Assembly (NCBI GenBank): GCA_014727915.1
Contig: WJMO01000009.1
Coordinates: 103,943-167,942 of the forward strand
Reading direction: 5' to 3'
DNA from: Candidatus Altiarchaeales archaeon
Lineage (GTDB): Archaea; Altiarchaeota; Altiarchaeia; IMC4; SCGC-AAA252-I15
DNA: 64,000 nucleotides
The number at the start of each line of letters is the position of its first letter. Positions within the stretch are counted from its first letter, which is position 1. The notes beneath the pieces are model-generated. The model saw only the letters and a list, made by a program, of their open reading frames with translations. It did not search any database and was not told the DNA's origin. This document shows, in pieces, positions 1 through 64,000 of this stretch. The translations under genes were made by a program, and so were the position numbers.

Positions 1-191
1 TTACGATAAGCTTCGGCTCATCCTACGTGGCTGAGAACTACTTCAACAACGACCTGCTGAAGGCTTCGGCGGAGCCGGCCCTCATATTCGGGGCTCTGGC
101 GTTCAGCTTCATAGTCGGATGCCTCTCCGGGCTGCTGCCTTCGATGAAGGCTGCCAGGATGAGGCCGGTTGATGCGATAAGGTACAGGTAA
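1..191 (+). CDS. ABC transporter permease, MacB/FtsX family (3' partial)
   Basis: Frame 3 reads ...IFGALAFSFIVGCLSGLLPSMKAARMRPVDAIRYR* (stop 189-191); paralogous to the C-terminus of the next gene. Not in the ORF track. Confidence 0.9.
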   Translation, partial: TISFGSSYVAENYFNNDLLKASAEPALIFGALAFSFIVGCLSGLLPSMKAARMRPVDAIRYR

Positions 192-193
192 AG

Positions 194-1402
194 ATGATAT
201 GGGACTATTTCAATCTGGCGGTGAAGAACATCACGAAGAAGGGAGTCCGCAGCTGGCTGACCATGCTGGGCATATTCGTCGGCATAGCCGCGGTTGTGTC
301 CCTCGTCTCTCTCGGCCAGGGCTTGGAGGACGCTATAATGGACCAGTTCGCCCAGATGGGCTTTGACGTGGTGATGATAATGCCCGGCTCATCATACGGC
401 CAGAGCTTCGGGTCCACCAAGCTCACCGAACACGACGAGGACCTCGTAATGGGTGTTCGGGGCATCGATAACATGGCTCCCATGCTCACGAAGATATCCA
501 AGGTGACTTACAGGAAGGAGGTGGAGTACACGTGGGTGTCGGGCATCCCCTACGATGACAGGTTCAACGTCTTTGAGACCATGCAGGGCCTTGACCTTAT
601 CGAGGGCAGCATACCCAAGGCCAACGAGAAATACAAGGTCCTGATAGGGTACCTCCTCGCCGAAGGAGACTACTTCAACGATAACCCGCTGAAGGTGGGA
701 GACAAGATAGTGGTCGAAGGGCGTGAGTTCAAGGTCGCGGGGGTGATGGGGGAGATAGGCAACGAGCAGGACGACAGCCAGTTGCTCATACCCGAGGAGA
801 CAGCCAAGGAAATATTCAACGAAGAGGGCTATGACGTCTTCATGGCGAAGGTCAAGCCCGGCTTCGACCCCGCGGAGGTCGCGGAGGACATCGAGGAGAG
901 GATGCGCCGGGACAGGAACCAGGACGAGGGCGAGGAGGACTTCCAGGTCCAGACGTCCGAGCAGCTGATGGAGAGCGTCGGGGGCATACTAGGCGCGGTA
1001 CAGGCAGTACTGGTAGGAATAGCCTTGATTTCCCTGATGGTCGGCGGCATAGGCATCATGAACACCATGTATACCAGCGTTTTGGAGCGCACCCAGGAGA
1101 TAGGTGTCATGAAGGCCATCGGCGCGAGGAACCGTGACATAATGCTAATGTTCCTGGTGGAGTCCGGCATGCTCGGCGTGGTTGGGGGTCTGGTAGGTGT
1201 TGCCATAGGGCTTGGGATGAGCAAGTCAGTCGAATACTACGCCGAGGTCGCTTTGAACACCCCCTTACTCAAGGCGAGCACGTCACCCGAGATAATATTC
1301 GGGGCTCTGGCGTTCAGCTTCATAGTCGGCTGCCTGTCGGGCGTCCTGCCTGCCATGCAGGCCAGCAAGATGAGGCCGGTGGAAGCCCTAAGATACGAGT
1401 AG
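194..1402 (+). CDS. ABC transporter permease, MacB/FtsX family
   Basis: N-terminal RSWLTMLGIFVGIAAVV TM, extracellular domain, GGIGIMNTMYTSVLERTQEIGVMKAIGA motif, C-terminal PVEALRYE. Confidence 0.95.
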   Translation: MIWDYFNLAVKNITKKGVRSWLTMLGIFVGIAAVVSLVSLGQGLEDAIMDQFAQMGFDVVMIMPGSSYGQSFGSTKLTEHDEDLVMGVRGIDNMAPMLTKISKVTYRKEVEYTWVSGIPYDDRFNVFETMQGLDLIEGSIPKANEKYKVLIGYLLAEGDYFNDNPLKVGDKIVVEGREFKVAGVMGEIGNEQDDSQLLIPEETAKEIFNEEGYDVFMAKVKPGFDPAEVAEDIEERMRRDRNQDEGEEDFQVQTSEQLMESVGGILGAVQAVLVGIALISLMVGGIGIMNTMYTSVLERTQEIGVMKAIGARNRDIMLMFLVESGMLGVVGGLVGVAIGLGMSKSVEYYAEVALNTPLLKASTSPEIIFGALAFSFIVGCLSGVLPAMQASKMRPVEALRYE

Positions 1403-1434
1403 TTTTTATCCTCTGTTCTGAAATATCATATGGG

Positions 1435-2481
1435 ATGAAACGTTATGTCCTATGGCTCGCGTTGGGCCTGCTGTCAATGTACCTAGTATACCTCATGATA
1501 ATACCGTTCATTGACGTTCTCGTATACAGCGTTTTCGTCTACTACATTGGCCGGCCCGTCTACAGGCGGCTTGTGAAGCGCATAAGGTCGCATGCGGTAA
1601 GCGCTTTCGTAACGCTTTTCATACTCCTGCTGCCGGTGACGTTCGTGGTAGTCTACGGCTTCGGCGTGGCAGCGGTGGAGCTTCTGAACTTCATGGACGC
1701 GGCAGGGATACCCTATGCCACGACCATCAACAGCGTCCTTGCCGAGTCCTCCTCGGTCTTGGCTGAGCTGCGACCCCAGGATATTGTTATGATGGTGGAG
1801 GAGGACCCCAACTTCCACGACCTCTGGGGCCTCTCAACCTCCCTGTTCCTCTCTGCGATGGGTGTCATTTTCAGGGTGATGCTGATGTTCACCATCGCAT
1901 TGTACCTCCTCATGGACGGCCAACACCTGAGGGACTGGGCTGTCACGGTATTCTCACCCCCTAAGAAGGACCTGACCGAGAAGTTCTTCAAGGAGGTCGA
2001 CCGCGACCTCCATGGCGTGTTCTTCGGCAGCATCATGACCGCGATGCTAATCGCCATACTCGGATCCATGCTCTTCTTCACACTCAACCAGTTCGCGCCA
2101 GCCACCCTGAGGATTCCCTACTCTGTATTGTTGGGGATGGTCTGCGGGGTTACCTCCCTCGTCCCGGCGGTTGGCGTGGCCCTCTTCTGGGTGCCGGCGT
2201 CCATTGTGATGGTAGCATACGCTTACATGAACGGCGTGCTATGGACTGAAGGATGGTTCATAATAGCATTCGCAGCCTTGACGGCAGTGTTCGTCGACTG
2301 GGGGCCGAACATCCTCTTCAAACCCCAGATAACCGGGAAGCGCATACACCCTGGTCTGATGATGATGGCCTACCTGCTCGGTCCCATAGCATTCGGCCTA
2401 GCAGGCCTCTTCATAGGCCCCATAGTATTGGTTGTCTCATTGAACTTCGCTAAAGTAGTTTTGCCCGAGATACGGCACTAG
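1435..2481 (+). CDS. AI-2E family transporter
   Basis: 348 aa polytopic membrane protein with P-x-VG, D...KP...GK...HP and FGLAGLFIGP motifs typical of AI-2E/PerM. Confidence 0.85.
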   Translation: MKRYVLWLALGLLSMYLVYLMIIPFIDVLVYSVFVYYIGRPVYRRLVKRIRSHAVSAFVTLFILLLPVTFVVVYGFGVAAVELLNFMDAAGIPYATTINSVLAESSSVLAELRPQDIVMMVEEDPNFHDLWGLSTSLFLSAMGVIFRVMLMFTIALYLLMDGQHLRDWAVTVFSPPKKDLTEKFFKEVDRDLHGVFFGSIMTAMLIAILGSMLFFTLNQFAPATLRIPYSVLLGMVCGVTSLVPAVGVALFWVPASIVMVAYAYMNGVLWTEGWFIIAFAALTAVFVDWGPNILFKPQITGKRIHPGLMMMAYLLGPIAFGLAGLFIGPIVLVVSLNFAKVVLPEIRH

Positions 2482-2514
2482 CTTTTTTACCGAGTTCTTT
2501 CCTAATATTCAAGG

Positions 2515-3900
2515 ATGGAAGAGGATTTCGGCGAATGGTACCGGCGCATGCTCTCCGAGAACATGCTTGTCGACGACCGCTATGACGTCAAGGGAATGCT
2601 AGTGTACCGCGGGGCTGGGATGCGCATTATCAAGCAGATGAGCCGATACCTCGAGGACCTGCTGGAAGAGGACGGCCACGAGCCCACCCTGTTCCCACTT
2701 CTCATACCCGAGACGTTGTTGGACATGGAGAAGGAGCACATCGCAGGCTTCGAGGACGAGGTGTACTGGGTGACCCACGCGGGAGGCAACCCTGTTGAAA
2801 GGCGTCTCGCCCTCCGCCCCACGAGCGAGACCTGCATGTATCCGATGTTCGCGCTGTGGACTCGCACATTCGCAGACCTGCCCATCAAAGTCCATCAGAC
2901 CACTACTGTCTACAGGAATGATACGAAGCAGACCAGGCCGCTGATAAGGACGAGGGAGATACTCTGGAACGAGGGCCACACCGCCTTCGCCACCCGCGAA
3001 GAAGCGTTGCAGAACATCGAGACCATAACCAGGATCTACACTGAACTCATCACCGGCCTCTGTTGTGTTCCCGTGCAGGTGAACAGGCGCCCCGACTGGG
3101 ACAAGTTCCCCGGCGCAGAGTACACAATCGCATTCGACGCCATTATGCCGGATGGGAAGACCCTTCAGGTGGCGACCATACACAACCTGGGCCAGCACTT
3201 CAGCAATGTCTTCAAAATACAATTCGACGACGAAGGCGGGAACAAGAAACTTGCCTGGCAGACATCATATGGCCCCGGCTTCGGCAGGTTATTGGCGTCG
3301 GTGGTTTCCGTCCACGGCGACGGCAAAGGCATGGTATTGCCTCCAAGACTCGCATCAGTACAGGCGGTGATAATCCCTATCGTGTTCAAGGACGCGGACA
3401 AAGGGAAGGTCACCGACTACGTACAAAAGGTTGTGGAAAAGCTGAAATCCTCTGGCATATCCTATAAGGTCGACGACGGCGACGACCGCCCTGGCGCCAA
3501 ATATTATAAGTGGGAGTTGCGGGGCGTGCCAGTCCGCTTGGAGGTGGGTCCGAGGGACGTCGAGAAGGACGCGGTGATGGTGGTCCGCAGGGACACTGGA
3601 GAAAAGCAGAGCGTGAAGCTAAAAGACCTGGACCTGCAGAAGACGTTCAAGGGCATGGAGGAGAACATCCGGTCTAAGGCAAGGGAGAACTTCGACTCCC
3701 GCATATTCACAGCCGACACCCTAGCCGACCTTGAAGAGAATCTGGGCGAGGGCATCGTAACCGTAAGCTGGTGCGAGAAGAACGAGTGCGCGAAACCCCT
3801 CGAAGAAAAAGGCACCATACTCTCGATTCTCGACGACGAGGGCGAATGCATCGTCTGCGGCAAGAAGGGCAAACAGGTACGGATGGCAAAAACCTACTGA
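2515..3900 (+). CDS. proS: Proline--tRNA ligase, archaeal/eukaryotic type
   Basis: EKEHIAGFEDEVYWVTHAG, LALRPTSET, RPLIRTREI..EGHTAF, GVPVRLEVGPRD anticodon domain, C-terminal Cys motif ending AKTY. Confidence 0.97.
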   Translation: MEEDFGEWYRRMLSENMLVDDRYDVKGMLVYRGAGMRIIKQMSRYLEDLLEEDGHEPTLFPLLIPETLLDMEKEHIAGFEDEVYWVTHAGGNPVERRLALRPTSETCMYPMFALWTRTFADLPIKVHQTTTVYRNDTKQTRPLIRTREILWNEGHTAFATREEALQNIETITRIYTELITGLCCVPVQVNRRPDWDKFPGAEYTIAFDAIMPDGKTLQVATIHNLGQHFSNVFKIQFDDEGGNKKLAWQTSYGPGFGRLLASVVSVHGDGKGMVLPPRLASVQAVIIPIVFKDADKGKVTDYVQKVVEKLKSSGISYKVDDGDDRPGAKYYKWELRGVPVRLEVGPRDVEKDAVMVVRRDTGEKQSVKLKDLDLQKTFKGMEENIRSKARENFDSRIFTADTLADLEENLGEGIVTVSWCEKNECAKPLEEKGTILSILDDEGECIVCGKKGKQVRMAKTY

Positions 3901-4088
3901 ATATCTATAAAAAATCCGTTTTTTTCCCACAATAGTTTTGAAAGCTCCTTGATGCCAACCTAAAACGCTCCTCCACACTCACAAAAAAACCCATAAACAG
4001 GAAGTTCACAAACCATCTAAAAAAACTCCGCCATAGAGCGCCCGAAAACTAAAAAACGATCAAAAAGACCGCAAAACCCTTGTTAATT

Positions 4089-4108
4089 GGAAGTTGAAAA
4101 AGTGCGCC
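4089..4108. repeat. Inverted repeat, left arm (GGAAGTTGAAAAAGTGCGCC)
   Basis: Its reverse complement matches 4725-4744 at 19 of 20 positions. Confidence 0.9.
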
Positions 4109-4148
4109 TATGGGATATTTTATATAGGTAATAACATCTTAAGAAAAT

Positions 4149-4712
4149 ATGGAAATGGGAAAAAGGCTATATGTGACTAATAGAAAACAATGGCGTTCAT
4201 GGCTCGCTAAAAACCATAACAAAGAAAAAGAAATCTGGCTCGTTTATTATAGAAAATCGTCTGGCCAAAAAAGGATTCCTTACAATGATGCCGTTGAAGA
4301 GGCGCTTTGTTATGGTTGGATAGACAGCACTTTGAAACGTATGGATGAAAATAGTTTTGCTCAAAGATTTACTCCCAGAAGACCAAATAGTGTGCTCTCC
4401 CAAACCAACAAAGAACGTATCCACAGACTTATTGAAGAAAAGAAAATGACCGTTAAAGGTCTCAATGCTGTTAGGCATGCGTTTGATGAATCATCAAAAA
4501 ATCCAAAATGCATAATCAAAGGTGATATTCTCAGATCATTAAAGGAAGATAAAACAACCTGGGAGAACTTCCGGAAATTCCCCGAGTCATACAAGCGTAT
4601 CCGTATAGGGTGGATAGAAGGGGCCAGAACTCGCCCTGAAATCTTTAAGAAGAGGCTAGAATATTTTCTTAAGATGACTGCAAAGAATAAAAGATATGGT
4701 ATGGTGCAGTAA
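4149..4712 (+). CDS. YdeI/OmpD-associated family protein
   Basis: WRSWLAKNH...EIWLVYY, AVEEALCYGWIDS, QRFTPRRP and a C-terminal OmdA-like WIEGARTRPE..KKRL; markedly more AT-rich than the flanking genes. Confidence 0.9.
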   Translation: MEMGKRLYVTNRKQWRSWLAKNHNKEKEIWLVYYRKSSGQKRIPYNDAVEEALCYGWIDSTLKRMDENSFAQRFTPRRPNSVLSQTNKERIHRLIEEKKMTVKGLNAVRHAFDESSKNPKCIIKGDILRSLKEDKTTWENFRKFPESYKRIRIGWIEGARTRPEIFKKRLEYFLKMTAKNKRYGMVQ

Positions 4713-4724
4713 TAGCTTAATGAC

Positions 4725-4744
4725 GGCGCACTTTTCCAACTTCC
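4725..4744. repeat. Inverted repeat, right arm (GGCGCACTTTTCCAACTTCC)
   Basis: Pairs with 4089-4108 (19/20). Confidence 0.9.
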
Positions 4745-4987
4745 TCGGCTTACGCCTCGAACTCTAGCGAGGAAACTATCAGCACCTAACCGGCAATTCC
4801 TAACGTAATTGTCCGAATCGCCTCCTTCCAGTCGGCGACTCCGTTTACCCGCACTTGTTATCTGGCATGCCGGCGGTATTTCTTATTGGTATATGCGTGA
4901 TCTCAAAGACCGTTTCCAGCATGCTTGCTGAAGAAGTGAAGTGATGCTTGTTAGGGGCTTCGAGCGGCTGTTTGCCCCCGTTCGTTT

Positions 4988-5410
4988 TCAGATGCCTTTG
5001 GGGTATTTTCCGTCTGATTGCATCAGGAGGAAGAGTTTCATCTCGAGGTTCCTCTCTCCTTCCCCTGGTAATCTTTCGTTGGGGACTATGTTGATCTTGT
5101 TGCGGGGGTTGCCTTTCTCGTTGTTGCCCTGGTTGGTGAAGAACCCTTCTATCTCGTCCCTTTTTACTCTGTTTAGATTGGTTACTATTGTGTAGGTGTT
5201 CGTACCGGTTTCAGAATCGCTGCTCTTCCCTACTACTACCATGGAATTAAGCACTTCACTGGGTATGCCCAGTTTCCCCCCCCTTTCAGCTATGTCTTTT
5301 TCGTAAGAGAATAAGCCCATCTGCTCCGGCTTTCCGGTTTCGACGATCCTCCTGGCCATGCCCTGTACTTCCGGCGGGTTGTCTTCCATCCTCCGTTTGA
5401 AAACATCCAT
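4988..5410 (-). CDS. Hypothetical protein
   Basis: 140 aa ORF with an AGGTGA SD-like site (5416-5421, minus) and a TATA-like element upstream; no recognisable motif. Confidence 0.7.
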   Translation of the reverse strand: MDVFKRRMEDNPPEVQGMARRIVETGKPEQMGLFSYEKDIAERGGKLGIPSEVLNSMVVVGKSSDSETGTNTYTIVTNLNRVKRDEIEGFFTNQGNNEKGNPRNKINIVPNERLPGEGERNLEMKLFLLMQSDGKYPKGI

Positions 5411-5498
5411 TTATTTCACCTGATTAACATTGGAACCCTGAGGGTATAAATGAGATTGGCCTTCGGGATTAATAGGCTTGGTTTCCTGATATAATATC

Positions 5499-5972
5499 AT
5501 GGCTCTGGCTCAGAGAGGACATTCCGGCCCTAACGTTAAGTTGATGCCTGACTTGGATGTCTCTTCAGGCGGGGGCAAACCCAAGGTACTTCTCGTGGAG
5601 GACAACGACAAGATCCGGAAACTATGGGGTGAGAGCCTGGAACACTACGGGTTCACTCCCATATTGGCCTCGGATGGGGCTGAAGGCCTGGAGAGGTTCA
5701 GGGGCGAACCCGGCGTTCAAGCCGTGATAACCGACTATCAGACACCCCGGATGAACGGTTTGCAGTTGGCGGAGGCGATAAAGCAGTCCAGCCCCGATGT
5801 GGGGGTGATATTGGCTTCAGGGTCTTCCGAGCTGATCTCTAGGTTCGAGGCTGTCGAGCATGACCCGAAGAGGCTTGACCCCCACATCGACCACTTCTTC
5901 AGCAAACCCGTGGACTTTGACAACGAAATCATACCCTTACTGGGGGAGATGACAAAGAATACTAGCATTTGA
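5499..5972 (+). CDS. Stand-alone response regulator receiver (CheY-like) with N-terminal extension
   Basis: KVLLVEDND acidic pocket, VITDYQTPRMNG phospho-Asp, ILASG and FSKP motifs. Confidence 0.92.
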   Translation: MALAQRGHSGPNVKLMPDLDVSSGGGKPKVLLVEDNDKIRKLWGESLEHYGFTPILASDGAEGLERFRGEPGVQAVITDYQTPRMNGLQLAEAIKQSSPDVGVILASGSSELISRFEAVEHDPKRLDPHIDHFFSKPVDFDNEIIPLLGEMTKNTSI

Positions 5973-5976
5973 TCTT

Positions 5977-7314
5977 TCACACGCTGTGCCATCCGCCCTC
6001 TGCCTGCTCTATGCCCGGGTGGGTGAGGGTTATACTGTCACCGTCTCCCTCGTATCTTACTATGTTGTTGTTGGATTGGCCCAGGCGAATTGTGACGGTG
6101 TCTCCGGGCTTCTCCAAGGGCTCTACGTTGTTGAATGTTATGTAAGCCAGCTTCTCGCCGCAGTCGCATTCACCAGGCTCTGGGCAACGATAGGCTAGCG
6201 AGGACCCTATGTTCCTAGTCCTACCGTACTTGTCCTCTATGACCTCGAAGTGGCCTCTTGATGATTCCCCGTCCGACTTGTTGAATAACATGGTTTTATC
6301 GTATGCGCTGCGCGGCCTTTCCATGCAGGCCAGGCTCCTGTTATCAAGGGATTTGAAGTACCACCTGCAGATGTAGTGCAGTTTAGCGTTGTATCTGCTG
6401 TCCCTATGCCACATGCACTCCCTCTCCGCAACCTGGAGTAGGGGCGTTTCCGGTTCGATCAGTGGTTTAGGCAGGCATTTGAAGTGTCTTACCATCTTCA
6501 CGTAATGCCTGTTGGTGTAGGTGTTTATAGTCTCCTTGTTATCCCAGTTTATCACTATGTACCCGTAGCCCAGCCTGAAGTGGACCTCGATCTTGGCGTC
6601 ACCGGGGCTCTCGCACCGCATGTGATTTATGTCAAGCACGTAGGAGCCGTCTATTGAAGTGTACGGTTCTTTCTCCCATCCCAGATTCTTGAGCGGGGAG
6701 CCCTGTCCCTTGAAGATGCCCCACACCTGGATGCTCGGCGCGACAAGCTGGTATAGCATGTCTGGTATATACATCCTGTCCGATTTTTTCATGATCTCCT
6801 CCCGGTCCACAGTCACTTTCAGCTTCGCGTCCACCGTCTCCCCCTCAAGGGTATCCCCAGCATCCAGGTCGAGGTTGAAGAAGCCGTCGGAAAAATTCCC
6901 GAGACCCTCGACTATGAGGTCGCTGAAATGGCCAAGGGTTAAAGTGGCTTTCAACCTGTCATCGTCTATGGTGATGTATGCATCTTCCACAGCCTCCACA
7001 TTATCCTCCGATATCGTGTAGAAAACCGGAAGACGGCCGGTGTATGCTCCGAGGTCGACTGTCAGGTTAACGGGTTTTTCGAACTTCAGCCCGTCGGGCT
7101 GCAGACGGTAGACCCTCCTGCTGCCTGACTCCACTAGTTCAACGCTAAGGCCGTTCGATCCCATTCCGTCAGGCATGGCGCCGGCGGGTATGTCCAACCG
7201 CGCATCCGGGAATGTAAGGGAGGCGTCCTCAGTGTCCGAGGGTTCCTTGTCTATGCTTTGGGGTCCCTGGCAGAGGCACCCTGAGACCAGGACCATTAAC
7301 ACAAGCCATCGCAT
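5977..7314 (-). CDS. Secreted/lipoprotein-like protein with ZU5-like N-terminal region
   Basis: Likely start MRWLVLMVLVSGCLCQG (lipobox-like). LDIPAGA...YRLQPDGLKFEKPVNLT...LGHFS resembles ZU5/GAIN-type beta domains. Confidence 0.7.
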   Translation of the reverse strand: MRWLVLMVLVSGCLCQGPQSIDKEPSDTEDASLTFPDARLDIPAGAMPDGMGSNGLSVELVESGSRRVYRLQPDGLKFEKPVNLTVDLGAYTGRLPVFYTISEDNVEAVEDAYITIDDDRLKATLTLGHFSDLIVEGLGNFSDGFFNLDLDAGDTLEGETVDAKLKVTVDREEIMKKSDRMYIPDMLYQLVAPSIQVWGIFKGQGSPLKNLGWEKEPYTSIDGSYVLDINHMRCESPGDAKIEVHFRLGYGYIVINWDNKETINTYTNRHYVKMVRHFKCLPKPLIEPETPLLQVAERECMWHRDSRYNAKLHYICRWYFKSLDNRSLACMERPRSAYDKTMLFNKSDGESSRGHFEVIEDKYGRTRNIGSSLAYRCPEPGECDCGEKLAYITFNNVEPLEKPGDTVTIRLGQSNNNIVRYEGDGDSITLTHPGIEQAEGGWHSV

Positions 7315-7349
7315 AAAAAAGAATAACGGGAGAAACATTAAAAATCAGT

Positions 7350-7607
7350 TCATTCGAACCAGTCGGGGTTCTTCAGCTGTGTGGTCTCGTTGATGATCTC
7401 CTTGACGGTGTACTTCTCGTCGCGTGTGCCATTATGCATTATATGCCTCAGAGCGTCTAATTCTGCTTCAGATAGTCTTTCCTCTCTTTTCCGGAGCTTT
7501 CCCTGGGCAAGGTCCGTCGTCAGACGCCGGAATATCATCCGGGGGCTGGGAAGCTTGGAAGCAGGCACCTCCTCCCTCCTGGGGTCCCTCCTCTTCTCCT
7601 CCACCAT
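7350..7607 (-). CDS. Small hypothetical protein
   Basis: Likely start MVEEKRRDP; fills the gap between neighbouring genes; TATA-like TTTAAA upstream. Confidence 0.6.
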   Translation of the reverse strand: MVEEKRRDPRREEVPASKLPSPRMIFRRLTTDLAQGKLRKREERLSEAELDALRHIMHNGTRDEKYTVKEIINETTQLKNPDWFE

Positions 7608-7679
7608 GTTATGTATTGACGAGTACATGTTAAAGAATTTTAAACATCGATTCTTATCTTCTGAAACCCATCTTTACAC

Positions 7680-8486
7680 ATGCGTGTTGCGGTTTCCACC
7701 ACCCACAGGCTCCACCTGTCAGCGGAGAACGCGGTTTGTGAATTGCACCCGCTTGGCTTCAATGACATCCAGCTGGGCCTGCCACACTACAATGCAGACC
7801 TTGATAATCTGGTTAGGATCCGGGATTGGCTCGGTTTGACCTATACCGTCCACGGGCCGTTCCCCGCGGAGAGGGGTTTCATCTGCAACGCCGCAGCCGT
7901 CGATGACAGCGTGTTCGAGAAGACCCGGGGGATATTCACCTCAACCCTGGAAAATGCCGGAAGACTCGGGGCGGGGTTGGTAGTCTTCCACGTTGCCGAG
8001 CCAGGGCATGAGAACAGCCTCGAATCGTCCATCGAGATGTTCAAGCTATTGGCTGGAAAAGCCGAAAAGGAGGATATGGTCGTTTGCGTTGAGAACAAGA
8101 TGCCCAACTCGGACGTTGGATTCTCACCGGACGACATACGCAGACTGCTGGAGGAGGTCGGCTCCGACCACCTGGGCATATGCTTCGACACCGGCCACGC
8201 CATCGCCTCAATGGGGTCGGAGAGGAAGGCGCTGGATTTCATGGACTCGTTCAAGGAGCAGATACGAGACGTTCACATAGTGCCCGGGACCTATGAGTGG
8301 GACGTGGCCACGCCACCCCAGCTTGAACCCCACTTCTACAGGGGAGTCGTGAGGATACTCGATGGAGTAGGGTATCCTGGTAACCTTACCATCGAGGCCG
8401 TGCCTGAGATACCCGACACGGAACTGGTCCGTGGAAGCCAGTACCTGCGGGCCACGATAGTCGAACACTACCAGAACAAGATGTGA
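7680..8486 (+). CDS. Sugar phosphate isomerase/epimerase family TIM barrel (AP endonuclease 2-like)
   Basis: TVHGPF, VVFH, VCVENK, ICFDTGHA, VHI and LTIE metal-binding motifs. Confidence 0.88.
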   Translation: MRVAVSTTHRLHLSAENAVCELHPLGFNDIQLGLPHYNADLDNLVRIRDWLGLTYTVHGPFPAERGFICNAAAVDDSVFEKTRGIFTSTLENAGRLGAGLVVFHVAEPGHENSLESSIEMFKLLAGKAEKEDMVVCVENKMPNSDVGFSPDDIRRLLEEVGSDHLGICFDTGHAIASMGSERKALDFMDSFKEQIRDVHIVPGTYEWDVATPPQLEPHFYRGVVRILDGVGYPGNLTIEAVPEIPDTELVRGSQYLRATIVEHYQNKM

Positions 8487-8493
8487 AAAACGC

Positions 8494-9183
8494 TTACTTC
8501 AGCACGATCTTCCCTATTCCGTATCTGTCGAACTCCTCCTCTATTGCTTTTATCGCTTTCTCGCCCGGGTCGTTTCTCCTGCAGGCTTCCGGCAGCAGAT
8601 GCAGTGCGTTGCTTAGTGCGTGGTATTGGACTCCCATGGATTCAACGGCTTCCTGCACGGTCCTGCCGTCGTCTCGCAGTTCCATCCGGTTCGTGACTCC
8701 GAACGCGGCCACAACATCAGCGCCCGCGTCCTTCAGAGTTTCGATGCTATTCATAAGGGATTCCCCGGTGGTGGTGACGTCCTCCAACACGATGGTCTTT
8801 CCCCTGGGCTGTCCGAGGAACAGGCGGTCCTTCGCCGCCCCATGATCCTTCGGCCTGCCCCTTCCCATAGGGAGGATGTGGCTTCGGGGAGCATAGTCGG
8901 AGGATGATTTCGCCCACTTGTACTGGGTAAGAACTCCCAGTTTGGTGGCTCCCTCGGGCACTCCGTAGAAGCAGTCCGGGCTCAAGCCAAGGTCCCGGGT
9001 GAAGGCTATCACGTAATCCGTCAACTGGTCCGCCAGGAACACGTCTTCGGCAACGTTCCTCCAGTTGACGTACCAGTATGTTCTCCTGCCGGATTTCAGC
9101 TTTATCGGCTCCTTGAAGAAGCCTACAACACCGTTGTCCAACACGAACCTGTTGAAGCCGTCCTGGTCGAACCCGCCCATCAC
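8494..9183 (-). CDS. pyrE: Orotate phosphoribosyltransferase-like
   Basis: IKLKSGR.TYWYVN, GRPKDHG loop, PRPP-binding VLEDVTTTGES; GGAGGG SD upstream. Confidence 0.85.
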   Translation of the reverse strand: MMGGFDQDGFNRFVLDNGVVGFFKEPIKLKSGRRTYWYVNWRNVAEDVFLADQLTDYVIAFTRDLGLSPDCFYGVPEGATKLGVLTQYKWAKSSSDYAPRSHILPMGRGRPKDHGAAKDRLFLGQPRGKTIVLEDVTTTGESLMNSIETLKDAGADVVAAFGVTNRMELRDDGRTVQEAVESMGVQYHALSNALHLLPEACRRNDPGEKAIKAIEEEFDRYGIGKIVLK

Positions 9184-9480
9184 ACAACCCTCCTTATGCT
9201 TAATAGAAGTTTAGATTCAACGTTATAAAGCGACCCCCCGGACGCACACAACATGACTGTCCTGCAGATTCCTATAATCCATGGTGTTTCCCCCCCGCGT
9301 CGGGCGACCCTCCCAAGGCTATCCAATGCACCCGATCGGGTGAAATAACCTATATTCCAGAAAAATACATATTTTTTTCCGAATAATCTATAAAATACTG
9401 GTTTCTTTTTAGATACTTGCTATTTTTAAACATTGTTTTCAATAGCTTATCCGAGATATGCTTTTATCTAAAAGGCGTGG

Positions 9481-10110
9481 GTGGCTATGGTGTTGTTGGC
9501 AATCGGCATACTGGGTTTCATAGGTCTTTTCGCACTTAACATGCATCATGTGATGAAGACCGGCGTAATATCCAAGAACGACGAGGTCCTCTACGACAAG
9601 ACGATAGTCTCCAAGGCATACTCCACGATCCTGCCTACCATGGGCAACAGGAAGCTATGCCCTCGGACTGGCAAGCAGCACTGCTACAACGACCATCTCG
9701 GATGCGCGCACTTCCAGGGGCTGAACGATAAGAAGAACAAGGTGATATGCAGCTACCATGATAGTGGCTTGTCAGATGCTGCCAAGGGCGGCAATGGAAA
9801 GTCCTCGAAGGAGATCGACCTGGAGAAGTACGCTACAGTCACTGGGATAGGCAAGCTGACATACATCCTCCACAAGCACCAGAAGCTGACGTTTGACGCG
9901 AAGCTCGCGAAGCACCTTAAGATAAAGCCAGTGCTGCTCGACCAGTACCTGAAGACCCTTGAGCGCTACAAGTTCGTCAACACATACATGGACCCCATAC
10001 ATGGCATGATAATAGAGTGGGTGGACAACAGCGACCGGGTCTATAACGGCTACTCGAAGGAGTTCATAAGGGACGAGCTTCAGAAGCGCAGGAATTCTAT
10101 TATTATATGA
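9481..10110 (+). CDS. Membrane-anchored protein with Cys/His cluster and C-terminal winged-helix-like domain
   Basis: N-terminal TM; CPRTGKQHCYNDHLGCAHF...CSYH; TGIGKL..IL...KLAKHLKIKPVLLDQYLKTLERYKFV. Confidence 0.7.
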   Translation: MAMVLLAIGILGFIGLFALNMHHVMKTGVISKNDEVLYDKTIVSKAYSTILPTMGNRKLCPRTGKQHCYNDHLGCAHFQGLNDKKNKVICSYHDSGLSDAAKGGNGKSSKEIDLEKYATVTGIGKLTYILHKHQKLTFDAKLAKHLKIKPVLLDQYLKTLERYKFVNTYMDPIHGMIIEWVDNSDRVYNGYSKEFIRDELQKRRNSIII

Positions 10111-10167
10111 TAGGGTGTCATTATCAAATTACCCTATGACTGTGTGAAACCAGGTTTTGGCTGAACT

Positions 10168-10806
10168 ATGACTTCCGACTCGAACGATGATGGGATAGAT
10201 AGAGCCTTGGACTATGCGGAAAAGGGCGAGTTAAACCGGGCTAGGGGAGAGTACATTAGGGCTGTTAAGGAAGACCCTGGGAAGCAGGGCCTCTACTATA
10301 TGATGTCTCCCGCAGGCGGAGGCTTCGAAAAGGCAGGTAAGCCGACTCGACGGAGGGTCGGGAGGAGGAAGGGGTTGAGCCCCACATCCGGGGTCGCAGC
10401 GATAACTATCGTCGTGTTGCTTGTGTATTACTTCGCGTTCATGCCTGGTGAGCTGCGGTCAGGCGGCCTGACTGCGGCACAGTCAAATGAAAAAAACAGG
10501 TCCGAGGACGCTCAACCCTCCGGTGGTAGCCAAATAGACAGCGATGACCCTGGTTTGAAAGTAGTCGTCAGGGACGGAATAACGGTTCCTGTTGGAGGTG
10601 GTAGAGATGCTAACTCGACCGATTCGGACCCTCAACAGCCGATAACATCTGAGAAGAGGGATATGTTGGACGAGACTGTTGAGAGGGTTAACACTGGCAT
10701 GACGGGCTTTGTGATATTCGCTGTGATATTGGTCATGCTTATATTGATAATAGCGGATGTGATGAAGGTCTATTGGAGCACCAGAGGAACAGAGAAGGAC
10801 CGGTGA
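10168..10806 (+). CDS. Hypothetical membrane protein (2 TM, TPR-like N-terminal helix pair)
   Basis: RALDYAEKGELNRARGEYIRAVKEDP; two hydrophobic segments. Confidence 0.7.
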   Translation: MTSDSNDDGIDRALDYAEKGELNRARGEYIRAVKEDPGKQGLYYMMSPAGGGFEKAGKPTRRRVGRRKGLSPTSGVAAITIVVLLVYYFAFMPGELRSGGLTAAQSNEKNRSEDAQPSGGSQIDSDDPGLKVVVRDGITVPVGGGRDANSTDSDPQQPITSEKRDMLDETVERVNTGMTGFVIFAVILVMLILIIADVMKVYWSTRGTEKDR

Positions 10807-10844
10807 TATTCTCACATTTATTCTTGAATTTCCCAATTATAGCT

Positions 10845-12431
10845 ATGGTGCAGGATCAGGCTGGCGGCAAGGATAGGCGGGAACAGCAGCCTGCCGAGCC
10901 TCCTCGGCCGCACATAGACCCCGTACACGCCAACCCTCTTTCCCCTGGCCAGGCCAACCAGCAGACTCCTATGGGTCGGATCAGCGTCGGACCCTATGGT
11001 GAGCGGAGGCTGACCCTCAGACCCCGAAAAGGCGAGTCCGTGGCTGATCAGATGGGTGACATGATAGAGCAGATGAGAGGCCTCGGAGTTGACCCGTGGC
11101 GTGTCCTACAGCAGAATGTCATGCTCTCACCCCAGGGCTTCGACGAGGCTTCCAGTGTTGCTGCCGGCAAGCTGCGTGACTTCCACCAGTACTCCACTTC
11201 TCCGACGTCATATCTCACACAGCCCGCATTGGACGGGAGGGCTGCGATGGAGTTGACGGTATTCGACCCCCAGGAGGGCTTCTCCCCCGTGGAGGTTGAG
11301 AAACGGTCGGTCGTCACCGAACGATATGGTGAAGTCCATTATACCGTGGCTGAGGGGTTGGACGAGGACGGCAGGCCCTGGAAGGTTCTGAACTCTGCTG
11401 GCCTGCACGACCCGAAGGCCAAGGGCATACGCGCGCAGGTCCGGGCAGCATATGGCATGGCACGGGAGATATTCAGGGTGGAAGGCATGAGCTGGAGGGA
11501 CGTGGACTACGTCGAGCATGTTGTCGAGAACATAGACGGCCCGAACTATAAGGAATTGAATCGTACTCGTGAGGTTGAGTACAGAGAGGATGGCAGAACC
11601 AGCAAGTTCCCCTCTGCCACCGGGATCGGCGAGGAGCCTGTTGAAGTGGATTCGCCAGACGGCATGCGAACTGAGGACAGGGGCAGGTTCGTGATGAGCT
11701 TGAAGGCCTCCCAGGGAGAGTCTTTTGTCAAGGTGCCGTTGGACAACATCGTATGCCAGCCTCCTTCGCACAAGTACGAGGCAGAGTTCCAATTCGGGGA
11801 GACTGTCAGGGGCAGGACCGGCGACGTTGTCGGAACTCCACTTCAGGCGTCTGGCGTGGGCGCGAAGGTCCCTCGCCCGTGGTTCGAGCGGGGTGGTGCG
11901 GTGTTCTGGAGGCAGGTTCCCCCCACACCCGAGGGTCCTGTCGAATACCCCCTTGAAACATACTACGCTACTCCGGAGACTGCATTGGAAGCCCAGACGA
12001 TCGCCACATACAATAGCATCGCAGGTTTGATCGGAGCTGAGAACCTGAGATTGCATGGGATCGGCGCCTCTGCATCTCTCGCTCGGTTGCAGCAGAACAT
12101 CTTCTACGTGAAGCCAGGCGAGGAGGCTGAAAGGGCTGCTGCGATATCGGATGCCCTCGTGTCCGGAGTCCCGAACGTTAATGTATCAGCTGATGTCTGC
12201 TATGCGGAGCTGCTGACCGAAGCCAGGGCGGTGGCCCAACTGCCTAATGGTATACTCTACATATCCGGAACGGCGTCCATCGGCCGCTCACCGCATAAGA
12301 AGTCGCCGATACTCCACTCCCCCAAGGAGTTCACGCCCGGGGACAGAGTGGACGTCACACAGCTTGTGAGGATGTTCGGCGTTGAAGAGTTGGGTAAACG
12401 GGGCATCCAAGCCATGGAAACCAAGGATTAG
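10845..12431 (+). CDS. Rid/YjgF-superfamily multidomain protein (FkbO/Hyg5 chorismatase-like), atypical motif order
   Basis: YKELNRTR, FPSATGIG, FERG, ADVCYAELLTE and LYISGTASIG motifs. Start moved to 10845 to avoid overlap with the upstream gene. Confidence 0.7.
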   Translation: MVQDQAGGKDRREQQPAEPPRPHIDPVHANPLSPGQANQQTPMGRISVGPYGERRLTLRPRKGESVADQMGDMIEQMRGLGVDPWRVLQQNVMLSPQGFDEASSVAAGKLRDFHQYSTSPTSYLTQPALDGRAAMELTVFDPQEGFSPVEVEKRSVVTERYGEVHYTVAEGLDEDGRPWKVLNSAGLHDPKAKGIRAQVRAAYGMAREIFRVEGMSWRDVDYVEHVVENIDGPNYKELNRTREVEYREDGRTSKFPSATGIGEEPVEVDSPDGMRTEDRGRFVMSLKASQGESFVKVPLDNIVCQPPSHKYEAEFQFGETVRGRTGDVVGTPLQASGVGAKVPRPWFERGGAVFWRQVPPTPEGPVEYPLETYYATPETALEAQTIATYNSIAGLIGAENLRLHGIGASASLARLQQNIFYVKPGEEAERAAAISDALVSGVPNVNVSADVCYAELLTEARAVAQLPNGILYISGTASIGRSPHKKSPILHSPKEFTPGDRVDVTQLVRMFGVEELGKRGIQAMETKD

Positions 12432-12470
12432 GCTTCTTTTAAACCGTGGCATCCTATATGTTCAGGTAAG

Positions 12471-12638
12471 ATGCCAGCTTTGAAAAAGGTCAAAACCGAC
12501 GGTTTGATGGGTGGAGCAGGTCTAATACGTTACTTTGACGTTGACGAGGGCGGCCCTAAGATGGACCCTAAGATGTTCCTGGGTTTTGTCGTGGCAATCC
12601 TGGTCTTGGAATTATTGTCTCATGTAATATTATCTTGA
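12471..12638 (+). CDS. secG: Preprotein translocase subunit Sec61-beta (archaeal SecG)
   Basis: MPALKKVKTDGLMGGAGLIRYFDVDEGGPKMDPKMFLGFVVAILVLELLSHVILS*, with the GL..AGLIRYF-D signature and a C-terminal TM; 55 aa, below the ORF-track cutoff. Confidence 0.93.
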   Translation: MPALKKVKTDGLMGGAGLIRYFDVDEGGPKMDPKMFLGFVVAILVLELLSHVILS

Positions 12639-12649
12639 GTTTTGATGTC

Positions 12650-13072
12650 ATGGAATCCAGATACTTGAGGGCATTCTCTGTTCTGGCGCTGTTCATCCTC
12701 CATTCCGGCTGTACCCAACCCGACACCGAACCTGAACCTGTTACGACAACACATTCGACTTCAACTACGACCCCGACGACATCATCAACATCCACTTCCT
12801 CCTCTACCCTGCTGTCCACGTCCACTACCCTCGCTCCGACCACTTCGACTCTCCCTTTCAGGTTCGAATGCTCTGTCAACAGGGACTGCGGGGAGATAAC
12901 GGAGGCGCTTATCTGCTACATGGGGGATGTCTACGTCAACCGGATCATACCGACTTGCCAGAGCCCGAACACCCCCTATGCTAAGTGCGTCAACACGACG
13001 AAGCTGTCCATGTCCCCTGTCGAAAAGTGCGGGGGTAACAGGTGCCAGGCTGGCAGGTGCATAAACCAGTAA
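12650..13072 (+). CDS. Lipoprotein-like Thr-rich/Cys-rich surface protein
   Basis: LFILHSGC lipobox-like motif, poly-T/S linker, C-terminal Cys module (CSVNRDCG...C.G.C). Confidence 0.8.
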   Translation: MESRYLRAFSVLALFILHSGCTQPDTEPEPVTTTHSTSTTTPTTSSTSTSSSTLLSTSTTLAPTTSTLPFRFECSVNRDCGEITEALICYMGDVYVNRIIPTCQSPNTPYAKCVNTTKLSMSPVEKCGGNRCQAGRCINQ

Positions 13073-13073
13073 A

Positions 13074-14981
13074 ATGCGTCCATACCATATTGTCTTGGTG
13101 CTGGTATTGGTTTGCGGCTGCGTTGGAACGGAGGTAAAGGACGTCTCGAACTGCCAGCTGATAGGGAATGACGATCAGCGGGACTGGTGTTACACGAACT
13201 ATGCTATCGAATCGGGCGACAGCAGCGTCTGCGAGTCATTGAAGAATCCGATGTGGATGAGCGGCTGCTATGCGGTCGTCGATGGCATACCTCCGATGTG
13301 CGAGAACATAACCGACCAGTTCTGGAGGGATGCATGCTACTATGGTGTCGCGATGAACTTGGATAACCAGTCCGTCTGCCACAGGATCCAGGGCACGGAC
13401 TACCGGGCGTGGTGCATAAGGGACACCGGTTTTGATGAGAACAAGCTTAGGGTCTGCGATGATAAGGAGGACAACGATGAGATGCTATGGTGCATCGCTG
13501 TCGTGTCCAAGGACCCGACAATCTGCAGTAGGATTGGGGATAGCGGTTGGAAGGAGGACTGCCTGTCGGATGTGTTCGAGCTCTGGACGGTAGGTGAGGG
13601 GACTTCAACAACCCACACCACGACATCATCCACCATGGAGCCCACGACTTCCACGCTCACGTCCAGTCCCACCACTTTGGCGGTTGCGACCTCCACAAGC
13701 TTGGCTCCTGTCACGTCCACTACCCTAGTATCCGCTACTTCGACGACGGTTAAGCCGGTCACGTCCACGACGGGGACTTCGACTTCCACTACTCTAGAGC
13801 CGTCCACTTCGACGACGTTGGAGCTCGTTTCCACCACTACGACGTTGGCTCCGACCACGACAACGGTCGAGACGACTTCCACCACCTTGGCTCCTGTGAC
13901 GTCCACGACGGGGACTTCGACTTCCACTACTCTAGAGCCGTCCACTTCGACGACAGTCGCTCCTACAACGACCACGGTTGAGGTTACATCCACGACGTTG
14001 AGGGCTACCTCGACCACTTTACAGCCCACAACCACCTTGGAGGCCAGTTCCACAACATTGGCTCCGTCAACCACTATCCTGAAGGTTACAACCACGACCT
14101 TGCTTCCTGTTACTTCAACAACCCTGGAGGCGGCTACTTCAACCACTCTCCTGCCGTCCGCTTCGACGACGTTGGCTCCGACTACTACGCTTATGCCCAC
14201 TACCACCTTGGCTCCGTCAACCACTATCCTGAAGGTTACAACCACGACCTTGCCGCCGACTACCACGACCCTGTTGGGCTGTGACGTGATGTGCGACGCA
14301 GACTACGGTCTCCCCGGCGGATACTGCACGGAGAATATCGAATGCGACCGAACATACCATTGGCCCACCTACTATGGCGGGCCCCCCTATCACTTGGTCT
14401 GCCAGAGCGGAAGATGGTGCTGTTGCCCGATGACAACCACCACAACAACTGCCGCCCCAACCTCCACGACCTTGCAGTCCACTTCGACGACCTTGCAGTC
14501 CACTTCGACGACGTTGGTTCCGTCCACTTCGACGACCTTGCAGTCCACTTCGACGACGTTGGCTCCTGTCACGTCCACGACCTTGGAGGCTCCTCCCACA
14601 GTGGAGGATTGTGAGGCCGTCACCCACCCTGTGGAGAAGGACTGGTGCTTTGCCAAGGCGGCCGCGGCAGCCAACGACACCAGCATATGCGACAGGGTCG
14701 TGAGCGGCTACTGGAAGGACGCATGCCGCCGTGACGTCGCAATATCCGCTGGTGACCCGTCAATATGCGATGGAGTCGTGGAAGAGGAGAGGCGCGACGT
14801 CTGCCACATGGAGGTCGCGATAGAGTGGATGGACCCCTCATTCTGCGTTGGCATAGGATACGAGGAGAAGCGGAATCAGTGCCTCCTAGAGATAAGCATA
14901 CTCCGAAAGGACCCCCGCGTCTGCGACAGCATACTCGACAAGCACTGGCAGACGGTCTGCTACAAATACGCAGGGCCCTAG
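13074..14981 (+). CDS. Mucin-like Thr-rich surface lipoprotein with C-x-x-I...D-x-C repeats at both ends
   Basis: LVLVCGC lipobox-like motif; long STTT repeat stalk; repeated 'C..I......RD.CY...A' helical Cys repeats. Confidence 0.85.
   Translation: MRPYHIVLVLVLVCGCVGTEVKDVSNCQLIGNDDQRDWCYTNYAIESGDSSVCESLKNPMWMSGCYAVVDGIPPMCENITDQFWRDACYYGVAMNLDNQSVCHRIQGTDYRAWCIRDTGFDENKLRVCDDKEDNDEMLWCIAVVSKDPTICSRIGDSGWKEDCLSDVFELWTVGEGTSTTHTTTSSTMEPTTSTLTSSPTTLAVATSTSLAPVTSTTLVSATSTTVKPVTSTTGTSTSTTLEPSTSTTLELVSTTTTLAPTTTTVETTSTTLAPVTSTTGTSTSTTLEPSTSTTVAPTTTTVEVTSTTLRATSTTLQPTTTLEASSTTLAPSTTILKVTTTTLLPVTSTTLEAATSTTLLPSASTTLAPTTTLMPTTTLAPSTTILKVTTTTLPPTTTTLLGCDVMCDADYGLPGGYCTENIECDRTYHWPTYYGGPPYHLVCQSGRWCCCPMTTTTTTAAPTSTTLQSTSTTLQSTSTTLVPSTSTTLQSTSTTLAPVTSTTLEAPPTVEDCEAVTHPVEKDWCFAKAAAAANDTSICDRVVSGYWKDACRRDVAISAGDPSICDGVVEEERRDVCHMEVAIEWMDPSFCVGIGYEEKRNQCLLEISILRKDPRVCDSILDKHWQTVCYKYAGP
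13761..14552 (+). repeat. Intragenic direct/tandem repeats of the Thr-rich stalk
   Basis: 56 bp exact copy at 13761-13816/13899-13954; 46 bp exact copy at 14058-14103/14208-14253; 21 bp unit ACGACCTTGCAGTCCACTTCG repeated from 14466. Confidence 0.9.
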
Positions 14982-14984
14982 GTC

Positions 14985-16298
14985 CTAACTTTCTCTGGGC
15001 GGGATGCCCAGGTAACCCTTGATTCTGCGTATCTCCTGCATCGTATCCTGGCTGTTGGCCACGGTCAATAGCCTGTCTCTCTGCCTGCTCATCATGATCA
15101 TATGGTCGTGCAGTTGGGAGTCTGGCATTGCCACGACGTTCTTCAATGCCTCAGTGTCTGGCGTGTGGCCTCCATGTTGTATTATGGCATTGGCTGCCAT
15201 CATCTCTGGTTGCCCCTGCTCCCGGAGTGCAGCGTATTCCAACGTTCTCAAAGCGTCCCGTTCCGCCGTTGGCGTTCTCGCGCTCCTACCCGCGATTTTT
15301 CTCTGAACCTTAGCCAGCTTCTCATCGAAGGATAGCACCCTGTCCTTTTCAGGGTCGAGGTCGGTTCCCATCCTCCGCCTTGCACGGGATAAAGATGCAA
15401 GTGCCCCTTTAGCTGGCAACGGCGGTTTGGCCATCACAGCAGATACTCGAGCCTGGTAGTCTCCCTGCTCAAGTGCTATAAGCCTGTTATGGTATGATCC
15501 TATGCTATCCGGCTGGTCTGAGGACATGCTTATCCCGTATTGCGCTCCAGCGGCTGGGTTGGGCGCCTGCGTAATGTACTCTTCCATGTAACCTCCTTTG
15601 ACTCGCCCAGGCTCTATCCTCGCTGCCTGTCGGAGTTCATCAGCGGTTATCGGCGTACTCTGAGCCATTTGGAATGCCCTTTGGGGTTCAGCTCCTCTTT
15701 CCCTCTCCAGTGAGAATTTCAGGACTCTCCCGGCACGCAACAGGTTGAGCTCATCGTCTCTCAGAGGATGTGCGTCTTCTCCTAGTGGAATATCTGCCTC
15801 CCTGAGATTGTGGTATCTTGCCATGTCCGCTGCTACCTGGTCAAAGCCCTCAATCCTCGCGGCAGGTCTCTGGATCGGCGGAGGCGCGAGTTGGGATGGG
15901 GTTTTTGGCCTGGCAACCCCCGGCCTGTCCTCTATCCTGAAGCTTACACTTGAGAATGTCTGGTCGATCACTGCCTTAGCCTCTGCAGTCCTACCAGATG
16001 CTGAATGCGAGGAGGCTGCGTTCAATGCAGTGAATGCCCTGGCATACTGCGACCTCTCACTTTCATCCCTTGACCTGGTGTGCACTCCAGCCGCTATGTT
16101 GGCCAGGTGGGACAGCATCTCAGGCCTGCCGGCCAGCATATCCCCCGGACGGTCTGTGTTCAGCCTTGTTCCCCTGTGGGTTTCCATGAGCTCCGGTACT
16201 GCGGCCTTGAGGTCCATCTGCAGCCTTTCACCGTCCTGCTGGACTTTCAGGTCATGCAAGTGCTTGGTCTGTATCTGGCTCGCTTTTACTTTAGCCAT
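14985..16298 (-). CDS. Hypothetical protein (orphan, helical, Ala/Arg/Gln-rich)
   Basis: 437 aa ORF, convergent with the previous gene; no recognisable motif. Confidence 0.75.
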   Translation of the reverse strand: MAKVKASQIQTKHLHDLKVQQDGERLQMDLKAAVPELMETHRGTRLNTDRPGDMLAGRPEMLSHLANIAAGVHTRSRDESERSQYARAFTALNAASSHSASGRTAEAKAVIDQTFSSVSFRIEDRPGVARPKTPSQLAPPPIQRPAARIEGFDQVAADMARYHNLREADIPLGEDAHPLRDDELNLLRAGRVLKFSLERERGAEPQRAFQMAQSTPITADELRQAARIEPGRVKGGYMEEYITQAPNPAAGAQYGISMSSDQPDSIGSYHNRLIALEQGDYQARVSAVMAKPPLPAKGALASLSRARRRMGTDLDPEKDRVLSFDEKLAKVQRKIAGRSARTPTAERDALRTLEYAALREQGQPEMMAANAIIQHGGHTPDTEALKNVVAMPDSQLHDHMIMMSRQRDRLLTVANSQDTMQEIRRIKGYLGIPPRES

Positions 16299-16340
16299 GT
16301 TAGACTCTGGGAATTATTAGAATAAAACAATTATCCAGAG

Positions 16341-16617
16341 GGTGGCGGACGCTCCGGGAGTGGAGTCCGTCGTCTAGGATTCGGTTGCTCCAGCTTGGTT
16401 CTCTCTCCCGCGACCTCACAAGCACCGCACGCAAATGTTATGGCTGCTCCCTTCCGGGCCTGACCAGGTTCCATAAGCGGACAGTCCAGTGAGACGAGAA
16501 GTCATAGTTCCAAGTTGGACCGGAACCTGGGCTTCGGATTCGCCTCCCGGCTTTCAGCCCCCCCATGAAGACGGTTTGGGGTGACAGGCAACGCCTAATT
16601 GCCCGGCCTAGTCCACC
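16341..16617 (-). ncRNA. ffs: Signal recognition particle RNA (7S)
   Basis: Minus strand starts GGTGGACTAGGCCGGGC (Alu-type 5' end) and contains the SRP54-binding helix 8 TCAGGCCCGGAAGGGAGCAGC; 3' GTCCGCC pairs with 5' GGTGGAC (helix 1). Confidence 0.95.
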
Positions 16618-16640
16618 AGAGAATAGATAGGCGGGACATG

Positions 16641-16648
16641 TATAAAAA
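16641..16648 (-). promoter_or_regulatory. TATA box of SRP RNA
   Basis: TTTTTATA on the minus strand, about 24 nt upstream of the predicted RNA 5' end. Confidence 0.7.
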
Positions 16649-16740
16649 GGGTCACCCTCAGGGGACTCATTGGTTTAAATAGGCTTATGAATAATATTTT
16701 ACTGAGGTTGGCTGACTTTGGGTGACTGGCTGATTCTAGG

Positions 16741-17835
16741 ATGAAAATGGACTCCATAGTCAACGCTGCGATTCAACATGGGACTCTTGAGAAGCGGTTA
16801 TACGATGAATTCGAAGAAGCCGATCATTTGAAGATCGTCGTCTGCGGGATAGGGGGCGCAGGCAACAACAGCATAAGCAGGCTGAACAGGATTGGCATCG
16901 AGGGTGCCGAGCTGGTAGCCATCAACACTGACAAGCAGGACCTCCAGAAGCTCCAGGGGGACATGACCAAGATACTCATCGGCGCCAAGCTGATGAGAGG
17001 CCTTGGAGCCGGGGGGTTCCCCGAGTTGGGGGCTAAGGCGGCTGAGGCGAGCCACCATGAGCTTTCCGAGGTGTTGGCGGGCACGCACTTGATGTTCCTG
17101 GCTGCGGGCATGGGCGGCGGCACCGGAACCGGCGCGGCAGCGGTCGTGGCCGAGATAGGCAAGGAACTGGGTGCGATAGTCGTGGCGGTGGTGACCTACC
17201 CCTTCAAATTGGAGCGTGCGCGCCTGGAAAAGGCCAGGGAAGGCATTGACAGGCTTAGGAAAGTCGCGGATACCGTTATCGTAGTGGATAACAACAAGCT
17301 AGTGGAATATGTGCCTAACCTGCCGTTGGACAAGGCTTTCAGCGTCGCGGACGAGGTCGTGGCAAGGGCTGTCAAGGGTATTACGGAGACGATAATGGAG
17401 CCTTCTTTGATCAACTTGGACTTCGCTGACATACGCTCTGTGATGGGCGGCGGATCGGTTGCTGTTATAAGCGTCGGAGACGGGGAAGGCGTCGACAAGT
17501 GCGAGCTGGCGGTCCGGAACACACTCGACCATCCGCTGTTGGACGTGGACTACTCGGGGGCGTCGGGCGCGCTGATACACATAACCGGCGGCCCGGACCT
17601 TACATTGGGGGAGGCCAACCAGGTGGGGCAGCTAATCACGGACCAGCTGGATAGCCAGGCGTCGGTGACCTGGGGTGCCCGGGTGGATCAGGAGCTGGAG
17701 GACAAGATCGAGGTCATAGCAATCATAACCGGAGTTAAGAGCCCGAACATACTGGGTCACTCCACCAAGTCTAGATACGACGACTACGAGCGTGAGCAGC
17801 ACGACAGCTGGGGCCCGGACATAAAAGGCCTCTAG
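16741..17835 (+). CDS. ftsZ: Cell division protein FtsZ (FtsZ2-type)
   Basis: GIGGAGNN, AINTD, GMGGGTGTG, INLDFAD; DNNKLVEYVPNLP resembles the archaeal FtsZ2 clade. Confidence 0.97.
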   Translation: MKMDSIVNAAIQHGTLEKRLYDEFEEADHLKIVVCGIGGAGNNSISRLNRIGIEGAELVAINTDKQDLQKLQGDMTKILIGAKLMRGLGAGGFPELGAKAAEASHHELSEVLAGTHLMFLAAGMGGGTGTGAAAVVAEIGKELGAIVVAVVTYPFKLERARLEKAREGIDRLRKVADTVIVVDNNKLVEYVPNLPLDKAFSVADEVVARAVKGITETIMEPSLINLDFADIRSVMGGGSVAVISVGDGEGVDKCELAVRNTLDHPLLDVDYSGASGALIHITGGPDLTLGEANQVGQLITDQLDSQASVTWGARVDQELEDKIEVIAIITGVKSPNILGHSTKSRYDDYEREQHDSWGPDIKGL

Positions 17836-19043
17836 CCTCGTATGGTCCTTTTCAGTATCTCCAGTGCTTCGCACTGGGGTATGCTACCCTCTTCCATGAT
17901 CTCCCTTTCGCTGAAGGATGAGACACTGTCTCCTTCTTTCCTTGTGTCGTATACCGCGTATGGCACGGGTTCGTTGGTGTGTTTCCTCACCTCGATGGGG
18001 GTGGGGTGGTCTGGTATCACGATGAACGCGTAGTCGCCTTCCAACCGGTCGAGCATCCTGCCTATAACCCGCTTGTCGATGTCCTCTATGGCCGTTATTT
18101 TATGCTCGATGTTGCCTTCATGCCCGGATTCGTCGGTGCTCTCAAGGTGTACATAGGTGAAGTCCACTTCCCCGAGGCTTTCGACGGCGGCGTCGGCTTT
18201 GCCCTCATAGTTCGTGTCCAGGTATCCAGTCACCCCCTCCACTTCCAAGACCCTCATTTTGCCTATCTTCCCGAGGCCTTTCAGCAGGTCTACTGCGGAA
18301 ACTAGCGACCCGGTGATGCCGTGGAGGTCCTTGAAGGAGGGCATATCAGGCTTTACTCCCGCACCCCACACCCAGATGCTGTTAGCGGGCTTCTTGCCCT
18401 CTTCCACCCTCTTCCGGTTGACTTCATGGTCTCCCAGGAACTCCCAGGACTCCCTGGTAAGGCGGTTCAGGAGGTCGGCGGTCTTGGAGGCCTCATCCAC
18501 CCTGACTTTGACCATGTTGGCTTCCACGTCTTCGCCGACGAAGTTGTGGGGCATCCGTGTCCTTACCTCGCTGCTAGGCTCCACGCTCTTCCTCAACACG
18601 AGCAGGTTCCTGTATGACACGCCAGGGTAGAATTCGATACCTTCTCCTCCAAGCCTCTCGTTGACTTCCGCGATCAGCTGCCGGCAATCTTCGTTGCTTA
18701 TGTGCCCTGCTGTGAAGTCGTCCATCACCCCGTCCTTCAAAGTCACCAGATTGCACCGCATGGCCACGTCGCCGGGGTTCAGTTCCACTCCGAAGTTGGC
18801 CGCCTCCAGCGGACCCCTGCCTGTGAAGTACTTCCGGGGGTCGAATCCCAGGATGGACATGTTGGCGATGCTGCTATCGTATGGTAGGCCCTCATAGAAT
18901 GTGGTGGCCATCCCGCAAACCCCCTTCGAAGCGATGAGGTCCATGTTCGGGGTTTCAGCTGCCTCCACAGGCGTCTTACCATCCAGCTCCTCAAGAGGCC
19001 GGTCTGCCATCCCGTCCGGCACGACGATAACGTATTTCATCAA
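17832..19043 (-). CDS. apgM: 2,3-bisphosphoglycerate-independent phosphoglycerate mutase (archaeal type)
   Basis: DGMADRP...GKTPVEAA.TPNMD, GRGPLEAA, DESGHEG and PDHPTP...HT..PVP motifs. Confidence 0.93.
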   Translation of the reverse strand: MMKYVIVVPDGMADRPLEELDGKTPVEAAETPNMDLIASKGVCGMATTFYEGLPYDSSIANMSILGFDPRKYFTGRGPLEAANFGVELNPGDVAMRCNLVTLKDGVMDDFTAGHISNEDCRQLIAEVNERLGGEGIEFYPGVSYRNLLVLRKSVEPSSEVRTRMPHNFVGEDVEANMVKVRVDEASKTADLLNRLTRESWEFLGDHEVNRKRVEEGKKPANSIWVWGAGVKPDMPSFKDLHGITGSLVSAVDLLKGLGKIGKMRVLEVEGVTGYLDTNYEGKADAAVESLGEVDFTYVHLESTDESGHEGNIEHKITAIEDIDKRVIGRMLDRLEGDYAFIVIPDHPTPIEVRKHTNEPVPYAVYDTRKEGDSVSSFSEREIMEEGSIPQCEALEILKRTIRG

Positions 19044-19080
19044 CTCTGTTATTACTCCGGTAATGTAAATAAATTATCCT

Positions 19081-19551
19081 ATGGAGTTTAACGTTCGCTT
19101 TTTCGAGCACCGTGACGTGGCGGGCGTCCTGGCGCTCTACCAGAGTGTTGGCTTCTGGTTCGAGGAAGTCGAGGTGAACGAGGAGTTCATAATCTCGTCA
19201 TCCCAGCGTCCGGACTTCAGGTTCATAGTCGCGGAAGATGGCGGGAACCTCCTCGGTTTCATAGGAGCGCTCTACTTCTCGGAAGTGGGAAGGGCGGAGC
19301 TGGGACCCCTGGGGGTTGACGTCGACTTCCACGGCACAGGAGTCGCAAAATCCCTGGTCGAGAGGATGCTCGCTTTCCTCGGTGATAACGGCATACACCG
19401 GCTTACCGTGAAGGTGAAGTCGGGCAACAAGAGGGCTCAGAGGTTCTTCCTAAAGCATGGCTTCTCCACAGAGGCATACCTCCGGAGATACACCCTCAAA
19501 GGGGAGGACGTCGTGCAGATGGTCCATTACCTTAAGAAACCGAAAATATAG
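19081..19551 (+). CDS. GNAT family N-acetyltransferase
   Basis: LGVDVDFHGTGVAKSL acetyl-CoA motif A; N.RAQRFFLKHGF motif B. Confidence 0.9.
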   Translation: MEFNVRFFEHRDVAGVLALYQSVGFWFEEVEVNEEFIISSSQRPDFRFIVAEDGGNLLGFIGALYFSEVGRAELGPLGVDVDFHGTGVAKSLVERMLAFLGDNGIHRLTVKVKSGNKRAQRFFLKHGFSTEAYLRRYTLKGEDVVQMVHYLKKPKI

Positions 19552-19645
19552 TTACCTCTCTGATACCATAACAGTATATATAATATCCAACCCTATGTTT
19601 TGGAGCGTACCTTAATAATATATTAAGCTTCAAATATCATAATTT

Positions 19646-21742
19646 ATGATGGAAAGTAAGTCACGGCTGGTCTTCTCCGTCCTGGTTTTGCTGGTTTTTG
19701 CCACTTTCACAGCGGCTGTGAGGCTGACTGACGTCAGCGTGTCCAATGAGGTGGTGGACTACCAGGGCAAATTCGAGGTGGAGGCCGACTTCAGCGGGGA
19801 CACGTGCAGCGTCGAGGCCTGGTATTTCATAGGCGACTACCGTTTCGCCCGCAAGAACGTCGGCTGCGACCCTTATAACGGCAAGCTGGAGGTTACCTTC
19901 GAGGACGAGGACGACTGGGATAACGTGAAATGCGGCCCTCAGACTGCCACTGTGGAGATATACAACAGTATGGGCCTGCTCTTGGACAATCGCAGCGTGA
20001 ATTTCAGCGTGGGCGTCCTGCCCGTATTGAAGTTCATGCCCTCAAGACCGCTCGCCGAGAAGGAAGTGAGGGTCACACTATTGGATCCTGACACTGGAAA
20101 CCCCCTTAAGAGCCAGGATGTGGAGATAAAGGACAAGTACGGTGGAGAGCCTATCAGCAGGCGGACGGCCAGTGACGGGTCTTTCGTCTTCACACCCGAT
20201 ATCGCGGGCGAGTACACTCTGACGGTCAAGGAGCGGGAGGTCTGCGGGGATGTGACATTCTACGCTAAACGCCCTCTCCTGGCTGACGGACCCCACCCTG
20301 AGAACCCGGTAGTAGACGAGATGGTGTTGATCGCGGTCCCCTCGGGCTCTTCCGTCGGCGTTAAGGTGCTGGACTCGGAAGGCAACCTTTACCTGACAGT
20401 CCCGGTCTCCTACAATGGAGGGGGGAACTTCAGCATAAGCGAGGCGGGCGAGTACACCCTTGTCATAGGCGACCTGAGCACAAAGTACTGGAGCCTAAAC
20501 AAGACCCTCACAGTAACGGACCGGCCAGTGCCGGAGCTGTCGATAAAACCCGACGAACCGGTCGTGGGCAAGCCGATGACCTTCACTGTGACCTCCAGGA
20601 ACGAGCCTCTGGCGGGTGCTGTGGTCACCGTCACCAAACCTGATGGTGTGGCTCGCGAGTACACCACCTCAAGCTATGGTACTGTGAACTATGATGCAGT
20701 CACTTCGACCGGAGAATACAAGGTGGCGGCGACAAAGGACAGGTACTCGGATGTTACCTCCTCCTTCGAAGCCTACCACGCATTTGAGCCGTATCTCGAG
20801 CCTGCCCTCCCCACGGTCAGGGACACCATAGTGCTCACCGTCAACGACCAGAACGGCAATCCAGTGAGCGACGCTTTGGTTGAGATACCCGACACGGAGT
20901 TCATGAGGGTATGTGACGTGGGTGGCAGGGTTAGCTTCAACCTCGAAGAGGCCAAGGAATACACGATAGATATATCCAAGGACCTGTTCTGGGACAAGGA
21001 GATAACGGTCACACCCTACGGGATACTCTCCGTTAAGGCCTCATCCGCGTCTTTAATGCTTGGGGGCAACGTCACATTATTCGCATATGACAGCTACGAG
21101 AACCCCACATCCGCTGATCTTAAGGTTACAGACCCGGACGGCGTCGTTAGATACTACACTGGCTCACAGCAGTTGATAACGCCCGACAAACCCGGCGAGT
21201 ATGTCGTTTCCGGAGAGAAGACCAACCACCTCGGAGCTAACGTGACCTTCACGGTGGAACCATATGCCCTGGACGTTTCAACCTACATGTCCCAGGGGAC
21301 CTATTATGTTAACGTTACACGGGAGGGGGAGCCCATATCCGGCCTTAAGGTGAACGTTAAGATGGAGGAGGTCGACTTGGACGGGAGGACAGACGATGCG
21401 GGAATGGCATCCTTCAAGATAAGCCAGGAGGGCAACCTGACACTCACGGTTAACGTGAACGGAGATAACATTGTCTACGAGGAGAGGATAGTGCGGCAGA
21501 ATGTAGTGCGCTCATATGACCTGGTATATCTCACAGTTCCCCTGGTAATAGTCTTCCTGATAACCTTGTTCGCCATCATAGCCATACAGCTGGGCAGGGC
21601 ATACTTCGGGAAAGAGCTTAAAATGCCTTCCAAAACCGCTAAAACACCCAAGAAGAAGGGGAAGAAGCCCAAGGCAAAGCATGATTCTGTCCTTTTGGGC
21701 GATAAGCCCGAGAAGAAACGCTCACGCCTGTCCGGCATCTGA
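19646..21742 (+). CDS. Cell-surface protein with repeated Ig-like/carboxypeptidase-regulatory-like domains and C-terminal TM
   Basis: Signal peptide; repeated 'P..GA.V.V..PDG...T...G...F.....GEY.V.A.K' units; C-terminal TM and Lys-rich tail ending SRLSGI. Confidence 0.85.
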   Translation: MMESKSRLVFSVLVLLVFATFTAAVRLTDVSVSNEVVDYQGKFEVEADFSGDTCSVEAWYFIGDYRFARKNVGCDPYNGKLEVTFEDEDDWDNVKCGPQTATVEIYNSMGLLLDNRSVNFSVGVLPVLKFMPSRPLAEKEVRVTLLDPDTGNPLKSQDVEIKDKYGGEPISRRTASDGSFVFTPDIAGEYTLTVKEREVCGDVTFYAKRPLLADGPHPENPVVDEMVLIAVPSGSSVGVKVLDSEGNLYLTVPVSYNGGGNFSISEAGEYTLVIGDLSTKYWSLNKTLTVTDRPVPELSIKPDEPVVGKPMTFTVTSRNEPLAGAVVTVTKPDGVAREYTTSSYGTVNYDAVTSTGEYKVAATKDRYSDVTSSFEAYHAFEPYLEPALPTVRDTIVLTVNDQNGNPVSDALVEIPDTEFMRVCDVGGRVSFNLEEAKEYTIDISKDLFWDKEITVTPYGILSVKASSASLMLGGNVTLFAYDSYENPTSADLKVTDPDGVVRYYTGSQQLITPDKPGEYVVSGEKTNHLGANVTFTVEPYALDVSTYMSQGTYYVNVTREGEPISGLKVNVKMEEVDLDGRTDDAGMASFKISQEGNLTLTVNVNGDNIVYEERIVRQNVVRSYDLVYLTVPLVIVFLITLFAIIAIQLGRAYFGKELKMPSKTAKTPKKKGKKPKAKHDSVLLGDKPEKKRSRLSGI

Positions 21743-21823
21743 TGCGGTGGACTTGGACCTGCCCTCTTACAGGTTTTTATTGTTCTATTATCAATTACTT
21801 TTAAACTTTATCAAGGTGTTTTT

Positions 21824-23968
21824 ATGGCTTTACGTGTGTCGGATCTTAGGGTTTCAAACATGTTGTGTGTGCTCGCTTTCTTACTGGTTATGTCCTCAGC
21901 GGCATCTGCCGTCAGCATAGACCGGATGGACGTCAGCGTCCCCAACAGCATAGATGCTGGGGAGTCCTTTGACGTGGACATAACCTTCAAGGACCCCACA
22001 GAGAATGAGACGGTGGAAGTGGACATTGAGATCACCGTCGACGGCCTGCTCGTCCACGAGGAAGAGGACCGTTCCATCGACTTGAGAGAGGGAGTTGACA
22101 AGACCATAACGATCAAGTCTTCGGATTTCGACACCGACAACGGCGACATATGGGATGACAACCTCATGGCCTACAAGTGCGCTGACAACCTGGAAGTTGA
22201 AGTTATGGTGTCCGGCGACTTGGACGAGACGGAATCAGACGACATGGACATCGAAGCCGACGGAGACAGGGAACTATCCTTCGAGATCGACCCGGACCCG
22301 TTCTCATTGGACGACACGATAACCATCACAGTATACGACGAGGACGACGACGAGCTTAAGAGCGCCAGTGTGAAGTTCACCTGGATTGACGACGAAGACG
22401 GTGACACCCTTGATGAATGGGATGTGGAGGACAAGTATGAGACAGAGAAGACTGACAGCAACGGAGAAGCGGACTTCAAGCTATACCGGGACTTCGACGA
22501 CAACGCATATGGCAAGTACCAGCTGGACCTCTGGATGGACGGCTACTGCAAGCTAACGGAGACATACGATCTCAGGAACGTGCTGAACGTCAGCGACCCC
22601 ATGCCAGAGAGCCCTAAGGTGGGCGAACAGTTCAAGCTGAAGATAACAACCCCCTCCGGGAAGGCTGCTACCGGAGTGTGGGCTTACCTGAACCCGGGAG
22701 GCTTCAAGTCACGGGTGACCATGGACGGCGAGGTATCATTCACCGTGACCGCCGCCGGCACATACAGCCTGGCAGTTGGTGGCACGGGCTCAGGATACCA
22801 GGAGACCATAAAGACAATAAAAGTATCCACTAAGCCTCAGCTTACTGCGACTGTGTCGCCAGATCCGCAGAACGTGAACAAGGCGGTTCTCATAACCATA
22901 CAGTCCGATGGTAAGGCTGTGAGCGGCGCCTCAGTTAAGGTCATGCGTGCTGGCGGCACCGAACAGTCCCTGCCGGGAGTGACATCCGATGCGGGAACCA
23001 TATCCTTCACGCCGACGGTCGCAGGCGACTACACGGTAAAAGCCTCCAAGTCAGGATACGATGACGTTACCGAGGCCTTCACCATACAGGACAGCTTCCA
23101 AATTGACATGCCAACAGAGGAACTTAAGAGGGGCAGCCAGGTTACATTAACCGTGAAGGACAGCAGCGGCGACACAGTCTCCGGAGCCAGCGTTTCAATA
23201 GAGGGGACGTCCATCTCCGGGATGACTGATGCCGCAGGTCATTTCTCCTTCACATTGGATGAGGTTGGAGAGTATTATGTGGTCGTTAGGAAGAGCGGCT
23301 TCGCCGGCGCACGCGAGGAGTTGACCGCCAAGGGCAAACTATCGCTCAAACTCGACAAGAAAGAGCTCACACTTGGAGAGTCCGTTAAGATGACTGTGGT
23401 GGACTCAGAGGGGGCGTTGACAGAGTCTTCAATAAAAGTCACAGGCCCCGCCGGCGCCGAGACCTTCACTGCCTCGGAACTGGACTATAAGCCCTCGAAG
23501 GCGGGCGAACACACGGTTGAAGCTTCGAAGTCCGGATACGCTAAAGCTTCGGATACGCTTAATGTCAAGCCCAAGCCCCTGACCCTAACCTACCATTTCA
23601 AGGATGGGAACCTGCTCATGAACGCGTCCACCAACAACGAACCCGTAGCCGGGATAACCCTAAAGGTAACTGCGGGCGAGACGACCTACAACGTCAAAAC
23701 AGACGATGCGGGCGTGGCCTCGGTGGTTGCGAACCTGACCGGCAACTACACGATCGAAGTCACCAACCCGGACTACACGGGAGCCAAGGTAACAGCAGAG
23801 AAATCTTCGTCGCTGATATCCCCCGACCTGATACTGCCCATCATAGTCGTGCTGGTGGTGCTGGTGCTGATAGTCATATTCGTCATTGTGGCAGTCGGCC
23901 TATTGCACAAGGGCAGGAAGTCGAAGGGTTCCTTCGGGAGATCACCGGGTTCGCGGCTTGGAGGTTAG
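21824..23968 (+). CDS. Paralogous cell-surface Ig-like repeat protein with acidic N-terminal region
   Basis: Same repeat pattern (VSGASV...TD.AG...F...GEY.V...KSG); C-terminal TM; tail ending SRLGG. Confidence 0.85.
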   Translation: MALRVSDLRVSNMLCVLAFLLVMSSAASAVSIDRMDVSVPNSIDAGESFDVDITFKDPTENETVEVDIEITVDGLLVHEEEDRSIDLREGVDKTITIKSSDFDTDNGDIWDDNLMAYKCADNLEVEVMVSGDLDETESDDMDIEADGDRELSFEIDPDPFSLDDTITITVYDEDDDELKSASVKFTWIDDEDGDTLDEWDVEDKYETEKTDSNGEADFKLYRDFDDNAYGKYQLDLWMDGYCKLTETYDLRNVLNVSDPMPESPKVGEQFKLKITTPSGKAATGVWAYLNPGGFKSRVTMDGEVSFTVTAAGTYSLAVGGTGSGYQETIKTIKVSTKPQLTATVSPDPQNVNKAVLITIQSDGKAVSGASVKVMRAGGTEQSLPGVTSDAGTISFTPTVAGDYTVKASKSGYDDVTEAFTIQDSFQIDMPTEELKRGSQVTLTVKDSSGDTVSGASVSIEGTSISGMTDAAGHFSFTLDEVGEYYVVVRKSGFAGAREELTAKGKLSLKLDKKELTLGESVKMTVVDSEGALTESSIKVTGPAGAETFTASELDYKPSKAGEHTVEASKSGYAKASDTLNVKPKPLTLTYHFKDGNLLMNASTNNEPVAGITLKVTAGETTYNVKTDDAGVASVVANLTGNYTIEVTNPDYTGAKVTAEKSSSLISPDLILPIIVVLVVLVLIVIFVIVAVGLLHKGRKSKGSFGRSPGSRLGG

Positions 23969-23971
23969 AAC

Positions 23972-25045
23972 TTGCAACTGACCACAAACGTCCTAGGATC
24001 CTTCGTATTGCATAAGGGGAAGGTAATAAAGCAGAGGCTGTTCAAAGGCGGCGTGGAAGACATAGCCTCTAAGCTTAGGGATACGGAGGGCTCATATTGT
24101 GCGGAGGAATCCGAACTCCTCGAAGAGCTCATCGAAACAGGCAACAAACGCATACACGTGGATAACCCCTCCCGTTTCCAGGGTTCCGGCTTGGATGCGG
24201 TATTCCTGGATTCTGAGGAACGCTTTCCAGTGCACAGGTTCGCGTCGGAGCTCGGGCTCGAAAGGAGGGATGTAGACTCGCTGATAAGGAAGGTAAACCG
24301 GGCGTTGACCCGAGAGCGGCTGAAGGAAGTGGAACGAGACCAGATACTCATCCAGGCCGTCAACAGCCTGGACGACATCGACGAGGCGGTCAACCGGCTG
24401 ATAGAGAGGCTGAGGGAATGGTACAGCCTGCACTTCCCCGAGTTGGACGACCTGGTTTCCTCGCATGAGGCCTACGCCAACCTAGTATCCGAAGTAGGAT
24501 TCAGAAGCGCATACCCCTCCGCGAAAACGGGCTTCGACCCAGACTTCACCGATAAGATAGTGAAAGCGTCAGAGGACTCGCTTGGCGTGGACCTAACAGA
24601 AGAGGACCTGAAAGCCATAAGGGCGTTCACCCGCCCCATAATGGAACTTCACAAGTCTAAACTGTCAATAGAAGAATACGTGACTTCCCTGATGGATGAG
24701 ATCGCCCCTAACATATCCGCCCTCGCAGGGCCCCTTCTGGGAGCCCGGCTGATAGCGATGGCGCACAGCCTCAAGCGATTGTCAACACTGCCTGCGGGCA
24801 CGATACAGATACTCGGGGCAGAGGATGCGTTCTTCAGGTTCATGAAGACCGGCAGGAAACCGCCGAAACACGGGATAATATTCCAGTACCCTGCGATCCG
24901 CGGGGCCAAGAAGAACGTCCGCGGAAAGCTGGCCCGCACGTTCGCAGCCAAGATAGCTTTGGCCTCGCGCGCCGACGCCTACAAGGGGGAGTTCATAGGC
25001 GACAAGCTGAAGAAAGACTTTGAGAAAAGGGTGAAATCACTATAG
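23972..25045 (+). CDS. nop5: Box C/D sRNP protein Nop5 (Nop56/58)
   Basis: LREWYSLHFPEL, APNISALAGPLLGARLI, PAGTIQILGAE, PPKHGIIFQ, RGKLAR..AAKIALASRAD; TTG start. Confidence 0.95.
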   Translation: MQLTTNVLGSFVLHKGKVIKQRLFKGGVEDIASKLRDTEGSYCAEESELLEELIETGNKRIHVDNPSRFQGSGLDAVFLDSEERFPVHRFASELGLERRDVDSLIRKVNRALTRERLKEVERDQILIQAVNSLDDIDEAVNRLIERLREWYSLHFPELDDLVSSHEAYANLVSEVGFRSAYPSAKTGFDPDFTDKIVKASEDSLGVDLTEEDLKAIRAFTRPIMELHKSKLSIEEYVTSLMDEIAPNISALAGPLLGARLIAMAHSLKRLSTLPAGTIQILGAEDAFFRFMKTGRKPPKHGIIFQYPAIRGAKKNVRGKLARTFAAKIALASRADAYKGEFIGDKLKKDFEKRVKSL

Positions 25046-25051
25046 GGTAAA

Positions 25052-26389
25052 CTAGTCTCCGCCCCAGTACTCCCTCTCCAGGACCCTGCTCATGTTGTCC
25101 AGCCTCTCCATCGCGTCTTTTCTGTCTGCTTCACTATCGATCCTGAATCTCATGTACATCCTGCCGTCTGTGCCTGTTGTCTTCCGGTGGGTGTCGAGTA
25201 TGTGGCTCCAGTCCGGGGGGAACCATCCTCCGACATCGCATCTTCCGAGGTCCATGGGGTTGGCTGCCACGTTGTTGAACACCTCAAAGGTGTAGCAGTA
25301 GGGTTCGAACGGCTTCAGGAACCGGTCGTGTGCGAATATGCTCTGGCTCCTGTCTTTAGGGTCGTTTGGGATTCCAAGACTCGTGTACAGGTATCCCTCC
25401 TCTCCTACTACAGTCTCATCCGGTCTATCCCGCCTGAAAAAGGGTATCCCCATGCCCAAGGGAGTGGATCCCCTGGCAAGCGAGTACTCCGGCTTCTGCA
25501 CGTATCCTAGCAGCGAGTCGGGGCAGTAAATCCTATCACTCCTAACGTCCAATATGTTGCTGTATAATATGTCTCCCGCTTCGGCTAGAACCTCCTCTGC
25601 CGGCCTCCCAGTGCCGGTGGCCATCTTTTCGAACTGGGCTCTTATGATCCTGCACTTCTCGAACCTGCTTATCCGTACCGTTCCGAAGGAGGTCAACTGC
25701 TCCTCCCGTCCCCAATCCACACCATGAGATTCCACTATCCCCCGGTGGCCTTCCTCGGCGTCTCCGACGTAAACCCTGTGCCTCCGGTGATCGACACACC
25801 ATGAGAAAACGTCCTCCTCATCTATAAGCCCCTCCATGGCAGTCCTTGGGGATACCACTGAAGCGTCACCTGGCACCCCTATCTTCTTAAGACTCCTAAC
25901 GACCGAGTCTTCGATATACCTTGAGCTGCTACCAAACTTACTGCGCTTAAGCTCTTCCGTTTTTTCGGTTCCCAACCTGCCTATCTCAATGACTGCACTG
26001 GATTCGCCCTCTCCCCCCGGCCTGACAGAACCGAACCCATACTCCCTACACCCGCCGTCCGCTACGTGGAATCCTGCGACAGACTCTGGGTCCTGGATGG
26101 CGCCTTCTTCAATCCCATAGTGTGTTATCTGGCCCATCCCCGGCGAGACCATGAAGAACCTGAAGCCCTTACCGGACTCCAGCAGCCTGCCTACTGCCCG
26201 GATGAAAGACTGCCTGTCGCCTGTGACCTCTCCTTCTCCACCTGCAAACCTGCCCGATAATCTGCTCACCAACACAACCTTTTCCGTTCCAAGGTCTCCC
26301 GGGGGTGATAGCTTCTCAGGCGGTAATACTGTATCGGGCTGATGCTGTTGGGGCGGCTTACCCCTCTCCTCATCCCCCTTGCCTGTCAT
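25052..26389 (-). CDS. Hypothetical protein (orphan)
   Basis: Long ORF; likely start MTGKGDEERGKPPQQ; no recognisable motif. Confidence 0.75.
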   Translation of the reverse strand: MTGKGDEERGKPPQQHQPDTVLPPEKLSPPGDLGTEKVVLVSRLSGRFAGGEGEVTGDRQSFIRAVGRLLESGKGFRFFMVSPGMGQITHYGIEEGAIQDPESVAGFHVADGGCREYGFGSVRPGGEGESSAVIEIGRLGTEKTEELKRSKFGSSSRYIEDSVVRSLKKIGVPGDASVVSPRTAMEGLIDEEDVFSWCVDHRRHRVYVGDAEEGHRGIVESHGVDWGREEQLTSFGTVRISRFEKCRIIRAQFEKMATGTGRPAEEVLAEAGDILYSNILDVRSDRIYCPDSLLGYVQKPEYSLARGSTPLGMGIPFFRRDRPDETVVGEEGYLYTSLGIPNDPKDRSQSIFAHDRFLKPFEPYCYTFEVFNNVAANPMDLGRCDVGGWFPPDWSHILDTHRKTTGTDGRMYMRFRIDSEADRKDAMERLDNMSRVLEREYWGGD

Positions 26390-26453
26390 AGTATGAATAA
26401 TTGGGCAAAACACCCTTAAATCGTATTTAAACAATGGTTACTCATATGTTACC

Positions 26454-28055
26454 ATGGCGGGTTTGAAGGCTCTGACCCCAATTGCCGTTGCTTTTGCGTG
26501 TCTCGCCCTTCTCTTCATATTCCTTGACGGCGGTGTTGACACCATCGAGCCCCAGTTCACAGGATCAGGAGAACCGTATGGTGAAACGACCACCACCACG
26601 ACCCTATTGTGCGTGCCATGGACTGAAGAGGACGGACAGGACTGGGAGCCTGCCTTCTGCGGGCACCCCGAAACCGACCACGTCGACCACATGTGCAAGA
26701 TCTGCGACTGGACCGGCGCGTGCATAGAGAACTTCGTGATGCCATGCGACCCTGAGAAGACATGCTCCATCTGCTACAACGGCGTCTGCGACTATGAGCT
26801 GGCCAACGGGGACCCATGCGGGGAGATGGTAACCGGTGATGAAGCCGACAGGGAATGCTGGGAATGCCAGCACGGCGACTGCGTGTTCGTGGACAACAAA
26901 TCATGCTCTGACGGCTGTGGCATATGCCAGGACGGCTACTGCGACACGGCACTCAAGGAGGGTGACTGGTGCGGGTACAGCGGCGACGCCCTCGTATGCA
27001 GGAAATGCGAGAACGGACAGTGCGTTGAAAACGATGGAGAAGACTGCGGGCCCTGCCGGGATGACGGCACATGGCCTGACTGTGAACGCGACGAGTGCGC
27101 TGTCTGCATAGGCAGCTACTGCGACAAGAGCTACATGGACACCCTGGAATGCGGGCCTTACGGCACGGAATCCTATCCCTGCATGAAATGCGACTTCGGG
27201 GAATGCCAGCCGTCCGAAGCCAACACACCCTGCGGCAACCCCGGCGACTGCAAGGGCTGCGACGGCCAGGGACAGTGCACAGCCAACGCGGCGGAGGGCA
27301 CATCATGCGGATCAGGCCTTGACTATCCTTGCAAGCTCTGCGACAGCGAAGGGAACTGCGATGAAAACGCCCCCGACACCGTCATGTGCGGCCCTGAAGA
27401 CTGCTTCAGATACTGCAACGACGGCACGTGCAGCGGCGAAGCCGTCCAGGAGAGGGACTCATGCGCACCCGACAACAGCATATGCGCCATGTGCGTGGTG
27501 ACAGACCGGTTCGGCGACATGAACTGCATGCAAGCTCCCCCACACTACCCCTGTGGGGTCTGCAAGACATGCGCCTCCGACGGCAACTGCGTCCAAGCCG
27601 AAGAGGGGGCGATCTGCGGCGTTTGCAAGCGCTGCGACGCGGAGGGCAACTGCAACCAACCCAGCGAGAACGGGGACATCTGCGGCGAATGCAAGGTCTG
27701 CCAGAACGGAGCCTGCATCCGGGCAGCGGAAGGTTTCGAATGCGGACCATGCCTCAACTGCGACGCGGAGGGCAACTGCAACCAGCCCAAGCCACTTCAC
27801 GCACCATGCGGAGAGGAAGGGTGCATGAGATGCGACGACCAGGGACAGTGCATCATAGGATTGCTCGGCGGCCCCTGCCCGAACTCCAACCGGGACCCCG
27901 CCTGCAGCATATGCAGGGAAGGCAGGTGCGAGGGATTGGACGGGAACATCTGCGCATGGGCGAGTCCCGCACAGTGCAGATACTGCGTAGAATCCCACTG
28001 CTCAGAATTCCACATATTCACCTGCCCAGCCACCAACCCCTTCCCAACAGTATAA
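26454..28055 (+). CDS. Extremely Cys-rich secreted/membrane-anchored repeat protein
   Basis: N-terminal TM and TTTTT linker, then many C-G-x-C-x2-C-x3/4-G-x-C units; 27 bp exact repeat at 27632-27658/27758-27784. Confidence 0.85.
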   Translation: MAGLKALTPIAVAFACLALLFIFLDGGVDTIEPQFTGSGEPYGETTTTTTLLCVPWTEEDGQDWEPAFCGHPETDHVDHMCKICDWTGACIENFVMPCDPEKTCSICYNGVCDYELANGDPCGEMVTGDEADRECWECQHGDCVFVDNKSCSDGCGICQDGYCDTALKEGDWCGYSGDALVCRKCENGQCVENDGEDCGPCRDDGTWPDCERDECAVCIGSYCDKSYMDTLECGPYGTESYPCMKCDFGECQPSEANTPCGNPGDCKGCDGQGQCTANAAEGTSCGSGLDYPCKLCDSEGNCDENAPDTVMCGPEDCFRYCNDGTCSGEAVQERDSCAPDNSICAMCVVTDRFGDMNCMQAPPHYPCGVCKTCASDGNCVQAEEGAICGVCKRCDAEGNCNQPSENGDICGECKVCQNGACIRAAEGFECGPCLNCDAEGNCNQPKPLHAPCGEEGCMRCDDQGQCIIGLLGGPCPNSNRDPACSICREGRCEGLDGNICAWASPAQCRYCVESHCSEFHIFTCPATNPFPTV

Positions 28056-28101
28056 ACCGAAAAACAGGATCTTCTGTTAAACAGTGTCTAAGAATACTTT
28101 G

Positions 28102-28164
28102 TGTTCATCAGCAGCTACCCTTGTCGTCACAGAGTCGGACTACTTCGCTGTCATCACCTGAACA
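28102..28164 (-). ncRNA. Box C/D methylation guide sRNA (double guide)
   Basis: Minus strand: TGTTCA-G-[C: GTGATGA]-CAGCGAAGTAGT-[D': CCGA]-CTCT-[C': GTGACGA]-CAAGGGTAGCTG-[D: CTGA]-TGAACA. Two 12-nt guides and a 6-bp terminal stem. Confidence 0.9.
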
Positions 28165-28370
28165 GAATACTATTAATCAATATCAGAATATATACCAGAT
28201 ATAAAAGGGGGGGATGGGAGTGGGGTTTCCCCCAACTAATGGGCTGCCTAAAACTGGAGATGTTCATCCGACCCCCTCAGGTTAAACATTGGCCGCCTCC
28301 ACGGTTTTGTTTTTAAACTCGATTTCACATATGTTATCCTCCTTTATTTTGGGGGGGAGGTGTTTTTACG

Positions 28371-28577
28371 GTGGATTTATGGGGGGATATAGGAGCTGCC
28401 GCTGGCAATATCTTTAACGCCCTCTCTGGATCTGACAAGCCCATGACCTACGCAGCATTGAAGAAGAAGACCAAATTAGACGATGCTATGCTGTCTATGG
28501 GACTGGGTTGGCTTGCCAGGGAGGATAAGATAATGCTCGCCAAGAAAGCGCGTTCTATAACGGTCCAACTAAGGTAG
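28371..28577 (+). CDS. Winged helix-turn-helix protein (DUF2582 family)
   Basis: IGAAAGNIFNAL...LKKKTKL....MGLGWLAREDKI; GGAGGTG SD upstream. Confidence 0.88.
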   Translation: MDLWGDIGAAAGNIFNALSGSDKPMTYAALKKKTKLDDAMLSMGLGWLAREDKIMLAKKARSITVQLR

Positions 28578-28602
28578 AAAAAAGGAGTCAGCCTGTATTG
28601 GA

Positions 28603-29784
28603 TTGGGGGAGTTGAAAGTGCGAATAGGCGTTTTTTCATGGGAGACGTTGAACTCTATCAAGGTCGGCGGAGTAGCCGCCGTTGTCACTCAGCTTAGCGA
28701 AGCCCTGGCGGACTTAGGCCATGAAGTCCACGTTTTCACACGCACCACCGAAGGCAAGCCCGAGCACGAGCTCATAAACGGGGTGTGGGAGCACCGCTGC
28801 CTCAGCCCGGGGATGGACGACTTCATAGAGTACATGGACCACGTCTGCGACAGCATGGTCTCAGCATACCACTGGGCGAAGGCCGAATATGGGGAATTCG
28901 ACGTTTTACACGGCCACGACTGGCATAGTGTCAACGCGTTGGCCAACATAAGACAGAACACGGGCTTCGACAACATAGTCTGGACCTGCCACAGCACCGA
29001 ATACGGCCGTAACGGGAACAACTTCGCCGACAACTGGTTCAGCGCCCGCATACGACACAGGGAATGGCTTGGAGGGTACATCTCCAAGAAGACCACGACA
29101 GTCTCCTATTTCATGCGCTCCGAGATAAGCCGGGAATACCAGATACCCGAGGAGAAGACCCAGGTCATCTACAACGGCATAGACACCAGGGGCTTCAAGG
29201 GGGAGGTGGACCCTGGGCGGGTGAAGGAACGATACGGCCTGCACCCTCTAGACCCGGTCATACTGTTCTTCGGACGCATAGCATACCAGAAGGGCCCCGA
29301 CCTGCTGTTGGAGGCCATACCCGGGGTATTGGACGAATTCTACAATGCACGGTTCATCTTCGCAGGGTCCGGGGACATGATAAACCACCTCCACGGCCGC
29401 GCCCACTGGCTCGGAGTCCACGACAAGATCCGGGTGTTGGGTTATGTGAGCGAGGAGGAGAAGAAGGAGCTGTTCAAATCATGCGACATGGTCTGCGTAC
29501 CATCCCGTAACGAGCCCTTCGGGATAATAACCTTGGAGGCGTGGGCCAGCGGAAAGCCCGTGGTTGCAACGGACGTCGGCGGGCCATCGGAGATAATCGA
29601 CAACTTCCGCACGGGCGTGAAGACATACCTGAACCCTGACAGCATAGCATGGGGCATAAAATACCTGCTTGGAGACCGTAGCGGCGATTCTCTGAAGAAA
29701 ATGAGCGAAGTCTGCCTTGGGGAGGCTCAAAAGTACGACTGGCACGAGATAGCCAAACAATACCTGGAAGTGTACGGGATTTAG
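28603..29784 (+). CDS. Glycosyltransferase family 4 (glycogen-related)
   Basis: FSWE..KVGG, HGHDWH, HSTEYGR, QKGPDLL, PSRNEPFGIITLEAW. Confidence 0.92.
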   Translation: MGELKVRIGVFSWETLNSIKVGGVAAVVTQLSEALADLGHEVHVFTRTTEGKPEHELINGVWEHRCLSPGMDDFIEYMDHVCDSMVSAYHWAKAEYGEFDVLHGHDWHSVNALANIRQNTGFDNIVWTCHSTEYGRNGNNFADNWFSARIRHREWLGGYISKKTTTVSYFMRSEISREYQIPEEKTQVIYNGIDTRGFKGEVDPGRVKERYGLHPLDPVILFFGRIAYQKGPDLLLEAIPGVLDEFYNARFIFAGSGDMINHLHGRAHWLGVHDKIRVLGYVSEEEKKELFKSCDMVCVPSRNEPFGIITLEAWASGKPVVATDVGGPSEIIDNFRTGVKTYLNPDSIAWGIKYLLGDRSGDSLKKMSEVCLGEAQKYDWHEIAKQYLEVYGI

Positions 29785-29817
29785 TGGTTTTTCCCCTTTG
29801 ACTACTAAATATATCCT

Positions 29818-30840
29818 ATGTCTGAGCATAAGCCCTCAACCCGTTACGTCTACCACACACCCGACGACCGTCAGATACCCGTTGACCCCAAGCAGTTTGA
29901 AGGCGGTAACAGGCGCATCGACCTGGGGCCAGACTATGGCATCCTAGAGCTGAGGGATAACGTACCCGTCCGCCAGCCTATCACAGACGAGTTCGCAGTT
30001 AAGAGGAGCGTAGGCCGCGGTCTGGGGTGTCTGATGGCTGTTCAAGGAGGCAGTGGAGAACAGAAAGAACTGTATACTTTTGACCTCGCGGAGGATACTG
30101 CCAGGATATGCGCCCAGGCGAGGGTCATGGAAGCCCGTCCCACCGAGTCGGGGGTGGATTGGAAAACCCCATCAACCGGCCATTTCTCCGCTGTCTGCGG
30201 TGACATGCTCTACAACCTGTCCATGGTGGGTCAGCAGCCTGTCTTCCAGGCTTTTAACACCAGCGACCCCAGCGCACGATATAGGGCCATTGACGATATC
30301 GGCGACGGGGAAAAGATCAATGTCCAATCGGGAGGCGAGTCTGTCTTTCGCTTCACACTCACCAGGTCAGGCCAGCACTATTGCCCCTACAGCCTCGACC
30401 TTGAACTTCCGGGGGAACCTCCTGCGGGGTTCCTGTTCAGGGTCAACGTCCCCTACCATGGTCAGCTGCCTTCCCAGGCGTATAGTGAGAACAATTTCGC
30501 GGCGGTATCCAAGCTAGCAGATGAAGCATACCTGGGCAGGAGACTTAGGGAAAAGATGGCCACGCCCAGGTATTTCGCGGTCGACAGTGAGGGAGAGATC
30601 ATAAACAGGCATGGTGACATAACCGACCACGACCGTGGCAGGGCATCGATGGTCGTTGGCGTGACAGTGCCTGCCGACCGGGAGGAATTGAGGGTCGCGA
30701 GCGTTAGGCACACGGTCAAGGGATATGACATCTCCGATCCGCTGTGCCTACCAGCCAACAGGGCCATGCTCGAAAAGGCAGTGCCCTACCTGGTCGCCTC
30801 GGCAATATGGGACTACAACGGCCGGATAGACACAAAATAG
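29818..30840 (+). CDS. Hypothetical protein (orphan)
   Basis: 340 aa ORF within the glycogen cluster; no recognisable motif. Confidence 0.7.
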   Translation: MSEHKPSTRYVYHTPDDRQIPVDPKQFEGGNRRIDLGPDYGILELRDNVPVRQPITDEFAVKRSVGRGLGCLMAVQGGSGEQKELYTFDLAEDTARICAQARVMEARPTESGVDWKTPSTGHFSAVCGDMLYNLSMVGQQPVFQAFNTSDPSARYRAIDDIGDGEKINVQSGGESVFRFTLTRSGQHYCPYSLDLELPGEPPAGFLFRVNVPYHGQLPSQAYSENNFAAVSKLADEAYLGRRLREKMATPRYFAVDSEGEIINRHGDITDHDRGRASMVVGVTVPADREELRVASVRHTVKGYDISDPLCLPANRAMLEKAVPYLVASAIWDYNGRIDTK

Positions 30841-30878
30841 ACATTTTTATAAATAATTAAAACTTTAATTTAAATTAT

Positions 30879-31400
30879 TTAAATTCTTAGTTTTTTCTCT
30901 TTTTCTATGGCTGCTATCGCATGTCTCAGCGCGTCCAGCCTCTTCCTGTTGTCGAGCGATCCGTCCTCCTCCAGCCTCTTCAACGGCCCGTTGACCACCG
31001 CGTCCGGCTTCGCCTCCTCAGACAGCTGGACCGACTCCTTCCTGTTATGGACCAATACCACCCTAGCGTTGCCTGCCTTCAACTCCCTCACATAAGTGTC
31101 AGCATCGGGTTTCTCCCCTAGAATGCGGTCGTCTGCTATGACGATCACCGGCTGCCGTCTTTTGAACTCTTCGTATCCCCTGTTACGGTCATCAGCCCAG
31201 ATGAACTCCCTCTGCGGCCCCGGCTCATCCCTCAATGCCTCGATCGCCCCATCACGTTCCATCTCCTCCATGAGCAAGAGAATACGCTCCAATCTGCTGC
31301 CCGGAGGACCGTGCATCAACTCGGCTTGGGTGCTCGTAGGACCTCCAACCTCCGCCGGAGTAACCTGTGTTGTCTGTTGTTTTGACCCGCCTGCTATCAT
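30879..31400 (-). CDS. Degenerate receiver-like (CheY fold) protein with N-terminal extension
   Basis: QPVIVIADDRI...RVVLVH...AKPDAVVNGP follows the receiver beta/alpha pattern but lacks the canonical Lys. Confidence 0.55.
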   Translation of the reverse strand: MIAGGSKQQTTQVTPAEVGGPTSTQAELMHGPPGSRLERILLLMEEMERDGAIEALRDEPGPQREFIWADDRNRGYEEFKRRQPVIVIADDRILGEKPDADTYVRELKAGNARVVLVHNRKESVQLSEEAKPDAVVNGPLKRLEEDGSLDNRKRLDALRHAIAAIEKEKKLRI

Positions 31401-31433
31401 GTTAAAGAAATCGCAGGATTGGAATATAAAAAC

Positions 31434-32711
31434 CTACTTCTTCTTCTTTTTCCTCTTTACGGCGGGTTCCTGCTCGCCTTTCAGGTAGTCTATCCCCTTC
31501 TTCAGGTTGTGGGTGATGACCTTCTCCTTGAAGTCGGATATGACTGCGTGGTAGTTTATGGCCGCGTCAAAGGGGTTTCCGTGGTGGCTGAAGTACTCGT
31601 GAACGCTCCCGTCGCCCATGCCCTTGGTGCACATGTAGTAGAAGTGGTCGCTTATCTGCAGCTTCCTCCAGGTCTTCAGGAAGTCCTCTCTCCCCGACTT
31701 CTTGACTATGTCCTCCAGCCTCTTGAGCTCGCTGAAGTTCAGCAGTTGCATGTGGTTGCCCAGCCAGGCGCTTGGGTCGCGTTCCATGTCAGCCCAGGAG
31801 ACCGTCTCATACCAGGGGACCTTTATCTCGCCCCGGGGGTGGTATCTGTCCACGACCTCGCTTGGGGTGTTGAACTCCAGATTCTCTTTCTCCAGTATCT
31901 TCCAGGGCATGGCGTCCAGGAAGTAGAATATGCCGGTGTCCTCCCACTGGTGCTCTCCGAAGGTCTCATAGTCCATGAAGATGTTGATCGTGTCCCCGGG
32001 CGTCCAGGACAGCCAGTCAGCGTACTTTTCAGCCGACAGCGGCCATCCATCCCACCATTGGGCGCTGAACCGGTAGCCGACGTCATCGGATAAGCCGTAG
32101 TTGCGGAGCAAGACCTTCAGTTTCCCGTCCTTCCTCGTGTACAGGTAGTTGGGGCTCCTCCATCCTTCGAGTATCCTCTCGATGCCCTCCGTAACTATGG
32201 CCTTGAACTTCAGCTCCTCTATCTCGGCTGCGATGGTGTCATGGTATAACAGTTCGGTGTTCCTGAATACCCTGGGCTTCTGCCCGAGGTAGTCTTTTAC
32301 CATCTGTTGGTGCTCGAGAACCTGCTCCTTGAACTCGTCCCTGTACTCGAAGAGGCTGGATAGGCTGTGGTGGCTCGTCTCGCAGAGGAACTCGCAGCAG
32401 CCGGTCTCCCCCAACTGTTTGAACAGTTCGAGCAGGTCGGGCTCCCACCGTTCCATCTGCTCCAGTATGCACCCTGAAAGCGAATATGAAACCTTGAACT
32501 TCCGCTTCTCCCCCTTCAGCCGGTCCACGTTGGCGAGGATGTTTTGTGTGGCTGGCCAGTAGCATTTCCCCGCGACCTTGTGGAGGGTCCACTCGTTCAA
32601 CCCCGTGTCAAAGTAGTAGTCCTCCAGATTGCCCTTGACTTCCCCGTTGGGCCAGAACCATTTCAGCCTAAAAGGCTGGTGGACTTGGAAGTAGAGGCAG
32701 ATCGAGGTCAT
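31434..32711 (-). CDS. Glycoside hydrolase family 57 (alpha-amylase type)
   Basis: YFQVHQP, FRNTEL nucleophile region, MDYETFGEH, SDHFYYM; GGAGGTG SD. Confidence 0.93.
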   Translation of the reverse strand: MTSICLYFQVHQPFRLKWFWPNGEVKGNLEDYYFDTGLNEWTLHKVAGKCYWPATQNILANVDRLKGEKRKFKVSYSLSGCILEQMERWEPDLLELFKQLGETGCCEFLCETSHHSLSSLFEYRDEFKEQVLEHQQMVKDYLGQKPRVFRNTELLYHDTIAAEIEELKFKAIVTEGIERILEGWRSPNYLYTRKDGKLKVLLRNYGLSDDVGYRFSAQWWDGWPLSAEKYADWLSWTPGDTINIFMDYETFGEHQWEDTGIFYFLDAMPWKILEKENLEFNTPSEVVDRYHPRGEIKVPWYETVSWADMERDPSAWLGNHMQLLNFSELKRLEDIVKKSGREDFLKTWRKLQISDHFYYMCTKGMGDGSVHEYFSHHGNPFDAAINYHAVISDFKEKVITHNLKKGIDYLKGEQEPAVKRKKKKK

Positions 32712-32806
32712 ATTTCACACCTCCTAACACTGTTTTTCGTGAACGCCCACACATACACGTGTGGGTTTGAGAGCATAAGCTTACTGAGTTCATGTTCCAC
32801 CCCCAT
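32708..32806 (-). CDS. Candidate 32-aa leader peptide upstream of GH57
   Basis: MGVEHELSKLMLSNPHVYVWAFTKNSVRRCEI*; GGAGGTG 6 nt upstream; stop overlaps the GH57 start (ATGA). Confidence 0.5.
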   Translation of the reverse strand: MGVEHELSKLMLSNPHVYVWAFTKNSVRRCEI

Positions 32807-32900
32807 TTGAGACACCTCCCGGCGTAGGCCGGAAGAACATATTGGTGTCTGGACTTTATAAACCCCCCTCCTTTTTAGGCTGGCTTTCAAATAGTCTAAT

Positions 32901-34775
32901 ATGGGGGATTCTGGGGGGTATGCCGTTGACATACAGGCTGCGGGGGTTGAGGCGTGTGCCCGGCGTGAGTGGCTTCTGACAAACGGTTTGGGAGGGTATT
33001 CCTCCTCTTCGGTCTTGGGTTTGAACACGCGGAAATACCATGGACTGCTGGTGTCTTCACGGGATGACCTTCAGAGGCGGGTGGTCCTCGATTACATGCT
33101 GGAAGAGGTCGAATCCGAGGGTGAGGTCCACAGCCTGGGTGTCGTCGAATACGGGGACACACTGGACGACCGTGGCTTCAACTGCTTGAGGGGCTTCACA
33201 TACGGCTTTGATAGGGTCAGGTTCTCATATGAAGTCGGCGGACTTAAGATCGAGAAGGTTGTGGCTGCTGTGGAGGGTGTGAACGCGCTTACCATATCAT
33301 ATGACATTATCAACGACTCCGGTTCAACGTCAGTGTTCTCCGTCCGTCCGCTCGTTAACTCCAGGGGCTTCCATGAAATCAACCCGATGGGGCGTGAGTT
33401 CAACTCTTCCGTGCACGGCGAGAACATACTCTCCGCGTGGGACCCCGACGATCACCTGATGTTCTTCAGCGAAGCGTTCACCCCCCAGGCCCGGGGAAGC
33501 TGGTATCGTAATCTAAAGTACCGGTTGGAGGATGAACGGGGGGAACAGTCAATTGAAGACCTGTTCTGTCCCGGCGTCCTCTCACTCGAGGCTGGGGCGG
33601 GTGACAGCCTGAGGGCCGAAGTGTTCGTCGCGGCAGGCGAGGATGAGCAGTCAACGGCCGAGGCGTTCAAGTCAATAAGGCCTGCAGGGTCTCCCGTTTT
33701 GGGGTCTGACAGCCTCTCCATGCTAAGGTGGGCGGGGGATTCCTTCATCGTCGACTCCGGCGGATATAGGACGGTCATCGCAGGATACCACTGGTTCCAG
33801 GACTGGGGGCGGGACACGATGATCAGTCTGCCAGGCCTCACATTGGTCTCCGGGCGTTTGGGCGATGCTAGAGCCATACTTGCGCGTTTCATAGACAACA
33901 TAAGAGATGGGAGGATTCCAACCAGGTTCGAGGGCGGGACACCCAAGTATTATGGTTACGACGGCACCCTGTGGATGATAGACCGCGTGAAAGAATACAC
34001 ACGATATGCCGGAGTGGAGGAGGCTTTGAAGCTGGTGGCTCCCAGATGGGACAAGATAACGTCGGTGATCGACTTCTATTCTGGCTTGTCTGAGGACGGG
34101 CTTATAAGCCACAGAAGCGGCACGTGGATGGACACCCTCCCCAGGGATGACGCGGTTGAGATCCAGTGCCTGTGGTACAATGCGCTCAACGTCGTTGAAG
34201 GGCTGTCAGTCCTAGTTAACCATCCGGTGGACTATTCACGGCAGATCTCCGACTTCGAGTCCTCGTTCATGGACGCATACTGGAACGGACAGTACCTGGA
34301 TGACTGCAGGGGAGACGGTTCGCTGAGGCCGAACCAGGTCATCGGAGTCTCCCTCGACTATTCTCCAGTCCCAGACCGGGAGGCGTCACAGCTGATGAAG
34401 GTCGTGGAGGAGGAGCTGCTCACACCCTGCGGGCTAAGGACGCTAGCGTCATCTGACACCCGCTACTGTCCAAGATATGTTGGCGGCGTTGATGAGCGCG
34501 CCAGGGCATACCATAACGGCACAGTATGGCCTTGGCTCATCGGCCCCTACGTCCGGGCTGCTGTCAAGCTGGGCGGTGACGCCGGCAGGGAACATGCCCA
34601 AGAGATACTTCAACCCCTCATAAACAGGGTCTCAGAGTCTTCCATAGGGTCTTTGAACGAGATATACGATGCTGAAGACCCGTACAGCCCCCGTGGGGCG
34701 GTAAGCCAGGCGTGGAGCGTCGCCGAAGTGCTGAGGGCGTACTCTGAGGACGTAGCTGGTGAAAGGCCTCGTTAA
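32901..34775 (+). CDS. Glycogen debranching enzyme (amylo-alpha-1,6-glucosidase, archaeal type)
   Basis: REWLLTNGLGGY, NTRKYHGLLV, IAGYHWFQDWGRDTMISLPGL, LRPNQ, AYHNGTVWPWL, SQAWSVAE. Confidence 0.95.
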   Translation: MGDSGGYAVDIQAAGVEACARREWLLTNGLGGYSSSSVLGLNTRKYHGLLVSSRDDLQRRVVLDYMLEEVESEGEVHSLGVVEYGDTLDDRGFNCLRGFTYGFDRVRFSYEVGGLKIEKVVAAVEGVNALTISYDIINDSGSTSVFSVRPLVNSRGFHEINPMGREFNSSVHGENILSAWDPDDHLMFFSEAFTPQARGSWYRNLKYRLEDERGEQSIEDLFCPGVLSLEAGAGDSLRAEVFVAAGEDEQSTAEAFKSIRPAGSPVLGSDSLSMLRWAGDSFIVDSGGYRTVIAGYHWFQDWGRDTMISLPGLTLVSGRLGDARAILARFIDNIRDGRIPTRFEGGTPKYYGYDGTLWMIDRVKEYTRYAGVEEALKLVAPRWDKITSVIDFYSGLSEDGLISHRSGTWMDTLPRDDAVEIQCLWYNALNVVEGLSVLVNHPVDYSRQISDFESSFMDAYWNGQYLDDCRGDGSLRPNQVIGVSLDYSPVPDREASQLMKVVEEELLTPCGLRTLASSDTRYCPRYVGGVDERARAYHNGTVWPWLIGPYVRAAVKLGGDAGREHAQEILQPLINRVSESSIGSLNEIYDAEDPYSPRGAVSQAWSVAEVLRAYSEDVAGERPR

Positions 34776-34806
34776 GCTTAAATACAGGCCATCATATATC
34801 TCTCTT

Positions 34807-36324
34807 ATGAAAAAATCAGCTTTATTCCTTGTGGTGGGTCTAGTACTGTTGAGCGGATGCCTGTGCGGGACACCCGGTGACCGGGAAGCCGACACCACGT
34901 CCGCTACGCAGCAGATAGTCTGCAACAGACCCTACATCAGGGTTGGCGGCAGCTGCTGCCTTGACAGGAACAATAACATGGTATGCGACAGCGACGAGCA
35001 GGAGACTGCTGCGTCAACCACATTGCAGCCCCGCTCAACGACGACATTACAGTCCTCGGATTCGATGTCTACGTCCCCGGATGCTCTGTGCAATAGCGAC
35101 GGCGACTGCGGAGGACCTGACGAGATAGTGGTCTGCAACGGCGACAACGTCGTTAAGCTCACGGTAACCTACAGGTGCGTATACCCCGGTTCGCCGAAGG
35201 CGGAGTGCATGGGTTCAACGGAGGCTACCACATTGGACACCTGCGACGCCGACGAGACATGCTACTATGGCGTCTGCGTTGAAGACGAGGATGCAGAAGA
35301 CTATCCGACCACAACCGTCGCTCCCTCGGCTCCGACCACCACGGTTGCCCCGACGACCACCACCGTCGCGGCAGCTCCGACCACAACATTGGCTGGGGCC
35401 ACGACAACCACCACGTTGGCTGCGGCGACGACAACCACGGTTCTTCCTGGGGCTACCACGACCACTATGGGATTGGCCCTCCCATGCGATTCGATTATGT
35501 CCTGGAGCAGCATGCAGTGCGTTATCAGGTCCTGCCCGCCAGGCCAGACTTGCGTCTTCATGCCCAACATAAACCCGATGCTTCCGGGCTCGTGCTCGTG
35601 CAAGACGCTGATGACGACCACAACGACCCTGCCTTCCATGCCCTCTATGCCCTGCAGCGGATTTCCGGCTTTCAGCTCCGGAGCCTGCGCGATGAGGTCC
35701 TGTCCGATCGGCATGGCATGCGTTTACTCTCCGCCTTCCGGGATGGGGCTGTGGGGTTCGTGCAGCTGCGAGCCCTCGCTGGTGATAGCGACCTCGACCA
35801 CATTGCCGGTCATGCCCAAGCTGTGCTCGACCCTCTCGGCAGGAGCGTGCAGCCTGGGTTCGTGCTCTCCCGGCCAGTCTTGCAAGACAAAGTATATTAG
35901 TGGGCTACCAATAGGGTGCGAGTGCAAGCCGGATTCCACGACCACCACGACGTTGATGGGCGTGGGCGGTCTAGGGCCTCTGGTGACGGTGTACATACCA
36001 ACTACCACCACCCTTGCCACCTTGGGCAAGCAGTGTGGTCTCATGTCATCTAGCAAGTGCTCCCTTGGAATATGCGACGCCGGCGAGGCGTGCTTGATAA
36101 AGTATGTGGGGGGCGTACCCGCGGGTTGCTCGTGCAAGAGCGTCACGACAACGACTATGTGGACGTACTCTCCCATGATCACGGTTGTCATGCCTGGAGG
36201 TCTGGTGTCGACCACCACGACCCAGAGCATGTACGCGCCGGTCACCCTCCACGGGGCGATACTAACGCCCACGACAATAAGGTTGAAAGACCCCATGATT
36301 GACGAGCCGCTGCCGAGGATATGA
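34807..36324 (+). CDS. Lipoprotein-like Thr-rich/Cys-rich surface protein
   Basis: VLLSGCLC lipobox-like motif; CNRPYIRVG.SCCLD.N.N.VCD module; poly-Thr linkers between C...C..G.C..G..C...C.C repeats. Confidence 0.82.
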   Translation: MKKSALFLVVGLVLLSGCLCGTPGDREADTTSATQQIVCNRPYIRVGGSCCLDRNNNMVCDSDEQETAASTTLQPRSTTTLQSSDSMSTSPDALCNSDGDCGGPDEIVVCNGDNVVKLTVTYRCVYPGSPKAECMGSTEATTLDTCDADETCYYGVCVEDEDAEDYPTTTVAPSAPTTTVAPTTTTVAAAPTTTLAGATTTTTLAAATTTTVLPGATTTTMGLALPCDSIMSWSSMQCVIRSCPPGQTCVFMPNINPMLPGSCSCKTLMTTTTTLPSMPSMPCSGFPAFSSGACAMRSCPIGMACVYSPPSGMGLWGSCSCEPSLVIATSTTLPVMPKLCSTLSAGACSLGSCSPGQSCKTKYISGLPIGCECKPDSTTTTTLMGVGGLGPLVTVYIPTTTTLATLGKQCGLMSSSKCSLGICDAGEACLIKYVGGVPAGCSCKSVTTTTMWTYSPMITVVMPGGLVSTTTTQSMYAPVTLHGAILTPTTIRLKDPMIDEPLPRI

Positions 36325-36331
36325 TCGGAAG

Positions 36332-36610
36332 ATGGACGAGGAGAATGTGGGCATCCGACTGGACTATCTGATGAACGTGATAGACGCGTTGAGGTCTGAC
36401 TCGGAGTTGGAGTCGCTTCTCGGCTCCCCGGTCGAGAAGCACCTTGCCCTGGTATACAAGGACAACGACCTGAAGATATTCACCCTCACACCCTATGGTG
36501 AGGAGGAGAGGCAGCATAGCGAGGAGGATAAGGCGAGGGTTCGTGAGATATGCGGGGCAGCCCTGTCCGCCGCATTGAAGGGTGGCGCCGATGACATCCA
36601 CACCTCCTAG
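36332..36610 (+). CDS. Small hypothetical protein (paralog A)
   Basis: GIRLDYLM...LRS..ELES..GSP.EKHL motif shared with 37812-38093. Confidence 0.8.
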   Translation: MDEENVGIRLDYLMNVIDALRSDSELESLLGSPVEKHLALVYKDNDLKIFTLTPYGEEERQHSEEDKARVREICGAALSAALKGGADDIHTS

Positions 36611-37758
36611 TCCAGCCGTTCCTGGGCCTTCAGGTACCAGAGCACCACCAGCAGGGGCATAAGGTACTTGTCCCAGGCGTGATTGGACTTCATCACGATC
36701 CCGGCGTTGAATGCGACGAATAGCATGGGCAGCGTGCTCGTCTTCGAAATTCTTATGGAGGCCGTCAGAGCAAGGACATAGAAAACCGCCGTTTTTGCCA
36801 CCCCCCCATACGTGGCACTTCCGAATGCCATCCGTGCAGCCCTGTCAAGGTATCCCATCTCCCTGACGGGATAGTCTATGTTGTCCATTGGAGGGAAAGC
36901 CAAGAACAAAACCGCGAGAGCCAGGGCCAGACGAGTGTTCCCCCATGTTATCAAACCCTTCATCTCACGCATTTTCCTGAACAATATGGTCTCTGCCAGC
37001 GCAAAATAGAACCCCAGGCATGTCAGGAAGTAGAGGGCATACTGTGGTCGGAGATTCTGGGACCAGAGAGCTTCAGCGACATGGGATTCAACCCCGCTGT
37101 CTGAAACACTGAACAGGCATATGAAGGGTATTATGGACAGGGCGGCCAGGGAGGGGGCGAGCCAGGCGGAGTTAACTGTGAAACCCCCCCTGTATGACCT
37201 CAAAAGCTCATATGCCGCTATTGCTAGGGGGAATGCTATCGTCATCTGCCGCGTGTAAACGGCTGCGACAAAGCACAGGCCGCTTAGAACATGCCTTTTT
37301 CTCATGTGGGCGGCAACACCCGCCAAGACAAGGAAAGACGCTATCGGGTCCGTGTATAGGTGCAGTGAAGTTCCTATGAAATAGGGGAACAGCATCAGCC
37401 CGGCTGCCGCAAGATAGGGTTTCCCCCCCTCTGACTTCCCGGTCAGGCCGATGGCCAGCACGATCACTAGTGACAGTGTGAGGTTCAGAAGTCGGCCTGC
37501 GAACAGCCCATCCCCTCCGATCTGGTCCGCCACCCCGAAGACCCAGAACGGGACAGGCCCCGGGTATTGGAGGCTCTTGCCGGAGTTGTAGCTTCTTAGG
37601 GCCGTCCATGAGGGTATGATGCCGTCTGTGAACTTCTGTGTGGTCTCCCAGAAGAACCGCTCGTCCTTCCTCGCTTCGAATTGCAGGAAGTCGAAGGGCA
37701 CTAGGACCATCAGGTAGGCTGCGACAACGGCTGCTGTGAAGGCTTGCCTGGAATCCAC
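36607..37758 (-). CDS. GT-C-like integral membrane glycosyltransferase (putative)
   Basis: DE in the first loop, YPGP.PF, RLLN, LYTD, TRQ and WDKYLMPL; polytopic. Confidence 0.6.
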   Translation of the reverse strand: MDSRQAFTAAVVAAYLMVLVPFDFLQFEARKDERFFWETTQKFTDGIIPSWTALRSYNSGKSLQYPGPVPFWVFGVADQIGGDGLFAGRLLNLTLSLVIVLAIGLTGKSEGGKPYLAAAGLMLFPYFIGTSLHLYTDPIASFLVLAGVAAHMRKRHVLSGLCFVAAVYTRQMTIAFPLAIAAYELLRSYRGGFTVNSAWLAPSLAALSIIPFICLFSVSDSGVESHVAEALWSQNLRPQYALYFLTCLGFYFALAETILFRKMREMKGLITWGNTRLALALAVLFLAFPPMDNIDYPVREMGYLDRAARMAFGSATYGGVAKTAVFYVLALTASIRISKTSTLPMLFVAFNAGIVMKSNHAWDKYLMPLLVVLWYLKAQERLD

Positions 37759-37811
37759 CTTACTATAATGCAGGTAGGCATATTTATTTCCTACCTGCCC
37801 ATTTTTTTAAC

Positions 37812-38093
37812 ATGGTAAGGCATATTGCCGGGATAAGATTGGACTATCTGATGAAGATAATGTATGATGTCAGGTCCAGCCGTGAGCTGGAGTCGATCGT
37901 CGGCTCGCCCATCGAGAAGCACCTGGTGTTCCTCGTTGATGCCGACGGGAACTTCAGGATAAACGCGCTGACACCGCATGGTGAGCCGGAAAATCGCCTA
38001 TCCGAAGAGGACACTGCCAGGGCGACGGAGATAGTGACGGGGATAGTTAAGGCCAACTATCCTGGCACGGAGAACCTGCCGGAGGTGAGATAG
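37812..38093 (+). CDS. Small hypothetical protein (paralog B)
   Basis: Paralog of 36332-36610 (GIRLDYLM, GSPIEKHL, LTP.GE, SEED.AR..EI). Confidence 0.8.
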   Translation: MVRHIAGIRLDYLMKIMYDVRSSRELESIVGSPIEKHLVFLVDADGNFRINALTPHGEPENRLSEEDTARATEIVTGIVKANYPGTENLPEVR

Positions 38094-38195
38094 ATGGGAG
38101 AACAATTGGAGCACCCGACTGAGAGCCTGGGCGCTGAGACGATGAGGACAATGTTCGTCGGCGGAATGATAGGCGCCTGCCTAGGGTGCTTCTGA
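38094..38195 (+). CDS. Candidate 33-aa small protein
   Basis: MGEQLEHPTESLGAETMRTMFVGGMIGACLGCF*; GGAGGTGA SD at 38081-38088; start abuts the upstream stop. Confidence 0.45.
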   Translation: MGEQLEHPTESLGAETMRTMFVGGMIGACLGCF

Positions 38196-38219
38196 CCTTA
38201 CACTGGCCGACGGGATATC

Positions 38220-40010
38220 CTAGCCTTTCTTCAGCGCGAGGTCATGGGCTTTCACGTAGTTCTCGACGAGGAACTTCCAGTCTGCGAGGCTTGCCAGCTC
38301 CTTGGCGTTCAACCTCCTTTTGGTCAGTTCCTTCCGCTCCATGTTCACCAGCTCGTGCAGCTTCTTGTACAGTTCGTTCACTATCTTCTGGTATTCGACG
38401 CCGTCCACCTTCATCACGTGTATGCCCTCGCCCTTGCCCTCTATGAACTGGCCGAAACCAGCCAGGTCGGTGGTTACCGCAAGGGTGCCCTGTGCTGCGG
38501 TCTCTAGGGGCGTGTAGCCCCACGGCTCGTAGAAGGAGGGGAACACTCCCATGTCACAGGTAAGTGTGGCCTGGTTGTATTCCAGGGCTATGAGCCTGTC
38601 CGCGGATGAGAGATATGCTGGGTAGAATATTACCTTGACCCGGTCTTCCTCCCGGTTCAACAGCTCGTTCCTCTTCAATGCCTGTATTATGGTGTCATGC
38701 TCCTGTGGGTAGCTCAGCTCGAACGCGCACAGCGGCGGGGTGCCCCCCCTCTTCTCTATGAAGTGGGCGGTTAGCTTCCTCGCCTGCTTAATGAAATCGT
38801 CGTTCAGAACGTCCTCGGGCGGCTCCCCCTTCGTTATGGATTCGATGATGTTGTCCCTTATCTCAGGGAGCATCGCCTCCACCTGGTCGTGTATCTCCTC
38901 GTACAATGCCTTGTTCTTCAGGACCTGCACGTCCTCGCCGCGCAGTCCGCTGGGCACGAATATGAAGGCCACAACCTGTGTTTTTCCCTTTTCGCTCTTC
39001 AATTTCTTGTTGAGCTTACCAAGGGCGTCCACGTACACGTCCACGCCCTTGTTGTGGAACTCGTACCTCCCGGATATGAACATGGACCTTATGTTGTAGA
39101 AGTCGACGTAATAGTATCTGTTGAAGTATGATATCAGGAAGTCACGCATGTGGTTCCTGTACTTCCTGCGCAAAACAGACAGCTCCTCGGACTCGGGGAA
39201 CTTGCTCGTGTCCAAACCGTTGAACAACAGCACGTCCGGCTTCTTCCCGAGTATGTATGATGCCTCCCTGCCTGTTATCTCGCTCACGGTGGTGAAGACG
39301 TCCGCGTTGTTGGCGCAGGCCACCTCGGTGGTGTGCTTGTCCTCGCACCCGTGCTTCCTGGCCAAGTCGATGGATGCGCTCTCCCCCTTTGCCAGCCCTT
39401 CCGCGACCATCTTGTACAGGTCGCCTCCGCCTCCGCTTATGCTCCGGCCCAGCATCGTGGCGTGGGTCGTGAAGACGGTCTTCACAGGTATGCCGTTCTT
39501 TTGTATGTGCAATAGGCCGAACCCTGACATCCACTCGTGGAAGTGGGCCACGATCTTCTTTCCCGCGTATGGCTTCTCCTTTACCAGCTCCTCCAGCAGC
39601 CTGCCGCTCGCATGCGACCATATGAGCGGGTCGTTGAACCAGCTGTCGGATTTCAGTGAGTCGATCTTGTAGGTCTCCCACAGCGACTTCTTCAGCTCGT
39701 TGACGTCCGCCTTGTATTCTTTAACGTCCAATAGTATCGCCTTGGGGCTTCCGGCTATCAGCCACGTTCCATAATGGCATCTGATCCCTTCGCTCTCAAG
39801 GTGCTTGAACGCGTTGGCCAGGCCCGCCGGCGGCTGGCTTTCATCGAACTCGATACGTGCCTTCCCCGGTTCGTAGTATCCTACGGCGCAGTATTTCTCC
39901 CCGTACTGCTCTACCATACGCGCGGCTTTGGACTTGATTACGGTGTATATCCCGCCTACCTTGTTGCATACCTCGTATGACAGCTCGAAGATGAACTCAG
40001 CGTCCCTCAT
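38220..40010 (-). CDS. Glycogen synthase, glycosyltransferase family 3
   Basis: FELSYEVCNKVGGIYTVIKSK, AHFHEWM, FTTHATMLGR, FTTVSEIT, GRYEFHNKG, FPSFYEPWGYTPLE. Confidence 0.95.
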   Translation of the reverse strand: MRDAEFIFELSYEVCNKVGGIYTVIKSKAARMVEQYGEKYCAVGYYEPGKARIEFDESQPPAGLANAFKHLESEGIRCHYGTWLIAGSPKAILLDVKEYKADVNELKKSLWETYKIDSLKSDSWFNDPLIWSHASGRLLEELVKEKPYAGKKIVAHFHEWMSGFGLLHIQKNGIPVKTVFTTHATMLGRSISGGGGDLYKMVAEGLAKGESASIDLARKHGCEDKHTTEVACANNADVFTTVSEITGREASYILGKKPDVLLFNGLDTSKFPESEELSVLRRKYRNHMRDFLISYFNRYYYVDFYNIRSMFISGRYEFHNKGVDVYVDALGKLNKKLKSEKGKTQVVAFIFVPSGLRGEDVQVLKNKALYEEIHDQVEAMLPEIRDNIIESITKGEPPEDVLNDDFIKQARKLTAHFIEKRGGTPPLCAFELSYPQEHDTIIQALKRNELLNREEDRVKVIFYPAYLSSADRLIALEYNQATLTCDMGVFPSFYEPWGYTPLETAAQGTLAVTTDLAGFGQFIEGKGEGIHVMKVDGVEYQKIVNELYKKLHELVNMERKELTKRRLNAKELASLADWKFLVENYVKAHDLALKKG

Positions 40011-40054
40011 AAGTAATAGATTACCTGGGTTAATTTATAAACCCACCGCGGGCG

Positions 40055-40627
40055 CTATTTCTCTGTCCCCATGCTCCTCAGGTCTCTCATGTCATCCCTG
40101 ACCTCTGCGAACTTCATGGTCTCCTCGATCAGACGTTCTTCGCTGTACATGCCAGCTGACTCCAGCCTCTTTTTTATCTGCTCTATCTCTGCAGCGGATA
40201 TGAGGAGGCTGTCCATCGGCTTGTTGTCTATGAGGGCTTGCACCTGCACTTCCACCATGTTCTCCTCCAGTGGCGATAGCCCGGCCTCGGTGTCGTCGAG
40301 GTAGAATTCGGTGTTTGGGTGGGGGTTCGGCTTTCTGCTGTCCCATAGGACCCGCGCTTCGACCAGCTTCTTCCTTGCTTCCCCGAGGACTGCCTTCCTG
40401 GCTGCGCTGCCCTCCAGGCCGGAAGCTGCTTTCGCCTCCTCGTCTGGAAGTAGAACACGATACCTGCTCCGTTCCGTGGTCTTGGGCTGGTATGTCCCTG
40501 TTATGCCGACGTCCCTCCCTGTTTCAACGGTATCAAGCAGCATTCCCGCGTTCACCTGCCTCACGGGGCCCGGCGCCTCTCCAGTCACGTTCCTGCGCAC
40601 GAGCGTTCTGTCAGTTGTCGAACCCAT
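40055..40627 (-). CDS. Hypothetical protein (orphan)
   Basis: 190 aa ORF divergent from hsp20; no recognisable motif. Confidence 0.65.
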   Translation of the reverse strand: MGSTTDRTLVRRNVTGEAPGPVRQVNAGMLLDTVETGRDVGITGTYQPKTTERSRYRVLLPDEEAKAASGLEGSAARKAVLGEARKKLVEARVLWDSRKPNPHPNTEFYLDDTEAGLSPLEENMVEVQVQALIDNKPMDSLLISAAEIEQIKKRLESAGMYSEERLIEETMKFAEVRDDMRDLRSMGTEK

Positions 40628-40668
40628 AATCTTATATTTTATGTCTCAGATATTATATACGGTGGTTT

Positions 40669-41217
40669 ATGATGGAAGACGATTTTCCGAGGAAGCGCGG
40701 GAGGAGGTTCTTCGACGGTTTCTTCGACGATGACCTCTTTGGCATGGATTTCAGGAGGATACACGAGCAGATGGACAAGCTGATGCGCGACGCGTTCAAG
40801 GACTTTGAGAACGTGGATGTGGAGCCTGGGAAGAGCTACGTTTACGGGTTCACCATGAGGACCGGACCCGATGGGAAGCCCCATGTGGAGGAGTTCGGGA
40901 ACGTTCCCCGGCCGGGCGTAGAGCCTATTTCAGGCGGGCGTGAGCCTTTGGTGGACGTCATCGACGGGAAGGAGCAGGTCTCGGTCATAGCTGAGCTCCC
41001 CGGCGTGGACAAGAAGGACATCGACTTGAACGCCGGAGAACGCACCCTGTCCATCAAGGTCGACACCGAGGGTAGGAAATACCATAAGGAGCTTAAGCTG
41101 CCCGCCGATGTGGACCCGGATTCGGTGAAGGCGACCTACAAGAACGGCATACTCGACGTTAAGCTGAAGCGCCGGGAGAAGAAAGAGGAGCCTAAGAAGA
41201 AGGTCAGGATAGAATAA
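40669..41217 (+). CDS. hsp20: Small heat-shock protein Hsp20 (archaeal type)
   Basis: YVYGFTM.TGPDGKP.VEEFGN, REPLVDV, AELPGVDK.DI, ATYKNGILDV. Confidence 0.95.
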   Translation: MMEDDFPRKRGRRFFDGFFDDDLFGMDFRRIHEQMDKLMRDAFKDFENVDVEPGKSYVYGFTMRTGPDGKPHVEEFGNVPRPGVEPISGGREPLVDVIDGKEQVSVIAELPGVDKKDIDLNAGERTLSIKVDTEGRKYHKELKLPADVDPDSVKATYKNGILDVKLKRREKKEEPKKKVRIE

Positions 41218-41241
41218 GTTTTAGCTGGGCTGCGGGGATAT

Positions 41242-41742
41242 CTATGCTTTTTCCTTGTTTTTCAGCCCTCTCTCAACCATCTCCCTGACAGATTTCAGGC
41301 CGTGCTCGTCCTGGCAGTTCCATGCGCACCCGAGCCTCTGCTGGATCGGCACTGCGTTCATCGTCTGGGCTTTGTCCGGGTCTTGTATCCCTCTCGAGTA
41401 GAACGCCACTTTGGTCTCTGCTGGCAGGTTGAGTTGTCCTCCTTTTCCCCCTAGCAGGTCAAGGTCCAATACCAGCACGTCTGGCACTGCGTTCGTCTGA
41501 CCTCCAAGGACGTTTTTGATGACGGCGTCAGTCTGGAATATGCTCACTTCCGCGTCTAAGGGCCCGCCGTACTTACCCTCCGGGTCTCTTAAAATCTTGG
41601 CGAAGTCGGCTTGAGCGGGGAACTTCTCCTGGACGGCTTCCACTATCACATATTGCTTTCCACCTCCCAGGTCCTGCATCGGGCGTGTGAGCGTAGCGGT
41701 AGCTCCTTCGGCCACGACGGGAGTCACAGTCTTGGTTGTCAT
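41242..41742 (-). CDS. Degenerate receiver-like protein with N-terminal extension
   Basis: YVIVE...VPDVLVLDLDLLGGKG...KVAFYS pattern; Asp retained, KP missing. Confidence 0.6.
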   Translation of the reverse strand: MTTKTVTPVVAEGATATLTRPMQDLGGGKQYVIVEAVQEKFPAQADFAKILRDPEGKYGGPLDAEVSIFQTDAVIKNVLGGQTNAVPDVLVLDLDLLGGKGGQLNLPAETKVAFYSRGIQDPDKAQTMNAVPIQQRLGCAWNCQDEHGLKSVREMVERGLKNKEKA

Positions 41743-41843
41743 GTATTGTACTGGGATTCCCAGGTTAATAAGAAAAATAAAATCACAAATAATTCTAATA
41801 TTTAATTAATTATTGATAGGAAAGTCAAAATAATTCATAATAT

Positions 41844-42560
41844 CTATTTCAGTTTCCTGGCTACCGTAAGGAAACCGGTGTGCCCTAGCATCCTGGTGTC
41901 GGGTCTCATGGTGTCCGCCTTCCAATGGCGGAGTATGCACTCGAACGTCTCATGCATGTAGCCTTCCAAGACGTCGGCCAGCTGCCTGCTCTGGTTGATG
42001 CTGGGACTGTACGAGACGAGCCTGCCCCCCACCCTCAACGACCCTTCAAGATGGGGCACCACACGCCACGGCTCGGTGAGGTCGAGCAACACGGCGTCAA
42101 GGCCTTCCTCTCCTATTCCATCGTACAGGTCGCCTATGCGGGAATCGACGTTCCCGATGCCGAACCGTTCGAAGTTCTCCCTCGCTACCCTGGCATGGTC
42201 CTCCCGGACCTCATAGGTTATCACATCCGCTGGGCGGACTATATGGGCCAGGTACATAGTCAGCAAGCCGCTGCCAGTCCCGGCCTCCAACACGCGAGAC
42301 CCGCTCTCCAAACCCGCGTAGCCGGATATCAAGCCCATGTCCTTCAACGTCATCGCCTGAGGCCCACGCTTGGCCTTGGATATGAAGTCGAGGATGTCAG
42401 GCTCCAAGACGTTGAACTTCCTCCCCTTGTTGCTCTCCACCAAACCACCTACACCCGCCTTCTCGATGTCTTTGGCGCGTATCATCCCATAGTTGCAGTG
42501 GAGGTCCTTGCCTTCCCCCAACAGGTACTTCCTCCCCTTCTCGTCTATCAGCAGCTTCAT
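41844..42560 (-). CDS. trmI: tRNA (adenine-N1)-methyltransferase TrmI/GCD14
   Basis: KRGPQ...KD, VLEAGTGSG, TYEVREDH, DAVLLDL.EPW, SYSP, RPDTRMLGHTGFL. Confidence 0.93.
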   Translation of the reverse strand: MKLLIDEKGRKYLLGEGKDLHCNYGMIRAKDIEKAGVGGLVESNKGRKFNVLEPDILDFISKAKRGPQAMTLKDMGLISGYAGLESGSRVLEAGTGSGLLTMYLAHIVRPADVITYEVREDHARVARENFERFGIGNVDSRIGDLYDGIGEEGLDAVLLDLTEPWRVVPHLEGSLRVGGRLVSYSPSINQSRQLADVLEGYMHETFECILRHWKADTMRPDTRMLGHTGFLTVARKLK

Positions 42561-42790
42561 CTCCTGGACAATAGATAGTACATCACCATTAAAGAGAGGC
42601 CGATCACCGCTGCCGCCACCGCCGATCCCCGGTCGGTGCCGAACACGACCGGTATCGGCCCGATGAACAATACACCCCCTCCTTTTACGCTGGCGTCACC
42701 TCCCTTCAACGCTGAAACCACCACCCCAGCTGCCACCAGCATGAACCCTGCCAGGATGACCGCCAATCCAACGCCTATCAGCCTGTCCAT
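42557..42790 (-). CDS. DUF131 (TIGR00304) membrane protein
   Basis: GGGVLFIGPIPVVFGTD signature. Confidence 0.88.
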   Translation of the reverse strand: MDRLIGVGLAVILAGFMLVAAGVVVSALKGGDASVKGGGVLFIGPIPVVFGTDRGSAVAAAVIGLSLMVMYYLLSRR

Positions 42791-42825
42791 CTCCCCTTAT
42801 TATATCTAATACAATAATTTATACG

Positions 42826-45012
42826 ATGAAGTGGTGGGCACTAATATTCTGCGCATTACTCCTGGCGGAAGCCTCGTCGGCTGCGACCACCTCCGCATAC
42901 CAGGAAAGCTTCGAGGTAACGCTCGAACAGGACCTCCGAGGGGAGGTGCTCTATGTTAAAGCCGTCGACCTGGATGAGGACGGAGAGAGGGAGATCCTGA
43001 CCAACAGCCTGTTCATCACCAACTACGGCAAGAGCGGGACGGTATACGCGCTATACAGGGACGGCAGCGAGCGCTGGAAGTACTTCGCAGGACTGCTGGA
43101 GAACTCATACACCACCGACAACGGCTACACGATAGTCGGGGCAGGCCCCTACGCCGAGTATGTGGGCCCCTCAGGGGCGAACATCTGGAAGAGGGGCACA
43201 CGGACCTCCCAGATGCAGAGGATATACTCTCAGACAGTCTATGCTGCAGACCTCAACAGCGACGGGAAGGATGACGCCGTGATAGGCACGAACCTGGGGA
43301 TGAAGGGTAGCTTCGTGCATGTGAAGGACAGCGGCGGCGACGAGCTGTCGAGGATAGCCTTCAAGTCATTGAACGCCCCCAATGTCCTCCACTCCACTGA
43401 CTTGAACGGGGATGGGAATCATGAGATCATCGTGGGCACTGTTAAGTACGCGCCCGACACCACTGCCGGCACCTACAACCCGGTCTACAACCGCCAGGCC
43501 ACACTTGAGGTCTACGACCTGGACGGGGAACTGAAGTGGGAGGACCTGTTCGACGGCGCGGTAACGTCACTGACTTCATGTGACCTGGACGGTGACGGCC
43601 TGACCGAAGTGGTCGCCGGCGGCACCAACTCTGTGGTGGCATACACGCCAACCGGGCAGAGGCTCTGGACCGCTGACGCGGCGGGGCAGGTTAACGCGTT
43701 GGACTGCGGAGACATTGACGGTGACGGGACATTGGACGTTGCTGTAGGAGCCAACAGGGCCTATATGATCAAGAACGGCGGCGAACACTTGTGGAGCTAC
43801 AACTCAGGGGACGTGAGCTCGATAGACATAGTGGACCTTGGATCGGACGGTAAGCCCGAGGTCCTGGTGGCTTCGAGCACGCTGAGGATACTGGACAGCA
43901 TCGGCAAGATACTCTACAAGTCCGACAGCTTCAACAACATAAACCACATGGACGCTGGGGACTTGGACGGTGACGGCTTCCTCGAGGTTGTGCTCGCCTG
44001 CAGGGACAGCAACGTCCGCGTGGTAAGCACGAGAAGGTATTCTGAGGAGGTTTCCGCAGACCATTTCTACTCAATGGCCGAGCGTGAGTACACCAGAGGC
44101 GACTATAACCTGACCGCATACTACGCCAAGCGCGCGGAGGAGATATATGACTCGCTTGGCAAGAACATGGACGTTGTGAAGGCTCAGAGCCTTTATGACA
44201 AGGCCACAGGATATTCCAGCGGCGACCATTACCTCAACATCACCCGCTATTACTTTGACAATGGGGACTATGGGGAGGCGGTCGTTTACGCGGATAAGGC
44301 GTTGGAGGAATACCGGAAGCTCACCGACCTGCGGAAGCTGAACGAGGTCAACGAGATCAAGAAGAAGGCGGAGCTCATACCCAACGCGGAGTCGAACCTG
44401 AACCTATCCAGGAAGTACTTCGGAGAGCGGGACTGGGTTAACGCTTCAAGCTATGCTTCAAAGGCGCAGAGTGCATACTCCTACCTTGGCGACGGGGACT
44501 TGGAGGCGCAGGCAGAGTCCATACTGGCGACCTCCAACCTTTACCTGGAATACTACCAGCACCTCGATGCTGCGTATAACTACTCCGAATACAACGACTA
44601 CGGGAACGCCAGCCAACAACTGCAGATGGCTGATGAGATATACCTGAAGCTTAACGACACTGCAATAAGGCCCCAGTATGAGAACGTCAGCGGAAGGGTG
44701 TCCGCGATAAAACGCGACGAGGAGGTCCTAGTATATGGCGGCTTGGGGGTCGTGGCCCTCTTGGCCATACTGTTGATCCTGGCGGTCGCCCTGTTCGCGG
44801 CTTACTTCTTCCAAAAGGGGGGGTTGGCCGCGGTAGCTTCGGCGTTGGAGGATTATGGTTTGTGGTTCACGGAGGTGGGTGTCTGGATGAAGGATTCTGT
44901 CTCGCACAGGCCCAGGATGGAGGGGAGACCCGATAGGGAAGGGCATAAGGGCGGCCTTCGGGGTTTGGGCGGCGGCAGCGGAGAGAGCATAGGGGACGGA
45001 TTCAGAAGATAA
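42826..45012 (+). CDS. Cell-surface FG-GAP/VCBS beta-propeller plus TPR-like helical protein with C-terminal TM
   Basis: Signal peptide; repeated DLxGDGxxE motifs with G...W blades; A..Y...A...Y helical repeats; TM near the C-terminus. Confidence 0.85.
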   Translation: MKWWALIFCALLLAEASSAATTSAYQESFEVTLEQDLRGEVLYVKAVDLDEDGEREILTNSLFITNYGKSGTVYALYRDGSERWKYFAGLLENSYTTDNGYTIVGAGPYAEYVGPSGANIWKRGTRTSQMQRIYSQTVYAADLNSDGKDDAVIGTNLGMKGSFVHVKDSGGDELSRIAFKSLNAPNVLHSTDLNGDGNHEIIVGTVKYAPDTTAGTYNPVYNRQATLEVYDLDGELKWEDLFDGAVTSLTSCDLDGDGLTEVVAGGTNSVVAYTPTGQRLWTADAAGQVNALDCGDIDGDGTLDVAVGANRAYMIKNGGEHLWSYNSGDVSSIDIVDLGSDGKPEVLVASSTLRILDSIGKILYKSDSFNNINHMDAGDLDGDGFLEVVLACRDSNVRVVSTRRYSEEVSADHFYSMAEREYTRGDYNLTAYYAKRAEEIYDSLGKNMDVVKAQSLYDKATGYSSGDHYLNITRYYFDNGDYGEAVVYADKALEEYRKLTDLRKLNEVNEIKKKAELIPNAESNLNLSRKYFGERDWVNASSYASKAQSAYSYLGDGDLEAQAESILATSNLYLEYYQHLDAAYNYSEYNDYGNASQQLQMADEIYLKLNDTAIRPQYENVSGRVSAIKRDEEVLVYGGLGVVALLAILLILAVALFAAYFFQKGGLAAVASALEDYGLWFTEVGVWMKDSVSHRPRMEGRPDREGHKGGLRGLGGGSGESIGDGFRR

Positions 45013-45032
45013 AAAAAAATATACTTTGGTGA

Positions 45033-45458
45033 ATGGCTATGGCTGAGAAAAAACAGGGGAAGAGACCTGATAAAACGGAAAAACAGGGTGAAGGGCCTGA
45101 TAAAAAGGATTTGAAGGGTAGGTTGGATGCTGTGAACCGGGAGCTTGCCGAGATCGAGAAGCAGTTGAAGGAGGACACTAAGTCCGTCATGTTCGAGGGG
45201 GAAGATGGAACCTCAGACTCGAAGCTCGTTCACATGAGCGAGCATGCGAAGGAGGACATGAGATCTTACTACCGTAGGATGGTGCTGCGTTGCATGAACT
45301 GCAGCGGCAGCTTCGACCACGAGCTAGTTGTGGATCCCATAGAGCATGAGATAAGGTGTCCTGCTTGCAATGAGTCGCACATACTGACGCTTAAGCCGAC
45401 GTCCAGGCTTTTCATGGTCCATTCGAAGTCGGTTGACGTCCTGGACAGCGAGGAATAG
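45033..45458 (+). CDS. Coiled-coil plus Zn-ribbon protein
   Basis: CMNC...CPAC pair after a short coiled coil. Confidence 0.75.
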   Translation: MAMAEKKQGKRPDKTEKQGEGPDKKDLKGRLDAVNRELAEIEKQLKEDTKSVMFEGEDGTSDSKLVHMSEHAKEDMRSYYRRMVLRCMNCSGSFDHELVVDPIEHEIRCPACNESHILTLKPTSRLFMVHSKSVDVLDSEE

Positions 45459-45491
45459 CGGCTCTCAAACCCAGTATCCTGGAGGTATTTA

Positions 45492-46514
45492 TTGGCCGGT
45501 TATAATATCTTTCCTATCATGGAATACGTCGACTTTGAGAGGAAAGTCTTTGACATCTCAGGAGAGAGGATGCCCAAGGGCGCCTGGTGGTGGTGGTTTT
45601 GGCTGTTCTTCTTCGACAACCCGGATGACCCTTCCCGGCCCCGGCAGCTGATGATACTCTGGTCCACTAAGAACGTGAAGGACATAGTCTGCAATGATGT
45701 CAACCTGAAGCTCAGCCCAGGATGTGACCGGAGCAGGATGCCTGGCGCGGTCGCGGCGTGGTATTATGACGGCAGTGAGATGCACCACAACTACTTGCTC
45801 GAGAACTGCGACATCCTCGTCTCGAAAGGGTCGGTTTCCTCAGATTCCGAGGTCCCGGCGGTTTTCTCCGTTGACGGTATGAGGTCAGAGGTGGTGGTGG
45901 GAGACCATATGCGTTTCATATCGGAGGCCAGCAACGATCACGAGTTCATGAAGCCCATCTACGTGGCAGATGATGTGGTCGGTGACATAGGGTATTCCAT
46001 ACTTAAGCTGAACCGACTGGAGCTGTCGGGCGAGGTTGATGGGAGGGCGACAAGGGGCACTTCATACTTTCAGAGGGTGTTCGTGAACTCCCCGGTCCCG
46101 CCATGGTATTGGGCGGTGGTCCACTTCGAGAACGGGGCGGTACTGACATACTATAACCCGCACTTCCACTTGACTTCCATACGGGAGGACATATCCTACT
46201 ATGACGGGGAGCGACTTCACAGGTTCAAGTCCGCTGACATAAGCAGGTCCGGCGATGATCTTCCGTCTTTCACCGTCTCCGGGGAGAACAGGGACGCTAC
46301 CATACGATTGACCGTTGACGCCTACTCGCATTCCTCTTGGACGTTCAAGAAGAAGACCCTTGGCTTGGTTCCCAACAAGCTCGTCTACAACGAATACCCG
46401 ATCGTCGTCTCGGATTTCACATTCAAGGACAAGTCATCCGGGGAGGTGACCACCCTGGAAGATCTAGGATCTTCCGTGGGGAATGCCGAGCACACCACCG
46501 GATTCCTCCTTTAA
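45492..46514 (+). CDS. Hypothetical protein, Trp-rich, possible AttH/tocopherol-cyclase-like beta fold
   Basis: WWWWFWLFFFDNP, QLMILWSTK, YFQRV...PWYW, YNEYP, GNAEHTTG; fold call is inference. Confidence 0.7.
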   Translation: MAGYNIFPIMEYVDFERKVFDISGERMPKGAWWWWFWLFFFDNPDDPSRPRQLMILWSTKNVKDIVCNDVNLKLSPGCDRSRMPGAVAAWYYDGSEMHHNYLLENCDILVSKGSVSSDSEVPAVFSVDGMRSEVVVGDHMRFISEASNDHEFMKPIYVADDVVGDIGYSILKLNRLELSGEVDGRATRGTSYFQRVFVNSPVPPWYWAVVHFENGAVLTYYNPHFHLTSIREDISYYDGERLHRFKSADISRSGDDLPSFTVSGENRDATIRLTVDAYSHSSWTFKKKTLGLVPNKLVYNEYPIVVSDFTFKDKSSGEVTTLEDLGSSVGNAEHTTGFLL

Positions 46515-46540
46515 TATCCTCGTAACTCCTATTTTCTATC

Positions 46541-47953
46541 ATGGGCAAGACAGTCCACCGTTCCGGCCTGCCTAAGACTCCGAGGCAGGAGGTCGATGAT
46601 TCCCTGGCTCCTAACATGATAAAAAGGCTGTCTGACGCCGGCGTCAGGGAGCTGTCAGACGATCCTTTGCCCAGCGAACTTGGCGTTAAGAGCGTCCTAT
46701 ACAAGGTCGCTGACACGTATGGCAGGCCGGGTTTCTCCGACTCAGTCTCCGACGGTTTATATGGGCTGATCGACGGCCTGAAGTCCAAGGGGCAGCTGAC
46801 CCTGGGAAAATTCAACCGCATGGTGGGGATGGCATGCGACGGCGCATCTCCGGAGCAGCTGCGTAACCGCCTGAAAAACCTTAGGTCTGCGGTCTCGGCA
46901 TCTGGGGCGGAGACGGCCATGCAACTCATGCGTTCGGACAGGATGGGAGACGCATCATATGTCAGGGGATTTAACTCGCTCATGGCGTCGGTTGCCAGGA
47001 ACTTCAGCAGGAGAGGCGTTGAACTGGAAGGTGACATGCTGGATGCCGTCGGTGTATCGGTTGCCCGGCTGGCTGGCCGGGTTCCAGCCTCAAACCAGCC
47101 TCAGGACTCGCTGGGCGACCCGGTCTACGGTGTCATACACTCTCTAGCCCAGGCCGGGCAATTGGGTGTCGGAACCTTCACAGAGTCTGTTAAAGCCGCG
47201 TTCTCACAGACTGGCCGGGAGCGGGACGCCCTTCTCGTCATGAAAAAGACCATCATGGACTTATCAGCCGCCGATAGGCCGTTGACATCCGTTAACCTGT
47301 CCCGTCCATTGCCTGTGCTGCTTGCTGAACGGGATGAGAGGCGAAGGGAGGCGGCCCTGAACACCAAAGATCTTGAATTCAGAAGGAGCAAGCTAGGACC
47401 CTGGAGGAAGGCGGTCGCAGGCCGGTCGGGCAGGGCTGTGGTGTGTGGAGAGGACTTTGCTGATGTCCAAGAGAGGGTACTCTCCGACCCCAACGCCAGG
47501 ACTGCATACGCCCTCGCGGATGTGATGCTGGACACATCTCAGCAGGTGGAGCAGACGAGCTCAGGAGACTACGGCGGCTACATATCCCACGTGCTTGGCG
47601 AGACCGTCAACTACAGGGCCCGCCCGGACTGGCTTGAGATAAGGACCCGGCGCGTCCGCGAGCTCTTCGACCAGGACGATCCAGAGCGTGAAATGCTCGT
47701 GCTGGCAAGGGCTCTTTCTGCCATCAGAGGCGAGCGTTACGGGGCTAATGCCCGTTTTGAAGAGGGTTCCACAGTGCCCTTCAATTACGTTCTGGGAGGC
47801 GACGCCGCTGCGTCTTTTGTCCCTCAGCTACGGCGGGCGGCTGTCGAGTGCGCCGGCTCAAAGAGGGAGTTCGACAATGTCAAGATCCTGGTCGGGGCTG
47901 ATGAGGCACTTCAGGAGCGGCTTGCCGAGCGCCGCCGTCAAAAGTCTTTATAA
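46541..47953 (+). CDS. Hypothetical protein (orphan, helical)
   Basis: 470 aa ORF; no recognisable motif. Confidence 0.75.
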   Translation: MGKTVHRSGLPKTPRQEVDDSLAPNMIKRLSDAGVRELSDDPLPSELGVKSVLYKVADTYGRPGFSDSVSDGLYGLIDGLKSKGQLTLGKFNRMVGMACDGASPEQLRNRLKNLRSAVSASGAETAMQLMRSDRMGDASYVRGFNSLMASVARNFSRRGVELEGDMLDAVGVSVARLAGRVPASNQPQDSLGDPVYGVIHSLAQAGQLGVGTFTESVKAAFSQTGRERDALLVMKKTIMDLSAADRPLTSVNLSRPLPVLLAERDERRREAALNTKDLEFRRSKLGPWRKAVAGRSGRAVVCGEDFADVQERVLSDPNARTAYALADVMLDTSQQVEQTSSGDYGGYISHVLGETVNYRARPDWLEIRTRRVRELFDQDDPEREMLVLARALSAIRGERYGANARFEEGSTVPFNYVLGGDAAASFVPQLRRAAVECAGSKREFDNVKILVGADEALQERLAERRRQKSL

Positions 47954-47992
47954 GCAGTTAAAACTATATTCTTATCGTGTGTGGTGATCTAA

Positions 47993-48244
47993 TTGGCCGC
48001 TAATGTCTTCACAGTGTTCCTAATGCTCGGATTCTTCTGCTTCGGGATGCTGGTGGGCGCTTTCAGCAACCGAAAGGGATGGTTCCTGATGATATCGGGG
48101 GCCTTCATCCTAATACTCATAATAATCGGGCAGATAGGCTTCATAATAATGTTCTTCTTGGGCATACTGGTCAGCTACATAATACTGGACTACATGATAA
48201 AAGTCCACAGGCGAAGGCAGAAGCGCAAGATAATCAGGATCTAA
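47993..48244 (+). CDS. Small membrane protein
   Basis: Three hydrophobic segments and a basic tail; TTG start after a GGTGA SD-like site. Confidence 0.7.
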   Translation: MAANVFTVFLMLGFFCFGMLVGAFSNRKGWFLMISGAFILILIIIGQIGFIIMFFLGILVSYIILDYMIKVHRRRQKRKIIRI

Positions 48245-48549
48245 ACGGTCTCCTCCCTTATCCACTCCTCGTATCCTCTGTTCGCCTCAGCGTCTATCCT
48301 CATGATGCATGGGGTCTCATAGGGGTGGATCCTGAGGACTTCTTCCTTTACTTTCTCCCAGTTCTCCCGTCGGGTCTTGACGATGGCAACAACTTCGCTG
48401 CCCTCCTCCACCTTCCCCCTCCACCAGTACATGGACTCTATCGGCATGAGATTGGCGCAGGCTATGAGCCTCTTCCCCAGCAGGTGCGAGGCTACCTTCT
48501 TGGCTGCTTCCATGTCCTGGTTGGTGATGTATGCTATGATGAAGGACAT
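48241..48549 (-). CDS. cutA: Divalent-cation tolerance protein CutA
   Basis: LIACANL.PIESMYWWRGKVE..E, HPYETPCI. Confidence 0.95.
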   Translation of the reverse strand: MSFIIAYITNQDMEAAKKVASHLLGKRLIACANLMPIESMYWWRGKVEEGSEVVAIVKTRRENWEKVKEEVLRIHPYETPCIMRIDAEANRGYEEWIREETV

Positions 48550-48565
48550 GTGTGAATATGGTCTT

Positions 48566-49231
48566 TCAACCTTTATAATCGCATAGCATCTCTAGGCAGC
48601 AGGTTTCACATTCCGGCCGGGTCTTGCAGGTTGTCTTCCCGTGTTCGACGATCAGCGCATGGTATTCGTTGTACAGTCGGGGGTCCTCTTCAAGGGCAGA
48701 CTCGAAGAGCAGCTTTATCTCTTCATAGCTTTCACCCCCCTCCAACAATCCCATCCGTGTGAATATCCTCCGGGTGTAGGCGTCAACCACGAAAGAGGGC
48801 TTTCCTAGGGCGTATAGGAGTATGGAATCGGAGGTCTCGGGTCCGATCCCCCAGACGCCGAGCAGCTTCTCCCTGAGATCTTCAGTATCCGCGTCAAGCA
48901 TGTCATCGACCTGACCCCCGTATTCTACTTCCACGAATCTTGCGAACTCCTTCAGCTTCCTCGCCTTCACATTGTAATATAGGGAGGGTCTTATCAGCTC
49001 TGCGAGCTTGCTCTCGTCTGTTGTGGAGATCCGCCTCACATCCACCAGGCCGCGTTCCTTAAGGTTTCCGATGGCTTTTTCGACGTTGGTCCAGCTCGTG
49101 GACTGCGTCAGTATGGCTCCGATGCAGACTTCAACGGCTGTGTCCCCCGGCCACCAGTTCTGCGGCCCGTACTCCCCGTATAGGAGCTCATAAACCCGCT
49201 TAACCCCTCCTCTTCTTCTTTTGCTGTTCAT
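48566..49231 (-). CDS. Endonuclease III-related HhH-GPD DNA glycosylase with 4Fe-4S motif
   Basis: YGPQNWWP, GAILTQ.T.W.NVEKA, LLGVWGIGPETSDSILLY, FVVDAYT, CKTRPECETCCL..LC. Confidence 0.92.
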   Translation of the reverse strand: MNSKRRRGGVKRVYELLYGEYGPQNWWPGDTAVEVCIGAILTQSTSWTNVEKAIGNLKERGLVDVRRISTTDESKLAELIRPSLYYNVKARKLKEFARFVEVEYGGQVDDMLDADTEDLREKLLGVWGIGPETSDSILLYALGKPSFVVDAYTRRIFTRMGLLEGGESYEEIKLLFESALEEDPRLYNEYHALIVEHGKTTCKTRPECETCCLEMLCDYKG

Positions 49232-50984
49232 GTTGGGCGTGTATCTTCTCCTCTACGGACGTGACGAACGAGAACTCATACCTGCTCAGTGTCTCCTCAT
49301 GCTCGACCTTCAGCAACTCCTCGATGTGCTTCTCCTTCAGTTTTTCCAGCCTGTGCATGTCCTTCAGATACCCTTCCACGATGTCCGATACCACGACCCC
49401 CGAGAGCATCCTCGGGACTATCACATAGTCGGCTCCGTAATCATATAACTCTAGAGCCTGCCTTATGTTGTCTGCTGTCACGATGACCGGGGTGTCCCTA
49501 TTCTTGAACTTGGACTCGCTTATCAGGAGCATGTTGTCCTCCTCATCGGCCACGGTCGAGATGATCAGGTCCGCTTTCTTGAGGTGCAGCTTTTCCAGAA
49601 CATCGATGTCTCCTATGTCCCCGTATATGCAGGGTAGGCCCTCCTTCAAGAGGACCTTGACCCTCTCCGGGTTGAAGTCCACTATTATGAACTCTCTGCC
49701 GGCCTTCTCCAGGGTCTTGGCTATGCTGTACCCCATCCTATGGCACCCGCATATCACGGTGTGGGTGTCCTTGGGCTCGTCTATCGTATGGTGGAGGGCC
49801 TTGTCGATGTTGGAGAACCTTTCGAACACCAGCAGCCTCTCGGATATGAGGTTGTAGAGCTGCTTGTCGTATTTGATCGTGTAGGAAGTCACGGTTATGC
49901 TGATCATGGCTATGAACGCGATTATGGAGAACACCTCATTGGATATGTGCCCTTCATAGAGTCCCTGCATGGCTATTATAAGGGAGAACTCGCTGATCTG
50001 CAGTAGCGAGATGCCTGTCAGGAAAGACACCCTCCGCCCGTATCCTCCAAGGGATGTCATGAATATTATCAGCAGCGGCTTCAGCACGACTACAAGTATG
50101 AGGAAAAGGATTGCGGGGACTATGATGGTGGCCATGTCGCTTATCCATATCTCCATCCCCAGTGACACGAAGAATATGATGGAGAAGAAGTCGCGGAGGC
50201 TCCTTACCTTCCCCACGATCTCCAGGTTGTAGGGGAAGGTCGCCAAAGCCATCCCAGCTATGAACGCGCCGATGGGGTATGAGAGCCCTGCTTCGAAGCT
50301 CATATAAGAGAATACGAAGAATATGGACAGCGCGGTAAGGAACATCAGCTCATGTGATTTTGAGATGAGCTTGAAAACGGTGGGTATCACGTACTTGCTC
50401 ATCACGACAGCGATGGAGAACAACCCGATACCCAGAACCACCGATGTCGCTATCGTGACGGATGACAGGTCGTTCAACGTGTTTAGAATGGACAATGCGA
50501 TTATGGCCATCACGTCCTGCATGAGCAGAACACCCAATATTATCCTCCCATGCAGTGTCTCCAGCTCCTTCTTGTCGGAGAGTATCTTTATGACGACCAT
50601 GGTGCTGGAGAAGGACAGCGCCAACCCGATGTAGATGGCTTCCTTGTTGGTGAAACCGATATTATACGCTATGAATGCTCCCAGCCCGAAGATGACCATC
50701 CCGTTTATCACGGCAGTGGTTGAGGCTGCGATACCCACGTCCCTCAGCCGCCTTAGATCCAGCTCCAAACCGACTATGAAAAGCAGGAATGCTATTCCCA
50801 GCTCGGAAAGGTTCCTTATGGCCTCGTGGTTGGTTATCAAACCCATCCCCACAGGGCCTATGAGCACTCCCGCGATAACGTAGGCGGGTATCATCGGCTG
50901 TCTGATGATCTTCGCCACGTGCGCTATCAGGGTCGCGAAGACGATTATCAAACCGATGTCAGAGAGTATCATGTCCTGGATCAT
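49200..50984 (-). CDS. Cation:proton antiporter (CPA2, KefB/C-like) with RCK/TrkA-N domain
   Basis: ELGIAFLLFIVGLE, FSSTMVV, GVLLMQD, QISEFS; GCHRMG...YGDIGD...GADYVIVP. Confidence 0.93.
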   Translation of the reverse strand: MIQDMILSDIGLIIVFATLIAHVAKIIRQPMIPAYVIAGVLIGPVGMGLITNHEAIRNLSELGIAFLLFIVGLELDLRRLRDVGIAASTTAVINGMVIFGLGAFIAYNIGFTNKEAIYIGLALSFSSTMVVIKILSDKKELETLHGRIILGVLLMQDVMAIIALSILNTLNDLSSVTIATSVVLGIGLFSIAVVMSKYVIPTVFKLISKSHELMFLTALSIFFVFSYMSFEAGLSYPIGAFIAGMALATFPYNLEIVGKVRSLRDFFSIIFFVSLGMEIWISDMATIIVPAILFLILVVVLKPLLIIFMTSLGGYGRRVSFLTGISLLQISEFSLIIAMQGLYEGHISNEVFSIIAFIAMISITVTSYTIKYDKQLYNLISERLLVFERFSNIDKALHHTIDEPKDTHTVICGCHRMGYSIAKTLEKAGREFIIVDFNPERVKVLLKEGLPCIYGDIGDIDVLEKLHLKKADLIISTVADEEDNMLLISESKFKNRDTPVIVTADNIRQALELYDYGADYVIVPRMLSGVVVSDIVEGYLKDMHRLEKLKEKHIEELLKVEHEETLSRYEFSFVTSVEEKIHAQHEQQKKKRRG

Positions 50985-51754
50985 TCGAACAACCTTCTGT
51001 CCCCGATGACGATGTCGTCATCCCTTAAATGATTTGGCATATCCTCTATATATCCATACCAATAGACGACCATCCCCTTCCCGAAGAGCTTCACATAATG
51101 GCTCAACTGCTTGCCATAGTCCCTCTTGTACTCGCTCTCGTCGCCGAAGCTGGCTTTGCATTCCACCCAGTTCAGCCACTTCCCCTGCATCTTGAAAGGG
51201 CTCTCCAGGTTGAAGTCCGGGGTCTTGGTGTAGTTGCCCTTCTTGGCCTCCTGCTCGGTGATGTACTTAACCCTCCGCTGGTCCAGCCATTTCTTGACTA
51301 TCCGCTCCACGTCCTTGCCCCTCTCGAACTGTATCCTCGTCCCCTCAGGCGAGTATATGAGCTCCTCCTCGATGGCCTCCTTCAGGTCTTTCTTAAGCCG
51401 CTCGTCGTTTATCCTGTCAGGGTCTCTGAGGTAGTTTTTGAACTGTTTCTTCGTGACTCCAGTGTGCTGCAGCATAAGCGACGCGGTCAGAACCGGCGGG
51501 AAGCTGTTCTCATGGGCTATCTGGAGGAATGACTTGCCGTGCATCCACTCCCCCAAAAGGCTGGGAGCCTTCTTCTTTATGGCATAGTAGTCTCGTTTGG
51601 TGCTTCGGACGGTCTTCTGCGTCAATATGACAAGCAGCAGCTCCTCGTCAAGCCCCTCCTCCTTAGCCAATCTTTTGATGTCCTGGGGGGACTTCAGTCC
51701 ATTGTATATTCTTTGGTATTCGGTGGAGTACATTTTTCCGTGAGCCAACCCCAC
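50981..51754 (-). CDS. C15orf41/CDIN1-like (TPD domain) PD-(D/E)XK nuclease
   Basis: KTPDF...NWVECKASFGD, QLSHYVKLFGKGMVVYWYGY. Confidence 0.85.
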   Translation of the reverse strand: MGLAHGKMYSTEYQRIYNGLKSPQDIKRLAKEEGLDEELLLVILTQKTVRSTKRDYYAIKKKAPSLLGEWMHGKSFLQIAHENSFPPVLTASLMLQHTGVTKKQFKNYLRDPDRINDERLKKDLKEAIEEELIYSPEGTRIQFERGKDVERIVKKWLDQRRVKYITEQEAKKGNYTKTPDFNLESPFKMQGKWLNWVECKASFGDESEYKRDYGKQLSHYVKLFGKGMVVYWYGYIEDMPNHLRDDDIVIGDRRLFE

Positions 51755-51811
51755 CCCAGAATCCTGGAATTTTCAATAATATTTAAGCGGTGTCCTTTAT
51801 AACTAAATACA

Positions 51812-52489
51812 ATGGTTGAAACGCCGGATTCCTACACTCCCTGGCTTATTAGGAAGTCTGAGCGTGAATTCATCGTTCTTGCCCTCACCTACCTGGATGA
51901 GATAACCGACCATGCGAACCTCCTGGCCGAGGAGGTAAAATGCGTCACCGGCGGGGACTTCAACGGCTGCACAGTGAGCCATGACCTGCTTAACAATAGG
52001 AGCAGGGAGGCTGTGAAGACCAGGCGCCAGCTGATACGAACACTCCAGAACGCGAGCATAACACCCGAGAACAGGGGATACCTGACTAGGATGGTCTTCT
52101 CGATAGGCGATATCTCCAGTTACATAGGCTCCGCGTCCGCTAGGCTTACCCTGAGGGAAGTGGCCTTTTCGGAGGATATGGCGAAGGGAGTAAAGGACAT
52201 GATGGACAAGACCATGCTGATGATGTCCCTGCTTAAGGAGTCCATAAGGCTGCTGACGGAGGACCTTGAGGAATCCCTCGTAAAGACGAACGAGATCGAA
52301 GACCTGGAGGAGGACATAGACGATATAAGGCGCGGGTTGCTGAAGGAGATATTGAACGACCCCGCCTACACGGACCCGGCGGTGATCCAGGTCCTGGTGG
52401 AGATAATCGGCTCCGTGGAGACCATAAGCGACAAGGTCGCTGCGGCAGCCAACAACATCGAGGCCACCGCGTTGACTCACCTGCCTTAG
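51812..52489 (+). CDS. DUF47 (PhoU-related) family protein
   Basis: Duplicated helical bundle; IEDLEEDIDDIRR...ETISDK motif. Confidence 0.75.
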   Translation: MVETPDSYTPWLIRKSEREFIVLALTYLDEITDHANLLAEEVKCVTGGDFNGCTVSHDLLNNRSREAVKTRRQLIRTLQNASITPENRGYLTRMVFSIGDISSYIGSASARLTLREVAFSEDMAKGVKDMMDKTMLMMSLLKESIRLLTEDLEESLVKTNEIEDLEEDIDDIRRGLLKEILNDPAYTDPAVIQVLVEIIGSVETISDKVAAAANNIEATALTHLP

Positions 52490-52492
52490 AAG

Positions 52493-52879
52493 ATGGAAAT
52501 AACGAAGATAGATGTGGTGCTGGTATCTGTTCTCATATTGTTGATCGGCATTGAGTTCGTCGCACGCTCCAATGAGATGTTCCACATGCAGGTCATGATC
52601 GGCGTCGTGATCGGCTTCAGCCTGGGGTTCAAGCTGAGCGCCGTCCACGGCAGCACCGTATCGCGGGAGGCCATAAGGCTCGCTTCACAGAAGGTCGAGG
52701 AAGTATCCCACCTTGAGACCGAGAAATTCAGGACTGAACGCGGGCTTGGACTGGAGCTCGAGCGGAAGGACAAGCTGATAAGAACATTGCATGACAACCT
52801 GATGGACCGGGACGAGGAAGTCAGAGACCTCGTAGTCGAACTAGAAAAACTCAGAATAAAACTGAAAGAAACAGAATAG
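52493..52879 (+). CDS. Membrane protein with C-terminal coiled coil
   Basis: Two TM segments followed by a heptad-rich tail. Confidence 0.7.
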   Translation: MEITKIDVVLVSVLILLIGIEFVARSNEMFHMQVMIGVVIGFSLGFKLSAVHGSTVSREAIRLASQKVEEVSHLETEKFRTERGLGLELERKDKLIRTLHDNLMDRDEEVRDLVVELEKLRIKLKETE

Positions 52880-52880
52880 G

Positions 52881-53084
52881 ATGGATTCTGGATCCTCCTC
52901 TAAGGGTGAATTTTATGCTGCCTTACTACAGTTTTTGTTCTTGGGTTTTGGTCTTGGATATGTTTACCTCAAGGAATACAAGAAATGGAGAAACTACTTG
53001 ATAAGGATTTACGGTGCTGGTATTGTCTGGTTGGGTCTCATAGCCTTTTCAGGATACTATTCCCCATTCGAATCAGAAGCCTAG
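52881..53084 (+). CDS. Small TM2-domain-like membrane protein
   Basis: AALLQFLFLGFGLGYVYL..YKK pattern; AT-richer than neighbours. Confidence 0.55.
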   Translation: MDSGSSSKGEFYAALLQFLFLGFGLGYVYLKEYKKWRNYLIRIYGAGIVWLGLIAFSGYYSPFESEA

Positions 53085-53088
53085 ATGT

Positions 53089-53577
53089 TCAGAGTTCGCG
53101 TATGTCCGCTTTCATCTCCTTTATGTCCAGTAACGCCACGGTCCTGACGCCTGTGAGGTACCCGCAGGTCTCCCCCGGGTTGACGACCAGGGTGTTCTCC
53201 TCTAACGTCACTTCCGGGGTGTGGGTGTGGGCCGTGACGACAACGTCGTATTTGGCCGATTTCACTATGGAATCCAGTATGCTGGGGTTGTGCCCGTGGT
53301 ATACTGCGATGTTGACTTCATCATATTGGAACTCCAGGAAATCCGACAGTTCAACGTCCAATTCCTCGAATTTCTTGTTGAGGTTGGCGAGGTCGCCTTC
53401 GTTGTTCCCGCATACCGCCCTTATCTCGCAGTCTATCTTCTTGAACGATTCCACGGTGAAGGGCGAGACTATGTCCCCCCCGTGTATGACCATGTCGACT
53501 CCGCTCTCCTTGAAGAACTCCAAAGCCTTCTCGATGGCTTCAATGTTGTCATGTGAGTCTGCCATTACGCCTATCAT
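53089..53577 (-). CDS. Metallophosphoesterase, YfcE/MJ0936 family
   Basis: DSHDN, HGGD, GNNE, YHG, HTH and NPGE motifs. Confidence 0.93.
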   Translation of the reverse strand: MIGVMADSHDNIEAIEKALEFFKESGVDMVIHGGDIVSPFTVESFKKIDCEIRAVCGNNEGDLANLNKKFEELDVELSDFLEFQYDEVNIAVYHGHNPSILDSIVKSAKYDVVVTAHTHTPEVTLEENTLVVNPGETCGYLTGVRTVALLDIKEMKADIREL

Positions 53578-53608
53578 CTTATACTATTGAATTCCTGCCT
53601 TTAAAGGT

Positions 53609-54895
53609 TTAATATGACTCGTATTTGACGTCTTCCACGGTGATGTTGTAGTAGCACCTTCTCCTTGAGGCGATCGCAGCGTATGTTGTGTTGGCCAGGT
53701 CACTGAAGACTATGGTGTTTCTCATGTGCGTGGTGTACCTTGTTCCCGGGTCTATCCTCTCATCCCTGTTAACATATACCCTCTTTATCTCCCAGACCGA
53801 AGACTGGTTCAAACCTGTGAAGTTCGCCCTGACGCCAACGGAATATGATGTGTTGGTGGTGTTCCCATGGTACTGGTCTATTATGAACGGCTTCCTTCGA
53901 ACGTCGATCCCTTGCCCGCACCAGTACCTTATCGTGTAATTGTAGCGGAGGTATCCCGTGTAGTCCGTCCCGTTGTTCTCCACCCTCACATTCGACTCTA
54001 TCCTGGCCACTTCAGTGTCGTTCGACGGTATCGTGAGGTTGAAGTCTAGGTAGTTAGCCAGCGCAAGCTGCAACGACCCGTTCACGGTCACCTTCACGTC
54101 GAACACGGACACGTTTATGTCCGCGGTGTCGATGGTGCGTGGGTGCGGGTCCGCCCCGTCATCGTACCTGTCATCGTCGGTGTTCTCGTCCGTCGGGTCC
54201 GACCCAGAAACCCTGACCTCGTGGTAGTCTGATAGCCCGTCGCCGTCGGTGTCCCTCTTGGCGGCGTTAGTCCCGTAGTTGTCCTCCACCACGTCCGCGA
54301 GCCCGTCCCCGTCCGAGTCCTCCGACACGCAACGCTGGCCCACGCAATAGAACCCCTCCTCGCAACTCCTAACCTGGTGCGTGCTCCCGTTGCAGCATTC
54401 ATAGTCCCTCGGGCAGGGTTCCCTGTTGCAGGTGTAGTTGACGCATTCGATGCCGTTTGGGCATTCCTTCCACTCGTACATCCCCAGCACACAGCATTCG
54501 TAGGGGCATGGGATGTCTGTGCATGTGAAGTTCACGCAGGCGAACCATCTCCCGCATTCTTTCACTAAGTACTCCACTCCATTGCAGCATTCGTAGGGGC
54601 ATTCCTCCAAGGCCTTCACAGTGGAAGAGGTGGTGGTCGTGGGCTCGGCATTCACTCTCTTCTTTTTGGCAGGCTTTTCCTCTTTGATGCTCTTCTCCCC
54701 TATATCGTCCTGCTTCTCGGCGGCTGCCTGGTTGTCCTTCTCCATCTGCTCTCTGAGGTATTCCTTGATGAACTCGTCCTCTGCGTCTATTATCTCCTGC
54801 TCCTCTTGGTCGGAGCCGCTCAGAAGGCACCCTGACATGCTAACTGACAGGATGAGCAGTACGGCAATCCAGCTTATGACCCCCCTAGAGTCCAC
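53609..54895 (-). CDS. Lipoprotein-like surface protein with CPYECC repeats and TSP3-like Ca-binding repeats
   Basis: SMSGCL lipobox-like motif; three CP..ECC...C...C units; DSDGDGL.D..E, DTDGDGLSD, NTDDD. Confidence 0.82.
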   Translation of the reverse strand: MDSRGVISWIAVLLILSVSMSGCLLSGSDQEEQEIIDAEDEFIKEYLREQMEKDNQAAAEKQDDIGEKSIKEEKPAKKKRVNAEPTTTTSSTVKALEECPYECCNGVEYLVKECGRWFACVNFTCTDIPCPYECCVLGMYEWKECPNGIECVNYTCNREPCPRDYECCNGSTHQVRSCEEGFYCVGQRCVSEDSDGDGLADVVEDNYGTNAAKRDTDGDGLSDYHEVRVSGSDPTDENTDDDRYDDGADPHPRTIDTADINVSVFDVKVTVNGSLQLALANYLDFNLTIPSNDTEVARIESNVRVENNGTDYTGYLRYNYTIRYWCGQGIDVRRKPFIIDQYHGNTTNTSYSVGVRANFTGLNQSSVWEIKRVYVNRDERIDPGTRYTTHMRNTIVFSDLANTTYAAIASRRRCYYNITVEDVKYESY

Positions 54896-54942
54896 GGTGA
54901 TTATATATGCTTTAAACTACTATATTATAACAGGGTGAGCCT

Positions 54943-55245
54943 ATGCCGGCGTCAGAGCGTGGAATAGACTCCAGGAAGCGGGTCCAAAAGGAAAAAGCCG
55001 AGAGACCAGACTCACTGGGCCTTCTGCACCGCACACTGGACTCTATGGTCGAGGACAAGCTCCAGGATAGGACCCACATGGACAGTCCCTTCCTCCTGCC
55101 GTCTTCGAAGGAGCGGTCACTGCACGAACACCATGCGGAAGCCAGGGAGATGACAAAGGTCATGCCTTTGATGGTGAAGGACGATCAAAGAGACAAGAAG
55201 AAGCCTCCAGGCCAGGGGGACATCAACTTGCAGACATCCGCCTAA
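54943..55245 (+). CDS. Small hypothetical protein (orphan)
   Basis: 100 aa; GGGTGA SD-like site and TATA upstream. Confidence 0.55.
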   Translation: MPASERGIDSRKRVQKEKAERPDSLGLLHRTLDSMVEDKLQDRTHMDSPFLLPSSKERSLHEHHAEAREMTKVMPLMVKDDQRDKKKPPGQGDINLQTSA

Positions 55246-55979
55246 TCGGATGACTTCCCTATCAGCTTGAAGAACGCTCCCTGAAGATTCTGAGTGTCTG
55301 TTTCCTCCAGTATCGCCTTCAAAGTGTCGCAGGCCATAACACGCCCCCTGTTTATGATGAGTATCCTGTCGCATAGCTCGGTCGCCTCGTCCAACAGGTG
55401 GGTGGACAATATGATGGTCTTCCCCCTTCCGTGAAGCTCCCTTATGACGTCCACCATCTTCCTGGCGTAGACGGGGTCCAAACCGGACGTCACCTCGTCC
55501 AACAATATGATCTGTGGGTCATGGATGAGGGTCTTGGCGATGGCGACCCGCCTCCTCTGACCCTTCGAGAGCGTCTTGACCACGTCGTCGATTTGAGGCT
55601 CCATGTCCACAGCCCTCAAAGACCTGACGACCGCCTCCCCAACGGACTCTATCCCATAGAGCTCGCCGATATACCTTAGGTGGTCCCGGACGGTCATGTC
55701 CCCGTATAGGAAGTCCTCCTCCGGCAGATACCCAGTAATCTCCTTCACCCCGATCTTGTCATCCACAGTGTCTAATCCGTTTACGGTGCAACTACCCCTG
55801 CTGGGGTCCAATACCCCGCAGACCATCCTCAACGTTGTGGTCTTCCCGGCTCCGTTCGGGCCGAGGAAACCGAAGATCTCCCCCTTGCCGACGGTGAAGT
55901 TCACATCATCCACTGCGGGCTCCTCCAAGTAGGTCTTGCCCAGCCCTTCAGCAACGACGAACGCTGACATGATACACAT
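55242..55979 (-). CDS. ABC transporter ATP-binding protein (ABC-2 type)
   Basis: GPNGAGKTT, LSKGQ, ILLDE, STH. Confidence 0.96.
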   Translation of the reverse strand: MCIMSAFVVAEGLGKTYLEEPAVDDVNFTVGKGEIFGFLGPNGAGKTTTLRMVCGVLDPSRGSCTVNGLDTVDDKIGVKEITGYLPEEDFLYGDMTVRDHLRYIGELYGIESVGEAVVRSLRAVDMEPQIDDVVKTLSKGQRRRVAIAKTLIHDPQIILLDEVTSGLDPVYARKMVDVIRELHGRGKTIILSTHLLDEATELCDRILIINRGRVMACDTLKAILEETDTQNLQGAFFKLIGKSSD

Positions 55980-56060
55980 TTAGCTTTAAACACTATAAAG
56001 CACGCACGGTTACCTCCTGGATAGTCCCGACTATATATCCCGCTATTCTGATATCTTCAC

Positions 56061-57860
56061 ATGCTACCTCGTTTCCTGGTCGTTAGCAAATACGAGCTGA
56101 AACAGTACCGTGGTAGCGCCGTCGACGAGGCAGTTATATTGCTCGTGATACTCGCAGGCTTCCTGATGCTCATAACCCCCGAGGTCGGCGAGAGCAGCCT
56201 GCCCAGCAGCCATAACATATACCGGGTCGGGTACGTTGAAGGCAGCGTCTTCGAAGGCATAGAAGCCTACACCCTCGAGTTCATACCCTACAACAGCAAG
56301 TACGAGATGATATCCGCGTCCAGCCTCGATGAGATAGACGCTTTCGCGGTATACAGCAAAGGCAGGATAGTCGTCTTCGGGTCGGGGACCCTGAAGTCGG
56401 ATGCTGCATTGAGCCACCTTAACACGGTGATGACAGAGTTCAACACCGGCCTGGTATACGACTACGTCGAAGGCAACCCCTCCCTTTCGGGGGTGCTGCT
56501 GCCACTGCGATTGGAGATCCGCGAGGAGGAGATAGACTACTCAAGCGCCATAAACGGCAGCATAGAACTGAAGAGGCGGGAGGTGCTGAAGGACATACGT
56601 ATGGAAGACGAACCCCCCAAAAAAGACTATACAACGGCCAATCCACAGGCTGAAGGGCGGACCTCTCCGTCAGAATCCGCTGCTCCAGCAGAGGAAACCC
56701 CTACGAATTCAGGCAACCGCCAAGCCACCAGTTCAGACTCAGAACTCCTCCTCCCCGTTGACCTGACGGTCGAATTCCCCTTTAAAACCCTCTACAAGAA
56801 CATGACTCTCCTCTCGCCGCTGATACTCATGTCAATACTCCTGGCGTTGAGCCTCTCAAAGGAGCGGGTGGACCGGAACATAGAGAACCTCTTCGACACC
56901 CCCCTCACTCGCGCTGAGATACTCCTGGGCAAAGCCTTCCCCTACATGTCCGTGATGGTCGCCCTCAGCCTGGCCTACGGCATGCAGGCCTCCCTGTCAT
57001 TCGACGCGTTGAAGGTCGCCATGGTCTTCTCAACGCTTTCCGTCACGATGCTGTCCTTCGGGATATTCTCCACCATCGTCTCACGCAGCTACAGGGAGCT
57101 GACCTTCATAGGCTCCTTCAGCCTGTTCGCTTTCTTCTTCTTCATAGTATTGCCCAATGTCTTCTCCGGCGTAAACGTGCTCGCCTTCATATCCCCTCTC
57201 GACACCGTGACCTCCATAGAGAACGGCGCCTCGATACCCCTGACCGATGTCATCCTGTCACTCCTGCCCTACGTCTTCCTCTCCATGTTCTTCCTTTCCT
57301 TCACGGGCGTCTGCTTCAACGCGGAGGTCGTGTTCTCCTCCCACAGCTTCAGACGCCTGTTGGAGGTCTTCTACAAGGACTTGACGGTCACGCTGAAGAA
57401 CAAGATAATATACGCTTTCGTGTCAGTAGCGCTCCTCGTCCCGTTCATATTCATAGTGGAGAGCATCTTCGCCTACCTCGTTCTCCCGCTCGGCCATCTT
57501 TCTCCCTTCGCTTCGCTTATAGTCCTCGCCATGTTGGAGGAGATAGTGAAGATCACCCCCTACCTATACCGCCGGATGAACCCGGCACTCTACGGTGTCG
57601 TCGCGGGCCTCAGCTTCTTCCTCATGGAGAAGCTCTTCAACCTATACCTCATAGTGAAGGTTTACACCTTCCTGGGGGGCCCGTACGTGTTCTTCTTCCA
57701 GAAGCTCATGCCAACCCTGCTGGTGCACATGCTCACGACCTCGGTTTTCGCGTTCGTCATCTACACGAGGCGCGGCAGGATATCATATGCTGTCGGGCTG
57801 ACGCTATCGATGGTGATACACTTCGCATACAATTACTTGCTCATATCGGGGGTACTATGA
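56061..57860 (+). CDS. ABC-2 permease fused to a PrsW-like intramembrane metalloprotease domain
   Basis: Permease region (KER...IENL..TPL...ILLGK); C-terminal LEEIVK, F..MEK, HMLT and HFAYN motifs. Confidence 0.82.
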   Translation: MLPRFLVVSKYELKQYRGSAVDEAVILLVILAGFLMLITPEVGESSLPSSHNIYRVGYVEGSVFEGIEAYTLEFIPYNSKYEMISASSLDEIDAFAVYSKGRIVVFGSGTLKSDAALSHLNTVMTEFNTGLVYDYVEGNPSLSGVLLPLRLEIREEEIDYSSAINGSIELKRREVLKDIRMEDEPPKKDYTTANPQAEGRTSPSESAAPAEETPTNSGNRQATSSDSELLLPVDLTVEFPFKTLYKNMTLLSPLILMSILLALSLSKERVDRNIENLFDTPLTRAEILLGKAFPYMSVMVALSLAYGMQASLSFDALKVAMVFSTLSVTMLSFGIFSTIVSRSYRELTFIGSFSLFAFFFFIVLPNVFSGVNVLAFISPLDTVTSIENGASIPLTDVILSLLPYVFLSMFFLSFTGVCFNAEVVFSSHSFRRLLEVFYKDLTVTLKNKIIYAFVSVALLVPFIFIVESIFAYLVLPLGHLSPFASLIVLAMLEEIVKITPYLYRRMNPALYGVVAGLSFFLMEKLFNLYLIVKVYTFLGGPYVFFFQKLMPTLLVHMLTTSVFAFVIYTRRGRISYAVGLTLSMVIHFAYNYLLISGVL

Positions 57861-58948
57861 GGAGCGGAGTCATAGCTCGGAAGGAGATAAGGTCGATGAT
57901 AAGGGAGCGTAGCTTCGCGCTGATAATACTCCTCGAACTCCTACTCGTGTCGTCTTCGGGGCTGCTTAGCGTCGGATACGTCATACTCACATCCCCCGAG
58001 TCGAGCACCATGCTGTCCAAGGCCAGCAGCCTCGTATACGTTGGTGTCGTAACCGACACGAGACTCCAGTTCGAGAGCGTCTTGGACGAGGGGAGGATAC
58101 ACCACACATTCTACAATGACTTCGCACTCGCAGAGAAGGACTTCAAAGAGGGTCTAATAGACGCCGTCTTCGTCGGGGACATCGGCACCTCCGAGGACCC
58201 CTCTGTCTTGAAGCTGTACATGCCCTCCAACAGCCCCAAGACACCCCTGATAAAGCTGTCGTTGAAGCGGGTTCTCGTTAGGTTGGAGGACAAGCTCCGG
58301 GACCATAAGGTCGGCCTCTACGCCCCCGGCCTGGAGTTCGCATCCTATGAGCTGATGAACTACAGGCCCCAGGCGAGGTATGTGGAGATATACTTCATAT
58401 TCACCATCCCACTGCTCCTCTTCCTGCCGTGCATAGTCTCAGGGAGCCTCGCGATCGACAGCCTCACGCAGGACTTCGAGTCCAAGAGGATGCTCAACCT
58501 GGTGTCCGCTCCCCTGTCAAGCGCGCACATAGTCTTCGGGAAGGCGTTCGGCGCCTTCTTCATCTCCATCGTCCAGTGCCTCCTATGGTTGGCTGTATTG
58601 TCCTTCACATTCGTCAGCCCCAAGAACCACCTGCCTCTGACATTGTTCTGCTCCGCCTACACGATAATATTCCTGAACATCGGAAGCCTGCTCGCCCTAT
58701 ACCTCAAGCGGATGAAGAGCAGCCAGATAATATACACGTTCGCGAGCATGACCGCGATAAGCCTGTTCAGCCCCTTCGCCAACATCCACCCCCTATTGTT
58801 GGAGTTCAGCCCCTCCTACCTGATAACACGGATGGCATTGGGCACCCCACCCATGGCGTTCGCCTGGCAGCTCTCCCTGGTGGCCTTGCTGGCTGTTGTC
58901 ACAACGTTGGCGGTGCTCGCCTCAAGCCACAAGGTAAACGAATTATGA
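57857..58948 (+). CDS. ABC-2 type permease
   Basis: IARKEIR, GSLAIDSLTQDFE...LVSAP....IVFGK. Confidence 0.85.
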   Translation: MRSGVIARKEIRSMIRERSFALIILLELLLVSSSGLLSVGYVILTSPESSTMLSKASSLVYVGVVTDTRLQFESVLDEGRIHHTFYNDFALAEKDFKEGLIDAVFVGDIGTSEDPSVLKLYMPSNSPKTPLIKLSLKRVLVRLEDKLRDHKVGLYAPGLEFASYELMNYRPQARYVEIYFIFTIPLLLFLPCIVSGSLAIDSLTQDFESKRMLNLVSAPLSSAHIVFGKAFGAFFISIVQCLLWLAVLSFTFVSPKNHLPLTLFCSAYTIIFLNIGSLLALYLKRMKSSQIIYTFASMTAISLFSPFANIHPLLLEFSPSYLITRMALGTPPMAFAWQLSLVALLAVVTTLAVLASSHKVNEL

Positions 58949-58976
58949 ATTTATTCCCTGGATTACAATTGGTGAT

Positions 58977-60128
58977 ATGGTGGAAGGCAGAAGCAGCAGA
59001 CTGAACCTCATCCTGCTCTTCCTTGGCATGTACCTGTTCATCTGGTCCTTGTCCGGGCTGAAGGAGTCCTGGGTTCTCGCATTCGCCGCAGACGGCAAGG
59101 AAGGCCTTGCAAGGTCCTATATCGATCGCATGACCGACAACCCACTCTCTGCTCTTTGTCTGGGGGTCCTAGCAACAGCCCTGGTGCAGAGCTCCAGCGG
59201 CGTGGTGGCAGTGACCATAGCTACGGTAGCCGCAGGCGGCATGACAGTCCAACAGTCGGTCCCGTTGATAATGGGCGCCAACATAGGCACCACAGTGACG
59301 TGTGTCATCGTCACGCTCGGCTACGCCATAAGAAAGAGGGAGTTCTCCAAGGCAGTGCCGGTCGCACTCCTAAACGACGTGGTCAAGACCCTGACGGTCG
59401 CATTCCTATTCCTGGTGGAGTTGTACACTAATGTGCTCAGCGACTCTGCGGTCTATGTGGCTGATATCCTTGGTGGCCTTCCCATATTAGACTTCTTCCT
59501 TGGTGGGTTCCCCGACCTGTTGGATGTGGTGATAGACCCTATTCTAAAACCTGTTCAGTCCGTCTTTGTTGCCTTTTTCAATGGTTCGATATATTCTGCG
59601 GTCTCCCTGGGTGTCATGTCTTTCGCGGTACTGATCTTGGGCCTTGAGATGATGGGCAATGCAGCCGAGAACGCCATTAGGGGCAGGGCGTCCCACTACG
59701 TCCACTTAGCCTTTAAAACCCCTAGAAGAGGCCTTTTTCTTGGGACTTCATTTGCGTCTTTGCTCCAGAGTTCGAGCGTAGCCACCTCCCTTGCGATACC
59801 CTTCACTGCAAGCGGGAAGATCTCGCTGAAGGAGGTGTACCCCTACCTGCTCGGCTGCAACATAGGCACGACGATCGATCCCGGGCAGATAGCATCGTAC
59901 GTCAAGTTCGGCGTCATGGGCTTGAATGTCGGCCTAGTCCATGTTTTCATCAACGTTTTCTCGGTCTGCCTCTGGTTCGGGGTCCCTGGCCTGGCGAACA
60001 TCCCCCTTAAGCTGACCAAGGCCCTCAGCGACGTCATACTGTCGTCGAAGAACAGCACTATCGCCCTATCGGCGTTCACGATATCGCTCTTTTATATAAT
60101 TCCCTTGCTGGTCATATATCTACTATAG
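58977..60128 (+). CDS. Na/Pi cotransporter family protein
   Basis: Two QSSS repeats with MGANIGTT and LGCNIGTT. Confidence 0.93.
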   Translation: MVEGRSSRLNLILLFLGMYLFIWSLSGLKESWVLAFAADGKEGLARSYIDRMTDNPLSALCLGVLATALVQSSSGVVAVTIATVAAGGMTVQQSVPLIMGANIGTTVTCVIVTLGYAIRKREFSKAVPVALLNDVVKTLTVAFLFLVELYTNVLSDSAVYVADILGGLPILDFFLGGFPDLLDVVIDPILKPVQSVFVAFFNGSIYSAVSLGVMSFAVLILGLEMMGNAAENAIRGRASHYVHLAFKTPRRGLFLGTSFASLLQSSSVATSLAIPFTASGKISLKEVYPYLLGCNIGTTIDPGQIASYVKFGVMGLNVGLVHVFINVFSVCLWFGVPGLANIPLKLTKALSDVILSSKNSTIALSAFTISLFYIIPLLVIYLL

Positions 60129-60782
60129 GTGATGCATTTGACCATGAATCTCTTGAACATACTCGGCAAGACGAAGATCCTCGCCCATTCCCTGGATGAC
60201 GTCAGGGAAATGTACGGTGAGTGCATTGTCATGTTCGACCTTGCATGGGATGCGCTGGAGAACGGCGACAGGTCCAAGGCAGAGACCGTTGTCGGCAAGG
60301 ATGAGGCGGTGGACAGGCTGGAGGTCAAGGTTCGGGAGGAGGTTCTGACCTACCTTGAGAGCATGCCTGCAGGCGGTAATGTGCCTCTCTCACTCATCCT
60401 GATCGATACTGCCAATCAGCTTGAGAGGCTTGCGGATCACGTCACATTCATAGCGGACTCTGCCATGAAATACCCTTGCCTGGACGGCGATCGTTTCTCC
60501 GAGATGCTTAGGGGGGAGAAGGAGATATCCCATTCCATGCTGAAGAATGTCTATACTGCTTTGGATGCATGTGACGAGTCCGCTGCCGAACGTGTTGTTG
60601 GCATGTATGATGTTCTCAAGGGCAAGTTCGAGGACATAATAAGGGCGGTCGACGAGAGTGACATGTCTCCTCACCGGGCTGTTGGTCTGGTCTTGGTTTC
60701 ACGCGACCTTCTGCGCATCGGCAAGAAGTCCAAGAGCATAATGGAGTTCTGCCTTAAGCCCTACCCTGAAGCAGGGGAGTGA
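60129..60782 (+). CDS. PhoU domain protein
   Basis: DEAVDRLE...LERLADH helical repeats; directly follows the Na/Pi transporter. Confidence 0.85.
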   Translation: MMHLTMNLLNILGKTKILAHSLDDVREMYGECIVMFDLAWDALENGDRSKAETVVGKDEAVDRLEVKVREEVLTYLESMPAGGNVPLSLILIDTANQLERLADHVTFIADSAMKYPCLDGDRFSEMLRGEKEISHSMLKNVYTALDACDESAAERVVGMYDVLKGKFEDIIRAVDESDMSPHRAVGLVLVSRDLLRIGKKSKSIMEFCLKPYPEAGE

Positions 60783-61154
60783 ATGGAGAAGACATAATAT
60801 AAACATAATATAATATACTATAAACATTGTTTATCTGTCCTCTTCGGCATATGTGTTTTTGTTTCAGTATCCTGTGTTTTTTTGTTGAAAGATTAGTATT
60901 TGTTAGTATATTTAATATATTGGACACTTATTATGCATAAATGAATAAAATGTATGCACCAACAATGCAAATGACAATAAATTAAACATTGTACACGTTT
61001 TTATATGTGTAATGCGCTATATCAACAACGTTTATCAAACGATATCCCCTTATTGGGGTGGTTGCAAATATGTTGGGCGTAGGTTGGTTATTACGGCTGA
61101 GAATACAAACCAAATTCTACAACACCATACAACATCAGGGGGCACTATAAAAAA

Positions 61155-64000
61155 ATGGCAATGTGCATGCACGAAAACGGATTAGGGTGTGCTAGCAGAA
61201 CATCCATAACCCGAAAGGGCGCCAAGAACTTCTGGCGGAAATTCAACTCAGTACTCCTCACATTAATCCTATTGACCACATTTCCGGTTAGCGTAAGCTC
61301 TCAAGCAACCCCAACATCCACTCCCACACCCCCTTCGTCCGACCCGCTCCCCGTCTGCAACGACGGAATCGACAACGACGGCGACGGACTTACTGACGCT
61401 CTCGTGCTCATGAACCCCGACAACGGAGCATCGAACTTCTGGGACCCGGCATATGCAGAAGGACTTCGGAGCATCGTCTACAACAAGCTCGCAGCTAATG
61501 GCATGAAATTCCGCGGACGGACAATACACATGACAAACCTCAAAACATCTGCGATGCTGCGTGCGCGGGGCCCCAACTGGGACTACCCAAACATACACAT
61601 GCCCACCGTAACCGCCATATGCAACATCCTAGGATATGAGACAGTTGACGTATCCAGCGTCCAGGGCAGGACCGGATGCTGGGCAGCCGGAGGTGACGGA
61701 TGCAACTGGCACTCACCCGAAGACAACTACATGTGGTACTGGAACGGCAACGACATGATATTATACGACAACCCCGGCGGAGCAGCCAAATACCGCGAGA
61801 GCTGGATTGCGCAGATACGCTGCGTGAACCGGTTGGCCGCATGCAACGACGGATTCGACAACGACGGCGACGGACTCTGGGACATGAACGACCCCGGCTG
61901 CTACGACGAATGGGACAAGAGCGAGCTCGACCACGACCCAGGATGTCTTGATGTGAACGACCCCGACGAGGACTTCCCCGAATGTATGGACACACTCGAC
62001 AACGAGCTGCCTGTTGGTGACGGCCTAGTGGACGCCGACGACCCCGGCTGCTGGACCGACCCGGACGACCCCAACACATACGACCCCGAACTGGACGATG
62101 AGGGCCTGGGAACCAGCCAGTGCCAGGACGGCATAGACAACTACGACGGAGACAGCCTAGTGGACGCGGCTGATCCGGGCTGCTGGACCGACCACTCGAA
62201 CCCCAACACCTACGATCCCACAATCAACGACGAGGAACTGGCAACCTCCGAGTGCCAGGACGGCATAGACAACACAGACCAGGACTTGCTGGCAGACGAC
62301 CTGGACCCGGGCTGCTGGACCGACCCCAACAACCCTGGAACCTACGACCCGACAAGATACGATGAGGGAGCTGCCACGACCCAGTGCCAGGACACCGTCG
62401 ACAACGAATTGCCTGTTGGTGACGGCCTAGTGGATGCGGCTGATCCGGGCTGCTGGACCGACCCCGACAACCCAGGCTCATATGATCCAACACTTCACGA
62501 TGAGAGCCTCTTCACCTCCGAGTGCCAGGACATCATAGACAACGACGACGATTTTGTCGCGGACGCGGCTGATCCGGGCTGCTGGACCGACCACTCGAAT
62601 CCCAACACCTACGATCCCACAATCAACGACGAGAGCCTTGCCACCACAGAATGCCAGGATGGGGATGACAATGACCAGGACAGGTACACGGACAACGGCG
62701 ACCCCGGATGCTGGCTGGACCCCACAGACCAGGGCACATACGATCAGACCTTGAACGACGAGAGCAACGCGGACATACCACCCGCATGCGAGGAACTATG
62801 GGGCTACTTCGACTCGGCTTACACGTCACAGTGCGGAGACGCAAGCTACAACATCATAGGCGACATGTGGCCTGAAGTCAACGACGGATTCGTCGACTTG
62901 GGAGACCTGTCCGCCTTCGCGGCAAACTTCGCCGACGAGGCATGGTGTCAGGAGCAGTTGGACGACACCCAGGACCCCTGCAAGTGCTATGATGTCATGG
63001 GAGGCGGCATATGCGAGGTCCCAGGCGACTGCGCATGCCTCAACGACGCGTTAGGCGACGAGGACAACTGCTACGAGGAAGTCCTGCTGGTAGGCGACAT
63101 CATAGACCAGGCCGGGACATGCGTCGACAACCCCGACGGGTTCAACGACAAAGTGCTGGACTGCCAGGGCCACACAATCGACGGCGACGGCTCAGGGTCC
63201 ACGGACAGGGGAATACTCGTGGAAGGCAAGTCCGGAGTGCAGATCCAGAACTGCGTTATCACCGACTTCACCGACGGTATCCTGGTATCCTCATCCCAGC
63301 AGGTAAGTGCCCTGTACAACACGGTGACTGACTGCTACAAGGGTATCAGATACTACAACTCCCCCAGCTGCGCGTTGGAGGGCAACACTGTCATGGGCTG
63401 CGGATACGGCATACACCTGCATGATGGCTCCTCGAATTGCGAGGTCATCGACAACACCGCAGAAGGCAACAGCAATGGAATAGTGGTCGTGACCTCCTCG
63501 GCCAATGTGCTGTCCGACAACACGGCAAACTCGAACTCAGACTATGGAATAAGGATATCGACCTCGTCCAACAACATGCTGTCCCAGAACACTGTGGAGG
63601 GCAACGGCCAGATTGGCTTATGGTTCCAGTTCACCTCCGACAGCAACATGCTGGACGCCAACAGGTTCTGCAGCAACGGGTTGGACATAAGCGACGGCAA
63701 CGCCAACAGCGGAAGCGAGAACACCTGCGATACAGTGCTCCAATACGATGACGTGGGAGTGACTGGCTGCACATACACATGCTCGCCCGTGACCTACTAC
63801 GAGGACGGCGACGGCGACGGCTATGGAAACCCTAACTCTCCAATAACAGGCACCAGCCAGCCACCAGGCTACGTGGAAGACGGCAGCGACTGCGATGACA
63901 GCAACCCTGACGTGCACCCAGGGGCCAGCGAGGTCTGTAACGGCATCGACGACAACTGCGACGGCCAGGTCGACGAGGGCTTCGACGCCGACGACTGCCA
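61155..64000 (+). CDS. Giant secreted surface protein (runs off the window): C.DG.DND.D...D..DPGC repeats, dockerin-like motif, NosD/PbH1 beta-helix, MopE-type repeats
   Basis: Open frame from ATG 61155 to the window end (MAMCMHENG...SVLLTLILLTTFPVSVSS; CQDGIDN..D.LVDAADPGCWTD repeats; GD...NDGFVDLGDLSAFAANF; LDCQGHTIDG; YYEDGDGDGYG; DCDDSNPDVHPGASEVCNGIDDNCDGQVDEG). Not in the ORF track because no stop is reached. Confidence 0.9.
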   Translation, partial: MAMCMHENGLGCASRTSITRKGAKNFWRKFNSVLLTLILLTTFPVSVSSQATPTSTPTPPSSDPLPVCNDGIDNDGDGLTDALVLMNPDNGASNFWDPAYAEGLRSIVYNKLAANGMKFRGRTIHMTNLKTSAMLRARGPNWDYPNIHMPTVTAICNILGYETVDVSSVQGRTGCWAAGGDGCNWHSPEDNYMWYWNGNDMILYDNPGGAAKYRESWIAQIRCVNRLAACNDGFDNDGDGLWDMNDPGCYDEWDKSELDHDPGCLDVNDPDEDFPECMDTLDNELPVGDGLVDADDPGCWTDPDDPNTYDPELDDEGLGTSQCQDGIDNYDGDSLVDAADPGCWTDHSNPNTYDPTINDEELATSECQDGIDNTDQDLLADDLDPGCWTDPNNPGTYDPTRYDEGAATTQCQDTVDNELPVGDGLVDAADPGCWTDPDNPGSYDPTLHDESLFTSECQDIIDNDDDFVADAADPGCWTDHSNPNTYDPTINDESLATTECQDGDDNDQDRYTDNGDPGCWLDPTDQGTYDQTLNDESNADIPPACEELWGYFDSAYTSQCGDASYNIIGDMWPEVNDGFVDLGDLSAFAANFADEAWCQEQLDDTQDPCKCYDVMGGGICEVPGDCACLNDALGDEDNCYEEVLLVGDIIDQAGTCVDNPDGFNDKVLDCQGHTIDGDGSGSTDRGILVEGKSGVQIQNCVITDFTDGILVSSSQQVSALYNTVTDCYKGIRYYNSPSCALEGNTVMGCGYGIHLHDGSSNCEVIDNTAEGNSNGIVVVTSSANVLSDNTANSNSDYGIRISTSSNNMLSQNTVEGNGQIGLWFQFTSDSNMLDANRFCSNGLDISDGNANSGSENTCDTVLQYDDVGVTGCTYTCSPVTYYEDGDGDGYGNPNSPITGTSQPPGYVEDGSDCDDSNPDVHPGASEVCNGIDDNCDGQVDEGFDADDC
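61998..62760 (+). repeat. Intragenic tandem repeats (six ~44-aa units, ABC-ABC pattern)
   Basis: 73 bp near-identical copy at 62162-62234/62561-62633 (1 mismatch); the ELPVGDG unit recurs about 400 bp apart. Confidence 0.85.

Follow-up and report, generated by a model that had tools for sequence, protein, structure and literature searches.

Features of the locus and anatomy of the sRNA gene

The window, by which the whole 64,000-nt stretch of DNA analyzed is meant, belongs to an assembly of a Candidatus Altiarchaeales archaeon (1.81 Mb, 90.6% complete). The host had been taken for a DPANN-type archaeon, in agreement with the NCBI taxonomy, where Candidatus Altarchaeota (Altiarchaeota) is placed under Nanobdellati, the DPANN kingdom. 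An archaeal SRP RNA gene (16343-16618, minus strand, 159.6 bits) was the only match within the window at the Rfam gathering threshold. Two adjacent large proteins (698 and 714 aa), probable surface proteins composed of carboxypeptidase-regulatory-like and Ig-like repeats, are encoded at 19646-23968 (plus strand), followed by a Nop5 gene at 23972-25045 (plus strand; Pfam Nop, about 219-220 bits). At 3 kb from the latter, a 63-nt element with the anatomy of an archaeal box C/D sRNA was recognized on the minus strand, at 28164..28102, by sequence inspection and motif match. The element sits within a spacer of about 550 nt, convergent with a 533-aa open frame without a Pfam match (26454-28055, plus strand) and upstream of a GT4 glycosyltransferase gene on the other flank (28603-29784, plus strand). 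The remainder of the spacer (28200-28600) contains many runs of G and C (G7, C5, G8, G6), and an Rfam search of it returned no match below E = 3.

Read along the minus strand, the element begins with the 5' half of a terminal stem (UGUUCA, 28159..28164), which pairs with the 3' half at the other end (UGAACA, 28102..28107) and is separated by a single unpaired G from the C box (GUGAUGA, 28151..28157). The 12-nt D' guide (CAGCGAAGUAGU, 28139..28150), complementary to positions 2471-2482 of the organism's own 23S rRNA, is followed by a D' box (CCGA, a variant of CUGA, 28135..28138), a 4-nt spacer (CUCU, 28131..28134) and a C' box (GUGACGA, a variant of RUGAUGA, 28124..28130) that was assigned by motif match and by alignment of homologues. 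The 12-nt D guide (CAAGGGUAGCUG, 28112..28123) has matches in own 23S at 2412-2419 and 1086-1095 and is followed by the D box (CUGA, 28108..28111). The four boxes, two 12-nt guides and terminal stem that the original prediction had described at 28102-28164 were all present, on the minus strand.

In the alignment of 34 homologues described below, UGAUGA of the C box and CUGA of the D box are invariant, and the 3' half of the stem covaries with the 5' half. The columns of the D' box hold CUGA or CCGA, the internal boxes of the homologues alternating between CUGA/CCGA and UGAUGA/UGACGA/UGAAGA; the spacer between the D' and C' boxes varies in sequence and length, with inserted hairpins in some homologues. 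In the window's copy the D' and C' boxes are each one base from the consensus and retain the GA dinucleotides, and these variants would still be expected to bind L7Ae.

A putative TATA box (UAUAUAUU; in the DNA, TATATATT) is found at 28187..28194 on the minus strand, its center preceding the stem by about 26 nt. Across 53 homologues, an A+T-rich patch recurs at -35..-29 from the C box (A+T fraction 0.68-0.75, against 0.45-0.55 alongside), and the TATATATT patch, whose location is that expected of an archaeal TATA box, may be the promoter. A T5 run about 40 nt downstream of the sRNA (28060..28064, minus strand) is, from its sequence, a candidate terminator. The folding energy is unremarkable (z = 0.39), as expected of the box C/D class, and the terminal stem is present in the minimum-energy fold.

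Besides Nop5, L7Ae is encoded in the genome, and a fibrillarin gene was found on contig C3 (C3:355666-356289, 266 bits), about 11 kb from the rRNA genes. The genes for fibrillarin and Nop5 are usually adjacent in archaea; here they are apart, on different contigs. A search of the 1.81-Mb assembly with a regular expression for the full box C/D architecture gave two loci, one of them 28102-28164. The other, the sole further canonical box C/D sRNA found, is outside the window at C3:440776-440824 (plus strand). Its D' guide forms 11 pairs, including one GU, with N+5 at E. coli U2552 in the A loop; its D guide forms 10 pairs, including one GU, and falls on C2558. A looser C/D scan of the genome gave 27 candidates, 25 of which were unconvincing.

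Conservation of the gene and covariation of its stem

Homologues were collected in two ways. A similarity search with an 86-nt query found a match in 34 of 41 genomes (this genome and 40 relatives) at E<=1, with no second copy in this genome; for the counts given below, only the best hit from each of the 29 genomes at E<=0.01 was kept, weaker rows and second hits being excluded. A pattern scan covering one genome per prokaryotic species yielded 55 stretches, mostly titled Altiarchaeota or "uncultured archaeon", with seven titled Nanoarchaeota or Parvarchaeota and one Huberarchaeum. Of the 55, four lacked an upstream C box (two bacterial, one from Methanobacterium, and L111) and were set aside as apparent chance hits. 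Since the pattern demanded AAGGGTAGCT, invariance of the core in the scanned loci is by construction, and conservation is judged on the similarity-search set, in which the D-guide core AAGGGUAGCU was present in 27 of 29 relatives' copies. Both sets together gave 54 distinct full copies, and the 34 of ordinary length entered the alignment.

The terminal stem covaries. Standard pairs were found in 87.7% of the cells of the 34-sequence alignment, compared with 25-53% when the 3' partners were displaced by 1-3 columns, and each of the six pairs had changed on both sides among the homologues. Both sides differed in 50 cells, against at most 25 in the displaced controls, and none of 500 shuffles had a covariation score as high. 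It is very improbable that the stretch is no RNA gene at all, either a chance arrangement of motifs or coding sequence of the plus-strand frames 27428-28204 and 28101-28316. These open frames do overlap the stretch, but the homologues stand in differing genomic contexts with boxes, guides and stem conserved and the stem covarying, the genome has only two occurrences of the full motif, and the longer frame itself runs over the tail of the 533-aa frame ending at 28055. Borne out by its anatomy, its homologues and its covarying stem, the dual-guide box C/D sRNA proposed at the outset is confirmed, at the level of sequence comparison, as a genuine guide-RNA gene at 28164..28102.

The kind of RNA is well known and the family is new. 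The nearest Rfam models stayed below their gathering scores (sR2, RF01139, 22.3 bits against 42; sR14, 15.2 against 38; sR12, 13.6 against 38), because the guides differ.

Pairing of the two guides with 23S rRNA

The organism's own 23S rRNA (C3:339896-342758) was aligned with the annotated E. coli 23S and the numbering calibrated on the sarcin-ricin loop. The D' guide pairs with own positions 2471-2482 (E. coli 2494-2505) over all 12 positions, with 11 Watson-Crick pairs and one GU at position 1, and N+5 falls on own C2475, the equivalent of E. coli C2498, as had been claimed. A complementarity of 9-12 nt in the organism's own RNAs had been named as the test of the prediction, and the 12-nt duplex lies within that range. 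Among 23S, 16S and 16 tRNAs, the next-best site for the D' guide had 6 contiguous Watson-Crick pairs, and one of 300 shuffled guides equaled its score against the same RNAs. Taken together, the boxes, the spacers of about 12 nt, the stem, a guide duplex of at least 9 bp with a Watson-Crick pair at N+5, and the core proteins are the sequence-level marks of a box C/D sRNA, and all were found.

The real 23S departs from the rRNA strings on which the prediction had relied in having C at 2442, U at 2499 and C at 2503. The real sequence fits the D' guide better than the assumed one and the D guide less well by one base, with 8 pairs in place of 9. The D' target differs from E. coli in its U at 2499 and its C at 2503. 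Both are specific to the lineage, and every one of the 32 relatives' 23S sequences spanning the site has them. As the D' guide pairs with both U2499 and C2503, it appears fitted to the rRNA of its own lineage and not to a generic archaeal sequence. Guide positions 2-11 are identical in nine of the ten genomes that carry the C2498 guide, while positions 1 and 12 vary; a crystal structure of the Sulfolobus C/D RNP reportedly shows a guide-substrate duplex of 10 bp, in agreement with the conserved positions. The D' guide most likely directs ribose methylation of own C2475, in the catalytic center, and for a computational prediction the case is strong.

Position 2503 of 23S rRNA is almost invariantly A. 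The own sequence has U at E. coli position 2453, U at 2499 and C at 2503 (own 2430, 2476 and 2480, respectively); C at 2503 was also seen in Altarchaeum and Huberarchaeum, and in four genomes titled Nanoarchaeota or Parvarchaeota the 23S shows much greater divergence around 2447-2452 and 2496-2506. Divergent catalytic-center sequences have been described in Thermoproteota in a 2024 preprint (10.1101/2024.11.12.623245), the portions of which covered here do not mention the lineages above.

The D guide, which had been assigned to U2438, has two sites in the own 23S. In helix 74 (own 2412-2419) it forms 8 contiguous Watson-Crick pairs with guide positions 2-9, N+5 falling on own U2415 (E. coli U2438). 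In helix 43 (own 1086-1095) it forms 10 contiguous pairs, 9 Watson-Crick and one GU, with guide positions 1-10, and N+5 falls on own U1090 (E. coli position 1076). Neither site is significant by itself in this genome: a score of 8 or better was reached somewhere in the rRNAs by more than half of the shuffled D guides, and the helix-43 score was equaled by 31 of 300. At 8 bp the U2438 duplex is below the 9-bp complementarity rule used for C/D guides by Dennis et al. (2015; PMC4644070), a rule relaxed in that survey for double guides, whose targets lie within 100 nt. The helix-74 target is 60 nt upstream of the C2498 target, and in 223 of 5000 shuffles an 8-bp site arose by chance no more than 100 nt from the D' target, on either side.

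Comparison among relatives favors U2438 as the target of the family. Outside the order, the sRNA and a 23S sequence were both available for six genomes (one Altarchaeum, one Huberarchaeum, three titled Nanoarchaeota and one Parvarchaeota). The D guide of each had its top match in the own 23S at U2438, with 9-10 Watson-Crick pairs, and helix 43 was never among the top three matches. Within the order, at least 8 Watson-Crick pairs covering N+5 were found at helix 74 in all 24 genomes with both sequences. The duplex is limited to 8 bp here by C at position 2442, which is found throughout the order where other DPANN have U. Guide positions 10-11, two A residues at the 5' end of the core that are kept in 27 of 29 copies, are nevertheless unpaired at helix 74 (C2442, G2443), and position 10 would pair at helix 43. 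The U2438 assignment was upheld in part: the N+5 rule and conservation in DPANN speak for it, the short duplex here and the stronger 10-bp match in helix 43 against it. On these grounds U2438 is, by a slight preference, the likelier conserved target of the D guide, with U1090 a serious lineage-specific alternative or second target.

The chief alternative leaves the sRNA and its D' target unchanged and has the D guide methylate own U1090 in helix 43, in the GTPase-associated center, the helix-74 pairing being an ancestral remnant or a mere folding contact. We regard this as a possibility of substance, though one that we would not prefer. The helix-43 duplex, with its 9 Watson-Crick pairs and one GU, is the longest that the D guide forms in the own rRNAs, it recurs with 9-10 pairs in 17 of 20 relatives (ten Watson-Crick pairs in three), and it accommodates the conserved A at guide position 10, which helix 74 does not. 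The same score was however reached by 31 of 300 shuffles, as noted, and in three relatives (G021, G023 and G026) a C at N+5 makes a mismatch although the D guide is unaltered; this U/C change accompanies a change on the opposite strand of the rRNA helix and no change in the guide. In addition, five of the six genomes outside the order, where helix 43 ranked below the top three, have C at N+5, and about 1,385 nt separate the site from the D' target.

It is also conceivable, if unlikely, that the D guide does not methylate in this lineage and acts only as a tether in rRNA folding, catalysis being left to the D' guide. The shortness of the helix-74 duplex would agree with this, and chaperone-type roles, as well as double guides of which one arm does not methylate, are described in PMC4644070. 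Against it stand the 8 contiguous pairs, with a Watson-Crick pair at N+5; the guide core is retained in 27 of 29 relatives, an argument that it still has some function.

Other targets were sought for both guides. Perfect 10-nt complements of the D-guide core occur at three places in the genome besides its own opposite strand, about the number expected by chance; all three are inside open frames of at least 485 codons and were rejected. None of the 16 tRNAs detected by aragorn pairs beyond 8 positions with either guide. Aragorn found only 11-16 tRNA genes in this genome, and with the intron option 7 of 11 carry introns of 49-190 nt, so that standard detection may overlook many of its tRNAs.

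The reading that best explains the anatomy, conservation, stem covariation, complementarity and three protein genes observed here, methylation of C2475 with D-guide pairing at helix 74, is in its entirety probable. The 63-nt sRNA would be transcribed independently from the minus strand and would assemble with L7Ae, Nop5 and fibrillarin into an archaeal methylation RNP. During ribosome assembly its D' guide would bind own 23S 2471-2482, placing fibrillarin on the ribose of C2475 in the peptidyl-transferase center for methylation, and its D guide would pair with the 3' strand of helix 74 at own U2415. With the targets 60 nt apart, both strands could be held by the sRNA simultaneously. The D guide of this lineage also fits helix 43, at own U1090.

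Exchange of the D' guide among relatives and relation to known systems

The D' slot differs among the 29 copies of the similarity-search set: nine have the C2498 guide, 15 a guide of ACCGACCCAG type, two AGCGCUCCA and three another sequence. The ACCGACCCAG-type guide uses its positions 2-6 and 8-11 to pair with the P-loop strand CUGGGGCGGU, which places N+5 on G2251. This fit was seen in 7 of the 10 such genomes with a 23S sequence, one of the others having an extra mismatch and two being in uncertain register; the guide of G002 fits a variant P-loop (GGUGGGGCGCC) present in part of the family. Outside the order, the Altarchaeum copy has a D' guide at G2251 (10 pairs), and the Nanoarchaeota and Parvarchaeota copies have D' guides at U2552 (U2551 in one) with 8-11 pairs. 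In the relatives, as far as sequence tells, the D' slot tracks its target.

Within the order, the C2498 guide was found in 10 of 49 genomes, always in the D' slot of this sRNA family. A pattern for it matched 19 places in the 49 genomes, against 6 for a reversed control. Nine of the 19 were outside known copies; eight lacked a C box and were discarded as chance matches, and the ninth is a further member of the family, in G007. In the window's copy the C2498 guide has replaced the D' guide of G2251 type seen in most relatives, and a 9-mer search of this 90.6%-complete assembly gave no match to the P-loop guide with box context elsewhere. Two relatives, G021 (L017/L078) and G007 (L123), have the sRNA duplicated in tandem at a distance of 100-170 nt; both copies in G021 carry the C2498 guide, and G007 has one C2498 copy and one of P-loop type.

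In several relatives (for example L054, L058, L059, L060 and L063) the 23S gene aligns as two or three segments, interrupted by gaps of about 100-300 nt at own positions of about 1920 and about 2455-2466 (E. coli ~2480, helix 89), the latter between the two predicted targets. These gaps are probably rRNA introns; this genome has none at these places.

A broader history can be proposed tentatively, with chances that we put a little below even. The family would be a DPANN-wide scaffold with a fixed U2438 guide, on which the D' guide has been re-aimed at G2251, U2552 or C2498; in the window's subclade the switch to C2498 would have followed a tandem duplication, two relatives still having tandem copies, and the guide would be tuned to the lineage-specific U2499 and C2503. 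All three D' targets are 23S riboses that are methylated in E. coli by stand-alone enzymes, and the C2498 guide would be a convergent, RNA-guided counterpart of RlmM in a mesophile with apparently two guide RNAs, both directed at the catalytic center.

Archaeal dual-guide box C/D sRNAs (the Pyrococcus sR families; sR2, sR14 and sR12; the 489 sRNAs of PMC4644070) served as the comparison set. Like these, the present RNA is about 60 nt long, with four boxes, two 12-nt guides and a short terminal stem; both of its predicted targets are in domain V of 23S within 100 nt, and genes for L7Ae, Nop5 and fibrillarin are present. Unlike in hyperthermophiles, which have far more, there are apparently only two such sRNA genes in this genome. 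No report on C/D sRNAs of Altiarchaeota was found in the literature searched.

The predicted product, Cm at C2498 of 23S, is that of E. coli RlmM (YgdE), which is a protein-only enzyme, whereas here the site would be selected by an RNA guide. RlmM is active on naked 23S or domain V and not on the mature 50S subunit (PMC3488215), a preference that fits modification at C2498 during assembly. Table 1 of PMC11542601 has Cm2498 in E. coli alone and gives no counterpart in archaea, yeast, human or plants. The P-loop site has archaeal precedents: the same table attributes Gm1950 of H. marismortui, the equivalent of Gm2251, to aFib with an sRNA, and the G2251 equivalent, G2520, is a predicted guide target in three species in PMC4644070. 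Most relatives' copies of the present family resemble such P-loop guides in having G2251 at N+5 of the D' guide; the window's copy differs in having the C2498 guide in that slot. Titles and abstracts gave no archaeal guide for C2498; equivalents of C2498 or U2438 may already have been predicted in hyperthermophiles, in the full site lists of the large surveys (PMC4644070, PMC6009581).

The general understanding of box C/D RNAs is unchanged by these results. The sRNA family provides a clean natural case of guide-slot exchange on a conserved scaffold, and it draws attention to the C at 2503 and U at 2499 that are found throughout the order. The predicted RNA-guided counterpart of bacterial Cm2498 is notable: if the methylations are real, Cm2498 is not confined to bacteria, and its installation outside them falls to an RNA guide and not to a dedicated protein. 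For this organism, the results suggest that even a minimal repertoire of guide RNAs is spent on the catalytic center of the ribosome.
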